Positions 1 through 64,000 of a stretch of 64,000 nt of DNA are shown piece by piece (position 1 is the stretch's first letter; every line of letters begins with the position of its first letter). The stretch comes from Alphaproteobacteria bacterium (lineage in GTDB: Bacteria; Pseudomonadota; Alphaproteobacteria; JAAXGF01), in assembly GCA_963555825.3 (NCBI GenBank), contig CAUVXB020000001.1, positions 2,272,001 to 2,336,000 on the forward strand, read 5' to 3'. Both the position numbers and the translations under genes were made by a program. The notes beneath the pieces were generated by a model. The model saw nothing but the letters and a program-made list of their open reading frames with translations, searched no databases and was not told the DNA's origin.

Positions 1-503
1 AGTACGCAACGCGAGATAACGAGGAATATTGCGACGAACCAAGAACCGAAGACCAGGCTATAGACCCATACGCTAACAGAGCCCGGGACATAAAATGGGC
101 CAACGATCGTTGGGATGAACGAGAATGCAATTCCCGGGATCAACAGGCAAGGCAGAGACATCGCTTCGCGGCGGCCGAGGCGAAACTGAACAGGAGCGCC
201 GGTGTCCCGTCGCCCGAGCAGCAGAAACCGGCCCCAAGCGACCGCGAAGACGCTCCAGAACAGCATGATGACCAGAAACCGGACCGTCCCGGGCAGGTGG
301 TGGTACCACTGGATTGCGCCGGTGGGCGACGCGATTACCCCGCCAATGGGTATAAACTTGATGATTACGGTCGCCACGAGCGGGACAGCCGCAACGGCGA
401 ACAACGGCCTCAGATTGCGAAACGTCGTGCGGTAGGCGTCGACCACCGTGCGCCAAACCGGAAGCTTCGTTTCACCGTGTTCCTCGCCGTCCACTAACGC
501 CAT
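1..503 (-). CDS. Hypothetical membrane protein, partial (runs off the left edge)
   Basis: Translated by hand, not in ORF track: ATG at 503, MALVDGEEHGETKLPVWRTVVDAYRTTFRNLRPLFAVAAVPLVATVIIKF...VAWGRFLLLG..., open to base 1 with several hydrophobic segments. Confidence 0.7.
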   Translation of the reverse strand, partial: MALVDGEEHGETKLPVWRTVVDAYRTTFRNLRPLFAVAAVPLVATVIIKFIPIGGVIASPTGAIQWYHHLPGTVRFLVIMLFWSVFAVAWGRFLLLGRRDTGAPVQFRLGRREAMSLPCLLIPGIAFSFIPTIVGPFYVPGSVSVWVYSLVFGSWFVAIFLVISRCV

Positions 504-611
504 TGCGGGTCACCTCGTCATCGCACCGCCGATTCTCGGGAGAGTAGCGCAATCCGAAATGCGTAAACAGCGTGGACTAGCGAACGCCCAGGGCGACTGT
601 ATTTGAATCCC

Positions 612-1793
612 CTACTCCCCCTCGACCACCGGCAGCGTCGTCGCGGGGGGCGTGTTGCGGCTGCGGCGGCAGCGGATCTGGCCGTCGATGATGACCATGC
701 CAACGCTCGCCAGGTCGCCCATCTCGACGCTCTCGAGGATGGTGCGCCCCGCGGTGTGCTGGGCGCGGTCCAAGAGCGCCAGGTCGCACGGCCGGCCGAC
801 CTCGATCAGGCCCGCCTCGAGGCCGCGGATCTTGGCCGTGTTGCCGGTCGCGAGGCAGAAGGCCTGCTCGGCCTTGAGGTCGCCGAGGCTCGCCAGCAGT
901 GCGATGACGCGCAGGATGCCGAGCGGCTGGACGCCCGAGCCGGCCGGCGCGTCGGTACCCAGAATGACGCGGTCGAGCTGGCCGATCTCGCGCGCGATGT
1001 GCAGCGCGTGCAGCGTCGCCTTCTCGTTGCCGTTATGCACGATCTCGATGGCCCGCGTGGTATCGGCGCAGAGGTCGCGGATCTGATCCAGCGGCAGCGC
1101 CGTGTGGCCGCCGTTGATGTGGCCGATGACGTCGGCGTCGGCCTCCATCACGACGTCGCGGTCGATCAGGCCCGAGCCGGGGATCGACGGCCCGCCGGTG
1201 TGGATCGTCGAGCCGATGCCGTATTTGCGCGCCCAGGCGACCATCTGCCTGGCCTCGGCGCCCTGCTTGACGCCGCCAAGCCCGATCTCGCCGAGCAGCG
1301 TCACGCCGGCGTCGGCGAGATCCTTGAAGTCCTGCTCGACCATGCCGTGTTCGACGACCGGCGCGCCGGCGAGCACCTTGACGCCGCCCGGACGGAAGCT
1401 CGAGAAGGCGCGCTGGGCGGTGATCGCCAGCGCCTTGAGGCCGACGATGTCCTTGGGCTGGCCGGGCAGGTGCACCTCGCCCGCCGAGACCATCATGGTG
1501 ACGCCGCCGTTCATGCAGCTGTCGATCCAGCCGAGCTGGCTCTGGCGCGGCGTCCAGTCGCCGAACACCGGATGGACGTGGCTGTCGATCAGGCCGGGCG
1601 TGACCGTCGTGCCCTTGGCGTCGACCACGACGGTTGCGCCGCCGCAATCGACGTCAGCCGCCTTGCCGACGGCGACGATCCGCCCGCCCTCGGCGACGAT
1701 CGTGTCGGCATCGAGGATCGGCTTTGCGAGATCGCCCGAGATCAACAGCCCGATGTTGCGGACGACGAGCTTGTCGCTGCCTGTGTCAGCCAT
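612..1793 (-). CDS. ena: Enamidase-like amidohydrolase (metal-dependent hydrolase superfamily)
   Basis: PGLIDSHVHP metal motif, GDWTPRQ, SAGEVH, IHTGG, GHINGG, LGTDAPAGSG, as recalled for nicotinate-pathway enamidase. Confidence 0.8.
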   Translation of the reverse strand: MADTGSDKLVVRNIGLLISGDLAKPILDADTIVAEGGRIVAVGKAADVDCGGATVVVDAKGTTVTPGLIDSHVHPVFGDWTPRQSQLGWIDSCMNGGVTMMVSAGEVHLPGQPKDIVGLKALAITAQRAFSSFRPGGVKVLAGAPVVEHGMVEQDFKDLADAGVTLLGEIGLGGVKQGAEARQMVAWARKYGIGSTIHTGGPSIPGSGLIDRDVVMEADADVIGHINGGHTALPLDQIRDLCADTTRAIEIVHNGNEKATLHALHIAREIGQLDRVILGTDAPAGSGVQPLGILRVIALLASLGDLKAEQAFCLATGNTAKIRGLEAGLIEVGRPCDLALLDRAQHTAGRTILESVEMGDLASVGMVIIDGQIRCRRSRNTPPATTLPVVEGE

Positions 1794-1846
1794 GTCCGGT
1801 CCCTCCCCTGACGATGCTCGATGGTGCGCCTGCTGGACGCCGCGCG

Positions 1847-2020
1847 TCAACGCCTGACCCCGACGCAGCGGTGCGGCGGCGCGGGCTCGGCGGCGAGCGT
1901 GGTGGGGGTTGCTTCATATTTGATCGCGCCGTTCTCGATGAATGCGACGCGGTCGGCGACCTCGCCGCCTCGACCCTTTACTCGACGATCTGCACGGCGG
2001 CGTTTTGCGCCTTGAGCCCG
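1847..2020 (-). pseudogene. Degenerate 3' fragment of a LivF-type ABC ATPase
   Basis: Translates LKAQNAAVQIVE*RVEAA/EVADRVAFIENGAIKYEATPTTLAAEPAPPHRCVGVRR*, aligning with the C-terminus of the intact gene at 9320-10021 (LKSQGVAVLLVEQKVEAALEVADRVAFIENGAIKHVSTP...HRYVGVGR). Confidence 0.8.
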
Positions 2021-2225
2021 CCTATCAACCTCAACCTACACAAGCCCATTGAGAATGATGGCAGCGTCGGCGAACAGGAAGAGAGGGAAAGCATGCCATG
2101 TCAAGTCGGACGCCTGGCCGGCGTAAAATCGAACCTAAGAGTGTGACAAGCTGGCGTCCCTCTGCTATCAATTGCAGGCGCTATATGAGAAAAATTATCA
2201 CCATAACATGGGATAACTCGGAATT

Positions 2226-3134
2226 ATGAATGCGATTACAACCTATGATACCTGGCCCGGATTGGAGTTTATTTTCCTAGTATATTCTACAGTGACAACT
2301 TTCATCCTCGTTGTGCTTTCAGTACAATTGTATCGTTGCTTGAAGGAACAGGATCGCGCAATCACCCAAAATCAAGGCTTGGATCAGCGGGAGCAACTTC
2401 TCGAGATCGTAAAGCGCGCCATCCTGTGGATCATTGGCTATAAGGGCGAGGAAAGGGAGAAAGCGTCTGTCCAAGAGATTGATCTGAACTGGATCAATAG
2501 GTACTCAGGTTCGATAATCTTGCGCTTCGTGCCCATTTATGCGTCGTACATTTTTTCGCTTCTAATGCTCACCCGCCCGGTGTTCATTGAAGGAAATCAA
2601 TACGCTACCTTCCTATACTCGCAAGATCCCGTCTGGCTATATACGATGCTGGTGGTCTACGTGGCCTCCAACGTGATTTATGACTATTTGTCGCTTCGAT
2701 TTTCGTATCGGCACATCTTGAGCGCTCAGTCGTCTAAAAGATATATTTATTATTTTATGAAAGACGGAATCTATGCCGCGATCCTATTTTTGCCATCCCA
2801 AATTATCTCATGCTTTCTTTGGGTATTCAAACGTGAGAACCGCGAATTTCCCGGGATGCAGGATAGCTTGCTGCAGAATTTCTGGGACATAAGCCTATGG
2901 CCCTACTCCTTCGTCTCACATTACGGTGCGACAGACGTGACAGGACAATTGTTCCCAGGCCAATTATTGATAACCGGAACAGTGTTCTTTCCGACGATCG
3001 CACTCGTCTCGATATTCGATGTGTTCTCAGTGTTCCTGAAAATGACGCTCTATACGAAACGCTTGCTGCTAAAACTTGATCTGGACCGTCTCTGCCGTAT
3101 TTACTTGAAGATCAACTTTGTCGGGATATTTTAA
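2226..3134 (+). CDS. Low-GC polytopic membrane protein of unknown function; frame stays open past the TAA to 3245
   Basis: 302-aa ORF with multiple hydrophobic helices and AT-rich codons; 36 further in-frame codons (PKDKVARFGYCNLAMLVVLDLGIVTALSKLVDLIFG) follow the stop. Confidence 0.65.
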   Translation: MNAITTYDTWPGLEFIFLVYSTVTTFILVVLSVQLYRCLKEQDRAITQNQGLDQREQLLEIVKRAILWIIGYKGEEREKASVQEIDLNWINRYSGSIILRFVPIYASYIFSLLMLTRPVFIEGNQYATFLYSQDPVWLYTMLVVYVASNVIYDYLSLRFSYRHILSAQSSKRYIYYFMKDGIYAAILFLPSQIISCFLWVFKRENREFPGMQDSLLQNFWDISLWPYSFVSHYGATDVTGQLFPGQLLITGTVFFPTIALVSIFDVFSVFLKMTLYTKRLLLKLDLDRLCRIYLKINFVGIF

Positions 3135-3738
3135 CCGAAAGACAAGGTTGCTCGGTTTGGCTATTGCAATTTGGCAATGCTTGTGGTGCTTGACCTTGGC
3201 ATTGTGACCGCACTCTCAAAATTGGTCGACTTAATTTTTGGTTGATCTAGTTATCTGATATTTCAAGAGGATCTGTACATTGTAACAGTAGCCGTAACTT
3301 CTGTTGAAAATTAAACGGCTTGAACAAAGATAGAATTCCCAAATTCGCATGATTATATCTTTCTCTTGTTCGCTAAGCGCCGCATCTAAATGGGTGCGTA
3401 GCAAATCATAATTCCGATAGAAATTTTCCTCCCAGGCGATGAGTGTTTTGCGATAGTTGCTTTTGTCGTGAGTAAACACTTGTCTGAGTTTCAAAGGAGA
3501 TTTTTCGACGACACGGACAATCTCCGCAAGTTCTGGAATGTATGCTCCGGGAAAGACGACCTGGTTCGATCCAGCTATTTGTTGCGCCCGTATGCTTGCG
3601 AACAATGCAGTGGATTAGGGCTCGCCCATCGTCCCTTAGTAGGTTGAAAACCTGCGAAAAATATTCGGCAAGGTATCCTCGACCAACGTGCTCTAGCATT
3701 CCAATGGAATAGGTACGATCAAATTTGGTGTTAGGCGC

Positions 3739-4883
3739 AACGGACTAATCTATGCCGAAATCGCCCGATCTCTCATTCCGATCCCTGATGCATATCTCGG
3801 GCTGGTCTTTGGTTATGTTCCAGGCTTGGCAACCGGCCTCGATGATGGCGTCGTGCTTCGAAGACGCGGTTGAGAGCCAATTCTGGCCACATATTGCCTA
3901 GATGTTCTCGACCGGGTTCAGCTCGGGCGAGCGCGATGGCAGCAGGATGATGGTGAGGTTCTTGGGGACCTTGAGCTGGTCGGTGCTGTGCCACCCGGCG
4001 CGGTCCATCAGGACGACGCACATGGGCCTTGGCGGCGACGTTGCAGCTGATCTCGTCGAGATGACATCTGCATGGCGGCTGTGTTGGCGAAGGGGAGCAT
4101 GAGAGCGGCACCCTTGGCTCCCATGGGACAGATTGCGCCAAAGAGGTAGGCGTTCGTGTAGCGCTGATCGGCGGGCAGGCGTGGCCTTGTTCCCTTCTTC
4201 GCAAATGCGCACACGCCCGTTCTTCTGTCCCAGCCTGGCCTCGTCTTGGAACCAGATCTCGACCCGCTTGGTCTTGGGCAGACCGGCTAGGTGGGCAGCG
4301 AGCGTGCGGGGGAAGTTTTTTTCAACGCCTCGATCACCCGCTGGTCCTGCTTGGGGTGCTGCGGCCGGGCGCTGATGTGGGAGAAGGACAGCGCGACGAG
4401 AAGGTCGGAGATCGCCCGCTCGCTATAGATCACGCCAAAGCGTTCTTCGATCACCCGTTTCAGGTCAACCCGCCGCCAGCGAACCACACCGTCAATCTCT
4501 GGATCGGGGCCCGTTTCGACGATCACCGACAGTTCGCCCATCTGCTCGCGATCAAGAGCCGGGGGCGGCCCGCACCGGGACGGTTCTTCAAAGGCCCCTT
4601 CATCGAGCGGACAATCGCCCAAGTCTCTCAGCGTCTGGCGATGCCATGCCGCCGACCTAGCGGCTTCCAGCGGCTCATGCCGTCGTAAACCGCCGCCAAG
4701 GCCAAAAGCCGGCGAACTTGGCGGGGATCGCGACTGTGCTTGGCCCATCGTCCGGAGCTCAATGCTGTCGTAGTCGTCCTGCGAGCAATGCATACTGACA
4801 TCGGCGAATCTCCTTCGACCAGCCTTGAATCTAGCATCCAGCCCAAAAAGGGAATAGGCGAGTCAAATTTTGCGCCGTTGGTA
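3739..4883 (-). mobile_element. IS630-family insertion sequence, transposase heavily frameshifted
   Basis: Fragments RRLLALAAVYDG, GPDPEIDGVVRWRRVDLKRVIEERFGV, WFQDEARLGQK, MDRAGWH, LPSRSPELNPVENI; A-run slippery site near 4316-4322; TTAGGCGC on both flanks (3731-3738, 4884-4891). Confidence 0.85.
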
Positions 4884-5435
4884 TTAGGCGCGAATTGCGA
4901 TAAATCGGACCTCACAAACTCGGCTTTTTTCGATTTTCGGCTCAGTGCATATTCGACCTGCTTACGGGAGATGTTGACGCCGGTTACATGACAACCAACG
5001 GAGCTGCTTACTGCTTCCGCGATTTGTCCCCATCCACATCCTAGATCGAGGACCCAATGAGAGGACTTCAGCGCTAGCTTAGATGAAACCTTCTCAATCT
5101 TCCTATTCTGAGTCGTTTCAAGGTTATCGGATTCGTGCTCGAAGAAAGCACAGGTGTACTCTAGTTTTTTGCCAAGTATGTGTCTCATGAATTCTGGAGA
5201 CGTATTATAGTGTAGCGCGATGTTCTCCTTAACTTTCATTGGAAAAAGTCGATACATCACGAAGTCCGGCACGGGGCTGCGATCAAACCAGCCAAACCAC
5301 TTGAAAAGAAATGATTGCGGTTGCGAGGTAAGGAATTGCAAGAAATTATAAAGTCGCTCCCGCTCGCAACACCAATATCCCAGTGTGTAGTAGCTTGGAA
5401 AACGGAAATCTGGTTTCATCATTAGTAGGATCATC

Positions 5436-6190
5436 CTTGCCTATCCGGTTATCACCCACACCCACTATATGTAGTGTGTCTCCTTGGACTGCAGGCAAGG
5501 GCCGGCGCAGGCGCATTGAGGAGGCGATCCGGCTAATTCTTGATTGTTCTGAAAACCGAACCGGAGTTTAATTCACGTCACGTACTTAACATCGGGGGAC
5601 GGAACGGTGGCGACCAAGGGAAAAACGAAGAAACCCACGGCCAGACGGGAAGCTGCTGATGAAACGACATCGTCTGAGCGATTGACGGCACTAGTCGAAG
5701 AAAGCGACGCGCTGGCACGAATCGTTGCGAAGAACCCGTCCGCGCCTGTTAGTCTCCTGCGCGTTTTGAGTCGCAGCGAAGACGAAGCGACACGCAAGAA
5801 CGTGATCCTCAATCCGTTTACTCCATATGACGTATTGAGCGAACTTGAAAACCAGTTCACAGAGCTATTTGTGAATAATCCGGCACTCGAATCCTACAAT
5901 TCAATGAAGCTCTGATTTCCTGGAATATTCCATCGGTGTCGTTCACCTCCGATTTCAGATAAATTTCAATGAAGTGACGGTCCTTTATGCAACGTGGCGT
6001 TTTGCCAAATCCGACTCAATGATTAGGATTTCCACCACGCTAAAGTGTCGCCTAAAAGCCGCTACAATGCCGTCCGAGTCCCTGCTCGGCATCGCCGGAG
6101 ATATCTCCGCTTCGACCTGCACCGAGCTTTACTCAGGAAAATGGGTGCACACTACATATAGTGGGTGTGGGTGATAACCGGATAGGCAAG
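5436..6190. mobile_element. Non-autonomous 755-bp cassette (MIC/MITE) with perfect 43-bp terminal IRs and 8-bp TSD, IS1595-family-like ends
   Basis: IR CTTGCCTATCCGGTTATCACCCACACCCACTATATGTAGTGTG at 5436-5478 and its exact reverse complement at 6148-6190; GGATCATC at 5428-5435 and 6191-6198; no transposase inside. Confidence 0.9.
5607..5915 (+). CDS. Small passenger protein with LRV/HEAT-like helical repeats
   Basis: Repeated VAKNPSAP..LL..L / VILNPFTP..VL..L / FVNNPAL units. Confidence 0.6.
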   Translation: MATKGKTKKPTARREAADETTSSERLTALVEESDALARIVAKNPSAPVSLLRVLSRSEDEATRKNVILNPFTPYDVLSELENQFTELFVNNPALESYNSMKL

Positions 6191-6413
6191 GGATCATCCT
6201 CCGAAACGAAGGTGGGGCTATCGTGCAGACGTAATCGCCAGAACCGACATAGACGATCTCGTCCTCAAACTGCAGGCCAAGAACGCCCTTCTGGATGCTG
6301 CCTGAAAAGAGCCGAATAATTAAGGGTTTTGTCCATTTTGCGGGGTATGAATAATCGTTCGTGACTGCTATTTTCTGTGTCGAATGGGGATTCATAATCC
6401 GAGTTATCGTGCC

Positions 6414-7322
6414 TCATTCGAGCCGTCTCCGGTGGTTGGCGCGGAGGATGGCCGATCTGAGGCTCACGTCGGTCACGTGGGTGTAGATCTCGGTGGTCGA
6501 AATGCTGCTGTGGCCCAGGAGCTTCTGCACGTACCGGATGTCGACGCCGGCCTCGAGGAGCTGCGTCGCTGCGCTATGCCGCAGCATGTGGGGCGTCACG
6601 CGGCGGCGGATCGGCGCGGCGCGGGCGAGTTTGTGGAGCCTGCGGCGGAAGTAGTCGGGCCGGGCCGGCGTCCCGCGACCGGTGACGAGCAGGACATCGG
6701 TCGACGGCCGTGCCGCCCGTCTGATGTCGAGGTAGGACTCCACGGAACCGCGTAGCCGCTCATCGACCAGGTAGACCCGCCGTTCCCGGTTCCCCTTGCC
6801 GTTTATCCGGATCGTGCCGCCCGCGATGTCGAGGTTCTCGAGCCGAATGCCGCATAGCTCGCCGATCCGCATCCCGGTGGCGAACAGCAGCTCGAGGCCG
6901 AGGTGAAGCGTCGCCCGCGGCACGTCGTTGGGGCGCGATCTCGCTTCCGCCGCCGCGCGCGCGAAGAGCGCCCTGAGTTCGTCCTTGGTCAGGTCGCGCG
7001 GCAGCCGGCGCGGCAGTCGGATGCGGGTCTTCAGCGTGTGAAAGACGTTCGATGCGATCCGTTCCTCGTCCTCGAGCCAGCCGAATTTGACCTTGAGACA
7101 GGCGATCCTGCGCTTGATGCTCGCCGGCGCCAGCCCTCGGTCGTGGAGGTTCGAAATCCAACCCACGACGGTCTCCTTGTCGAGCGGATCGCGGCCTTCG
7201 ATCCGACGCAGCCAGGCGCCGTAATCGCGCAGGTCCTGCCGGTAGGCGCGTTGGGTGTGAAGCGACAGACCCTTGCGTCGGCAGTGTTCGAGAAACTCGG
7301 TCGAGAGTCGGGTGAAGTCCAT
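6414..7322 (-). CDS. XerC/XerD-family tyrosine recombinase
   Basis: N-terminal SAM-like domain (HTQRAYRQDL); catalytic R (TGMRIGEL), K (GKGNRER), HMLRHS, LLGH, TTEIYTH. Confidence 0.92.
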   Translation of the reverse strand: MDFTRLSTEFLEHCRRKGLSLHTQRAYRQDLRDYGAWLRRIEGRDPLDKETVVGWISNLHDRGLAPASIKRRIACLKVKFGWLEDEERIASNVFHTLKTRIRLPRRLPRDLTKDELRALFARAAAEARSRPNDVPRATLHLGLELLFATGMRIGELCGIRLENLDIAGGTIRINGKGNRERRVYLVDERLRGSVESYLDIRRAARPSTDVLLVTGRGTPARPDYFRRRLHKLARAAPIRRRVTPHMLRHSAATQLLEAGVDIRYVQKLLGHSSISTTEIYTHVTDVSLRSAILRANHRRRLE

Positions 7323-7721
7323 GATCGCGTCCTCCTGTTCCACTGTTTCTTTTTGGTTCGAATACAATGGCATGCCGGAACGGCCCGCCGGCAACCTCTG
7401 GTCCGGCGCGGAAATTGTCATGTGGGGAGGACGTGAACGGAGGATGAGCCGGACGGTCGAACCGATGCCGGCGGATACGCCGCCGAGGAAAGCCGATCCG
7501 AGCGGGCTTGTCAGCGCGCCGCGATTACTCGACAGATTGCCCGCGGCATCGCCGTCGTGACGTTTCGGCCGATCCTCGGAACCCTAGCCCGGCTTTCTCA
7601 CCAAGGACAGGTGGGGCACGGCGGATTTCGGCCGACAGGCTAGGAAAAGCGTGCGGCGCGATGCTTGCGCATCGGGCAAGCGCTTTGACGCGGCCTGTCG
7701 TCCGAGATCCGCCGCCCTTAA

Positions 7722-9182
7722 CAGCCCGTTGACGAAGTCGGCACTGGACGCAAGCGGCCTGGTCTGATTCTTTGATGTTCTGATTTGACCGGAGGATTCG
7801 CCGATGGCGATGGGACAGCAGAAGGATCGTCAGGGGGACTTGATGGTGGGCTGGGCGGAGATGCCGCGCTCGCCGGGTCATGTGTTTTACGACCGCCTGC
7901 AGTCGGTGCTGATCGAGGGCGGCTTCGACGCCTTTGCCGAGGCGAGCTGCCGGCCCTATTACGCGGCCAGGATGGGCGCGCCCTCGGTGCCGCCCGGGCG
8001 CTATTTCCGCATGCACCTGGTGGGCTACTTCGAGGGCATCGACTCAGAGCGCGGTCTGGAGTGGCGTTGCTCGGATTCCCTGTCGCTGCGGGAGTTCCTG
8101 CGACTGGGGAGCCGTGAGCGGGTGCCGGACCATTCCTGGCTGTCGAAGACCCGCGCGCGCCTGCCCCATGAAGTCCACGCGGCGGTCTTCGACTGGGTTC
8201 TGGCCTTGATCGGCGAGGCGGGTCTGGTGAAGGGCGAGCGCATCGGGGTGGATGCCTCGACCATGGAGGCCAACGCGGCGCTGCGCAACATCGTGCGGCG
8301 CGACACGGGTGAAGGCTACCGGGAGATGCTGGAGCACCTGGCCCGGGAGAGCGGCATCGAGACGCCCACGGCCGAGGACCTGGCGCGTCTGGACCGCAAG
8401 CGCAAGGGCAAGAAGCTTTCCAACGAGGACTGGGTTTCGAAGAGCGACCCCGAGGCCAAGATCGCCAAGATGAAGGACGGCACGACGCATCTGGCCTACA
8501 AGCCCGAGCACGCGGTGGATCTGGACACCGGCGCGGTGGTGGCCGCCGAGCTGCACCCGGCCGACGAGGGCGACACGACGACGCTTCCCAAAACGTTGGA
8601 GACGGCCAAGGAGAACCTTGCGAGCGTTGACGCGGCGCCGACGGCAGAGGACCCGGCCGAATGTGTGACCGACAAAGGCTATCACTCACGGGCGGTCTTG
8701 AAGGCCTTGGACAACGGCCCGTGGAAGACCCGGATCGCCGAGCCCAAGCAGAAGGGCTTCGCGCGCTGGCGCGGCGACGAGGCGGCGCGGCGCGCGGTCA
8801 CCAACAACCGGACCCGGCTGTTATCGGGGGTGGCCAAGGAAGCCTTCAAGCTGCGCGCCGAGATCGTCGAGCGCTCCTTCGCCCACAACCTCGATCGCGG
8901 CGGCATGCGCCGGACCTGGCTTCGGGGCCGCGAGAACGTGCACAAGCGATACCTGCTCCACGTCGCCGGCCACAACCTATCGTTGCTGATGCGCCAACTC
9001 ATCGGCGCCGGCACCCCGCGCGAGGCCGTGGCGGGCGGATATGGCGGTATTTTCGTGCTGCTCACGCCCACCGGGGCCATGCTGGGCGCACTGGGGGTCT
9101 CGCAAAGCGGCCAGACGGTTTTCGCCGCCGCATTCCTCATCTGGGAGTGAGAGCCGGAAAAAGCCACTTAATCAACGGGCTG
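7722..9182 (+). mobile_element. IS1182-family-like insertion sequence
   Basis: IRs CAGCCCGTTGA / TCAACGGGCTG, TTAA duplicated (7718-7721, 9183-9186), single DDE transposase. Confidence 0.85.
7804..9150 (+). CDS. Transposase (DUF772 + DDE, IS1182/IS4-superfamily type)
   Basis: GYFEGIDSERGLEWRCSDSLSLREFL, PDHSWLS, GVDASTM, TDKGY, RAEIVERSFAH. Confidence 0.9.
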   Translation: MAMGQQKDRQGDLMVGWAEMPRSPGHVFYDRLQSVLIEGGFDAFAEASCRPYYAARMGAPSVPPGRYFRMHLVGYFEGIDSERGLEWRCSDSLSLREFLRLGSRERVPDHSWLSKTRARLPHEVHAAVFDWVLALIGEAGLVKGERIGVDASTMEANAALRNIVRRDTGEGYREMLEHLARESGIETPTAEDLARLDRKRKGKKLSNEDWVSKSDPEAKIAKMKDGTTHLAYKPEHAVDLDTGAVVAAELHPADEGDTTTLPKTLETAKENLASVDAAPTAEDPAECVTDKGYHSRAVLKALDNGPWKTRIAEPKQKGFARWRGDEAARRAVTNNRTRLLSGVAKEAFKLRAEIVERSFAHNLDRGGMRRTWLRGRENVHKRYLLHVAGHNLSLLMRQLIGAGTPREAVAGGYGGIFVLLTPTGAMLGALGVSQSGQTVFAAAFLIWE

Positions 9183-9319
9183 TTAAGGGTCGCGCCGGGC
9201 GGGCCGCCCGCGGCGTCGAAGACCTTGACTGTGGCCCAGGCTACGCTCGGCAGCCTTCTCCTGGCGGATCGGCGACCGCCCGACGCGATGACGCGCCCGT
9301 CCATGGTGAGAAATCCGGG

Positions 9320-10007
<688 letters not shown>

Positions 10008-10021
<14 letters not shown>

Positions 10022-10772
10022 GGCTGCCCAGATAGGCCTGTTGCACCGCGTCGTCGTTCTCGATCTCGGCCGGCGTGCCCTCGGCGATGACCGCGCCTCT
10101 GTCGAGCACGGTGATGCGGTCGGCGAGTTCCAAGACGACCGACATGTTGTGCTCGATCATCAGCACCGTCGCGTCCTTGGCGATCTCGCGGATCAGCGCA
10201 CAGAACGCAGAAATCTCGTCGCGCGCCAACCCTTGCGTCGGCTCGTCGAGGATCAACAGCCGGGGCTCGAGCGCCAGCCCGAGGGCGACCTCAAGCAGCC
10301 GCTGATGGCCATAGGCGAGCTGGTCGGCGCGCCGATCGGCCTCGGCGTCGAGGCCGACCTTGCCGAGCGCCGCCTCGACGCGCGCAGCGACGCGCGCCTC
10401 CGACAGCGCCATGCCGCCGAACATCCCGCCCATCAGACGGCGCTGCGCCGCCAGCGCGACGTTCTCGTAACACGTCAGGTTGCGGTAGATGCTGGTGATC
10501 TGGAAGGTGTAGACGATGCCGCGCATAACGCGTTGTGGCGCCTTCAGCCGGGAAATGTCGTGGCCCTCGAAGGCGATCGTCCCGGCGCTTGGGCGAACGC
10601 GGCCCGAGATCATGCCGACCAGTGTCGTCTTGCCGGCGCCGTTGGGCCCGATGATCGCCCTGATCTCGCCGGCCGGCAGGCTGATATCGACGCCACGCAC
10701 GGCATCGAGGCCGCCGAAGCTCTTGCTCAGGCCCGCGGTTTCCAACAGCGTCACGGCAGCCATTCGAGCCAC
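10008..10772 (-). CDS. livG: Branched-chain amino acid-type ABC transporter ATPase
   Basis: GPNGAGKTT, LAYGHQRLLE, ILDEP, AYLG C-terminus. Confidence 0.92.
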
Positions 10773-11713
10773 CTGTCACGGATCGCACCGACGATCCCCT
10801 TGGGGAACCACAGCACCAGCGCCACCAGAACCGCGCCGACGATCAGCAGATAGGCCGAGGTCAGGCCGCTCGAGATGTCGACCAGATAGAACATCAGGCC
10901 GGTGCCGACGAGCGGCCCGAGCGTCGTGCCGACGCCGCCCAAGAGCGTCCACAACAGTGGATAGATCGAGTACTGGAACGAGGCGAAAGTCGAGCCGACA
11001 TAGGAAAACAGAAGCGCGTAGGTCGCGCCCGCCGCGCCCGCGACGATCGCCGAGACGGCCAGCGCGAGCAGTTTGTATCGGTAGGTGTCGTAGCCCAGCA
11101 TGCGGGTGCGTGCCTCGTTCTCGCGAATCGCGATCAGGACGCGCCCGGTCGGCGAGCGGACCAGCGCGAGGCTCGCCAGCAGCGCGACCGCGAAGACGAC
11201 GAGCGCGGCGTTGTACTTGACCGCTGGCGCCGAGAACGGCAGCTCGACACCGCCGAGGGCGAGCGGCGCAAGCTTTTGCGAGATCACGAAGCCTTGATCA
11301 CCCAGGGTGAATTCGTTGAAGTAGAGCGTCGCGAGGAACATCGCCTGGGCGAACATCAGCGTGACGATCATGAACGAGACGCCGCCCGTCCTGAGCGCCA
11401 CCGCGCCGAACGTGAGAGCGAGCACGAGGCTCGCCGCGATGCCGGCGCCGAGCGCTGGGATGGCGCCGAAACCCAGATGGTAGACCGACAACCCGGCGCC
11501 GTAGACGCCGGCGGCGAAGAACATCGCGTGGCCCAGACTCAACAGCCCGGTATAGCCGAGCAACAGGTTGTAGCCGACGACGAAGGTTGCGAGAACCATG
11601 ATGCGCGCGGCGTTGGTGTGGTGGTAGGGCGGCAGGACGAACTGCAGGGCGAGCAACAGGGCGATGACGCCGAGATGCAGCGCGACGGCCTTGGCCATGC
11701 CATGCCGTCTCAT
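10751..11713 (-). CDS. livM: Branched-chain amino acid-type ABC permease
   Basis: NLLLGYTGLLSLGHAMFF, SPTGRVLIAIRENE. Confidence 0.9.
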   Translation of the reverse strand: MRRHGMAKAVALHLGVIALLLALQFVLPPYHHTNAARIMVLATFVVGYNLLLGYTGLLSLGHAMFFAAGVYGAGLSVYHLGFGAIPALGAGIAASLVLALTFGAVALRTGGVSFMIVTLMFAQAMFLATLYFNEFTLGDQGFVISQKLAPLALGGVELPFSAPAVKYNAALVVFAVALLASLALVRSPTGRVLIAIRENEARTRMLGYDTYRYKLLALAVSAIVAGAAGATYALLFSYVGSTFASFQYSIYPLLWTLLGGVGTTLGPLVGTGLMFYLVDISSGLTSAYLLIVGAVLVALVLWFPKGIVGAIRDRWLEWLP

Positions 11714-12591
11714 GTCTCGTCGTCCCCGAACAAACCGCCGGGCCGGAAGATCAGCACGACGGCGACCAGCAGCGTGGCCAGTATCTTGGCCAGCGTCGGC
11801 GAGAAGAAGACCGAGATGATGCCGTCGGAAAGGCCGATGACGAAGGCCGCGATCACGGTGCCGACCAAGCTGCCGAGGCCGCCAAGGATGACGACGATGA
11901 ACGACAGCAGCAGCGGGTCGAGCCCCATCAGGTAATGCGCCTGTTGGATCGGCACGACGAGCACGCCGGCGACCGCGGCGAGCATGGCGCCCAACGCGAA
12001 GACCGTGGCGTAGACGTGCCGCACCGGTACGCCGAACGCCTGGGCCATGTCCTGGTCGTGCTGGGTCGCCCGCATGTAGAGCCCGAACTTGGTGCGCGTC
12101 ATGGCGAGCCAGGCGCCAACCAGCAACAGCGCCGAGGCGCCGACGACGATCAGCTTGTAGCCCGAGTAGCCGAACCACGGAAACTGGACGCGGAAGTAAA
12201 TCGGCGCCTCGACCGGCCGGGCGTCGGGACCGTAGAGCATCAAGACCAGCTGCTCGATGATGTACAAGAGCCCGATGGTCGCGACGATGGTGCGCTCCGG
12301 GTCGTAGTCGATGCGCCTGAGCACCAGCCAGTCGGTCGCGTAAGCGACACCGCCGACGATCAAGGGCGCCACCACGATCGCCAGCGCGAAGCCGACGAGC
12401 GGCGCGCCGCCGACCAGCGAGGCGCACCACCAGGCGAGCACGGCGCCGAGCATGAAAAACGCGCCATGAGCGACGTTGACCACGCGCATGACGCCGAAGA
12501 CGAGCGACAGACCGAGCGCGGTGACCGCCAGCACGAAGGCGGTGACCGTGCCCTCGAGCAGGGCGAGGAATAGATGCGGCCCGAAGCTCAT
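11710..12591 (-). CDS. livH: Branched-chain amino acid-type ABC permease
   Basis: ALGLSLVFGVMRVVNVAHG, TKFGLYMRA, VVILGGLGS. Confidence 0.9.
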   Translation of the reverse strand: MSFGPHLFLALLEGTVTAFVLAVTALGLSLVFGVMRVVNVAHGAFFMLGAVLAWWCASLVGGAPLVGFALAIVVAPLIVGGVAYATDWLVLRRIDYDPERTIVATIGLLYIIEQLVLMLYGPDARPVEAPIYFRVQFPWFGYSGYKLIVVGASALLLVGAWLAMTRTKFGLYMRATQHDQDMAQAFGVPVRHVYATVFALGAMLAAVAGVLVVPIQQAHYLMGLDPLLLSFIVVILGGLGSLVGTVIAAFVIGLSDGIISVFFSPTLAKILATLLVAVVLIFRPGGLFGDDET

Positions 12592-12783
12592 GGCGCCGGG
12601 TGCGTTCGAGACATGGCGGGGCGGCCGAGCGTCATCCCTAGCCGCCTCAGCTGTATTGTACGGTCACCTTTACTGCGTATAGACGACCTGCGCTCAATCG
12701 CCGCGAATGCCAATCTATATCCCACAAGGACTGGCCGAACGGTCGGCGGCCCCCCTCTTGTCCCAATAAGGTTGGCGCAGGCT

Positions 12784-12820
12784 GGCATAATCCGACCGAT
12801 TCCGATCGATCGGATTATGC
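12784..12820. terminator. Hairpin just downstream of the SBP gene (terminator/REP-like, possibly mRNA-stabilising)
   Basis: GCATAATCCGACCGAT-TCCG-ATCGATCGGATTATGC near-perfect inverted repeat. Confidence 0.5.
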
Positions 12821-12821
12821 G

Positions 12822-14171
12822 TTAAAGCGACTGCGTCGTGTAGTCCGCCTCGGGCTCGTAGAGCCCGTCCTCGATCGACGTCGTGTGCACGACCTTGAGC
12901 TTCTGGTTCTCGACCAGCGAGATGAACTGCTGGCCAAAGCCCTGGTGGATCTTGCCGACGAACTTCTTGTGGCCCTGCGGATGCTCGATCCCCTCGTTGT
13001 ACCATTCGGTGTTCTCGATCGTCTCGACCAGCGCCTCGATGTCCTTCGGCGTCCGTTCCCGATAGCCGCTCTGCTCGACCGCCTGCTTGATGGCGTAGAG
13101 CGTCTCCCAACAGCCGAACATGTGGGAATACGTCGAGACGTCCTTCGAATCCTGCACGCTCGCGCCGTTGGCGTCGACGCCGACCGCGTCGCGGAAGACC
13201 TTCTCCCAACGCGTCGGGTAGCCATCGGCGTAGCGCGGCATGGCCTCCCAGAAATGCGTCCCATCGAGGTATTCCAAGCCCGGGCTCGCCATGTCGACGG
13301 CCTCGAGTGAGTCCATGAAACCGAAAATCTGCGGCCGGTTTGAGCCGAAGTGCTCGCCCATCTCGCGCACGAAGGTTAAGACGCCCGGTCCGACCATGAC
13401 GTGGTAGAGCACCTCGGTGTCGGACGGGATCTGCGCAAAATACTTGGTGTAGGACGTCTCGGTTGGCGGAATCGCCAGCTTCGTCGTGACCGAGCCGCCC
13501 ATCGCATCGGCCGCCGCCGAGAAGAAGTCTCGGTGATTGTAGCCGAACGCGTAGTCCGGGAAGATCATCGCAACCTTCTTGCCGAGATTGCCGAACACCC
13601 ATTTGGCGATCGCCTGGATCTGGGCGCGGACGTCGGTGATGCCCGGCTGGAAGACATAGCGGTTCAGCGAGCCCGAGGCGACGTGATAGCCCTCGCTGAC
13701 GACGAAATAGGGCACCTTGAGTTCGCCGGCGCGCGGCGCCGAGCCGATCACGACATGCGAGAACAGGGTGCCGAAGATGAAATCGACGTTGTGCTGGGTG
13801 GCCAGCTTCTCGACGACCTCGGCGCCGCGCTTCGGATCGGTGCCGTCGTCCTCGGTGACCAGCTCGATCGGCCGGCCGGCGATGCCGCCTGTCGCGTTGA
13901 TGCGCGCGACCGCCGCCGCGGTGGTCCGCTCGTACCATCGGCCGTAGCCCGCGCCGATGCCCGTGCGGTGGACCTGGAAGCCGATCTTGAGCGGCTTCTC
14001 GGACGCCGACTGCGCCAGCGCCGGCGACGCCAGCGGGCTCGGCAGATAGCCAGCCGCGATACCGGCCGCCGCCGCGCCGGCCAATGTTCCGGCGGTCTTG
14101 AAGGCGGTCCGCCTGGAGACGCGCGTGGCATCGTCGGCGGTGCCGTCGGTACTGTTGTCCTGCTTGGTCAT
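12822..14171 (-). CDS. ABC transporter substrate-binding protein (LivJ/K-like), Tat-exported
   Basis: Tat motif SRRTAFK, GGIAGRPIELVTEDD, first gene of the liv-like operon. Confidence 0.88.
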   Translation of the reverse strand: MTKQDNSTDGTADDATRVSRRTAFKTAGTLAGAAAAGIAAGYLPSPLASPALAQSASEKPLKIGFQVHRTGIGAGYGRWYERTTAAAVARINATGGIAGRPIELVTEDDGTDPKRGAEVVEKLATQHNVDFIFGTLFSHVVIGSAPRAGELKVPYFVVSEGYHVASGSLNRYVFQPGITDVRAQIQAIAKWVFGNLGKKVAMIFPDYAFGYNHRDFFSAAADAMGGSVTTKLAIPPTETSYTKYFAQIPSDTEVLYHVMVGPGVLTFVREMGEHFGSNRPQIFGFMDSLEAVDMASPGLEYLDGTHFWEAMPRYADGYPTRWEKVFRDAVGVDANGASVQDSKDVSTYSHMFGCWETLYAIKQAVEQSGYRERTPKDIEALVETIENTEWYNEGIEHPQGHKKFVGKIHQGFGQQFISLVENQKLKVVHTTSIEDGLYEPEADYTTQSL

Positions 14172-14261
14172 CGTCCGTCCTCCCAGACATCGTTTTATCG
14201 ATTTGAACGCAGCCGATACCTTACATGGCGATCCCGCTCCGCTCAAGATCGCTCGATGCGC

Positions 14262-15704
14262 TCATCCGACCGCCGGGGTGGCGAGCAGCCAGAGGCCGAA
14301 CAGCGTGTAGCCGATCATCAGGACGGTCGTCGGCGCCTGGCCCAGCATCGTCTGGCGCGGACCATCGCCGTCGCGCAACGCCACGAGGTGGGCGATCGCG
14401 ACGGCCATCACATGCGCGGCGACGATGATGCCGACCTGCACATTCCAGATCACCTCGACCGAGCGGTGGTCGGTGAGGAACGACGCGGTGACGTGCATGT
14501 CGCGCGCGCCGATCAGGTTCCAGCCCAGCGCGTACGGGTCCGACAACGCCCGCGCCGCGTACTGAACGTCGACCAGGAAGGCCGGCAGGTAGTGGGCGAC
14601 GTGGTAGCCGAACGCGATCGGCACGATCGAAACGATCATGCGCCCGAGGCTTTCGCCGACGCCGATGCGCGAACCGGCGAGCGCGCGGCCGAGCAGAACG
14701 GTGGCAAGAGAGACCGCGGCGAGCGCGCCGAACATCGCCACGAGACCAAACGAGTTGACCGCCACTAGCGCCGTTCGCCCGGCAAACTGGAGCGGGTTCT
14801 CGCCGATCAAACCGAGCCACCAGAAGCTCCGCGACAAGCCGTCGAACGAGACCGTTGCGAGCACCGACAGAACGAAGGCAACAACGCCCAGGGGCAATGC
14901 GCCGACATCGAGGAGCCGGATGCCGGGCGGCGCGACGGTAACCGCTTCGCCGCCGTCCGACCCATCGGGCTCGCGACCGAGGGGAGACAACCAGGCGACG
15001 ATCCGAAAGAACAAAGAGAACGCCTCGCCGCGGCGAAGCCAGGTCTCGCCGCCGAACAGCAGCATGCCGGCGAAGGTGACGCCCGCGTAGACGGCGACGG
15101 CGTTCGCCAGCACGGCCGGGTCGTGCGGCGCCGGGTGGACCAGCTCGAACCAGGCGAAGCCCAAGAACAGGCCGAACGCCGGCCAATACCCCAGCCACGC
15201 CGGATAGCCGAGCGGCGGCCGCGCGCGCCAGTTCGAGAGCCCCGGCAACAGGGTGACCAGGCGATAGGGGCCGCGCCACGGGTTGAGCCGCGCCCAGAGA
15301 TTGCCGAACAACGCGTGGAGCAACGTCAGGCCAACCCACCACAGCGTCCAGACGACCAGCGGCAACGGGTTCGCCAAGGGGTCGCGGCTGCCGGCATGGC
15401 CAGCGATCACCAACGCGAGGGCAACCGTGAAGACGGCAAGGCTTGGCGCTTCGCCAGCCCAGCCAAGCGAGCTCCCGAGGCGCCAGCGCCCGAAACGCCA
15501 GCGGGCGCGTTCGAGAGCACGCAGACCGGCCGTCGGGATGTTCGTCATCATGACGAACGAGAGCGCCACGGCCAACGCGCCGCCGACGATATAGAGATGG
15601 GTCGGCAGAAGCAGGATGAACGCGCGCTCGTTCGTGTGCGCCTCGGCCACGCCACACCCGGCGATCATCATCGGCACGATCAGCAGAAGACAGGCGCGTA
15701 ACAT
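14262..15704 (-). CDS. Conserved-looking polytopic membrane protein of unknown function
   Basis: 480 aa with many TM segments, PIAFGYHVAHY motif, GC-rich coding codon bias. Confidence 0.7.
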   Translation of the reverse strand: MLRACLLLIVPMMIAGCGVAEAHTNERAFILLLPTHLYIVGGALAVALSFVMMTNIPTAGLRALERARWRFGRWRLGSSLGWAGEAPSLAVFTVALALVIAGHAGSRDPLANPLPLVVWTLWWVGLTLLHALFGNLWARLNPWRGPYRLVTLLPGLSNWRARPPLGYPAWLGYWPAFGLFLGFAWFELVHPAPHDPAVLANAVAVYAGVTFAGMLLFGGETWLRRGEAFSLFFRIVAWLSPLGREPDGSDGGEAVTVAPPGIRLLDVGALPLGVVAFVLSVLATVSFDGLSRSFWWLGLIGENPLQFAGRTALVAVNSFGLVAMFGALAAVSLATVLLGRALAGSRIGVGESLGRMIVSIVPIAFGYHVAHYLPAFLVDVQYAARALSDPYALGWNLIGARDMHVTASFLTDHRSVEVIWNVQVGIIVAAHVMAVAIAHLVALRDGDGPRQTMLGQAPTTVLMIGYTLFGLWLLATPAVG

Positions 15705-15942
15705 GTCGAAGGTGAAAATCCATCAACGATCGGCGAGAGCGCCATGGTAGCCATTTCGACCCGTGGCGGGAAACCGCCTGACTGGTCGACGGTACTAGGG
15801 AATCTCCCAAGTACGTCAATGTGATGACACGCGACTTTCGTGTTGCCTATACTGGCGCTTGGCGCGACGGGAGGATAAGCTTCGCGCTGGGAGGAACAAC
15901 GAATGACCCGGACGCGTAGGCCTTCTCGGGGCTCTGGGCGCG

Positions 15943-17217
15943 GTGATTTGCTTTGGCCTAGCCGTAGTGGCCCTCGCTGCGGGCCCAACCGGTGAAACCG
16001 TGTACGTGTCGGCGCCAGGTGTCGCCGACGCGCCGTTGGTGCATGGCCCGATGCGGCTTGCCCAAACCACCGAAGGGGTGTCGCGCGAAGACCTCCTCAA
16101 GCAGCTCGAGGAGATGAAGGCGAAGGTCAAGGCGCTCGCCAAGCAGGACTCCCAGGTCCCCGAGATCCGGGTCAATGCGCCTGCCGAGGCCGACGCCGTC
16201 AACAAGACCTATATCGTTGAAGGTTTCGTCGGCGATCGGGGCAGTCAGACCGTGCTGACGCTCAACGGCGAGCCGGTCGAGCTGCTCGCGCCGCCGCCCA
16301 ACTCACCATTCCTCGGCATCTATACCAATGCCTTCAAGATCGAGGTGCCGATCTCCAAGGACGATTCCGAACACCGCCTGGTGTTCGAGGCGGTCGACCA
16401 GAACAACAACAAAATTGCCAAAGAGGTCGTCGTCAAGATCATCGTCAGCAACCGGCCGAAGTTCAAGGGTAAGTACTACGCGCTGCTCATCGGCAACGCG
16501 CGCTACGACTTCCTCGATCCGGTCAAAACCGCGGAGAACGACGCCAAGGCGGTCGCCGACGTGCTCAAGCGCCGCTTCGTGTTCGACGAGGAACGGATCA
16601 CGGTGCTGCTCAATGCGACGCGGCGCGACATGCTCGGCACGCTGTCGAAACTGCGCAAGGAGCTCAAATCCAAGGACCGGTTGCTAATTTTTTACGCCGG
16701 CCGCGGCCTCATCGACGACGTGACCAACGAGGGCTTCTGGCAGGGCATCGACGCCGAGGAACTCGACGACTTCACCTGGATCGCGATCGACGACGTGCGT
16801 CGGAACCTGCGCGGCCTGCCCGCCCGGCACGTGCTGGTGATCGCCGATTCGGTGTTTCCCGTCGCGGTGCAGCGCGGCTCCAGGAGCGACCGCGACCGCT
16901 TTTTCTCCGAGCTCGATAGCTACGTCTCGCGCAACGCGATCATCTCGGGCGGTGCGAAACCGAGATCCAGCGAGATTTCAGGCATGCACTCGGTATTCAC
17001 CCATTTCCTGCTCGAAATTCTCGAGACCAACGAGGAGCCCTATATCACCTCGCGCCAGTTGTTCGAGAAGCTGCAGACCAAGTTGACCGAGAGCTCCGAC
17101 CTCAACCCCGAGCGGGTCACCGTGCCCAATACCGGCGACGAGGGCTTCGGTGATTTCACCTTCATCCTGCGCGTCGAGCCGATCCCCGCCCAAGGCGCCG
17201 CGGGCACCGAAGGCTGA
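15943..17217 (+). CDS. Exported caspase-family (peptidase C14) protein with substituted catalytic dyad
   Basis: YALLIGNARY...TAENDAKAVA, LLNATR, FYAGRG (normally YAGHG), IADSV (normally DSC), HSVFT; hydrophobic N-terminus; likely true ATG at 15903 after GGAGG is out of frame. Confidence 0.8.
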   Translation: MICFGLAVVALAAGPTGETVYVSAPGVADAPLVHGPMRLAQTTEGVSREDLLKQLEEMKAKVKALAKQDSQVPEIRVNAPAEADAVNKTYIVEGFVGDRGSQTVLTLNGEPVELLAPPPNSPFLGIYTNAFKIEVPISKDDSEHRLVFEAVDQNNNKIAKEVVVKIIVSNRPKFKGKYYALLIGNARYDFLDPVKTAENDAKAVADVLKRRFVFDEERITVLLNATRRDMLGTLSKLRKELKSKDRLLIFYAGRGLIDDVTNEGFWQGIDAEELDDFTWIAIDDVRRNLRGLPARHVLVIADSVFPVAVQRGSRSDRDRFFSELDSYVSRNAIISGGAKPRSSEISGMHSVFTHFLLEILETNEEPYITSRQLFEKLQTKLTESSDLNPERVTVPNTGDEGFGDFTFILRVEPIPAQGAAGTEG

Positions 17218-17222
17218 TACCC

Positions 17223-17352
17223 CGCTCGCTTTAAACGTAAGCAGTATACCTTTTTCAGGACTCTTCTCGGGCGGCCTCCCCACGCAGCGGGATGCATCCG
17301 AATGGGTCGTCTCGATAATTTAAATATATACTGCTTACGTTTAATGTGAGCG
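17223..17352. repeat. AT-rich inverted-repeat-bounded 130-bp element between convergent genes
   Basis: Perfect 18-bp IR TTAAACGTAAGCAGTATA (17231-17248 / 17327-17344), extendable to CGCTC ends. Confidence 0.7.
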
Positions 17353-17380
17353 TCGACGAAATATTCTGTGGCTGCCGGGG

Positions 17381-18205
17381 TCAGGCCTTGCCGTAGGCGT
17401 TTCGCAGGGCCGGATAGTCGAGCCTGGGGCCCTGTGCCTGGGTGAAGTAGACGGTGTGGCACATCACATCGCCGGCCTCGGCCAGGATCATCGCGAAGCT
17501 CGGCGGCTCGTAACACATCACCAGATCGGCCGAGACCAAGTCGAGAGCCACCTGATGACAGGTCGACGCCGCCGCCATCACGGGCACGTCGCCCAAGCGC
17601 CCGGTCATGGTGCGGTGCGCGTGGCCGGCGTGGATACTGCGTACCTGGCCGTGGCGCGCGACCACCTCGGCGAGCCCGTCGATGCCGTCGAGGCCGATCG
17701 CGTCGATCGGCGGAATATGCGTCGTGAAGGGCGGATGGTGCAGGAATACCAGCGTCGGCGTGTCGGGCAGCCGCGCCAGCGTCGCGTCGAGCCAGGCGAG
17801 GCGCGCCGCGCAAAGCAAGCCACACGCCGTACCCGGAACGTTGGTATCGAGCATGACCAGACGATGGCCCTCGACGTCCTCGACCGCGTATTGGACGTAG
17901 TCGCCCGTCGTGTAGCGCGGCTCGCCGGCAAACGCCTGGCGGAAAATCTCGCGGTTGTCGTGATTGCCGATCATCAGATGGACCGGGACGGTGGCGTCCT
18001 CGATGCAGCGTTTCAGCTCCTCGTAGGCCTCGATATCGCCCTTGTGGGTCAGATCGCCACTGATCACCACGGCGTCGTAGAAACCGTCCGGCTGGCGCGC
18101 GACCTCGGCCAACGCCTGGCGCAGCAGGGTCGGCGTGTGCAGGCCGCACAGCCGGTGTTCAGGCGCCGTGACGTGGGTGTCGGTGATCTGGGCGATGCGC
18201 AGCAT
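17381..18205 (-). CDS. Calcineurin-like metallophosphoesterase (CpdA/GpdQ-like phosphodiesterase)
   Basis: DTH, SGDLT, GNHD, LHHPP, GHAH motifs. Confidence 0.9.
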   Translation of the reverse strand: MLRIAQITDTHVTAPEHRLCGLHTPTLLRQALAEVARQPDGFYDAVVISGDLTHKGDIEAYEELKRCIEDATVPVHLMIGNHDNREIFRQAFAGEPRYTTGDYVQYAVEDVEGHRLVMLDTNVPGTACGLLCAARLAWLDATLARLPDTPTLVFLHHPPFTTHIPPIDAIGLDGIDGLAEVVARHGQVRSIHAGHAHRTMTGRLGDVPVMAAASTCHQVALDLVSADLVMCYEPPSFAMILAEAGDVMCHTVYFTQAQGPRLDYPALRNAYGKA

Positions 18206-18251
18206 TTTGTCCAACGGTCGACGGGCCCGGTCTCGCGCCGAGCCTCGATCC

Positions 18252-18797
18252 CTATTCGGCCGCGGGCAGCGGTGGCGGGCTGTCGCTCAGGCTGCGCAGG
18301 AAGGCGATCAAGTCCGCACGCCCCTTGGGTTTCTTGACGCCGGCGAAGCTCATCTTGGTGCCCGGCACCATGTCCTTTGGCTTGGTCAGGAACTTATCCA
18401 AGGCGGCGTAGTCCCATTTGCCACCGATGCCAGCGAGCGCGTCGGAGTACTTGAAACCGGCCGCCTTGCCCATATCGCCGCCGACGACGTTCCACAGGTT
18501 CGGCCCGACCTTGTTCTTGCCGCCCTTGTCGAAGCTGTGGCAGGCCGAGCATTTCTTGGCGATCTTCTTGCCGCTCGCGACATCGGCGGCGGCGAGCAGC
18601 GCGCCCAGCGAAGCGACGGGCGCTTCCTCGATCGCGCTCGCGGCGACCGCGACCGTCTCAGCCATCGGCACCGGATAGGCGACCGTTTCGGCCGGCGTCC
18701 GGTGCATGGCCTCGTCGACGCCGACGTTGATCGTCCAGAAGGCGAGGCCCGCGACGAGTATCGCCGCCGCCAATTTGTTGAATTCCATCGCCGACAT
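18252..18797 (-). CDS. cycM: Membrane-anchored class I cytochrome c (CycM/c2-like)
   Basis: N-terminal TM helix, CSACH, VGPNL, PGTKMSFAG. Confidence 0.88.
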   Translation of the reverse strand: MSAMEFNKLAAAILVAGLAFWTINVGVDEAMHRTPAETVAYPVPMAETVAVAASAIEEAPVASLGALLAAADVASGKKIAKKCSACHSFDKGGKNKVGPNLWNVVGGDMGKAAGFKYSDALAGIGGKWDYAALDKFLTKPKDMVPGTKMSFAGVKKPKGRADLIAFLRSLSDSPPPLPAAE

Positions 18798-18927
18798 GCC
18801 GTTTCCCCCCGCCGGAAGGTCGCCCGGGTCGGCGAAAGATTAGCCACTTCACGGTCAACTGTCCAACGCCTAAACTGCGGCCGCAATGCCGCCAGGCGGC
18901 ATCCGACCCACGACAGGCCCGAGGACC

Positions 18928-19695
18928 ATGACGCGTTCGCCCAACCCGGTGATTCTAATTCCCGCGCGGCTGAAATCGGCCCGGCTTCCGGGCAAGCCGT
19001 TGGCCGAAATCGACGGCGAGCCGATGATCGTCCACGTCTGGCGGCGCGCCTGCGAGATCGACATCGGCCCGGTGTTCGTCGCCGCGGCCGAGGCCGAGAT
19101 CGCCGATGCGGTGACGGCGGCCGGCGGCGCGGCGGTGATGACCGATCCCGACCACGCCTCGGGCTCGGACCGCATCTTCGAGGCGCTGCAAAAAATCGAC
19201 CCGCATGGCGACTTCGACATCGTCGTCAACGTCCAGGGCGACCAGCCCTTGCTGGACGCCGCGCTGCCCCGCGCCGCGCTCGCGCTGCTCGACGACCCGG
19301 CGGTCGACATCGGCACCGTCGCCTGCCCGATCACCGATGCCGCGGCGCGCAACGACCCCAACATGGTCAAGGCGGTCGTCTCGGCGGCGCCCGGCGCAGG
19401 GTCCGGGCGCGCGCTCTATTTCACCCGTGCCGCGGCGCCTTCGGGCGACGGACCGCTGTGGCACCACATCGGCAATTACGCGTACCGCCGGGCCGCGCTC
19501 GCACGCTTCGTCGGGCTGCCGCCCAGCCCGCTCGAGCAACGCGAGCGGCTCGAGCAGCTGCGCGCGCTCGAGGCCGGCATGCGCATCGACGTGGCGTTCG
19601 TTGACTCGGTCCCGCTCGACGTCAATACTCCCGACGAACTCGCACAAGTCCGCAGCATTCATGCGCATTCGCGCGAGACCAATTCCGAGCCTTGA
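18928..19695 (+). CDS. kdsB: 3-deoxy-manno-octulosonate cytidylyltransferase
   Basis: IPARLKSARLPGKPL, SGSDRI, NVQGD, ERLEQLRAL. Confidence 0.95.
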   Translation: MTRSPNPVILIPARLKSARLPGKPLAEIDGEPMIVHVWRRACEIDIGPVFVAAAEAEIADAVTAAGGAAVMTDPDHASGSDRIFEALQKIDPHGDFDIVVNVQGDQPLLDAALPRAALALLDDPAVDIGTVACPITDAAARNDPNMVKAVVSAAPGAGSGRALYFTRAAAPSGDGPLWHHIGNYAYRRAALARFVGLPPSPLEQRERLEQLRALEAGMRIDVAFVDSVPLDVNTPDELAQVRSIHAHSRETNSEP

Positions 19696-19698
19696 GAC

Positions 19699-20553
19699 AT
19701 GAACGACCGCACCGCCGATCAGGCCATCGCCTTCCAGGGCAAGCTGGGCTCCTATTCGCATCTCGCCTGCATCGAGGGTTATCCGCAAGCGCGCCCGCTG
19801 CCCTGCGAGAGCTTCGATGACACCTTCGAGGCGGTGCGCCGGGGTGACGCCGGCATGGCGATGATTCCGATCGAGAACTCGGTCGCCGGCCGCGTCGCCG
19901 ACATTCACCACCTGCTGCCCGAATCGGGCCTGCACATCGTCGCCGAGCACTTCCAGCGGGTGAACCACTGCCTGCTGGCGCCCAAGGGCGCGACGATCGA
20001 GGGCCTGGTCCGGGTGCATTCGCATGTTCACGCGCTGCCGCAATGCCGCGAGCTGATCCGCGAGCTGGACCTCGATCCGATCGTCCACGTCGACACGGCG
20101 GGCGCCGCGGCCGACATCGCGGCGCGCGGCGACCCGACCGAGGCCGCCATCGCCTCGCGCCTCGCCGGCGAGATCCACGGCCTCGATGTGCTGCGCGAGA
20201 ACATCGAGGACGCCGATCACAACACCACGCGCTTCGTCGTCATGGCGCGCGAAGCGGTCGAGCCCGACCCGGACGACGGCCCGACGATGACGACCTTCGT
20301 GTTCCGCGTGCGCAACGTGCCGGCGGCGCTCTACAAGGTGATGGGCGGCTTCGCGACCAACAACGTGAACATGGTCAAGCTGGAGAGCTACATGCTCGAC
20401 GGCACCTTCACGGCGACCCAATTCTATGCCGACATCGAGGGCCACCCGAAACAGGGGCCGGTGCGCCTCGCGCTCGAGGAGCTCGATTTCTTCTCGCGTT
20501 ACGTCAAGATCCTCGGCGTCTATCCGGCCCACCCCTTCCGTCACCAAAACTAA
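19699..20553 (+). CDS. pheA: Prephenate dehydratase
   Basis: PIENSVAG, NTTRF, ACT domain with KLESY. Confidence 0.95.
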   Translation: MNDRTADQAIAFQGKLGSYSHLACIEGYPQARPLPCESFDDTFEAVRRGDAGMAMIPIENSVAGRVADIHHLLPESGLHIVAEHFQRVNHCLLAPKGATIEGLVRVHSHVHALPQCRELIRELDLDPIVHVDTAGAAADIAARGDPTEAAIASRLAGEIHGLDVLRENIEDADHNTTRFVVMAREAVEPDPDDGPTMTTFVFRVRNVPAALYKVMGGFATNNVNMVKLESYMLDGTFTATQFYADIEGHPKQGPVRLALEELDFFSRYVKILGVYPAHPFRHQN

Positions 20554-20581
20554 CCTGCGCGCGGCGGGGAGCCGAAATGCC

Positions 20582-21625
20582 ATGCGTCTCGACAAGCTGA
20601 TCACCGTCGTCTACGTCCACGCCGAGGGCGAGGTCGGTCGCGTCATCACCGGCGGCGTACTCGACCCGCCAGGCGCGACGGTGGCCGAGAAGCAGCGCCA
20701 TCTGGAGGCCGAAAATGACGCGCTTCGCCGTTTGCTGCTGTTCGAGCCGCGCGGCGGCGCGGCGATGTCGGCTAACCTGATCGTAGCACCCTGCGACCCG
20801 TCCGCCGATGCTGGCCTGATCATCATGGAATCAGCCGATTACCCGCCGATGTCGGGTTCCAACGCGATATGCACGGTGACCGCGCTGCTCGAGACCGGCA
20901 TGCTGGCAATGCGCGAGCCCGAGACGCGCGTCGTGCTTGACACGCCGGCCGGCCTGGTGACCGCGATCGCCGAGTGTCGGGACGGCAAATGCGTGCGCGT
21001 GTCGCTCGAAAGCGTGCCCTGCTTCGTCGACCGCCTCGACGCGCCGATCGAGGTTCCGGGCCTCGGCACGGTGACCGCCGATATCGCCTATGGCGGCGCC
21101 TTCTTCGCCATCGTCGACGCCGCCGCGCTCGGCTTCGATCTGGTGCCGGCGGAAGCGCGCGCGCTGGTCGAGCTGGGTCAGCGCATCACCGGCGCGGCCG
21201 CCGAGCAGACGCCGGTCACACACCCCGACCACCCCGACATTGGCACCGTCACCTTCACGCTGTTCGGCGGCCCACCGCGCGGGCCCGACGAGGTGCGCAA
21301 GAGCGCCGTGGTCATCGCCCCCGGCCGGCTCGACCGCTCACCCTGCGGCACCGGCACGATGGCGCGGCTCGCCGTGCTGTACGCGCGCGGCGAGCTCGGC
21401 ATTGGCGACGCGTTGACCCATGAATCACTGATCGGCACGCGTTTCGTCGCGCGCATCGCCGACACCACGATGGTCGGCGGCCGCTCCGCGATCGTACCGC
21501 AGCTGACCGGTCGCGCCTGGATCACCGGAACCGGCCAGTACGGCCTCGACCCGAGCGACCCGTTTCCCGAGGGCTTCGTGCTCGCCGACACCTGGGGCAT
21601 CGACGCGGACAGCCTAAGCGAATGA
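20582..21625 (+). CDS. Proline racemase / hydroxyproline epimerase-dehydratase family protein
   Basis: HAEGE, EPRG, MSGSN, DRSPCGTG. Confidence 0.9.
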   Translation: MRLDKLITVVYVHAEGEVGRVITGGVLDPPGATVAEKQRHLEAENDALRRLLLFEPRGGAAMSANLIVAPCDPSADAGLIIMESADYPPMSGSNAICTVTALLETGMLAMREPETRVVLDTPAGLVTAIAECRDGKCVRVSLESVPCFVDRLDAPIEVPGLGTVTADIAYGGAFFAIVDAAALGFDLVPAEARALVELGQRITGAAAEQTPVTHPDHPDIGTVTFTLFGGPPRGPDEVRKSAVVIAPGRLDRSPCGTGTMARLAVLYARGELGIGDALTHESLIGTRFVARIADTTMVGGRSAIVPQLTGRAWITGTGQYGLDPSDPFPEGFVLADTWGIDADSLSE

Positions 21626-22239
21626 GCCACAACACCTGGATTCACCGCCTCGTGCGCGTCGCCGTGCGCCCGCTGGTGGCGACGCCGGTGACACCCAACC
21701 ACCTGACCATGCTGCGCCTGGCGAGCGGGCTCGCCGCGACCGCCGCCTTCGCCGTCGGCGACGAGACCTGGCGGGCCTGGGGCGCGGCGGTCTTCGTCGT
21801 CTCGGTCCTGCTCGACCGCGCCGACGGCGAGCTGGCGCGGCTCGGCGACAAGACCAGCGCATTGGGCCATAAATTCGACCTGGTCGCCGACGCGCTGTGC
21901 AATTCGCTGGTCTTTGCCGGGCTCGGCCTGGGCTTGCGCGACGGCGCGTTCGGCCTCTGGGCGGTGGCCATGGGGGTCACCGCGGGCCTCGCCATCGCCG
22001 CCGTTCTGTCGTTGGTTCTGCGCCTCGAGGCGCTCGAGGGCGCGCGCGCCGGCGAGCTGCCGTCGGCCGCCGGATTCGACGCCGACGATGCAATCCTCGC
22101 CGTCCCGGTGCTGGTCTGGCTCGGTTGGGCGGAAGGCCTGCTCGCCGCCGCGACGGTCGGCGCGCCGACCTTCGCCCTGTTGCTCTACGCCAAGTTCCGC
22201 CGCCGCCTGCGCCAGGGCGGCGCGCGGGACGCGGACTGA
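21622..22239 (+). CDS. CDP-alcohol phosphatidyltransferase family protein
   Basis: TPNHLT, DRADGELAR...G..FDLVAD signature. Confidence 0.88.
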   Translation: MSHNTWIHRLVRVAVRPLVATPVTPNHLTMLRLASGLAATAAFAVGDETWRAWGAAVFVVSVLLDRADGELARLGDKTSALGHKFDLVADALCNSLVFAGLGLGLRDGAFGLWAVAMGVTAGLAIAAVLSLVLRLEALEGARAGELPSAAGFDADDAILAVPVLVWLGWAEGLLAAATVGAPTFALLLYAKFRRRLRQGGARDAD

Positions 22240-22413
22240 TACCAAGGTTCAAGGAAAGCCCAGCCCAGCCGCATCGCGAGGCGTCGCAAAATTTCGTTCG
22301 TCGAGCGCAGGAGCCAACGCAGGCAACTTTTCGCCGGGTAACGAACATTGGCCCTTGCAGTGCACGCCGTCTCGGTCAATGTTTGCCGGCGACGATTTTT
22401 GGGGGCATCGGCC

Positions 22414-23667
22414 ATGGGCCGCTACTCGGTTTTTTCGCTCATCCGTCACGGGTTAAGCGGCCACAAGCACTGGCCGAAGGTGTGGCGTGACCCTGAGCCC
22501 AAGCCCGAATACGACGCCATCATCATCGGCGGCGGCGGCCACGGTTTGGCGACGGCGTATTATCTCGCGAAAGAGCACGGCATCACCAACGTCGCGGTGC
22601 TCGAGAAGGGCTATCTCGGTGGCGGCAACGTCGGGCGCAACACGACCATCGTGCGCTCAAACTACATGCTGCCCGAGAACGCCCACTTCTACGAGTGGAG
22701 CCTGAAGCTGTGGGAGGGGCTGAGCCGCGAGCTCAATTTCAACGTCATGTTCAGCCAGCGCGGCGTCGTCAACCTGGCACACTCGGAACCGCAGATGGAG
22801 GCCGCGGCACGGCGCGGCAACGCCATGCGGCTCAACGGCGTCGATGCCGAGCTGCTGAACCGCGAGCAGGTCCAGGCGATGATCCCTCACCTCGACTACG
22901 AGAACGAGCGCTTTCCGATATACGGCGCGTTGGTGCAGCCGCGCGGCGGCACCGCGCGCCACGACGCGGTGGCCTGGGGCTACGCCCGCGGCGCCGATGC
23001 GCGCGGCGTCGACCTGCTGCAGAACTGCGAGGTCACCGGCTTCCTGCGCGACGGCGAGCGCGTCATCGGCGTCGAGACCACGCGCGGCACGATCCGCGCC
23101 GCCAAGGTCGCCATGGCGGTCGCCGGCCATACCGGCCAGCTGGCCGCCAAGCTGGGCCTTCGGCTGCCGATCGAGACGCATATCCTGCAGGCCTTCGTCA
23201 CCGAGGGGATCAAGCCGTTCATCGACACCGTGGTGACGTACGGCGCCGGCCACTTCTATCTCAGCCAGTCGGACAAGGGCGGCCTGGTCTTCGGCGGCGA
23301 CCTCGACGGCTACAACTCCTACGCCCAGCGCGGCAACCTGCCGCTGGTGGACGAGGTCATCTCGGCCGGCGTCGCCATGATGCCGGCGATCGCGCGGGTG
23401 CGCGTGCTGCGCAGCTGGGGCGGCGTCATGGACATGTCGATGGACGGCAGCCCGATCATCTGCACAGGCCCGCTGCCCGGCCTCTATCTCAACTGCGGCT
23501 GGTGCTACGGCGGCTTCAAGGCGACGCCGGCGTCGGGCTGGTGCTTCGCCCAGACCATCGCCCAGGACCAACCGCACGCTCTTAACGCGGGCTTTACCCT
23601 CGAGCGCTTCGCGCAGGGCCGGGCGATCGACGAGAAGGGCGCCGGTCCCGTGCCGGGTCACCACTGA
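22414..23667 (+). CDS. soxB: Heterotetrameric sarcosine oxidase / N-methylglutamate dehydrogenase beta subunit
   Basis: GGGGHGLATAYYLAKEHG, GRNTTIVRSNY, TARHDAVAWG, GGFKATP. Confidence 0.93.
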   Translation: MGRYSVFSLIRHGLSGHKHWPKVWRDPEPKPEYDAIIIGGGGHGLATAYYLAKEHGITNVAVLEKGYLGGGNVGRNTTIVRSNYMLPENAHFYEWSLKLWEGLSRELNFNVMFSQRGVVNLAHSEPQMEAAARRGNAMRLNGVDAELLNREQVQAMIPHLDYENERFPIYGALVQPRGGTARHDAVAWGYARGADARGVDLLQNCEVTGFLRDGERVIGVETTRGTIRAAKVAMAVAGHTGQLAAKLGLRLPIETHILQAFVTEGIKPFIDTVVTYGAGHFYLSQSDKGGLVFGGDLDGYNSYAQRGNLPLVDEVISAGVAMMPAIARVRVLRSWGGVMDMSMDGSPIICTGPLPGLYLNCGWCYGGFKATPASGWCFAQTIAQDQPHALNAGFTLERFAQGRAIDEKGAGPVPGHH

Positions 23668-23680
23668 CGGCGGTGGCGCG

Positions 23681-23962
23681 ATGATCCGGATAGACTGCCC
23701 CTGGTGCGGCATGCGCGACCACAGCGAGTTCACCTACGGTGGCGACGGCACGCTGACGCGGCCCGATCCCGAGTCCGCGACGCTCGACGACTGGAACGAC
23801 TACGTCTACCTGCGCGACAATCCGCGTGGCCGCCATACCGAGTTGTGGCACCACACCCAGGGCTGCCGCCAGTGGCTGAGCGTGGTGCGTGACACCCTGA
23901 CCCACGACGTCTTCGAGGTCGCCACGGCGCGTCCCAACAGTGGCGGCGAGGCGTCATCGTGA
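23681..23962 (+). CDS. soxD: Sarcosine oxidase-type delta subunit
   Basis: CPWCG..R...EF, WHHTQGCRQW. Confidence 0.93.
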   Translation: MIRIDCPWCGMRDHSEFTYGGDGTLTRPDPESATLDDWNDYVYLRDNPRGRHTELWHHTQGCRQWLSVVRDTLTHDVFEVATARPNSGGEASS

Positions 23963-26900
23963 GCAGCCAGCCGTATCGTCTGGCCACCGGCGGCGCGATC
24001 GACCGCGACCGGCCGCTCGGTTTCAGCTTCGACGGCAAACCCTACCAGGGCTACGCCGGCGACACGCTGGCCTCGGCGCTGCTCGCCAACGGCGTGCGGC
24101 TGGTCGGGCGCAGCTTCAAGTACCACCGACCGCGCGGCATCTCCAGCGCCGGGCCCGAGGAGCCGAACGCGCTGGTCGTCATGCGCGACGGCGCCCGGGC
24201 CGAACCCAACATCGCGACGACCATGGCCGAGCTCTACGACGGGCTGGTCGCGACCAGCCAGAACCGCTGGCCCTCGCTCGCCTTCGACCTGTGGTCGCTG
24301 AACAGCCTGTTGGGGCCGTTCATCCCGGTCGGCTTCTATTACAAGACGTTCATGTGGCCGGGCGCGAAGGGCTGGTTGTTCTACGAGAAGTTCATCCGCC
24401 GCGGCGGCGGCCTGGGCACCGCCTCGCGCCAGGCCGACCCCGACCGCTATGACACGGTCCACGCCTTCTGCGACGTGCTGGTGGTCGGCGCCGGCCCGGC
24501 CGGGCTTGCCGCCGCGCGCTCCGCCGGCGATGCCGGCTGTCGCGTCATGTTGGTCGACGAACGCACCACCCTGGGCGGCGCGCTGCGCTTCGAGGGTGAG
24601 ACCATCGACGGTGCCGCGGCCGGCGATTGGGCCGATGACCAGATCGTCGGCCTGGCGGCGCAAGCCGACGTCACGCTGCTGCCGCGCACCACGGCGTTCG
24701 GCTATTACGACGGCAACACCGTCGGCCTGCTGGAACGGGCCAACGACCACCTGCCGAAGCCGCCCGAGTTCGCGGCGCGGCAGCGGCTGTGGATCGTGCG
24801 CGCCCGGCAAGTCGTGCTGGCGACCGGCGCCATCGAACGGCCCCTGGTGTTCGGCAACAACGACAAGCCGGGCGTCATGTTGGCCTCGGCGGCGCAGCGC
24901 TACGCCAACCAGTACGCGGTCAAGGCGGGCGAGCGGGCGGTCGTCGGCACCAACAACGACAGCGCTTATGCCGCCGCCCTCGACCTCCACGCCGCAGGCA
25001 TCGCCGTCGCCGCCATCGCCGACGCTCGATCAGCGCCGCCGGCGGCGCTGATCGAGCGCGCACGCGCGGCCGGCATCGAGGTGCTGGTCGGCCAGGTCGT
25101 CAGCCGCGTCAACGGCCGACGCCACGTGACCTCGGCCGAGATCGGCGTGCTCGACGATGCCGGCACCGCGATCAGCGGCGGTCTGCGGCGCATTGCCTGC
25201 GACCTGGTCTGCGTCTCGGGCGGCTGGCAGCCCAGCGTTCACCTGCACAGCCAGTCGGGTTCCAGGCCGGTGTACGACGAGGCGTTGACCGCCTTCGTGC
25301 CGGGCGAACCGCGCCAGGCCCAACTCAGCGCCGGCGCCTGCACCGGCCGCGCCGACCTTGCCGATTGTATCGCCGAGGGATCGCAAGCCGGCGCACAAGC
25401 AGCGGCGGCCTGCGGCTTCGACGTGGCGGTGCCGCCGGCGCCGGCCGCCGGACCGAACGACGGCGCGCCGCTCAGGCCGCTGTGGGAAGTGCCCGAGCCC
25501 GCCGGCCATCATGGCAAGAAATTCATCGACCCGCAGAACGACGTCACCGCCGACGACGTCGTGCTGGCCCATCGCGAGGGCTACGCCTCGGTCGAACACC
25601 TCAAGCGATACACCGCGCTGGGCATGGGCACCGAACAGGGCAAGACCGGCAACGTCAACGGGCTTGCCATTATGGCCCGCGAGCGTGGCCTGACGATCCC
25701 GCAAGTCGGCACCACCACGTTCCGGCCGCCCTACACGCCGGTCGCCATCGGCGCCTTCGCCGGGCGCGCGGTGGGCAAGCATTTTCGGCCGACGCGGCTG
25801 ACGCCGATTCATGACTGGCACCTGCGTCACGGTGCGGTGATGGTCGAGACCGGCGCCTGGCTCAGGCCGCGCTACTACCCGCAAGGCAACGAAACGATCC
25901 GCGAGGCCTACATCCGCGAGGCCACCCATGTGCGCGAAAAGGTCGGCATGGTCGACGTCACGACGCTGGGCAAGATCGACGTACAGGGCCCCGACGCCGC
26001 CGAGTTCCTCAACCGGGTCTACTGCAACGGCTGGAAGACGCTGCCGATCGGCAAGGCGCGTTTTGGCCTGATGCTGCGCGAGGACGGCATCGTGCTCGAC
26101 GACGGTACGACCTCGCGTGTCGGCGAGCACCAGTACTACATGACCACGACCACCGCCAATGCGGCCGGGGTGATGACCCACCTGGAGTATTACCTCCAGG
26201 TGGTGTGGCCCGAACTCAAGGTTCACGTCACCTCGATCTCCGAGCAATGGGCGCAGATCGCCGTCGCCGGGCCGCGCGCGCGCGCCGTGCTCGAGGCGGC
26301 GATCGACGGCATCAATCTTTCCAACGAGGGGCTGCCGTTCATGGGCGTCGCCGACGGCTGGCTCAAGAGTGGCATCCCGGCGCGCGTTTTCCGCATCAGC
26401 TTCTCGGGCGAGCTGGCCTACGAGATCGGCGTGCCGGCGGGCCACGGCGAGGCCGCCTGGCAGCAAATCTACGACGCCGGCCAGGATATGGAGATCATCG
26501 CGTACGGTCTCGAGGCGCTGGGTGCGATGCGCATCGAGAAGGGCCACGTCGCCGGGCCCGAGTTCGACGGCCGCACCACGCTGGAGGACCTCGGTCTCGG
26601 CCGCATGGCCAGCACCAAGAAGCATTTCATCGGCCGCGCCATGCTTGGCCGCGAGGGCCTGTTCGACCCGGCGCGGCCTAAACTGGTCGGTCTCGAATCG
26701 GTGAGCGGCGTCCCGTTGCGCGGCGGCTCGCAGATCGTCGAACAGGCCAAGCCGAACGGTGCCGGGAAAATGCCGATGCTCGGCCACGTCACTTCGACGA
26801 CGTACAGCCCGGTGCTCGGCAAGAACATCGCGCTGGCCCTGGTACAGGGCGGCCTGGAGCGCGAGGGGCAGATGCTCTATGCGGCGCATCCGCTGCGCGG

Positions 26901-26970
26901 CGAGCACACACCGGTGCGCGTCGTCCAGCCCGTGTTCTTCGATCCTGAAGGGGAGCGGGTCCGTGGCTGA
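23959..26970 (+). CDS. soxA: Sarcosine oxidase-type alpha subunit
   Basis: GDTLASALLANG, RSFKYHRPRG, EHLKRYT, TTFRPPY, C-terminal GcvT-like folate domain. Confidence 0.93.
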   Translation: MSSQPYRLATGGAIDRDRPLGFSFDGKPYQGYAGDTLASALLANGVRLVGRSFKYHRPRGISSAGPEEPNALVVMRDGARAEPNIATTMAELYDGLVATSQNRWPSLAFDLWSLNSLLGPFIPVGFYYKTFMWPGAKGWLFYEKFIRRGGGLGTASRQADPDRYDTVHAFCDVLVVGAGPAGLAAARSAGDAGCRVMLVDERTTLGGALRFEGETIDGAAAGDWADDQIVGLAAQADVTLLPRTTAFGYYDGNTVGLLERANDHLPKPPEFAARQRLWIVRARQVVLATGAIERPLVFGNNDKPGVMLASAAQRYANQYAVKAGERAVVGTNNDSAYAAALDLHAAGIAVAAIADARSAPPAALIERARAAGIEVLVGQVVSRVNGRRHVTSAEIGVLDDAGTAISGGLRRIACDLVCVSGGWQPSVHLHSQSGSRPVYDEALTAFVPGEPRQAQLSAGACTGRADLADCIAEGSQAGAQAAAACGFDVAVPPAPAAGPNDGAPLRPLWEVPEPAGHHGKKFIDPQNDVTADDVVLAHREGYASVEHLKRYTALGMGTEQGKTGNVNGLAIMARERGLTIPQVGTTTFRPPYTPVAIGAFAGRAVGKHFRPTRLTPIHDWHLRHGAVMVETGAWLRPRYYPQGNETIREAYIREATHVREKVGMVDVTTLGKIDVQGPDAAEFLNRVYCNGWKTLPIGKARFGLMLREDGIVLDDGTTSRVGEHQYYMTTTTANAAGVMTHLEYYLQVVWPELKVHVTSISEQWAQIAVAGPRARAVLEAAIDGINLSNEGLPFMGVADGWLKSGIPARVFRISFSGELAYEIGVPAGHGEAAWQQIYDAGQDMEIIAYGLEALGAMRIEKGHVAGPEFDGRTTLEDLGLGRMASTKKHFIGRAMLGREGLFDPARPKLVGLESVSGVPLRGGSQIVEQAKPNGAGKMPMLGHVTSTTYSPVLGKNIALALVQGGLEREGQMLYAAHPLRGEHTPVRVVQPVFFDPEGERVRG

Positions 26971-27559
26971 ACGCGAATCCGCCCTGGCCGGCCACTACCA
27001 GCCCGGCGTCCACGGCGCCGGCGATGGCAGTGCCGTCGCCATCCAGGAGCTGTGCGGTCTCGACCTCGTCCAAGTCGCCGCCTGGCCGGACGCCGCCGGC
27101 CACGTCGCCGCCACAATCACCGCGCGCACCGGGTGCGCCGTGCCCGAGGGCAACGGCGGCTCGACCGCCGCCGGCGATCTGCGCGTCTTGTGGAACGGGC
27201 CCGACCGCTGGTGGATCGTCTGCCCGATCGGCGGCCCGGCGCTGAGCCTCTTGGACGCCTTCGACGCGGACCAGGCCGCCGTCAGCGACCTCAGCCAGAG
27301 CCGCACAGTCCTGCGGCTTGGCGGGCCGACGTCCCGCGCCGTCTTGGCCAAGGGCCTGCCGATCGACCTTCACCGCCGCGCGTTCGCCGCCGGCCGCGTC
27401 GCCCAGAGCGCCATCCACCACACCGGCGTCCTGGTGCATCGTATCGACGACGGTGACAGCTTCGACCTTTATGTCTTCCGCGGCTTCGGCCTCGCCTTCT
27501 GGGAATGGCTCACCGACGCGGCGGCCGAACATGGCTACACCGTCGCCGAACGAGGCTGA
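26963..27559 (+). CDS. soxG: Sarcosine oxidase-type gamma subunit
   Basis: GPDRWW, VSDLSQSR, LAKGLPIDL, FWEWLTDAA; GTG start overlaps the soxA end. Confidence 0.88.
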   Translation: MAERESALAGHYQPGVHGAGDGSAVAIQELCGLDLVQVAAWPDAAGHVAATITARTGCAVPEGNGGSTAAGDLRVLWNGPDRWWIVCPIGGPALSLLDAFDADQAAVSDLSQSRTVLRLGGPTSRAVLAKGLPIDLHRRAFAAGRVAQSAIHHTGVLVHRIDDGDSFDLYVFRGFGLAFWEWLTDAAAEHGYTVAERG

Positions 27560-27652
27560 CCGGGCCCAATCACGTGCGGCGGGAGCGACTGGGCTTGGCA
27601 TCTGTGCGGTGATCGGACATTGTCGTAGGATCGGCAAGGCAAGGCGGTTGGC

Positions 27653-30004
27653 ATGAGCATCGAGCAACACGCGCTCTCCAAGCTGCTCGAACCCGGGTTG
27701 GCTCCATTCGTGCCCGGCCTCGAGCGTCACCGCGCGCTGGGCGGCGGCGTCTGCGTCGTTTCGCTGGCGCCGGGCGACACAGTCGCGCTGACCGACCTCG
27801 AAGGCGGCCAGCGCTGTGAGGTCGTCGTGCTGGGCGTTGACGGCGGCGAGGATTTCGGCGCGCTGGGCCTCGCCGCGGGCGAACCGGCGCGCGGGCTCGC
27901 CGCGCTGGTCGGCGACGGCGGTGGCGATGGCCGGATGGTCGCCCAGGCGCTTGCGGCGGCCGGGCTCGAGCCCGGCGCGGTCAACGCGTCGGTGTTGTTC
28001 GGCGACGGCACGCCGGCCGGCGAGACCGTCTCGTTGACCGCCGATCGGGCCGCGCTGTGCATCGTCGGCGCGCCGGGAGGGCCGATGCGGGTCGACCAAC
28101 AGGACCCGCCGACCGCGATCCGGATCACGGTGCAACGTGCGACAGTCGATGCCATGATCGGGCGACCGCTGCCGCCGCCGCTGGCCGATGCGCGCCTCGA
28201 CAGCCGGATCCACAAGGCGACCGCCCAGGCTTACGAGGTCAAGGCCGGCGAGTTCGTCCAGGTAATCGACGTCGACGGTCGAGAGTGTTCCGACTTTCAG
28301 GTGTTTCACCTGGGCGATCTCGAGCGCGGCATCGAACGTGAACTCGACGCCACGACGACGCGCTACATCATGGGCGCGCTCTATCCGGGGCCCGGCCTCT
28401 TCTCGAAATTCTACGACGCCGCCCAGCGCCCGCTGGTCGAGGTCATCCGCGACACCTGCGGCCGGCACGACACATTCGGCCTCGCCTGCACCGCCAAGTA
28501 CTACGACGACATGGGTTATCCGGGCCACGTCAACTGTTCGGACAACTACAACGCGGCGCTGGCGCCTTACGGCATCGCGCCGCGCAAGGGCTGGATGGCG
28601 ATCAACTTCTTCTACAACACGATGGCGGATGCGGCGACCAACGCCATCCACTTCGACGAGCCGTGGTCGCGTCCCGGCGATTACGTGCTGATGCGCGCGC
28701 TGACCGATCTGGTGTGCGTCGCGTCGGCCTGTCCCGACGACATCGACCCGGCCAACGCGTGGAACCCGACCGATATTCATGTCCGGGTCTACACGGCAAA
28801 GAACATCTTCTCCAAAGCGATTGCATACAGAATGACCACTGACGCCGAACCCCAACTGACGCGCGAGACCGCGTTCCACACGCGGACCTCGGCGCTGACC
28901 CGCAACTTCGTCGAATACAACGGCTATTGGCTGGCGACGCGCTTCACCAATCACGGCGCCGTCGCGGAGTACCACGCCTGCCGCGAGGCTGCCGCGGTGA
29001 TGGATCTCTCGCCGCTGCGCAAGTTCGAGGTGCTCGGACCCGACGCCGAGGAACTTCTGCAGCGCACGCTGACGCGCAACGTGCTGAAGATCGCGGTCGG
29101 CCAGGTCTCTTATTCCGCGCTGTGCAACGAGACCGGCGGCATGCTCGACGACGGCACGCTGTTCCGCCTCGGCCAGGACAATTTCCGCTGGATCGGCGGC
29201 TCGGACTACGGCGGCATCTGGCTGCGCGAACAGGCCGCGAAGATGGGTCTCAAGGTCTGGGTCAGGAACTCGACCGACCAGTTGCACAATCTCGCGGTCC
29301 AGGGGCCGAAGAGCCGCGACATCCTCAAACAATTCGTCTGGACGCCGCCGGCCCAGCCGACGCTCGACGAACTCGGCTGGTTCCGCTTCGCGATCGGCCG
29401 CATCGGCGATTACGACGGCATTCCGGTTCTGGTGTCACGGACCGGCTACACCGGCGAGCTGGGCTACGAGATATGGTGCCATCCCAAGGACGCGGTCGCG
29501 CTGTGGGACGCCGTCTGGCAGGCCGGCGCGCCGCATGGCCTGGCACCGATGGGCCTCGACGCGCTCGACATTCTGCGCATCGAGGCGGGGCTCATTTTCG
29601 CCGGTCACGAGTTCGACGACCAGACCGATCCGTTCGAGGCCGGCATCGGCTTCGCCGTCGCGTTGCAGGCGAAGGCCAACGAGGATTACATCGGCAAGGA
29701 GGCGCTGACGCGCCGCAAGGCGCACCCGAGCCGGACACTCGTCGGTCTCGAGCTCGCGGGCAACGAGCCGGCGGCCCATGGCGACCCGGTCCATGTCGGG
29801 CGCAGCCAGGTCGGCGTCGTCACCAGCGCTATGCGCTCGCCGATCCTGCGCAAGAACATCGCGCTCTGCCGCATGGCGGTGGAGCATGCCGCGCTCGGCA
29901 CGGCGGTCGAGGTCGGCAAGCTCGACGGCCACCAAATACGCCTCCCCGCGACCGTCGTGCGCCTGCCCTTCTACGACCCCGAGAAGACGCGTGTGCGCGC
30001 CTGA
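27653..30004 (+). CDS. tdm: DUF1989 + aminomethyltransferase fusion; trimethylamine N-oxide demethylase-like
   Basis: RHDTFGLAC...GHVNCSDN...SACPDDIDPAN Cys cluster followed by a GcvT domain (DLSPLRKFEV, RTGYTGELGYE). Confidence 0.8.
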   Translation: MSIEQHALSKLLEPGLAPFVPGLERHRALGGGVCVVSLAPGDTVALTDLEGGQRCEVVVLGVDGGEDFGALGLAAGEPARGLAALVGDGGGDGRMVAQALAAAGLEPGAVNASVLFGDGTPAGETVSLTADRAALCIVGAPGGPMRVDQQDPPTAIRITVQRATVDAMIGRPLPPPLADARLDSRIHKATAQAYEVKAGEFVQVIDVDGRECSDFQVFHLGDLERGIERELDATTTRYIMGALYPGPGLFSKFYDAAQRPLVEVIRDTCGRHDTFGLACTAKYYDDMGYPGHVNCSDNYNAALAPYGIAPRKGWMAINFFYNTMADAATNAIHFDEPWSRPGDYVLMRALTDLVCVASACPDDIDPANAWNPTDIHVRVYTAKNIFSKAIAYRMTTDAEPQLTRETAFHTRTSALTRNFVEYNGYWLATRFTNHGAVAEYHACREAAAVMDLSPLRKFEVLGPDAEELLQRTLTRNVLKIAVGQVSYSALCNETGGMLDDGTLFRLGQDNFRWIGGSDYGGIWLREQAAKMGLKVWVRNSTDQLHNLAVQGPKSRDILKQFVWTPPAQPTLDELGWFRFAIGRIGDYDGIPVLVSRTGYTGELGYEIWCHPKDAVALWDAVWQAGAPHGLAPMGLDALDILRIEAGLIFAGHEFDDQTDPFEAGIGFAVALQAKANEDYIGKEALTRRKAHPSRTLVGLELAGNEPAAHGDPVHVGRSQVGVVTSAMRSPILRKNIALCRMAVEHAALGTAVEVGKLDGHQIRLPATVVRLPFYDPEKTRVRA

Positions 30005-30119
30005 TCCGAACCATCGATTCTAAAAAATCGCCTCGCGGGTGAAGACGCAGTATTCTTCGCGCCGGGCCATGCGGGAAGGCCCGCCCGAGCGCCGGGAATT
30101 GTCAAAAAAGTAGCCAGAC

Positions 30120-30665
30120 ATGTTGCAAACCATTGCCACTTTCCTCTTTCCCATGGCACTTCTCTACGCCGGCACGCGTGACTTGATGAGTTACGAGATT
30201 CCCAACTGGGTGTCGCTCGCAATGATCGCGGTCTTTCTTGTCGCGGCGTTCGCCGGATCGTTTCGCCTCGCCGACATCGGCTGGCATCTCGCCGCCGGCG
30301 CCGCGGTCCTCGCGGTCGGCTTCATCCTGTTCGCCGCCAAGATTTTCGGCGGCGGAGACGCTAAACTGTTGGCCGCCTGCGCCGTATGGATCGGCTGGAC
30401 GGGTTTGTTTAAGTTTTTCATATTCGTCGCGCTGATTGGCGGTGTATTCGCGCTCGCTCTCATTGTTTTTCGGCGGCTGACCCTGCCCGATTCTTGGACG
30501 AAGAGACGCTGGATTCGGCGGCTTCACGACCGAAAGGGTGGCATTCCCTATGGTGTCGCAATCGGTTTGGGCGGGATTTTGATGGTGCCGGAACTGCCCC
30601 TGTACGCCCATGCGATACGGCCCGTATCCGCTGTTATCCAAGGGATTCAGCCGTTTATGGCATGA
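30120..30665 (+). CDS. cpaA: Flp prepilin peptidase (A24)
   Basis: DLMSYEIPN, GGGDAKL, IPYGVAI. Confidence 0.9.
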   Translation: MLQTIATFLFPMALLYAGTRDLMSYEIPNWVSLAMIAVFLVAAFAGSFRLADIGWHLAAGAAVLAVGFILFAAKIFGGGDAKLLAACAVWIGWTGLFKFFIFVALIGGVFALALIVFRRLTLPDSWTKRRWIRRLHDRKGGIPYGVAIGLGGILMVPELPLYAHAIRPVSAVIQGIQPFMA

Positions 30666-30817
30666 TGTTGATTAATTCACTAGATGCTTCGCTTACGTCT
30701 CCTTAGCGATTGAATCGGTTGACGTTTCGGTATGTCGCACGCATAATCGCCACGGCTGGGGGGCGTAGTGCGGCCAAAGTGTGGCACGCATCGCTCGATT
30801 TTTGATTAGGGTTCAGC

Positions 30818-32641
30818 ATGCGTATAGCCGCCATTGTAATCATAGTAGTCGCTCTGGCTATTACCGGGCTCGTCTTCTTTCTTTTGAGCGGCTTCCTGGA
30901 TGAAAAGGCGGTAGGCCCGTCTACCGAGGCGCCGGCGGAGCCGGCCGTGCAGGTCGTCGTCGCAATGTTCAATCTGCCGGCCGGTAAGGTGCTGGTGCCC
31001 GAAGACCTCAAGTAGCAGCCGTGGCCCGCCAAGGCGGTCGACGAAAACTACGTCATCCAGCGCGATGGTCAGGGCGCCGAAAAGCTCAAGGAACTCGCCG
31101 GCACCGTGGTCAAGCGCGGCATTCTGATTGGCGAGCCGGTGACCTATGGGAAGGTATTCCGGCGCAACCAGGCGGGCTTCCTTTCCGGCATGCTGACGCC
31201 CGGCAAGCGCGCCATCAGCGTACCGATTTCTCCATTGAACGCTGGCGCCGGGTTCATTCTGCCCGGCGACCGGGTCGATGTGATGTTGCAGCTCCGGGTC
31301 GCCGAAGATTCGGCACAGGGCGCCGGAACCAATCGCGACTACAGCGAGACGATCCTCGAGGACGTGCGCGTCCTCGCCATCGACCAGAACCTCAATGACG
31401 TCCCCGAGGGTTCGGTAGCGCAAGTCGGCGGAGCCGCGACCCTCGAGGTGACGCCCAAAGAGGCCGAAATACTGACCGTCGCCAAGGTGATGGGTACGAT
31501 GTCGCTGGTCCTGCGCAGCCTGACGCCGGGCGACGTCGCGCAACGCGACAAGCTGTACACCAGCGACCTCGAGGTCAGCCGATCGATCAGCCGCAGCTCG
31601 ATGCCGGATGCGGTACAGGTGCTGGCCGCCGGCCGCGACCTCGAGCCCGGCACGCTTTTGCGCGCGCGCGACGTCGTCTGGACCGTGGTACCGCGGCAGG
31701 TCGTGCAAAGCGGCTACTACGTCAAGGGCCGCGCCTCAGTCAGCGATCTTTATGGCGCGCTCGTCACCGCACCGGCGGCGAACGGTGTGCCGTTCGACGC
31801 CGCCAACACGATGGTCCCGTCCGAGCCGGGCTTCCTCACCAAGGTGCTCGCCCCCGGCATGCGCGGGATTAGCGTAACGGTCAACGACGTGACCGGCGTC
31901 GCGGGCTATATCGTGGCGGGAGACCGGGTCGACGTGCTCATGACGCACGAAATCGAAGACCTGGTCGATGATCCCATCTTGACGCCTCGGCGTTTTACCG
32001 AGACGGTCGTTCGCAACATTCGCGTCATCGCGGTGTCGACACGCATCGACACGACCGTCGGCCGGCCCACTTCGGGTGATTTGTTCACGCTCGAGGCGAC
32101 CCCCAAGCAGTCGCAAATACTGACCCCCGCGCCGTCCATCGGCGAAATCTCGTTCACCTTGGCGGGTGCTGGCGATGACCCATACACGCGCTCGCCGACG
32201 CCGTTCACGGCGGACCTCGAGATCAGCGACGCGATGGTCGCGATGCTGCTCAGGGCCGAGGAAATCTACCGCATTCGCGAGCCTGAGCTTCCCGCCTTGC
32301 CGCCGTTCAACCTGAAATATCCGCGCGTGCCCGATGTCCCGGCAATCCGCGTGCGTCGAAATCAACAAGACGCGGCGGAGAAAGCCGCGGCCGCCGCAGT
32401 GACCAGCGAAGAGAACGTCGAGGAACGCGCCAAGACCGAGGCACTGGAAGCCAAGATCATTGAGCTTCAAGCCATGATGGAGGCTCAGGCCGGCGCGCAG
32501 GACACAGCCATGCAGACTAAGATCGACGAGCTCCAGGCCCAGCTGGGTGGCGAGGCGGTGCCGACCGGCGATGTCGGCGGCCCCACGTCGGTAAAGGTCT
32601 ACCGAGCCTCGGAGCCCACGACGATCGAGTTTTATCAGTAG
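30818..32641 (+). pseudogene. cpaB: Flp pilus assembly protein CpaB with two SAF-RcpC modules; in-frame TAG at 31013-31015
   Basis: 30818-31015 and 31106-32641 are the same frame (DLK*QPWP; Trp expected); two copies of PG[KM]R.IS...GF/YI..GDRVDV. Confidence 0.85.
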
Positions 32642-32645
32642 TGAA

Positions 32646-34130
32646 GTGACGAATATGACGTACCTTCGAAGCATCATCGTCGGCCTGATCGCCGTCGTGG
32701 CGCTAACCTCTTTCGTACCGGCGCGTGCGCAAGACGCGACGTTGAGCATCCTCCAAGACCAGATGGCGGTGCCCGCACCCGACGCGATCACGCTGTCGCT
32801 CAACAAGGCGCGCATTATCGAACTGCCGCGGCCTGCCCGCAGCGTGCTGGTCAGCAATCCGTTGATCGCCGACGTGATGATCCGCACGCCGCAGCAGCTT
32901 TATGTGCTGGGCCAGCAGATCGGCGACACCAACGTCTTCGTCCTTGACGATGATGGCCGCCAAATCCTCCAACTCGAAATTCGTGTCGAGCTCGATCTCA
33001 CCGGTTTGCGCCAGGCGTTCGTGAACATCATGCCAGGCGAGCGGGTCGAGGCGACCGCGGTCAACGCGAATATCGTTCTGACCGGTACGGTGCGCTCGTC
33101 GCAGGCGGCCGAGAACGCGCGGCTCCTGGCGCGACGGTTCGTCGACGACGACGACCAGATCATCAACATGCTGCGCATCGCGGCAGACCACCAGGTGATG
33201 TTGCGCGTGCGCATCGCCGAGATGGACCGCAGTGTTGGCAAGGATCTGGGCTTCAACACGACGATCGGGCTTCGCACCGGATTCGGCGGGAAGGACGGCA
33301 AGACGACGGCCACCGTGGATTCGGGTTTCGGCACGGGCCTTGGCAGCGCTGCTGCTGTCGGCACACTTTCTGGAAACACGGCCGGCTTTGCCACGATGAA
33401 CCTATTCCTGGGCACCTTCTTCGAAACGCTGAACGCGACGATCGACGCCCTCGAGAGCCAGGGGCTGGTCAACACCCTCACGCAACCGACCCTGGTGGCC
33501 ATTTCCGGGGAAAACGCAAATCTTCTGGTCGGTGGCGAATTTCCGGTGCCGATTTCGTTTACAGTGACCGAAGGGGGGCTCCCGATTCAGGAGATCGAAA
33601 TCAAGGAGTTCGGCATCCTGCTGACCTTCACGCCGGTCGTGCTCAGCTCGGGGTTGATCAGCCTCAAGCTTTCGACTGAAGTGAGTTCGCTCACCGACAT
33701 CGGCTCGTTCACGCCGGCGACGGGCGCCCTGCAGGTGGCTAGTAGTGCGATTCCAGCGCTCGACGTGCGCAGGGCCGAAACGACGGTCGAGCTGCCGAGC
33801 GGCGGCGGCATCGTCATCGCCGGGCTGCTGCAGGACGACATCCGCAGTGCCGTCCAGGGGTTCCCGGGTCTGAAGGACATTCCGGTGCTCGGCACCCTGT
33901 TCCGCAGCAACAGTTTCCAGAAAGGCGAGACCGAGTTGGTGGTCATGGTCAGTGCCTATCTGGTGAAGTCCGTGTCCGGGCGTGAATTTGCGTTGCCGGG
34001 CGACGGTTTCGTCTCGTCGAACGACTTCGACCTGTATCTGTTGGGCCGTCTGCACGCGGTTTACGCGAAGACAGACTTGCCGCCTCCGATCGAGCCGCTT
34101 CAGGGCCCGATCGGCTATATCATGGAGTAG
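32646..34130 (+). CDS. cpaC: Flp/Tad pilus secretin
   Basis: Pilus N-domain, BON-like region, QVMLRVRIAE, GGEFPVP, PGLKDIPVLGTLF. Confidence 0.92.
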   Translation: MTNMTYLRSIIVGLIAVVALTSFVPARAQDATLSILQDQMAVPAPDAITLSLNKARIIELPRPARSVLVSNPLIADVMIRTPQQLYVLGQQIGDTNVFVLDDDGRQILQLEIRVELDLTGLRQAFVNIMPGERVEATAVNANIVLTGTVRSSQAAENARLLARRFVDDDDQIINMLRIAADHQVMLRVRIAEMDRSVGKDLGFNTTIGLRTGFGGKDGKTTATVDSGFGTGLGSAAAVGTLSGNTAGFATMNLFLGTFFETLNATIDALESQGLVNTLTQPTLVAISGENANLLVGGEFPVPISFTVTEGGLPIQEIEIKEFGILLTFTPVVLSSGLISLKLSTEVSSLTDIGSFTPATGALQVASSAIPALDVRRAETTVELPSGGGIVIAGLLQDDIRSAVQGFPGLKDIPVLGTLFRSNSFQKGETELVVMVSAYLVKSVSGREFALPGDGFVSSNDFDLYLLGRLHAVYAKTDLPPPIEPLQGPIGYIME

Positions 34131-34135
34131 AGAGC

Positions 34136-34240
34136 ATGGCGCGTGTAATTCCGAGTCCTGGTCGTGCTGCCGGTATTCTCGCGGTTGGCGCCGTGTTGCT
34201 GCTCGGCGCCGCCTGCACGACGCCCGACTACTACACGGTC
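34136..34240 (+). pseudogene. 5' stub of a lipoprotein (CpaD position) truncated by IS21
   Basis: MARVIPSPGRAAGILAVGAVLLLGAACTTPDYYTV with lipobox, ends at the IS left end; directly follows cpaC. Confidence 0.6.
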
Positions 34241-34358
34241 TGAGAACGGCAGAGCAATAATCCCCCACTGAAGCGGCCGGTCGATCCGGCTGCGGCGGAC
34301 CAAAATGGGACCGCGTATAGCCTTCTGTCAGGGTTGCTCTGACTGGAAGGCGGGGGGG

Positions 34359-35858
34359 ATGTATCGGGTGGAGTTGTACGCACGGGTTCGGCGGGCGTGT
34401 CATGTCGAGGGGATGAGCACCCGCGAGGCCTCGCGGGTGTTTGGTGTAGACCGCAAGACGGTCCGTAAGATGCTGTCGTTCTCGGTGCCGCCAGGGTATC
34501 GCCGAAGCGCGCCGCCGAGGCGGCCAAAGCTGGGTCCGTTCACGGGAATCATCGATCGGATCTTGGAAGACGATCGGACCAGCCACCGCAAGCAACGGCA
34601 CACTGCGAAGCGCATCTTCGACCGCCTCCGGGACGAGTACGGTTTCACGGGCGGCTACACCATCGTGAAGGACTACGTTCGTGAGCAGGGGCTTCGGTCG
34701 CGTGAGGTGTTCGTGCCACTCTCCCATTCCCCCGGTCACGCCCAGGCGGACTTCGGCGAAGCGATGGCGGTGATCGGCGGCGCGTTACGGAAGATCCACT
34801 TCCTTGCCTTCGACCTTCCCCACAGTGATGGTTGCTTTGTTGCGGCCTATCCGGCGGAGACGACCGAAGCATTCTGCGATGGCCACAACGCGGCGTTTGC
34901 CTTCTTCGGCGGCGTCCCCCGATCCATCCTGTACGACAACACCAAGCTGGCGGTTGCCCGGATCCTGGGCGATGGGAAGCGGCAGCGAACGCGCGTCTTC
35001 ACGGAGCTTCAGTCCCACTATCTGTTCGAGGACAGGTTCGGCCGGCCGGGCAAGGGCAACGACAAGGGCAAGGTCGAGGGACTGGTCGGCTTCATCCGGC
35101 GGAACTTCCTGGTCCCCGTCCCGCGTGCCGAGAGCTTCGCGGCCCTCAACGATGCTCTCGCCGAACAGTGCCGCCGGCGCCAGGCGGCGCGGCTGCGGGG
35201 CCACAAGGAGACCATCGGCGAGCGTCTCGAGCGGGATCGTCAAGTTCTCTTGCCATTGCCGCCTGCTCCCTATGATGCCTGCGATAAGCGCCCTGGACGG
35301 GCGAGTTCGCTGTCGCTGGTGCGTTACCGCAGCAACGACTATTCCGTGCCCGTGGCCTACGGCCACCGTGAGGTGCTCATCCGGGGCTACGTCGATGAGG
35401 TGGTGATCAGCTGCGGGGCCGAGGTGATCGCCCGGCACCGCCGGTCCTACGACAGCGAGGACCTGATCTTCGACCCGCTGCATTACCTGCCCTTGATCGA
35501 GCAGAAGATCGGCGCCCTCGACCAGGCCGCGCCATTGGCGGGCTGGGACCTGCCCGAGGCCTTCATCACTCTGCGGCGGCTCCTCGAAGCTCGTATGGGC
35601 AAGGCAGGCAAGCGCGAGTACGTCCAGGTGCTCCGTCTACTGGAGACCTTCCGGCTCGAGGAGGTCGAGGGTGCGGTCGGCGACGCCCTGCGGCTCGGCG
35701 CAATCGGCTTTGATGCGGTGAAGCACCTGGTACTGTGCCGCATCGAGCGGCGGCCGCCCAGGCTCAACCTCGACGTCTATCCGTATCTGCCGCGCGCCCG
35801 GGTCGCGATGACGTCCGCCAAGTCGTACATGAGCCTGCTGTCGGGGCTCGGCGCATGA
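34359..35858 (+). CDS. istA: IS21 transposase
   Basis: HTH, QADFG, LYDN, DKGKVEGLVG. Confidence 0.95.
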   Translation: MYRVELYARVRRACHVEGMSTREASRVFGVDRKTVRKMLSFSVPPGYRRSAPPRRPKLGPFTGIIDRILEDDRTSHRKQRHTAKRIFDRLRDEYGFTGGYTIVKDYVREQGLRSREVFVPLSHSPGHAQADFGEAMAVIGGALRKIHFLAFDLPHSDGCFVAAYPAETTEAFCDGHNAAFAFFGGVPRSILYDNTKLAVARILGDGKRQRTRVFTELQSHYLFEDRFGRPGKGNDKGKVEGLVGFIRRNFLVPVPRAESFAALNDALAEQCRRRQAARLRGHKETIGERLERDRQVLLPLPPAPYDACDKRPGRASSLSLVRYRSNDYSVPVAYGHREVLIRGYVDEVVISCGAEVIARHRRSYDSEDLIFDPLHYLPLIEQKIGALDQAAPLAGWDLPEAFITLRRLLEARMGKAGKREYVQVLRLLETFRLEEVEGAVGDALRLGAIGFDAVKHLVLCRIERRPPRLNLDVYPYLPRARVAMTSAKSYMSLLSGLGA

Positions 35859-36619
35859 CCGACACACCGCAAGTGCTGCTCGCCCACCACCTCAAGACGC
35901 TGAAGCTGCCGACCTTCCTGCGCGAGTACGACAAGATCGCCCGGCAGTGCGCCTCGGAAGGCGTCGATCACGTCCGCTACCTGTTGAGACTCGCCGAGCT
36001 CGAGCTGATCGACCGCGAGCGCCGCATGGTCGAGCGGCGCATCAAGGCGGCGCGCTTCCCCGTGGTCAAGAGCCTCGACAGCTTCGACTTCAAGGTCATC
36101 CCCTCGCTCAACAAGGCGCTGGTCCTGGAGCTGGCCCGCTGCGAGTACATCGAGCGCCGCGAGAACCTCATCGCGCTCGGCAACAGTGGGACCGGCAAGA
36201 CCCACATCGCCCTCGGTCTCGGCCTGGCGGCCTGCCAGAAGGGCCTCTCGGTCGGCTTCATCACCGCCGCCGCGCTGGTCCACGAACTCATCGAGGCCCG
36301 CGATGACAAGCAGCTGCTGAGGTTCCAGAAGAAGCTCGCCACCTACAAGCTTCTGATCGTCGACGAACTCGGCTTCGTGCCGCTGTCGAAGACCGGCGCC
36401 GAGCTGTTGTTCGAGGTGTTCAGCCAACGCTACGAGCGGGGCTCGACCCTGGTCACCACCAATCTGCCCTTCGACGAATGGACCGAGGTGTTCGGCTCCG
36501 AGCGCCTCACCGGCGCGCTCCTCGATCGCCTCACCCACCACGTCAACATCCTCGAGATGAACGGTGACAGCTACAGGCTCAACCAGAGCCGCAGGCGTCA
36601 AACCCCGACTGCTAACTGA
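35855..36619 (+). CDS. istB: IS21 AAA+ helper ATPase
   Basis: GNSGTGKTH, LLIVDELG, LLDRLTHH. Confidence 0.95.
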   Translation: MTDTPQVLLAHHLKTLKLPTFLREYDKIARQCASEGVDHVRYLLRLAELELIDRERRMVERRIKAARFPVVKSLDSFDFKVIPSLNKALVLELARCEYIERRENLIALGNSGTGKTHIALGLGLAACQKGLSVGFITAAALVHELIEARDDKQLLRFQKKLATYKLLIVDELGFVPLSKTGAELLFEVFSQRYERGSTLVTTNLPFDEWTEVFGSERLTGALLDRLTHHVNILEMNGDSYRLNQSRRRQTPTAN

Positions 36620-36810
36620 ACCGACCACCCAGCCCACGCTTGACCCCGTGGGCCCACAGGTCCCTCCCGCGCGCGCCGCCGCGTCAGCCTGTTGAGGGCA
36701 CGCCGCGTCGCGCGCGGGGCCCTCCCGTGGACTACGGGGACAAGCCCGCAGCCGCCAAGCGGTCCCTTCTTACACCGCCGAGGTGGTCCCTTTTTGCTCC
36801 GCCATTGACA

Positions 36811-37136
36811 CCCATCAAAATACCGGTGACGCGCGTCCAGTCGGGCACCAGCATCCAGCACCAGATTACGACCACGATCGCGGCGACCTCGATGAGCGGA
36901 TAGAAAGCGGGGACCGCCGTGCCGCAATAGCGGCAACGGCCCCGGCTGGCGATCCAGTTGACGACAGGCAGCAGATCGATGGCGCCCAGCGTGTGGCCAC
37001 AACTGTCGCACGCCGAACGGGGCAGGACGACGCTTTGCCCTTCAGGAACGCGCAGCACCACGGTACCCAGGTGGCTGCCTGTGATGGGCGCGATGGCGAG
37101 CGTGAAAATCGAAGCGACGAGGAGTGGATCGGTCAT
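36811..37136 (-). pseudogene. pilD: N-terminal part of PilD-type prepilin peptidase, truncated by IS21
   Basis: PRSACDSCGHTL..DLLPVVNW...GRCRYCG zinc domain; C-terminal protease domain missing. Confidence 0.85.
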
Positions 37137-37320
37137 TCGGCACCGTGATTTCTTGTCGGGTAATCCACAGTGGCCAACTTGCATGCTGCCAACCCGCGCT
37201 TCAAGTCGATTACGTCGTTTCGGTCGCGATTGTCGGCCGGGGTCGACGAATCACGGTGACGCAACAGGGCTTTTACGCGAGAATGCTCCCGATTTCAGGC
37301 GTCCCAGGAGATGGAATTCG

Positions 37321-37653
37321 ATGAGCGAGAACGTCGGCACCGATTGGCATCTGGTCGCCAAGACGAGCGAAGTCACCGAGGACGAGCCCAAGGCGGTTCG
37401 CGTTGGCGACCATTTGATCGCGTTGTTCAGTTTGGACGGTGAATATTTTGCCACGCACGACATCTGCACCCACGAATTCGCTTCCCTCTCCGAGGGCTTC
37501 GTCGACGGCGACGTCATCGAATGCCCGCTTCACGCCGGCACTTTCGATATCCGCACCGGCAAGGCCATGTCGCCGCCGGTGACAGAGGACCTCCGTACCT
37601 ATTCGGTCAAGGTCGAGGGCGACGACATCTACGTCGCGGTCGAAACGGGTTGA
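37321..37653 (+). CDS. Rieske [2Fe-2S] ferredoxin, oxygenase type
   Basis: CTH...CPLH, FDIRTG. Confidence 0.92.
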   Translation: MSENVGTDWHLVAKTSEVTEDEPKAVRVGDHLIALFSLDGEYFATHDICTHEFASLSEGFVDGDVIECPLHAGTFDIRTGKAMSPPVTEDLRTYSVKVEGDDIYVAVETG

Positions 37654-37693
37654 GCGCGGGCCGTCTGGCCGACAGCGTCGGGATGCCATCGGT

Positions 37694-38926
37694 ATGACGT
37701 CACAAGAGACATTCGTCGTAATCGGCGCCGGCCAGGCAGGCGGCCGCGCGGTCGAGGCAATGCGCACCGAGGGCTTCGATGGCCGCATCGTACTGGTCGG
37801 CGCCGAGGCCCATGTCCCCTATGAACGGCCGCCACTGTCGAAGCAGCTGCTGATCTCCGACGACGAGGAGCCGGCGCGCACCTATATTCATGGCGCAGAC
37901 TTCTACCGCGAAAAGGACATCGATCTACGCCTCGGCGTGCAGGCGACGCACATCGACCGCGACGCAAGACGCGTCACCCTGTCGGACGGCGATACGCTCG
38001 ACTACTCGAAGCTGCTTTTGACCACCGGCTCGAAGCTGCGCCGCCTGTCGATTCCGGGAAGCGGTCTCGCCAGCATCCATTATCTGCGCAATATCGAGGA
38101 GTCGCTCGCCATTCGGAGTGAACTCACGGTCGACGCCGCGCTGGTCGTCGTCGGCGGCGGGTACATCGGGCTCGAGGTCGCTGCCGCGGCGCGCACGCGA
38201 GGCTGCCGCGTCACCGTCATCGAGATGGAAGAAGTCGTGATGAACCGGGTGGTCGCGCCCGAGATCGGGCGCTTCTTCGCTGAGGTACACCGCGCGCAAG
38301 GCGTCGATATCCGTACCGGCGAGGGCGTCGCCGGTTTCGACGGCGAGGACCGCGTCACGGCCGTCGTCGGCGCTAGCGGCACCCGGTACCCCGCCGATCT
38401 CGTCGTCGTCGGCGTCGGCATCCTGGCCGAAACCAGCCTCGCCGAAGCCGCCGGGCTGGAAGTCACCAACGGGGTCGACGTCGATGAATTCGGCCAGACG
38501 TCCGATCCCGACATCTTCGCCGCCGGGGACGTCGCCAACCAGCCGTCGCCCATCGGCATCCGGCGATGGCGGCTCGAGTCGTGGCGGAATGCCCAGAACC
38601 AGGCGATCGCGGTGGCCCGCGTCATGTGCGGCACGAGAACGCCCTATGCCGAGACCCCCTGGTTCTGGTCCGACCAATATGATCTCAACCTACAGATGAC
38701 GGGGCTCACCGACAGCTGGGACCGGCTGGTCTTTCGCGGCGATCCCGCGGACCGCAAGTTCACGGCTTTCTACATGGCGGCCGACAGGGTGGTGATGGCG
38801 AACGCAGTGAACGCGCCGCGTGAACTGCGGTTCGCCCGCATGCTGATCGAGGCTGCCGCACCCGTCGCGGACGCGGCACTGGCCGACCCGGCGGTGCCCC
38901 TGAAATCGCTCCTTCCGGCAGGCTGA
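37694..38926 (+). CDS. FAD/NAD(P)H ferredoxin reductase, oxygenase-coupled type
   Basis: GAGQAG, YERPPLSK, GGGYIGLE, AAGD, PWFWSDQY. Confidence 0.93.
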   Translation: MTSQETFVVIGAGQAGGRAVEAMRTEGFDGRIVLVGAEAHVPYERPPLSKQLLISDDEEPARTYIHGADFYREKDIDLRLGVQATHIDRDARRVTLSDGDTLDYSKLLLTTGSKLRRLSIPGSGLASIHYLRNIEESLAIRSELTVDAALVVVGGGYIGLEVAAAARTRGCRVTVIEMEEVVMNRVVAPEIGRFFAEVHRAQGVDIRTGEGVAGFDGEDRVTAVVGASGTRYPADLVVVGVGILAETSLAEAAGLEVTNGVDVDEFGQTSDPDIFAAGDVANQPSPIGIRRWRLESWRNAQNQAIAVARVMCGTRTPYAETPWFWSDQYDLNLQMTGLTDSWDRLVFRGDPADRKFTAFYMAADRVVMANAVNAPRELRFARMLIEAAAPVADAALADPAVPLKSLLPAG

Positions 38927-38933
38927 CCGCCGG

Positions 38934-40177
38934 TCAGGGCGCGATCAACAGGCAGGGCTGGTTGTTGCTGTGGATCTTGGTGCAGAGATCGGCGGCAACG
39001 AACTCGCTGTCGACCGGACCGACGCGCACACGATAGTTGCCCGTTGCCCCGCCATCCTCGATCCGCAAGACTTGGAACCTTAATCCCCTGAGCAGATCGT
39101 TGTGCGTATTGCGCAAGAGGCTCGAACCACTGATCGCGGCATCCTCCGTCGTAAAGGCGCCAAGTTCGATCATGAAACCGTCCTCGACCACCGTCACGGC
39201 GGGCGGCAGCACGGCAACGTCAATTTCCTGTTTCTCGATGACGACGGGCACCGTCATCACGGTCGGCACCGAGGGCGGCTGCGACGTTATCGCCACTACC
39301 GGCAGCTGGGCGTTGGTCGCGCCACTGATCGTCACCGTCGAGGACGACGAGGATGCCGCGGCGGTCGTCGGATTGATCAGCTGGTAGTAACGAAGGTTGT
39401 GCTGCACGATCGCGGTCGATAGGTCGCGCTTCAGCAACCGCTCAGCAGCGTCGAGGTCGCCCTTCATGGCATAAAGCAGCGCTAGGTTCTGACGCACCTG
39501 AACCCGGAACCGCGAAGCCGTGCCGCGCGCTCGAGCGTCGTGATGCCGCCCGCGAGGTTGCCGCTCAGCGTCATCGACAACGCCAAATTGTTGAGCACGC
39601 TGACCGCGTCCGGCGACACCACGAGCGCCGCATTATAGCGTTTCTGTGCCTTCACGGGATCACCGGTCACGTCGTGGGCGATGCCGAGCGCCGACAGCGC
39701 GCGCCAGTCGCTGGGCGCCCGGGTCACCACGTCGGACAAGGTCGCGATCGCCTCGCGGCTCAAGCCCGCCGCCAATTGCGCCTTGCCGAGTTCCGCCTTG
39801 AGGTCGAGCCGCGACGGATTCTTCTGGAGGGACGCCGTCAGTATGCGGACCGCTTCGCCCGCCTGGCCAGAGAGCCGGAGATTGCGCGCCAAGCCGATGG
39901 CCGCGCTTATATCGCTGGGATTGCGCGCCTGCAGATTCTGGTAGTAGCCGGTTGCCGCCTGGTAGTCGTTGGCGCTCTGGGAACGCTCGGCGGCGCTGCG
40001 CAGGAAGTTGCTGATAGGTTCGTCGATCTTCGGTGGTTCAGTCACCGCGACTTCGACGCTTTCCTCGGCGTCAGTCGTTATGATGCATGCCGAGAGCGTC
40101 AGCGCAAGGGCAACCGCCCAGGCCGACATGCCACAGGCGCGCAGAACGCGACGTGTCGATCCACTCGCATCAGACAT
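38934..40177 (-). CDS. TadD-like TPR lipoprotein with C-terminal SPOR domain; frameshift near 39500
   Basis: Lipobox LSAC, TPRs (VLNNLALS, RQNLAL), SPOR (IELGAF...YRVRVGP...LC...C) split across ORFs 39482-40351 and 38934-39497. Confidence 0.8.
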
Positions 40178-40347
40178 CGGTAATTGAATTTGATTCGGCA
40201 CTTCGGTCTGCTTCTGAATATGCATGGCGCCCGCGCGGACTATATCGGGGTGCGATTCGTCGGGCAAGCGTGTCGACCGCCGGGAGGCGTCGGTGGAAAC
40301 GAGACGCCGCGCATGAGTGGTTGCCGTGTCCACGGCGGTGATTCCAA

Positions 40348-40952
40348 TCACTCGACCAACTCACCTGACTTGTATTTACAACGGCTGCGTTCACCGTCAG
40401 CCGTTGTGCACTTGCCCTTGCCGTTTGGTTTTCCCTTGTAAAACTGCCCTTCGAAACCAGTGCCGTCGGCCCATTTCATGATGCCGAATCCGTGGCGCCG
40501 GTCGTCCCGCCATCTACCTTTGTAGTGTCGACCGTCGGCCCAGGCCATGACGCCCCGACCGTACATCCGATCGTTGCTCCAGTCGCCTTCACAACGACTG
40601 CCGTCAGGCAAGACCATGACGCCGCGGCCATCGCGCTTGTCGTTGCGCCAGGCACCATCGTAGCTGCCGCCGTCGGCCAATTGCATCGTCCCCTTGCCCT
40701 GCCGCCTACCGTTCACCAGCGAACCCTCGAACCGATCGGTTTTTTGCCATTGAGTATCCATTGGACGACGCCCGGTCCCTGGGCGATGTCCGCCACCTCG
40801 CAGTTGCCGTTCCATAGAACGCGCTGATCGGGTTGCGGGTTCTCGTTCCAGACGAGGCAGTAGGTGCGCGTGTCGGGGATCCATTCTCCGGCGCTGGCCA
40901 CCGTGCCGTTCAAGCCGACAAACACCGAAAAGAGCCATACCAATCGGTTCAT
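40348..40952 (-). CDS. Exported MORN-repeat protein; frameshift in the T-run near 40740
   Basis: Signal peptide then repeated Y.G.W..D...G.G...W.DG units in the adjacent frame. Confidence 0.8.
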
Positions 40953-41179
40953 GAATATTCTCACCGTGTGATTCGCGTTTCGCCGATTGTAGCACGACAG
41001 GCCGGGTGCGCAGTAGGGGCCGCTTTGCGATCCGGGGCACATTGCAGTATCCACGTCCGGTTCATCGCCCTTGTTTACAGCGATCCGTGCCAATGATTTC
41101 CGTGCTTTAGGCTGCGTCCCTGTTATGTTACAGTCAATACTGTCTGTATCGCACCCGGTTCCTTGGACACAAGTTTGTC

Positions 41180-42091
41180 TCATGCGGCGGGCCTGAGTGA
41201 CATCGCGGTGTGCCACGCCTGACGAGCTTGAGCGGGGCTCAGGTAGCCGTTCTTCTCCACGATCCACTGGGCATTGTACTGTTCGACGAACCCGCGGACG
41301 GCGTTCCGCAGCTCCGCGATGTTGCGGTAGATGCGGCCATGGATGATCTGTTCCTTGAGCGTGCGATTGAACCTCTCGGCGACGCCGTTGGTCTGGGGCT
41401 GTTCGACGAAGGCGTAGGACGGCTGGATGCCCCAGAACTTGATCTGGTTGGTGAAGTGGTCCGACAGATACTGGGAGCCGTGATCCATCCGCAAGGCCAG
41501 CCCCCGCGCCGCACCGGCGGAGGTCGAGGCATACAGCCTCGCAAGCCCCATGGAGATCGGCTGAAGGGCGGCGAAGCGGTCGCCTCGCTTGCACACATGC
41601 CAGCCGACGCACTCGGCGTTCCAATGCTCGATGGCGGTGAATATCCAGCCCCAGCCGTCGTCCACCGTGAACACCCGAACGCCGTCCGTGCCCCACATGA
41701 GGTTGGGGGCATGGGTGATGATCTCACCGACATGGGGATTTCCGCCACGGCGGCGGCAGCGATGGGGCGAGAGCAGGTTGTTCTCGCGCATCACCCGGAG
41801 CCCCCGCTTGCGGGAAACACGGATGCCACGACAGACCCGAAGCCGAGCCCAGACCTTGCGGTGTCCCTCGCCCTCCCAGGGGGATGCCTCCAGGTCGGCC
41901 TCGATGGCCACCAGCAGAGCCTCGTCCGAGATCGAGGGCTTCGGTCCCCGGCGCTTTGCTGGTGGGCGCTCAGCGGTGGCCTGCTGCCGGGATTTCATGG
42001 CGTAGAACGAGGAACGGGCAAAACCCCAGGCCGCACAGACCCGCTGGAGGCCGTAGGCCAAACCCGTGCCGGGAGAGGTGGCGGCACTCAT
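41180..42091 (-). CDS. IS3-like transposase OrfB (rve/DDE)
   Basis: WGTDG, RMDHGSQY, NGVAERFNRTLKE. Confidence 0.92.
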   Translation of the reverse strand: MSAATSPGTGLAYGLQRVCAAWGFARSSFYAMKSRQQATAERPPAKRRGPKPSISDEALLVAIEADLEASPWEGEGHRKVWARLRVCRGIRVSRKRGLRVMRENNLLSPHRCRRRGGNPHVGEIITHAPNLMWGTDGVRVFTVDDGWGWIFTAIEHWNAECVGWHVCKRGDRFAALQPISMGLARLYASTSAGAARGLALRMDHGSQYLSDHFTNQIKFWGIQPSYAFVEQPQTNGVAERFNRTLKEQIIHGRIYRNIAELRNAVRGFVEQYNAQWIVEKNGYLSPAQARQAWHTAMSLRPAA

Positions 42092-42491
42092 CGCCGCGAC
42101 CTCCGCCGCCCCAAAGGGCCGGACGTCTCCGTCTTGGCCTCCAGCAGTTCCACCTGCATGATCAACTCCCCGATCCGCTTCATGGCGATGTCCAGTTCCG
42201 CCTTCACCGGATCGCCCTTGCGTTCCTTGAGCGAGGCATCGATCCCGGCGATCGCCTTCTCACGCCACTGCTCGAGCCGGAAAATCTCCACGCCCAACTG
42301 CCGCGACAAAAGTTCCACCGGCTCGCCACGCAAAAGCCGCAGGGCAACCTCACGCTTGCGCGTCACCGTCCACCGCTGGCCAAGTCCCAGAGGGCCTGCC
42401 GGCGAAACCTGGCCCGGGGAAAAGTGGACGAGCCGGCTCGCCCTCGTTTACCACAGGCCATCCGCAACTTTGTTCTCAAAATTGTCGGTCA
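42088..42491 (-). pseudogene. IS3-like OrfA of the first tandem copy, 5' part degraded
   Basis: Matches 43379-43810 at the 3' end; small deletions at 42400-42500. Confidence 0.75.
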
Positions 42492-42544
42492 CACTCCTTG
42501 GACACTTCGATGCCAAGGAAACGACACCCGACCTTGGAAGCCGC

Positions 42545-43382
42545 GGCGGGCCTGAGTGACATCGCGGTGTGCCACGCCTGCGAGCTTGTGTCCCTCGCCT
42601 GGGCATTGTCTGTTCCACCCGCGGACGGCGTTCCGAGCTGCGATGTTGCGGTAGATGCGGCCATGGGATCGAGCGTGCTTGAATCGGGACGCCGTTGGTC
42701 TGGGGCTGTTCGACGAAGGCGTAGGACGGCTGGATGCCAGAACTTGATCTGGTTGGTGAAGTGGTCCGACAGATACTGGGAGCCGTGATCCATCCGCAAG
42801 GCCAGCGGCGGAGGTCGAGGCATACAGCCTCGCAAGCCCCATGGAGATCGGCTGAAGGGCGGCGAAGCGGTCGCCTCGCTTGCACACATGCCAGCCGACG
42901 CACTCGGCGTTCCAATGCTCGATGGCGGTGAATATCCAGCCCCAGCCGTCGTCCACCGTGAACACCCGAACGCCGTCCGTGCCCCACATGAGGTTGGGGG
43001 CATGGGTGATGATCTCACCGACATGGGGATTTCCGCCACGGCGGCGGCAGCGATGGGGCGAGAGCAGGTTGTTCTCGCGCATCACCCGGAGCCCCCGCTT
43101 GCGGGAAACACGGATGCCACGACAGACCCGAAGCCGAGCCCAGACCTTGCGGTGTCCCTCGCCCTCCCAGGGGGATGCCTCCAGGTCGGCCTCGATGGCC
43201 ACCAGCAGAGCCTCGTCCGAGATCGAGGGCTTCGGTCCCCGGCGCTTTGCTGGTGGGCGCTCAGCGGTGGCCTGCTGCCGGGATTTCATGGCGTAGAACG
43301 AGGAACGGGCAAAACCCCAGGCCGCACAGACCCGCTGGAGGCCGTAGGCCAAACCCGTGCCGGGAGAGGTGGCGGCACTCAT
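42545..43382 (-). pseudogene. IS3-like OrfB of the second tandem copy, 3' part degraded
   Basis: Matches the 41180-42091 protein up to YASTSA, then many small deletions. Confidence 0.8.
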
Positions 43383-43810
43383 CGCCGCGACCTCCGCCGC
43401 CCCAAAGGGCCGGACGTCTCCGTCTTGGCCTCCAGCAGTTCCACCTGCATGATCAACTCCCCGATCCGCTTCATGGCGATGTCCAGTTCCGCCTTCACCG
43501 GATCGCCCTTGCGTTCCTTGAGCGAGGCATCGATCCCGGCGATCGCCTTCTCACGCCACTGCTCGAGCCGGAAAATCTCCACGCCCAACTGCCGCGACAA
43601 AAGTTCCACCGGCTCGCCACGCAAAAGCCGCAGGGCAACCTCACGCTTGCGCGTCACCGTCCACCGCTGGCCAAGTCCCAGCGGGCCTGCCGGCGAAACC
43701 TGGCCCGGGGAAAACGTGGACGAGCCAAGCTCGCCCTCGTTTACCACAGGCCCATCAACAGCAACTTTGTTCTCAAAATTGTCGGTCATGTTCCGGTCCT
43801 CCTTGGACAC
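43379..43810 (-). CDS. IS3-like OrfA (HTH + coiled coil)
   Basis: RKREVALRLLRGE...RLEQWRE, KRIGELIMQVELL; stop overlaps the OrfB start (ATGA). Confidence 0.88.
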   Translation of the reverse strand: MSKEDRNMTDNFENKVAVDGPVVNEGELGSSTFSPGQVSPAGPLGLGQRWTVTRKREVALRLLRGEPVELLSRQLGVEIFRLEQWREKAIAGIDASLKERKGDPVKAELDIAMKRIGELIMQVELLEAKTETSGPLGRRRSRR

Positions 43811-43967
43811 TTCGATTAAGCCAATTCTGTGTCCAAGGAAATCGGGTCCGACTCACAGTCAATACTGTCGATACTGCGAGCGACGCTGTGGGAAACGTAC
43901 GTGAAAGTTCGCGCCCGGCGCAGTGTGTCGACGTCGAGAGTCCGATCACCTGCGTCAGGATGACAAG

Positions 43968-44435
43968 ATGCTCCGCAAATTAGCCACCATCATCGGCGTT
44001 GCGATGCTTTTCGCGCTGCCGGCGAGCGCCGAGAATGACAGCATCGAGGTCGCCATCAACAAGGCCCATCTCATTCAGCTCGACGTGGATGCGAACGTCG
44101 TGTTGATCGCCAATCCGGAGATCGCCGACGTCGCCGTCGAATCGCCACGCGTCATTTTCCTGCTCGGTAAGGCGCCCGGCGAAACGTCGCTCTTCATTCT
44201 CGATGCAGATGGCAACGATTTGGTGCGCGCCGAGGTCATCGTCACTGCCGATATCGGCGGCCCGGCCGAGCCGATGGCGGACATGATGACCAGTTCCGAA
44301 CCGATGCCGATGATGACGTCTGGATCTTCGGCGCCGAAGTCGAAGGAGCGCGACGTGACGATCTATCGCAACGTCAGTTCGGAGACGACCGTGACCTGCT
44401 CGCCCGAATGCGGAGGGTCCGGAAGCACGCAATAG
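43968..44435 (+). CDS. Exported pilus-formation N-terminal domain protein (secretin N-domain-like)
   Basis: Signal peptide; VLIANPEIADV...LLGKAPGETSLFILD parallels the CpaC N-domain; C-terminal CSPEC. Confidence 0.82.
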   Translation: MLRKLATIIGVAMLFALPASAENDSIEVAINKAHLIQLDVDANVVLIANPEIADVAVESPRVIFLLGKAPGETSLFILDADGNDLVRAEVIVTADIGGPAEPMADMMTSSEPMPMMTSGSSAPKSKERDVTIYRNVSSETTVTCSPECGGSGSTQ

Positions 44436-44565
44436 AGTTAGCGCAAAGGTTGGTTGGGCGGCGCCGCACAGGAAATCTGCGTCAACAGCAGACGGCGCCT
44501 CGTATCGCGAACATCAGACGACTTCGCATCGACGCCAGCCACGGTATCGGGGGGATGGTTAGCCA

Positions 44566-45432
44566 ATGAAAGTTCTCGTCGCTTCGAGCGACAGGTTGTT
44601 CGCCAGATTGGCTGCCAAGAAGCTCGAGAGCTGGGGCCATCGCATCACCGCGACGTACGACGGCAACGAGGCCCTCGATCAAATCAAGCGTGAGCCCTAT
44701 CGTATCGTCATCGCCGATTGGGACTTGGCGGGCATCACCGGGCCCGAGCTGTGCGTGAAGATCCGCGAACTCAAGCGCACCCGCTACACCTATGTCATCA
44801 TCTATGAGAAGGCCCACGATGCGGCAGACCACGATGCCGACAAGGACCAGCTGATGACCGGCCTGCAGGCCGGCGCCGACGATTATCTGAGCCGGCCGTT
44901 CAATCCACTCGAACTGCAGCTACGGCTCAAGAACGCCAAGCGCCTGCTCAACCTCGAGGACGAGTTGCGCGAGGGCCCGGGCACCGACACGATGACCGGA
45001 GTCGTGAACCAATCGAGCTTCCGCCAGTTCTTCCGCGTGATCCTAGCCGAAACCGAGCGATCGAAGGCGCGCGGCGCGCTGATGTACGTCCGCGTCGACA
45101 ACTTCCAGGAAGGTTTCGCGGCCCATGGTTACTCGCCGATGCAAAAGCTGATGGTCGAGATCGCCAAGATCCTCGAACGGACGCGCCGCGACAGCGACCT
45201 CGTTTCGAAGACGTCGGAGGACGAATTCTGCCTGATGCTGCAGACCACTTATTGGGACAAGTGCGAAGGCGTCGCCGAGAAGATCATGCTTCAGACGAGG
45301 AATCTGTCGGTCATCATCGACGACATCGAGCTGCGCGCCGAGATCAGCATCAGCACGGTCAACTTCCCGATCGATGAAATGTCGTCGGACGACGTTCTCG
45401 CCAGCACCGACCGCATCCCCTACCAGCCGTAG
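44566..45432 (+). CDS. Response regulator with degenerate GGDEF domain
   Basis: REC (IADW, GADDYL..PF) + DTMTGV, RDSD-LVSKT-SEDEF. Confidence 0.85.
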   Translation: MKVLVASSDRLFARLAAKKLESWGHRITATYDGNEALDQIKREPYRIVIADWDLAGITGPELCVKIRELKRTRYTYVIIYEKAHDAADHDADKDQLMTGLQAGADDYLSRPFNPLELQLRLKNAKRLLNLEDELREGPGTDTMTGVVNQSSFRQFFRVILAETERSKARGALMYVRVDNFQEGFAAHGYSPMQKLMVEIAKILERTRRDSDLVSKTSEDEFCLMLQTTYWDKCEGVAEKIMLQTRNLSVIIDDIELRAEISISTVNFPIDEMSSDDVLASTDRIPYQP

Positions 45433-45436
45433 CCGT

Positions 45437-46018
45437 CTACGGCGGGGTGATGGCCTCGGTGGCGCGAAGCGCGGAGGTCGAGAACGCCGGTAAAGTTATC
45501 GTCGACGGCACGCCCGGCAGGATATCGAGCACAATCAACGGGTGGGTGACTCCGGTCAGAGTGACGGTGACCAGCGCCGTGACGACACCGGTGAGGGACG
45601 CGGCGTCGATGCCGCTGGCGACATAGCCGATCTGGATGTTGTTGTTCGTGATGTCAGGGAAGACCGCCGTCATGGCGTTTCTCATCGCCGCGAAGTTGTT
45701 GCCGGCGCCACTATCCACGGTACTGCCCGTACAGGACACGGCTCCATTGGCGATCGCCGAACAGAAGAAACTGTTCGTCCGCAACGAGTTCATTGAACCG
45801 AGCGGAGTTTGGATCAGGGACAGACGGCTGCCGCGCCGCGTCGCCTCGCTGGCGCGGTGGTAATCGAACAGGATCAGCCCGAACTCGAGAACACCGATGG
45901 TGAAAACAAGAAGCGCCGGGAGGATCAAGGCGAATTCGATCGCCACCGCGCCGTCGTCGCGGCGGGCGAATCGCCGCAGGAACCGTCCACGTTCAGTTGC
46001 CGATGTATGCTTGCTCAT
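45437..46018 (-). CDS. tadE: TadE-like pseudopilin
   Basis: GAVAIEFALILP, ATRRGSR. Confidence 0.88.
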   Translation of the reverse strand: MSKHTSATERGRFLRRFARRDDGAVAIEFALILPALLVFTIGVLEFGLILFDYHRASEATRRGSRLSLIQTPLGSMNSLRTNSFFCSAIANGAVSCTGSTVDSGAGNNFAAMRNAMTAVFPDITNNNIQIGYVASGIDAASLTGVVTALVTVTLTGVTHPLIVLDILPGVPSTITLPAFSTSALRATEAITPP

Positions 46019-46463
46019 GATCCACGACGATGTTGAAGGAACTGAGGCCGGCGAATGTAAAGAGACCCGGTATTAGCGGGGTATACGGCACCGTCGCGAC
46101 GACCCTGATGACGTCCAGGCCGGTGACGCCGCCGCCGGAGTAGGTCCGCACCACGTCGATAACGACGTCCGCGCCCGTAACCGACCAGCCGTCCACCAAA
46201 AAGGGCGCGGTGCCTGCGGTATTGCCGTATTTGACGAGGTTCTTGACGCTCGTCGTCTGCGCGGCGGTGATCGGGTTGTCGCTGCGCACGGCCAGCCCGA
46301 CGCCGGCGCGGACGCCCTTTTCGACCGCGTTGGACTGCGCCAGCACGCGGCCGAATTCGATCGCGCCGAGCAGGAACAGCATGAACAGCGGGACGAGCAG
46401 GCCGAACTCGATCGCCGCGGCGCCGCGGCGATCGCGCCCGAGCCTATTGAATAAGTTGAGCAT
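45993..46463 (-). CDS. tadE: TadE-like pseudopilin
   Basis: RRGAAAIEFGLLVP, GVRAG. Confidence 0.88.
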   Translation of the reverse strand: MLNLFNRLGRDRRGAAAIEFGLLVPLFMLFLLGAIEFGRVLAQSNAVEKGVRAGVGLAVRSDNPITAAQTTSVKNLVKYGNTAGTAPFLVDGWSVTGADVVIDVVRTYSGGGVTGLDVIRVVATVPYTPLIPGLFTFAGLSSFNIVVDHEQAYIGN

Positions 46464-46561
46464 TGTTGATGATCGTCGTTGAGTTGGCGACGGTGCGAGA
46501 TCGGATGACCTCGAGGTGAGTCGGACCCGATTTCCTTGGACACAGAATTGGCTTAATCGAA

Positions 46562-46993
46562 GTGTCCAAGGAGGACCGGAACATGACCGACAATTTTGAG
46601 AACAAAGTTGCTGTTGATGGGCCTGTGGTAAACGAGGGCGAGCTTGGCTCGTCCACGTTTTCCCCGGGCCAGGTTTCGCCGGCAGGCCCGCTGGGACTTG
46701 GCCAGCGGTGGACGGTGACGCGCAAGCGTGAGGTTGCCCTGCGGCTTTTGCGTGGCGAGCCGGTGGAACTTTTGTCGCGGCAGTTGGGCGTGGAGATTTT
46801 CCGGCTCGAGCAGTGGCGTGAGAAGGCGATCGCCGGGATCGATGCCTCGCTCAAGGAACGCAAGGGCGATCCGGTGAAGGCGGAACTGGACATCGCCATG
46901 AAGCGGATCGGGGAGTTGATCATGCAGGTGGAACTGCTGGAGGCCAAGACGGAGACGTCCGGCCCTTTGGGGCGGCGGAGGTCGCGGCGATGA
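46562..46993 (+). CDS. IS3-like OrfA
   Basis: Same protein as 43379-43810. Confidence 0.88.
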   Translation: MSKEDRNMTDNFENKVAVDGPVVNEGELGSSTFSPGQVSPAGPLGLGQRWTVTRKREVALRLLRGEPVELLSRQLGVEIFRLEQWREKAIAGIDASLKERKGDPVKAELDIAMKRIGELIMQVELLEAKTETSGPLGRRRSRR

Positions 46994-47901
46994 GTGCCGC
47001 CACCTCTCCCGGCACGGGTTTGGCCTACGGCCTCCAGCGGGTCTGTGCGGCCTGGAGTTTTGCCCGTTCCTCGTTCTACGCCATGAAATCCCGGCAGCAG
47101 GCCACCGCTGAGCGCCCACCAGCAAAGCGCCGGGGACCGAAGCCCTCGATCTCGGACGAGGCTCTGCTGGTGGCCATCGAGGCCGACCTGGAGGCATCCC
47201 CCTGGGAGGGCGAGGGACACCGCAAGGTCTGGGCTCGGCTTCGGGTCTGTCGTGGCATCCGTGTTTCCCGCAAGCGGGGGCTCCGGGTGATGCGCGAGAA
47301 CAACCTGCTCTCGCCCCATCGCTGCCGCCGCCGTGGCGGAAATCCCCATGTCGGTGAGATCATCACCCATGCCCCCAACCTCATGTGGGGCACGGACGGC
47401 GTTCGGGTGTTCACGGTGGACGACGGCTGGGGCTGGATATTCACCGCCATCGAGCATTGGAACGCCGAGTGCGTCGGCTGGCATGTGTGCAAGCGAGGCG
47501 ACCGCTTCGCCGCCCTTCAGCCGATCTCCATGGGGCTTGCGAGGCTGTATGCCTCGACCTCCGCCGGTGCGGCGCGGGGGCTGGCCTTGCGGATGGATCA
47601 CGGCTCCCAGTATCTGTCGGACCACTTCACCAACCAGATCAAGTTCTGGGGCATCCAGCCGTCCTACGCCTTCGTCGAACAGCCCCAGACCAACGGCGTC
47701 GCCGAGAGGTTCAATCGCACGCTCAAGGAACAGATCATCCATGGCCGCATCTACCGCAACATCGCGGAGCTGCGGAACGCCGTCCGCGGGTTCGTCGAAC
47801 AGTACAATGCCCAGTGGATCGTGGAGAAGAACGGCTACCTGAGCCCCGCTCAAGCTCGTCAGGCGTGGCACACCGCGATGTCACTCAGGCCCGCCGCATG
47901 A
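46990..47901 (+). CDS. IS3-like OrfB DDE transposase
   Basis: Differs from 41180-42091 by one residue (WSFAR vs WGFAR). Confidence 0.92.
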   Translation: MSAATSPGTGLAYGLQRVCAAWSFARSSFYAMKSRQQATAERPPAKRRGPKPSISDEALLVAIEADLEASPWEGEGHRKVWARLRVCRGIRVSRKRGLRVMRENNLLSPHRCRRRGGNPHVGEIITHAPNLMWGTDGVRVFTVDDGWGWIFTAIEHWNAECVGWHVCKRGDRFAALQPISMGLARLYASTSAGAARGLALRMDHGSQYLSDHFTNQIKFWGIQPSYAFVEQPQTNGVAERFNRTLKEQIIHGRIYRNIAELRNAVRGFVEQYNAQWIVEKNGYLSPAQARQAWHTAMSLRPAA

Positions 47902-49733
47902 GACAAACTTGTGTCCAAGGAACCGGGTGCGATACAGGATGACCTCGAGGTAGATGGTGAAATCACTCGGGTCGCCGGCGGGTTCGGTGAGGAACATGTC
48001 GACGATGTCGATGAAGTCATAGTCGATGAATGTCGTGCCCCCCACTGGAACCGCCGGGCAATCGACGACCGCCACCCTGAAGACTCGCCGCCGCGGGTCG
48101 GCCGGATCGGGGACCGGCGTGGTCACCGGCACGCCGCTGTCCGGAAGGTTCACCCCCGGCGGGTTGATCGTGGTGAACGTCGCGGGTATATCGACGGCAT
48201 CTCCGTCGTCGTCGACCAACGGATAGATCGTCCGGCAATCCGTCCCGCCGCCGCCGCTCGCGCAATTGGTATTGTCGCGCGCGAAGTCTTCGTCGAGTTC
48301 GTAGAGATACATCTGGTAGCGGGTATAGTTCACCAGATCGGTTACCGCCTGGGCCGTTATCAACCCGTCGCCCACGTGCTCGGTATTCCAGTACGTCGTC
48401 GGGTCCCAATCTGCGTCGCCGATATAGGGCGTGGCTACGGTGATGAATTTCGCATCGCGCGGATACGTGACGATGTTCTCCGCCGGGTTCCTTATGGCAG
48501 CGGGGCCTACGTCGAAGCGCGAGTTGATGCCACGGTTGACTTGTTGCGCGGCGATGCCGGTCTTGGTCTGGATCCCCAGCCCCGAGCAGGCAGAATTACC
48601 GACTGCCGCCAAGAGGTCCCGCACATCCGGAGCGCCGCAGTCGCCGGGGGCGAGCGACAAACAAACCAGGGCGAAGTTGCCGGCCGCCGGCGATCCGGAC
48701 GGATTCCTGAGCTGAACCTGCTGGCCGGCGCTGGTGTCAGCACGGAGGTCCGTATTGTAGGGGGAGCCCTCGCCGTTGCACGCCATCAGCGCGGGCGGGT
48801 CGCAGATGACCGGCGCCGAAACGCAGGCCGCCGTCGCATCGACGTCCGAGAAGCTCCGTGCCGACGCGCTGCTGAGCGCCGCCAATGCGGGTTGCAACAA
48901 CAGCGCCACGGGGCGCGAAACGAGCGTCACCCGCATCGCCAGCGCGCTCGCGTCGACCGTCGTGGTGCCCGTCAGGGTGGAGTCGGTGTAGAAAATGATG
49001 CCGTTCGTCCCCGTCCCGATGGTAATCGCGTCGGTGCCCGACGTGACGTTATAATCGCTCTTCGGCACCGTTGCGTTGCGCGCGACCGCGTCGGCGCGCG
49101 TCGTCGCGCCGGATTGACCGTCGAGCTGGATCGAGGCCGACAGGCACGCCGCCGTCGGCGGCGTTCTGCATCTGGGAACGCACGACGGCGAGGCGGCCGA
49201 CATCGAGGGCCAGGACCAGGGCGCCCATCAACGCCACGCCGGCGAACGCGACATAGATCGCGACCGCGCCACCGGCGACCGCGCCACCGGCGGCCGCGCC
49301 GAAATCGCCAAGCCGCTTGACCAACCCGTTTAGGGACATGCGGGGAATTACCATGCTTCTCCTAACCTAATGCCGACACTATGGCACGACGCATCCGGCG
49401 GTGCTCAAGTGCTGACGTTCCGGCGAATACGATCATCGTGTCGTCCGTTTCCGTGCGTCGATCGGCGGTTTCCGCACCGCGAAACTCTTCTCCGACGATC
49501 GCCTGCCCCTCGCGCACAACAATTGGGCAGGCCGCCATCACGGTGGACCGCACCGGCGGGTCACCGTCCCCCGATGACCCCAGGCAAAACCTGGACAAAC
49601 ACACGCGCAGCGCATTTTTTATAGCAAGAATCGCCGAATTTTTCAAGTGGCAGCCGTCACACCTGACGGCAATTAATCCCGATGGCGCCGGCGACGGGCC
49701 ACTGACGCCGACGCCGGGGCACTGGCGCGACGG

Positions 49734-49763
49734 CTTGCCATTGGCTACACTAGGCCCAACATA
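49734..49763 (+). promoter_or_regulatory. Possible RpoH-type promoter upstream of the nfu gene
   Basis: CTTG-N18-CCAACATA resembles the alphaproteobacterial heat-shock consensus. Confidence 0.3.
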
Positions 49764-49799
49764 GTGCGCAATGCGGTCACAACAGCCCGAGCCGACGCC

Positions 49800-50648
49800 A
49801 TGTTCATCCAAACCGAAGCCACCAACGACCCACAGTCGATGCGTTTCCTGCCCGGACGCGACGTCACCGGCGCAAGCGCTGTGACCTTCGCGGATGCGGC
49901 CGACGCGGCGCGCTCGCCGCTTGCCGAGCGGCTGCTCGGCGTCGATGGCATCACCACAGTCGTGCTGGGCGCTGGCGACATCACCGTGACCAAGACCGGC
50001 GACGGCGACTGGCAGGCGCTCAAACCCGCCATCCTGCGCGCCATCATGGAGCACTTCACGAGTGACGAGCCGATTTTCCTGGCCGGCGCGGAGCCCGAAT
50101 TCGTTGGCGACGCCGACGACGACATCGCCGCGCAAATCCGCGAGCTGATCGACACGCGCATCTATCCTGCGGTCGTGCAGGGCGGCGGCGGCATCGCCTT
50201 TCGCGGCTATGAGAACGGCGTCGTTCTGCTCGATCTCGAGGGCGCCGCGGTCGGCCTCAAACACGGCATCGAGAACATGCTGCGCCACTACGTACCCGAG
50301 GTGACCGACGTGCAGTCCTACGAAGACTACGCGCGCATGAAAAAGCCGGGAATGAACACACCCGCGGCGATCGAGATTCGCCGCCTGCTCGACGACGAGA
50401 TCAACCCGTCGGTCGCGGCCCATGGCGGCCATATCGCCCTGATCGACGTCACCCCCGATACCGCCTACATCCGCCTCGAGGGCGGCTGCCAGGGCTGCGG
50501 CATGGCCGACGTGACGCTCAAACAGGGTATCGAGGTCGCGATCAAGAAGGCCGTGCCGTCGATCATCGCCGTGCTCGACACGACCGATCACGCCGACGGT
50601 GCGAACCCGTACTTCCAGCCCGGCAAGAGCGGGGTCAGCCCGTTCTGA
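49800..50648 (+). CDS. NifU/Nfu-family Fe-S carrier (Nfu_N + two NifU_C domains)
   Basis: MFIQTE..DP.SMRFLPG; IYPAVVQGGG (no CxxC); INPSVAAHGG...GGCQGCG. Confidence 0.88.
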   Translation: MFIQTEATNDPQSMRFLPGRDVTGASAVTFADAADAARSPLAERLLGVDGITTVVLGAGDITVTKTGDGDWQALKPAILRAIMEHFTSDEPIFLAGAEPEFVGDADDDIAAQIRELIDTRIYPAVVQGGGGIAFRGYENGVVLLDLEGAAVGLKHGIENMLRHYVPEVTDVQSYEDYARMKKPGMNTPAAIEIRRLLDDEINPSVAAHGGHIALIDVTPDTAYIRLEGGCQGCGMADVTLKQGIEVAIKKAVPSIIAVLDTTDHADGANPYFQPGKSGVSPF

Positions 50649-50679
50649 ACGGGTCCGCGCGGCCGGGCCGCGGCGTGCG

Positions 50680-51924
50680 ATGACGCGTCTTCTCCTGCTG
50701 ATCCCGACGACGTCGTACCGGACCGCTGATTTCGTCGGCGCGGCGCATGCGCTGGACGTCGAGGTCGCCGTCGGCTCGAACCAGCGGCCGGTGCTCGAGG
50801 CGTTCACCGACGGCGCCACGCTCGAGGTCGAATTCGGCGATCTCGACGCCGGCGTCGCGCAGATCGAGGCCTACGCGCGCGACTATCCGCTGGCCGCCAT
50901 CGTCGGCGTCGACGATGTGACCGCCCTGCTCGCCGCGACCGCGGCCGCCGCGCTCGGCCTGCCGCACAACCCACCCGACGCAGTGGCGACGACGACCAAC
51001 AAGTACCGCCTGCGCACGGCGCTCGCCAACTCGGGACTGCCCGCGCCCTCCTTCCGCCTGCTCTCGCTCGACGACGACGCGGCGGACGCCGCCGTCGGGG
51101 CGCCCTACCCCTGCGTCCTAAAGCCGCTTTCGCTGGCGGCGAGCCGGGGCGTCATCCGCGCCGACGACGCGGCGCAATTCGTCGCCGCCGCAGAGCGCAT
51201 CGCCCGCATCCTCGCGGCGCCGGACGTCGCGCCGCTTGGCGAGACCGCGCGGCAGATCCTTATCGAGAGCTATATTCCGGGCGTCGAAGTCGCGCTCGAG
51301 GGCCTGCTCGTCGACGGCGCGCTTCACGTCCTCGCGCTGTTCGACAAGCCAGACCCGCTCGAGGGACCGTTCTTCGAGGAAACCATCTATACGACACCGT
51401 CGCGCCTGGCCGAGGCCGACCAACAGGCGATCGTCGAAGCGACACGGCGCGCCGTCGCCGCGGTCGGGCTGCGCGACGGCCCGATCCACGCCGAGCTGCG
51501 CGTCAACGAGCGCGGCCCCTGGGTGATCGAGATCGCCGCGCGTTCGATCGGCGGCCTGTGCGCGCGCGTGCTGCGCTTCGGCGCCGGCGTGAGCCTCGAG
51601 GACCTGATCCTGCGCCACGCAATCGGTCTGGAGATCGTGACGCTCGAGCGCGAGCGACGCCCGGCCGGCGTCATGATGCTGCCGATTCCCGACGCCGGGA
51701 CCTTACGCGCGGTGGCTGGCGTCGACGCGGCGCGCGCGGTCGCGGGCGTCGACGGCGTCACCATTACGCTGCCGATCGGGCAGGCGGCCGTGCCGCTGCC
51801 CGAGGGCAACAAGTATCTCGGCTTCATCTTCGCCCACGGCGCCTCCCCGAACGAGGTCGAGGCGACGCTGCGCGAGGCGCACGGTTATCTCGACGTCACG
51901 ATCGATCGCCGCGACGAGGCCTGA
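50680..51924 (+). CDS. ATP-grasp ligase family protein
   Basis: NKYRLR, VLKP...ASRGV, ESYIPG.EV, HAELR, IEIAARSIGG. Confidence 0.88.
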   Translation: MTRLLLLIPTTSYRTADFVGAAHALDVEVAVGSNQRPVLEAFTDGATLEVEFGDLDAGVAQIEAYARDYPLAAIVGVDDVTALLAATAAAALGLPHNPPDAVATTTNKYRLRTALANSGLPAPSFRLLSLDDDAADAAVGAPYPCVLKPLSLAASRGVIRADDAAQFVAAAERIARILAAPDVAPLGETARQILIESYIPGVEVALEGLLVDGALHVLALFDKPDPLEGPFFEETIYTTPSRLAEADQQAIVEATRRAVAAVGLRDGPIHAELRVNERGPWVIEIAARSIGGLCARVLRFGAGVSLEDLILRHAIGLEIVTLERERRPAGVMMLPIPDAGTLRAVAGVDAARAVAGVDGVTITLPIGQAAVPLPEGNKYLGFIFAHGASPNEVEATLREAHGYLDVTIDRRDEA

Positions 51925-52028
51925 CGCACGGTCGCACGGTTCGCCACGACGCGCCATAATCTGCTAAACAATGCGCTGACGCACTGCGACAGTGGACCGA
52001 AGGACGCCAGAGGCGACATGACGGGTAG

Positions 52029-53012
52029 ATGAGCCAGGACCGGCAGGCGATCGATCGGGCAGACACGGTGACGATCTCCGTCGTCGTGCCGATGTACAAC
52101 GAGGCCGACTGCGTCGATGCGTTCTTCGAACGGCTTTACGCCGCGCTCGACACCGTCGGCGAAAACTTCGAGATCATCTGCGTCGACGACGGTAGTTCGG
52201 ACGACACGGTGGCCCGGCTGATGGCCCACCACGAGCGCGACCCGGCGATTAAGATTCTCGGGCTGTCGCGCACCTTCGGCAAGGATATCGCACTGACCGC
52301 CGGCCTCGACCACGCCGCCGGCGCGGCCACGGTGATCATCGACGCCGACCTGCAGGATCCGCCCGAGCTTATCCCCGCCCTCGTCGCCAAATGGCGCGAA
52401 GGTTTCGACGTGGTCTATGCGACGCGGTCATCGCGCGACAGCGATAGCCTGACCAAGCGGCTGACCGCATCGTGGTTCTATCGCGTGTACAACCGCCTCG
52501 CCGACGTTCCGATCCCGCACGACACCGGCGATTTCCGTCTGCTCGACCGGCGCGTCGTCGAGGCGCTGCGCAGGTTGCCCGAGCGCAGCCGTTTCATGAA
52601 GGGTCTCTATGCCTGGGCGGGGTTCCGCCAGACCGGCGTGCCCTATGTGCGCGAGGCGCGCGGCGGCGGCACCACCAAGTGGGGCTATTGGAGCCTGTGG
52701 AACTTCGCCTGGGACGGCATCACCTCGTTCTCGACCGTGCCGCTCAGGGTGTGGACCTATCTGGGGCTGATCGTCTCGCTCATCGCGCTCGGCTACGCCG
52801 GGTTCCTGGTCATCCGCACGCTGGTCATGGGCATCGACGTCCCCGGCTACGCGTCGCTGATGGTCTCGGTGCTGCTGATCGGCGGCCTCAACCTGTTCAC
52901 GCTCGGCATCATCGGCGAATATCTCGGGCGCACCTATATGGAGGTCAAGGCGCGGCCGATCTATCTGGTCAGGGACACCATCGGTTTCGATGCCGACGCG
53001 CAACGGAAGTAA
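52029..53012 (+). CDS. GT2 bactoprenol glucosyltransferase (GtrB-like)
   Basis: VVPMYNE, DDGSSD, DADLQDPPE, DTGDFRL, two C-terminal TMs, GEYLGR. Confidence 0.92.
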   Translation: MSQDRQAIDRADTVTISVVVPMYNEADCVDAFFERLYAALDTVGENFEIICVDDGSSDDTVARLMAHHERDPAIKILGLSRTFGKDIALTAGLDHAAGAATVIIDADLQDPPELIPALVAKWREGFDVVYATRSSRDSDSLTKRLTASWFYRVYNRLADVPIPHDTGDFRLLDRRVVEALRRLPERSRFMKGLYAWAGFRQTGVPYVREARGGGTTKWGYWSLWNFAWDGITSFSTVPLRVWTYLGLIVSLIALGYAGFLVIRTLVMGIDVPGYASLMVSVLLIGGLNLFTLGIIGEYLGRTYMEVKARPIYLVRDTIGFDADAQRK

Positions 53013-53015
53013 AGA

Positions 53016-53141
53016 ATGGAGCAACACGTCTCCGTCCGAATGACGGCGCTCGAAGACCGCCATTGGTGGTTCGTCGCGCGCCGGCGCATCCTTGCCGAAG
53101 CCATGACCCACCGCATCGATCTGCCGCAGACGACCCGCTGA
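53016..53141 (+). pseudogene. N-terminal stub of a class I SAM methyltransferase
   Basis: MEQHVSVRMTALEDRHWWFVARRRIL resembles the E..HWWF..RR start of methyltransferases often found after GtrB-like genes; stops after 41 aa. Confidence 0.65.
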
Positions 53142-53160
53142 CTGTCTGGCTACAGTCGGC

Positions 53161-53421
53161 TTAGTCTTCGACGGTGTTCGACCGCGCTGAACTCCGGTGC
53201 ATGCTGACCGCGCCATACGTGGCGACCAGATAAGGCACGACGAAGTTGAGACAGAGTTGCAGCAGGTCCAGGGCGGCGTCGCCGAACAGGCCGTCCCACT
53301 GATTGATCATGTTGAGGATGCTGCCGACCGCCAAGGCGACGAGCAGCGAACGGCGCGGCACGCCATTCGACGTCGCCCGCTGGAGCCAGGAACCTGCCGG
53401 GGTCTCGTCTGCCGCGCCCAT
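53161..53421 (-). CDS. Small membrane protein, NrtS-like
   Basis: RSLLVALAVGSILNMINQ...L.F.VPYLVATYG motif. Confidence 0.7.
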   Translation of the reverse strand: MGAADETPAGSWLQRATSNGVPRRSLLVALAVGSILNMINQWDGLFGDAALDLLQLCLNFVVPYLVATYGAVSMHRSSARSNTVED

Positions 53422-53624
53422 CGGTGCCCACCCATCACCCATTTCGCCCATCGCCCACCCGCGCGCCCAGGCGCGCGGCGACCCGAACCCGGCCGAACGG
53501 CAATCAGCATAACCAAGTCTATCGAATGCCGGCGCACAAGGCACGCCGAACCGCGCCGGTCTGGCGCGGCCGCGAAACGAGGACATCACGCATAACCGAC
53601 GCAAATACGGCGAAGATGCCGAAA

Positions 53625-53822
53625 ATACGGTGTCAGACACCATAATGTCGTTTTGTTATTACTCAGTTCACCGAGTTCAATTGAACCAGCCATTCCATCG
53701 GTGCGCGGGGTTTTTCGCAGCGAGAATTTCGGCACGGGGCGTCGTCAAGCAGGAAGTATCCAATAAAGTCAACAGCTTGCTTTATTTTGCCAGTCACTTA
53801 TAAAGGTGTCTGACACCGTTTA
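53625..53822. repeat. Inverted pair of GGTGTC(A/T)GACACC palindromes enclosing an AT-rich spacer (REP/REPIN-like)
   Basis: ACGGTGTCAGACACC at 53627-53641 and GGTGTCTGACACCGT at 53805-53819. Confidence 0.65.
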
Positions 53823-53867
53823 TGGTATGATTGGTCGTGGCGTGGCGCGCCGCGTCACGGCGGCGGT

Positions 53868-54917
53868 TCAGTCGTCGACGGCGTCGCAGCGGAACATTTC
53901 GATCTCGCCCTTGCCCTTGACCGGGATGCCGCCGAGCGATTCGCCCCGGCAGTGCTCGGTGACCTGTCGCCAGGCGGTTTCGCTGAGCACCACGGCGTCG
54001 CGCCCGGCGTGGCTGCAGACGCGCGCCGCGGTATTGACCGTGTCGCCCCAGAGATCGAAAGAATACTTCCGGCGGCCGATGATGCCGGCGACCACGGGGC
54101 CATGGTGGATGCCGACGCGGACGTGCCAATGGGCCGGCAGCTCCTGCGACGCGGCGACCATGTCGAGGCCGCAGCGCACGCAGGCGAGCACCTCGTCGTC
54201 GACCGGCTCGAGCAGGCCGGCCGTCGCCATGAAAGCGTCGCCGATGGTCTTGATCTTCTCGAGCCCGTGCTTGAAGGCGACCTCCTCGAACGCCTCGACG
54301 AAGGCCTGCAGATGCGAGACCACCGTCTCGGGGTGGTTCTCGTCGCAATACGAGGTGAACGAGACGATGTCGGCGAACAGGACGCCGACGTTTTCGTAGC
54401 GCCTCGGCTTGACGTCGTCGGTCTCCTTCAGTTCCTTGACCGCGGGCAGCGGCAGGATGACGCCCAACAGCTCGTCGGATCGCTTGCGCGCCGCCTCGAT
54501 CTCGCGCAGGTACTCGACCTCGCGGTCGTGCAGACGCTTCTTTTCGAGGCAGGCGCCGATGCGCGCGCGCAGCAGCACCGGGTTGAACGGCTTGGGCAGG
54601 TAGTCCTGGGCGCCGAGCTCGATGCATTTGACGACGCTGTCGATGTCGTCGAGCGCCGAGATCATGATCACCGGGATGTCGCGCAGCGCCTCGTCGCCGT
54701 TGATATGCTCGAGCACCTCATAGCCGTTCATGACCGGCATCATGATATCGAGCAGGACCAGGTCGAACGGCTTCTGGGCCAGCGCCTCGAGCGCCTCGCG
54801 GCCGTCGTTGGCGGTCGTCAGGTTGGTGTAACCCTCGCGCTTGAGCCGGCGCGTCAGCGTGTAGCGGTTGTCTTCGTTGTCGTCGACGACCAGGAGGGCG
54901 GGACCCTCTTCGGTCAT
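53868..54917 (-). CDS. Response-regulator adenylate/guanylate cyclase (REC + class III cyclase)
   Basis: LLDIMMP; LFADIVSFT, KIKTIGDAFM, FDLWGDTVNTAAR, KGKG. Confidence 0.92.
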   Translation of the reverse strand: MTEEGPALLVVDDNEDNRYTLTRRLKREGYTNLTTANDGREALEALAQKPFDLVLLDIMMPVMNGYEVLEHINGDEALRDIPVIMISALDDIDSVVKCIELGAQDYLPKPFNPVLLRARIGACLEKKRLHDREVEYLREIEAARKRSDELLGVILPLPAVKELKETDDVKPRRYENVGVLFADIVSFTSYCDENHPETVVSHLQAFVEAFEEVAFKHGLEKIKTIGDAFMATAGLLEPVDDEVLACVRCGLDMVAASQELPAHWHVRVGIHHGPVVAGIIGRRKYSFDLWGDTVNTAARVCSHAGRDAVVLSETAWRQVTEHCRGESLGGIPVKGKGEIEMFRCDAVDD

Positions 54918-55292
54918 TCCGCCGGATCTCCGGGCAACAGCGCGGAGATTTTTTTCCAACAGGCGGGCAAGGTCGACCGGCTTGGTGTCGTAGTCGTCGC
55001 AGCCGGCGGCGAAGGCCTTCTCGGCATCGCCGGCCATGGCGTGGGCGGTCAGCGCGATGACCGGGATGTCGCGCGTCTCGGGCGCGGCCTTGAGCTGGCG
55101 CGTCGCCTCCCAGCCGTCGAGCACGGGCAGGCTGAGGTCCATCAGGATGAGCGCCGGCATTTCGGCGGCCGCCATCGCGACGCCCTGCTCGCCATCGTTT
55201 GCGACGATGACCTCGAAGCCTTTGCGCGCGAGCCGTCGCGTCAGCATGTAGACGTTGTCCTCGTTGTCCTCGACATACAGAATTTTGGTCAT
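54914..55292 (-). CDS. Single-domain response regulator (DivK-like); fused in frame to the cyclase in this sequence by an A7 run
   Basis: VEDNEDN, LMDLSLP, ALTAHAM, TKP; removing one base from the run near 54950 gives EKISALLPGDPAE* overlapping the cyclase ATG (ATGA). Confidence 0.85.
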
Positions 55293-55313
55293 CGTATCAC
55301 CAACGCTCGTCGT

Positions 55314-58571
<3,258 letters not shown>

Positions 58572-58905
58572 TATCGAGACCTCGGCCCGATGCGTGACCC
58601 GGCACGCGACACCGCGCGTACCGATCGTTCAGCCCCGAACCGATGGCCAAGATTATGCCTTGGAACGTGCACGACTCCCCCCAACGGCGGCGCACCGACG
58701 ATCAGGCTGCAACGATACACCGGGGCCCGCCGCGCGCAAAATCCCGATGTTGCCATTCGCTCTCGGCACAGGACAACCACTCTACCACGTCTTGGCGGAC
58801 GATCCGTCGCGCGAAAATACGCGAGCCGCGGTGCACTGGGGTCGGAGTTCGGTCCGTTCGCGTCCAGATCGCCCGACCGGGCGATTTTGTCGCGCGGGGC
58901 GCCGT

Positions 58906-59535
58906 TCAGCGCACCGGGTGCTCGGGTCCGCGCCCGCGATAACGGTCGATGAACGCCGCCGCGGCGTCGGCATCGAACGTGTCGAGGCGCAGGATCTTGT
59001 TCCACGCCGCCAGGACGACCGCCTCGCCCAGGCCCGGCTTCGGCGCGACCACGATGCCGCTCCACGGGGCGGCGTAGAGGCCGGCCCAGCGTTCGATCGT
59101 CGCAAACACGCCGGATGGTGGCGAGTCGTAATAAATCACGATCATGCCATGCTCGAGCGAATGAACCAGCTTGGTCCGCGGCTCTATCGTTTGGTAGACG
59201 CCGGGCTCGATCCAGGCCGGGTCGTGAACGCCCGTGGTCGGTGGGTCGCTGAGGTAGCGCACGTTCTGGCCTGGCGCGACGTGCCCACGGCCTTCGTCAA
59301 CCGTCGTGATGACGCGCGCTAGCGCCGCTTGGCCATCGCGGGCGTGATCGAGAAACTGGTCTTCGACCTGGGCATCGCGGTACCAGATGAACGCGACGAC
59401 GGCGACCACGGCAAGGCCCGCCGCGGCGGCGCCGAGGCGCCACCAAAGGCGCCGCGACGATACCTGGGCAGCACTTGCATCTCGTTCGGCGGCCGTCGGT
59501 CGTCTGCGTTGCCGCTTTTTGCGTGATTTTGGCAT
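58906..59535 (-). CDS. DUF3105-family membrane-anchored protein
   Basis: PPTTGVH, VHSLEHG, LAAW, GPE. Confidence 0.82.
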   Translation of the reverse strand: MPKSRKKRQRRRPTAAERDASAAQVSSRRLWWRLGAAAAGLAVVAVVAFIWYRDAQVEDQFLDHARDGQAALARVITTVDEGRGHVAPGQNVRYLSDPPTTGVHDPAWIEPGVYQTIEPRTKLVHSLEHGMIVIYYDSPPSGVFATIERWAGLYAAPWSGIVVAPKPGLGEAVVLAAWNKILRLDTFDADAAAAFIDRYRGRGPEHPVR

Positions 59536-59635
59536 GGGATTTTAACTATTTCAATGGGTTACGGGGTTTCATCGAATGTGCCGCCAATCGCTACATGGGG
59601 TCTCGGAATGCTTCTGCCCGATTTTATGTGAATTT

Positions 59636-59659
59636 GTCATTCGTTCGGGTGATGACGGT
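59636..59659. promoter_or_regulatory. Palindromic motif upstream of paralog 1
   Basis: GTCATTCGTTCGGGTGATGACGGT, similar to 60172-60195. Confidence 0.5.
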
Positions 59660-59767
59660 TCGCGGAATATGGTCGATGATTATTGGAACAACGGGGATCG
59701 ACCTATCACGCCCCGACGCCGGACCCAACGAATATTCGACGGGCCCGCCTGTGAGGAGACGCGTAAC

Positions 59768-60022
59768 ATGAGTGTCGAAGCCGTAGCTCTCGACTACCAA
59801 CATAGGCCGGTGGAGGCCTCGGGACACCCCCTGGATGACCGTGAGATCGCCGATCGAACGCGGCGCGCCCTCACCGAGCTTCAGGACGCCCTCGACGCGG
59901 CGGTTCTGGCCGGCCTGATCGTCGAGCCCAGTTTCACGCGCATCGAAAATCGGCTGACCCAGTGCGGCGCGCGCATCGATTCATTCGTCGCCAGGGTCCA
60001 TGTCCTGCGCCGCTTGACCTGA
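59768..60022 (+). CDS. Small hypothetical protein, paralog 1
   Basis: RBS GAGGAG; 84 aa; strongly similar to 60283-60543. Confidence 0.8.
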   Translation: MSVEAVALDYQHRPVEASGHPLDDREIADRTRRALTELQDALDAAVLAGLIVEPSFTRIENRLTQCGARIDSFVARVHVLRRLT

Positions 60023-60171
60023 AACGGGGGGTACGCCCCCTTCACTTCGTCTCATTCCCCCGCCCAACACCAAGCATAACTGCTCCTTGAGATGAAACGA
60101 TGTGACGCCGGGTCCGGCGTTGCGCGGCGTTTCACGTCGATGGATCGGCCGATTCATCAATCTGCCGATTC

Positions 60172-60195
60172 GTCATCCAAACGGATGATGACGGT
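60172..60195. promoter_or_regulatory. Palindromic motif upstream of paralog 2
   Basis: GTCATCCAAACGGATGATGACGGT (TCATCC-N4-GGATGA). Confidence 0.5.
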
Positions 60196-60282
60196 CGAAT
60201 GAAATTCGCCAATACTCACGCCAACATCGAGCAACGCGGATCACCGCGGCTGGTAACAAGTTCAAGAGAGGATTACAGCGCC

Positions 60283-60543
60283 ATGGCCAAGTCGAATTCG
60301 AACGCGATACCGCTCCACGAGGTCACCGAGGCCGATTATCGTGTCGGGTACCAGGACGATCGCGACATCGCCAACCGCATTCTGTCCGCCATGACCGAGG
60401 TCCAGGAAGCGATGGACCGGGCAGTCCTCGCCGGCATTATCGTCGAACCCAATTTCGCGCGCATCGAAAACCGGCTGACCCAATGCGGCGTGCGCATCGA
60501 TTCGTTCGTTTGCAAGATCGGCCTTTACCGCAAGCTCGCCTGA
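60283..60543 (+). CDS. Small hypothetical protein, paralog 2
   Basis: 86 aa; shares DR.IA.R...A.TE.Q.A.D.AVLAG.IVEP.F.RIENRLTQCG.RIDSFV. Confidence 0.8.
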   Translation: MAKSNSNAIPLHEVTEADYRVGYQDDRDIANRILSAMTEVQEAMDRAVLAGIIVEPNFARIENRLTQCGVRIDSFVCKIGLYRKLA

Positions 60544-60575
60544 GCGGCGGATACTGGCCCACACCGGAAATAGCC

Positions 60576-61172
60576 ATGCTTCGGATCGCACCATACCGCG
60601 CCCTCGCGGCGCTGACATTCGCGGGCTTCATGCTTGTGGCCGCGGGCGGCGATGTCGTCTCGCGCGCCCATGCCGCCAAGAAGCTGCCGCCAAGCGCCGA
60701 GCCGATGTATCTGTCGGCGTTCGCCAGCGTCATCACCGGTCGTCCTGACGACGCCGTCGAGCCGCTCAGCCATTTGGCGTCGGTCGATCCGACCATGGCC
60801 GATGTCCACAATGCGCTGGCGCTCGCCATCTTCACGGCGCGCCCGGACCAACATCAGCGTGCCTTCGTGCATGCGATGCGCGCGGTAGCGCTCGATCCCG
60901 ACGTACCGCAGTTTATCGTGACCCACGTGTTGACCGATCGCCGCAACTGGCTGATCGAGGCCGACGGCACTGCCCGGTTGACGCGCGTCGCGGCGCTGAT
61001 GCTGCGCGCCGCGGCGACCGTGCTCAAGACGGCGGACGAGCACGGGCGCGACCTCGGCCAGATCCTGATAACGATCGAGGCATCGCAGTCCAATCCCGAT
61101 TTCCCTTACCTGCTGCCCGGCTACGCGACACTCGTCGCCAATCCCAGGCTCGCGTTCACCCAACCGAACTAG
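60576..61172 (+). CDS. Exported TPR-like hypothetical protein
   Basis: Signal peptide; DPTMADVHNALA...AVALDPD pattern. Confidence 0.6.
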   Translation: MLRIAPYRALAALTFAGFMLVAAGGDVVSRAHAAKKLPPSAEPMYLSAFASVITGRPDDAVEPLSHLASVDPTMADVHNALALAIFTARPDQHQRAFVHAMRAVALDPDVPQFIVTHVLTDRRNWLIEADGTARLTRVAALMLRAAATVLKTADEHGRDLGQILITIEASQSNPDFPYLLPGYATLVANPRLAFTQPN

Positions 61173-61325
61173 GCGTCATTCACGACCGAGCAGACGATGA
61201 TCGTTCGCGCCGTCACCATTATGCGCGGACATTTCAGACGAAGCCGCGTCTCCGCGCTGGCTTTCGCGCGCCGGTTGGAGCAGCATCCCTGTAACCGAAC
61301 AACGCCGTAGAAGCCGGGAGCGTCG

Positions 61326-62462
61326 ATGTCGTCCATCGATTGGAACGCCTATCGTGACCGGTTCCCCGCCGTCCGGCGCTGGACCTATCTCAATACCGCG
61401 GGCGGCGGCGCCGTATCCGACGCGGTGGCCGAGGCCGGCAAGCAGTATTTCGACGATTTCCATCAGGACGGCGACACCCATTGGCCCGATTGGCGCGCGC
61501 GGGCCGAGGCGATCCGGGCGCTCGCCGCCGCCACGCTCAACGCGGAGCCGCGCGAGATCGCCTTCGTGCCGACCGCCTCGCACGGCCTGAACCTGCTCGC
61601 CCAGATGCTCGGTGGACCCGGCGTCGGCGTCCTCACGGTGGCGCGGGAGTTTCCGTCGGTCACGCTGCCGTGGATCAACCAGGGCTCGCCGGTGACGTTT
61701 CTCGAGCCGGCCGACGATGGCGCCATCGACCTCGACAGCGCGGCGCGCGCCGTGACACCCGAGACCCGGCATCTGGTCATCAGCCACGTCCAGTACCGCA
61801 CCGGCTACCGCCACGACCTCGGCGCGCTTCGTGCCTTCTGTGACGACAACGGATTGACGATGATCGTCGACGCCACTCAGTCGGCCGGCGCCTACCCGCT
61901 CGACGTCGCGCGGCACCGGGTCGATGCGTTGGTTACCAGCGCGTACAAGTGGTTGGGCGCCGGCTACGGCGTCGCCGTGCTCTACCTGCGCGACGGACTA
62001 CGCACGACGCTGGCGCCGCCCGCGGTCGGCTGGCGTAGCGCACGCGTGCCGTACGACATGCTGTACGACAGGCTCGACCTGACCGACGAGGCCGAGGGCT
62101 ACGAGCTCGGCCATCCGCCGATCCCGGGCATCCTGGCGCTCGGCGCGAGCCTCGGCCTGTTGCGCGAGATCGGCATCGAGCGGATCGCCGCGCGAATCGA
62201 CGCGCTCACCAGCGCACTGCACGACCGCGCGGCCGCCAAGGGTATGCGTGTCACGTCGACGACCGTCCCGGCGGCGCGGTCGGGCATCACGATTATCGCG
62301 CTCGACGCCGCCGAGGCGGCCCATGCCGAGCTATTGCGCCGGCGGGTCTTCGTCTCGCGCTACGGCGACAGCCTCCGCGTCTCGCTCCACTTCTATAACG
62401 ACGAGAGCGATGTCGAGCGGTTGATCGATGAGCTGGTGGACATAACCACGCCGGGCGGCTGA
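61326..62462 (+). CDS. Class V PLP-dependent enzyme (cysteine desulfurase-like)
   Basis: YLNTAG, DATQSAG, SAYKWL, RVSLHFYN; no obvious catalytic Cys loop. Confidence 0.88.
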   Translation: MSSIDWNAYRDRFPAVRRWTYLNTAGGGAVSDAVAEAGKQYFDDFHQDGDTHWPDWRARAEAIRALAAATLNAEPREIAFVPTASHGLNLLAQMLGGPGVGVLTVAREFPSVTLPWINQGSPVTFLEPADDGAIDLDSAARAVTPETRHLVISHVQYRTGYRHDLGALRAFCDDNGLTMIVDATQSAGAYPLDVARHRVDALVTSAYKWLGAGYGVAVLYLRDGLRTTLAPPAVGWRSARVPYDMLYDRLDLTDEAEGYELGHPPIPGILALGASLGLLREIGIERIAARIDALTSALHDRAAAKGMRVTSTTVPAARSGITIIALDAAEAAHAELLRRRVFVSRYGDSLRVSLHFYNDESDVERLIDELVDITTPGG

Positions 62463-62526
62463 CGCGACGACGAATAAAACCTATCGAGACAGCCCCCGGA
62501 TCGGCTGGGGGCGACCGTGGCTGGCC

Positions 62527-62757
62527 CTATTTGTCCCGCTTGTCGTTCTTGTTCTTTTTGCCGCCACTCCGCGGGCCGTGACGCTCATTGGCCTTGCTCA
62601 CGCATTCATCCTTCTGGCGCGCCCCGGCAAGCTTCTTGCATGCCTTGAGCGCGGCCTTGAGGTCGGCGTCCGAACCGGCGAAAGCAACGCCAGACGGCGC
62701 CGCTATCGGCGCCAGCAGGAAACCGGCGCACAGGAGAATTGCAAATCTCCGCGTCAT
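62527..62757 (-). CDS. Small secreted basic protein with two Cys
   Basis: RBS GGAGG, signal peptide ending AFA, C-x10-C, Lys-rich tail. Confidence 0.6.
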   Translation of the reverse strand: MTRRFAILLCAGFLLAPIAAPSGVAFAGSDADLKAALKACKKLAGARQKDECVSKANERHGPRSGGKKNKNDKRDK

Positions 62758-62808
62758 GGGTGTCCTCCGGGCTATCAGTTCCGACCGACGGTCGCGAGGC
62801 ACCGCGGC

Positions 62809-63300
62809 CTACTGGGCCTTCAGCATGACCTGCGCCACCATCGCTCCGATGTAGAGCGCCGCGCCAAAGACCAGATGTGAGGTGAAGTTCTGTATGCGGA
62901 TCGTGCCGCGGTTGGGCAACTTCAGAGCGCCGATTCCGAAGCCCAGTGCGGGCTGCAAGACGAGCCAGGGGAAGACCAGAGTGACCAGGCCGAAAACCAG
63001 GCCGTTGGCGATGTTGGGCTGGCTCGCCAGCGGTCCGTAGACGATGATCAGATAGACGCCGGCGAGGACGATGCCGATGAAATAGTGGAACAACCAGCCG
63101 ATGCCGTCCTCGCCGCCAACGGCGGGCGCGTCGGCGATCGTGTCGTGCAGGAAACGGCCGCGCGGCATCAGCGCGATCCAGCGCCCGACCAGCGCCCAAT
63201 TGGTCCGCGCCAGCCCCGAGACCATGCGGATCAGCTGCTGGTAGATATCCATGACGGTCGTCGCGACCACGCCGACGATTACGATCTCGATTGCCGACAT
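62809..63300 (-). CDS. DUF2938-family membrane protein
   Basis: ATTVMD, NWALVGRW, GWLFHYFIG, QPALGFG, SHLVFG. Confidence 0.85.
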   Translation of the reverse strand: MSAIEIVIVGVVATTVMDIYQQLIRMVSGLARTNWALVGRWIALMPRGRFLHDTIADAPAVGGEDGIGWLFHYFIGIVLAGVYLIIVYGPLASQPNIANGLVFGLVTLVFPWLVLQPALGFGIGALKLPNRGTIRIQNFTSHLVFGAALYIGAMVAQVMLKAQ

Positions 63301-63478
63301 CGCGGTGTCCCCCCGCTCGTTCGTTCCGCGCCGCTCGCCCCCGGCGCGCCCGATTGATCTTCGAGGCCGAGCCTACCACGAGACGCCGCCCAGCCGAACC
63401 CTCTTCGACGGCAGATGCGTCGGGGTGGCGCCCAGGCGAGCAAGGGTTGTGTACCCGGCGGAACCAATGCGCCCGGGC

Positions 63479-64000
63479 CTAACGCCGGAGCAGTTCGGCC
63501 AGACGGTCGAGGTGGCGCCAGTCGCGCAGCTGGCCGATCGCCGCGCTGAAATGGCCCTGGCGGCGGATGAACAGGTTCGTCTCGGGCACGCCCCAGCGCG
63601 CGAACAGCGCCCGGCCCAGCGCGAACGGCGTCACCGTGTCCGCCGTGCCGAGCACGGCGACGATGTTTTCCGGAGCCACCGCCGGCGCGCCGACCGGGTC
63701 GATGACGACGCGCCAGCGCGCCATCGCCTCGATCGTCCAGCCTGCGGCGCCGAGCGCGTCGGGCAGGCCCAGCGCGCGGCTCAGCGAGCCGTGGAAGGCG
63801 ACATCTTCCATGCGGTCGCACGATGTCACCGGCGCCAACGCGTCGGGGCGCATCGCCGCCGGCCAGTCGCGCGCCCGGACGCCGGCCATCTGGCTGACCA
63901 GCGCACCGAGGCTGACGCCGCCGAGCGCCACCGGCCCGGCGCTCGAACGCCGGCACCAGGCGATCGCCACCGCGGCCTCGCGCACCTGCGCCGAGAGCAG
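63479..64000 (-). CDS. Alpha/beta hydrolase, partial (5' end beyond the window)
   Basis: GVSLG nucleophile elbow, D (GTADTV), GHF. Confidence 0.75.
   Translation of the reverse strand: MLSAQVREAAVAIAWCRRSSAGPVALGGVSLGALVSQMAGVRARDWPAAMRPDALAPVTSCDRMEDVAFHGSLSRALGLPDALGAAGWTIEAMARWRVVIDPVGAPAVAPENIVAVLGTADTVTPFALGRALFARWGVPETNLFIRRQGHFSAAIGQLRDWRHLDRLAELLRR

Follow-up and report, generated by a model that had tools for sequence, protein, structure and literature searches.

The window, the whole 64,000-nucleotide stretch of alphaproteobacterial DNA analysed here, carries an insertion sequence (IS) flanked by 14-bp target-site duplications (TSDs). We consider it probable that this is an active IS3-family element which makes an OrfAB protein by frameshifting and cuts its targets with a heritable 14-bp stagger. 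Its anatomy is ordinary for the IS3 family, and its repeat length lies outside that family's stated range.

The initial annotation, made from the letters of the window, had described a 1420-bp element with TG...CA ends and 14-bp duplications at two independent sites, and the sequence bears this out. At locus 1, exact copies of the 14-mer GGATGACCTCGAGG abut the element, which starts with TGAGTCGG and ends with GATACA. At locus 2 the flanks are exact copies of an unrelated 14-mer, CAGTCAATACTGTC. The features are as follows.

46444 to 49203, minus strand: host gene of a Tad/Flp pilus cluster, 3' end interrupted at locus 1
46503 to 46516, no strand: left 14-bp target-site duplication, locus 1
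46517 to 47936, plus strand: IS3-family insertion sequence, 1420 bp; ends the same in near-identical copies
46517 to 46543, plus strand: IRL, 27 bp, from the tip to the GGACAC core
46562 to 46571, minus strand: second, inverted IR core on the inner side, which overlaps the Shine-Dalgarno of orfA and is retained by just some of the relatives
46583 to 46993, plus strand: orfA, 136 aa from ATG, putative HTH and heptad-repeat helix
46963 to 46969, plus strand: slippery heptamer C_CCT_TTG, read in frame with orfA; predicted site of the -1 frameshift to OrfAB
46978 to 47006, plus strand: conserved hairpin GAGGT/ACCTC, its loop containing the ATGA overlap
46990 to 47901, plus strand: orfB, 303 aa, DD(35)E catalytic domain (D136, D203, E239; K246)
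47911 to 47936, minus strand: IRR, 26 bp, tip TGTA in nearly all relatives
47937 to 47950, no strand: right 14-bp target-site duplication, locus 1
41131 to 41144, no strand: 14-bp duplication, locus 2, IRR side
41145 to 43855, minus strand: head-to-tail element pair, locus 2, with an intact orfB at 41180-42091
43856 to 43869, no strand: 14-bp duplication, locus 2, IRL side

A T comes next at both window repeats, which would allow a reading of 15 bp; the fixed element ends together with the other copies set the length at 14 bp (not 15). IRL is one base longer than IRR, and its tip varies among relatives (TG/TA/TC). As first noticed, the left end holds the motif CCTTGGACAC twice upstream of orfA, at 46534-46543 and, inverted, at 46562-46571; the inner copy is a possible autoregulation site for OrfA or OrfAB. 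An alternative orfA start, an upstream GTG at 46562, would give a protein of 143 aa. A scan of the element for sigma-70 promoters and terminators found none. Recent activity had been proposed from OrfB copies one residue apart, and this agrees with what was found: the intact OrfB copies of loci 1 and 2 differ at a single residue (S24/G24), and 14 full-length near-identical copies, including the window copy, show 0-5 nucleotide differences.

The second locus had been taken for one copy of the element. Its 14-bp flanks stand, but they enclose a 2711-bp insert that aligns to two element copies head to tail. The outer parts of this insert are identical to the element except for single substitutions; at the junction (about 42380-42810) both inner ends are lost and many small deletions are present. 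The degraded junction is probably an artefact of the assembly consensus. The alternative reading is a real dimer, and IS3-family dimers would also fit. Elsewhere in the window, diverged direct repeats and a perfect 36-bp palindrome lie among 57855-58482, 59830-60509, 1851-2018/9324-9495 and 25023-25058.

Repeat lengths were then tabulated over related elements from several phyla, with OrfB 44-100% identical. The GTDB sample comprised the best 80 of 539 confirmed loci and is dominated by a small number of MAGs; for plasmids, loci were taken from most of the 27 records that matched strongly. Automatic end calling on 114 OrfB hits left 18 without a callable end; the remaining 96 represented 93 distinct insertions, and subtraction of the 7 that belong to a short-repeat branch (see below) gave a long class of 86. 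In this class, 62 of the 86 distinct insertions with both ends had repeats of 14-16 bp (56 exact 14 bp, three 14 bp with one mismatch, two 15 bp and one 16 bp), one had a 3-bp repeat and 23 had none. A 4- or 5-bp repeat was found in none of the 86, and lengths of 3-5 bp thus do not predominate among the relatives. Long repeats accompanied 12/15 insertions at 95-100% OrfB identity, 27/37 at 85-95%, 20/30 at 55-70% and 3/4 at 40-55%.

About 18 different elements have a long repeat. By record title, they come from Alpha-, Beta- and Gammaproteobacteria, Geothermobacter, Acidobacteriota, Nitrospirota and Binatia, and they are found in MAGs as well as in complete plasmids (loci L002, L004, L005, L006 and L008/L094). 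Beyond these, 14-bp repeats also flank window locus 2 and a Rhodobacter copy interrupted by IS21; no repeat was seen at two more Rhodobacter end pairs or at the truncated loci L105-L107. Chance does not produce such lengths, as a repeat of at least 12 bp was seen in 0 of 7310 mismatched left/right flank pairs. Of 17 other IS3/IS481-like elements scanned as a control in the same loci, five had repeats, all of 3-5 bp (IS2K and L104, 5 bp; L094, 4 bp; L061 and L091, 3 bp), and the other 12 had none. Recombination is not supported as the cause of the repeat-less insertions, since their orphan flanks matched none of the other collected copies.

Several individual copies are of separate interest. 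At L045 (9502-10929) the element apparently lies inside an opposite-orientation copy of itself with a 16-bp repeat, and an apparent self-insertion, also in opposite orientation and with a 14-bp repeat, is present on the Rhodobacter plasmid NZ_CP017782.1 (55003-60409, L094). The three imperfect 14-bp repeats (right flanks of L019, L077 and L039) have their mismatch at base 1 or 2 beside IRR. Two elements (L006, 1082-2621; L067, 5176-6778) carry 150-200 extra non-coding bases between orfB and IRR and retain 14-bp repeats. Two variants with nearly identical ends (L014 and L039; 99% and 90% OrfB identity to the window) occur together in several alphaproteobacterial MAGs, where a 1430-bp form may be a hybrid.

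To place these elements, we built an IQ-TREE tree of 41 proteins of the clade, which represent 107 hits after reduction at 95% identity, together with 19 outgroups; no named IS1202 protein was among them. The clade was supported at 100/98. Inside it, a branch of 10 proteins (support 92/86) from plasmids of Solidesulfovibrio, Desulfohalobium, Roseomonas and Methylobacterium makes short duplications, ten bases or one helical turn fewer than 14 bp: eight of its ten insertions have exact 4-bp repeats, one matches at 3/4 positions and one has none. For these counts IRL was placed by eye, always 28 bp from the core, and two further copies lacked an end. The chance rate of a 4-bp repeat was 36 in 7310 mismatched flank pairs. 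A second copy in L093 (AP031463.1, about 24800-26200) has 4-bp flanks, CCGC and GCGG, that are reverse complements and not direct repeats. The 14-bp and 4-bp branches form one clade (43-47% OrfB identity to the window protein) and have their frameshift signal and the structure of their ends in common. When the tree is rooted on IS2, two length changes are required, either a gain followed by a loss or two gains.

Could one transpososome cut at either 4 or 14 bp, so that the classes reflect bias or sampling and not a fixed property of the protein? Mixed cutting has a precedent in IS481EU-7_TV, for which 4-, 5-, 15- and 24-bp TSDs are described (PMC10045372). Moreover, the Rhodobacter element, the nearest neighbour of the 4-bp branch (99/96), groups with that branch yet has repeats of 14, 14 and 15 bp. 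Against this, a 4-bp repeat was found in 0 of 86 long-class insertions and a long repeat in 0 of 10 short-branch insertions, and we regard mixed cutting as unlikely.

We compared 20 long-class with 10 short-branch proteins, class being assigned per element, so that three long and two short rows lack a perfect repeat of their own. The clean differences, from long to short, were one extra linker residue near position 111, W/Y149 to A/S, V237 to C/I and Q248 to N; two other flagged columns were variable or poorly aligned. Among 120 homologues found for the Solidesulfovibrio protein and compared as protein sequences, no fewer than 115 also have the longer linker. An AlphaFold model (pLDDT 85.8) shows the linker as a loop of low confidence ahead of the first core strand, with W149 on the second strand and both V237 and Q248 on the helix bearing E239. 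IRL length (27 or 28 bp) was rejected as a class separator, as the Rhodobacter element has 28 bp with 14-15-bp repeats. The linker residue and the three core positions are, on sequence comparison, candidate determinants of the stagger only; they may reflect mere ancestry, because the 4-versus-14 switch is seen once inside the clade. A bolder proposal, which we hold tentatively and consider doubtful, is that the clade is an undescribed sixth IS3 subgroup, spread over several phyla and cutting at 14 bp, in which the linker residue, with W149 and the two helix residues, toggles between 14 and 4 bp, a step of exactly one helical turn.

Family membership was assessed from both proteins and ends. 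OrfB has rve domains with D136, D203, E239 and K246, the K seven residues after the E. The IS3-family traits present are two overlapping ORFs, with orfB in the -1 frame of orfA, and terminal IRs of the form 5'-TG...CA-3' in the window element (TA or TC at IRL in some relatives); the typical 3-5-bp duplication is absent from the element and most of the clade, and only the 4-bp branch fits it. Against the NCBIfam IS3 model NF033516, which is built on OrfAB, OrfB alone scored 148.7 bits (cut-off 160) and nine relatives scored 145-168, two of them above 160. OrfB reached 84.9 bits against the IS481 model NF033577 (cut-off 224) and 16.7 bits against the ISNCY_2 model NF033594 (cut-off 250). OrfA matched HTH_Tnp_1 at E=0.002, below the cut-off, and its heptad pattern was recognized by eye. 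Plasmid matches comprised 25 records at E < 1e-30 with 43-60% identity; a spread of the other matches at 1e-8, mostly annotated as IS3 family, was 22-29% identical.

In the tree, the clade was joined to IS2 at 95/86, with a long-branch warning, and its nearest tested relatives were thus IS2-subgroup elements and not IS481. By these sequence measures, the element belongs to the IS3 family, in a clade of its own that is a sister of the IS2 subgroup rather than a member of it. Protein-name look-ups returned generic names only. A PDB sequence search gave integrases for all of the 60 matches listed of 112, and Foldseek returned TnsB, IstA and retroviral integrases at 11-19% identity, with nothing bearing on the stagger; no solved IS3-family transposase was among the listed structure matches.

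IS481 elements have one ORF and are not known to use a frameshift. The element might nevertheless be an IS481- or IS1202-type transposase split into two ORFs, given that members of those groups make repeats of about 15-17 bp (PMC10045372; bioRxiv 2022.12.17.520857). The tree leaves some room for this, since its deep branches lack resolution, four IS481-like rows fall on the side of IS2 plus the clade, and IS1202 is represented by no named protein. The two-ORF layout with a conserved -1 signal argues against it, as do the IR sequences, which resemble those of IS2, and the model scores: the IS3 model outscored IS481 in 10 of 10 clade members scanned, and ISNCY_2 gave only 16.7 bits. We therefore judge a split IS481 or IS1202 transposase to be quite unlikely and retain the IS3-family assignment.

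Both window targets contain short palindromes, which the initial annotation had put forward as a feature of the sites, and long repeats could in principle come from site-specific or homology-driven insertion into a preferred (for example palindromic) target, or from a repeat that was already there. Over 57 targets, palindromicity was at background: the mean number of self-complementary pairs was 1.75 vs 1.91 in the background, and inverted repeats of at least 4 were present in 23% vs 22%. Thus, of the distinct IS3-related subgroup with a widely staggered cut that had been proposed, the subgroup (100/98) and the long stagger (62/86) survive, and the palindromic targets do not. An ATCG...TA context common to both window sites was likewise not upheld across the 57 targets. 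A weak A/T bias was found at positions 6 and 9 (51/70 for close and 31/42 for distant elements, vs about 0.41-0.45; p 8e-8 and 1e-4, respectively, for positions picked after looking), and the 57 14-mers had no consensus beyond it. This symmetric bias fits a two-fold complex that would bend the central 4 bp of the target.

The host gene bears on a pre-existing repeat. Translated in frame, it gives ...YLEVI before the element and LEVIRSRT...Q* after it, with the stop overlapping the next tadE-like gene; LEVI is read in both repeat copies, as expected from duplication of a single 14-mer, and the host frame runs through one copy. Taken together with the target statistics, this makes a preferred target or a pre-existing repeat very unlikely, and a 14-bp stagger remains the preferred reading. 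An assembly artefact is hardly credible: the degraded junction at locus 2 and other apparent indels in the contig could suggest one, but 14 bp recurs in unrelated records, including complete plasmids and the short-read isolate assembly L062, and an IS3-family element in the MAG locus L061 gives 3 bp. The interrupted gene lies in a Tad/Flp pilus cluster (43971-49354) around a response regulator-GGDEF gene, with a pilus N-terminal domain protein, two TadE-like genes and a TadG-like gene; the latter is IS-interrupted and also seemingly frameshifted near a short tandem repeat at 49260-49290.

OrfA and OrfB had been described as joined by an ATGA overlap. The overlap is present, but it is not their sole link, as a conserved slippery site accompanies it. 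The heptamer C_CCT_TTN was found in the orfA frame of all 38 elements examined, 24-27 nt before the NTGA overlap, and the -1 frame is open through it in each. All four variants of this heptamer shift in E. coli (PMC4066793); the same paper describes A-rich slip motifs as dominant in IS1/IS3 elements, and C_CCT_TTN is not among the frequent motifs it names. In 22 aligned elements, a stem that begins 8-9 nt downstream of the heptamer and whose loop encloses the overlap is conserved. Four of its seven pairs have changes on both sides, and the 12 cells with both sides changed were equalled in 0 of 500 shuffles, with slid controls lower; doubly coding sequence can mimic covariation, which, together with relatedness, weakens this evidence. 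A single-sequence fold of the window hairpin was not significant (z -0.31). The hairpin is a candidate frameshift stimulator that may also hide the orfB Shine-Dalgarno. Because the conserved C_CCT_TTN signal comes with a covarying hairpin, the OrfAB fusion is likely the transposase, and the likely scheme is OrfAB made by -1 frameshifting plus coupled OrfB.

Transposition may then proceed as follows. OrfA would be the normal product, and a -1 ribosomal frameshift at C_CCU_UUN, aided by the hairpin, would yield the OrfAB transposase, as conservation of the signal suggests. By analogy with IS2, in which IRR acts as donor and the longer IRL is the end attacked (PMC3219604), copy-out-paste-in would follow, with the invariant IRR presumably attacking the variable IRL to form a circle. 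Both 3'-CA ends would then attack the target. The two active sites would join them 14 bp apart on the same DNA face, one helical turn wider than a 4-bp stagger, and gap repair would leave the duplication, whose 14-bp length is what is observed. The stagger would be a heritable property of the transposase, with one sub-branch using 4 bp.

The likeness to IS2 extends to the sister position in the tree, the IR sequence, the orfA/orfB arrangement with a -1 signal, an IRL one base longer than IRR and a non-canonical IRL tip (IS2 features described in PMC3219604). In contrast, IS2 duplicates 5 bp, against 14 (or 4) bp in the clade, and shifts at A6G (PMC3219604), where the clade carries C_CCT_TTN; the best IS2-annotated phage match was 29.6% identical, and the PRK09409 score was 44.5 against a cut-off of 597. 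ISGsu7, an IS3-family element of Geobacter sulfurreducens with a two-subunit transposase (PMC2882325), is probably a named member of the clade: a depositor gave this name to the orfA of a Roseomonas relative, which sits in the 4-bp branch. For that reason ISfinder probably includes a member of the clade, and a long repeat may already be given there for it.

Length classes about one helical turn apart are also described for the IS1202 family (ISAba32, 5-6 bp; ISTde1, 15-17 bp; IS1202, 27-28 bp), where they track transposase subgroups and indels (10.1101/2022.12.17.520857). According to that paper IS1202 transposases have a single ORF, unlike the orfA/orfB of the clade, which scores far below the ISNCY_2 model. 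IS481 and IS481EU share TG..CA ends, an integrase-like DDE domain and discrete TSDs of 4-6 and about 15 bp, but in IS481EU lengths can be mixed within one family (PMC10045372), which was not seen in the clade. For IS3-family TSDs Kojima and Bao give 3, 4 or 5 bp; they put some IS481 members at about 15 bp, IS1202 in three ranges and IS481EU at 4/15/25 bp, and they note the helical-turn spacing and call its mechanism unknown (PMC10045372). The 4/15/25-bp pattern is thus already known for IS481, IS1202 and IS481EU, and our literature search, with subscription journals and supplements largely outside its reach, found no report of 14-bp repeats in IS3-family elements.

Target-duplication length serves IS classification and annotation. 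Because 3-5 bp is the range stated for IS3 (PMC10045372), end-finding that assumes short repeats misses elements of this kind. The element is currently spreading within its hosts, and its insertion in the window disrupts a pilus gene. Steps of about 10 bp recur among related DDE enzymes, and the account in PMC10045372 offers no clue to their mechanism. The 14-bp and 4-bp sister branches are a natural pair for testing how cut spacing is set; only four alignment positions cleanly separate them, and therefore residue swaps can test the determinant directly.
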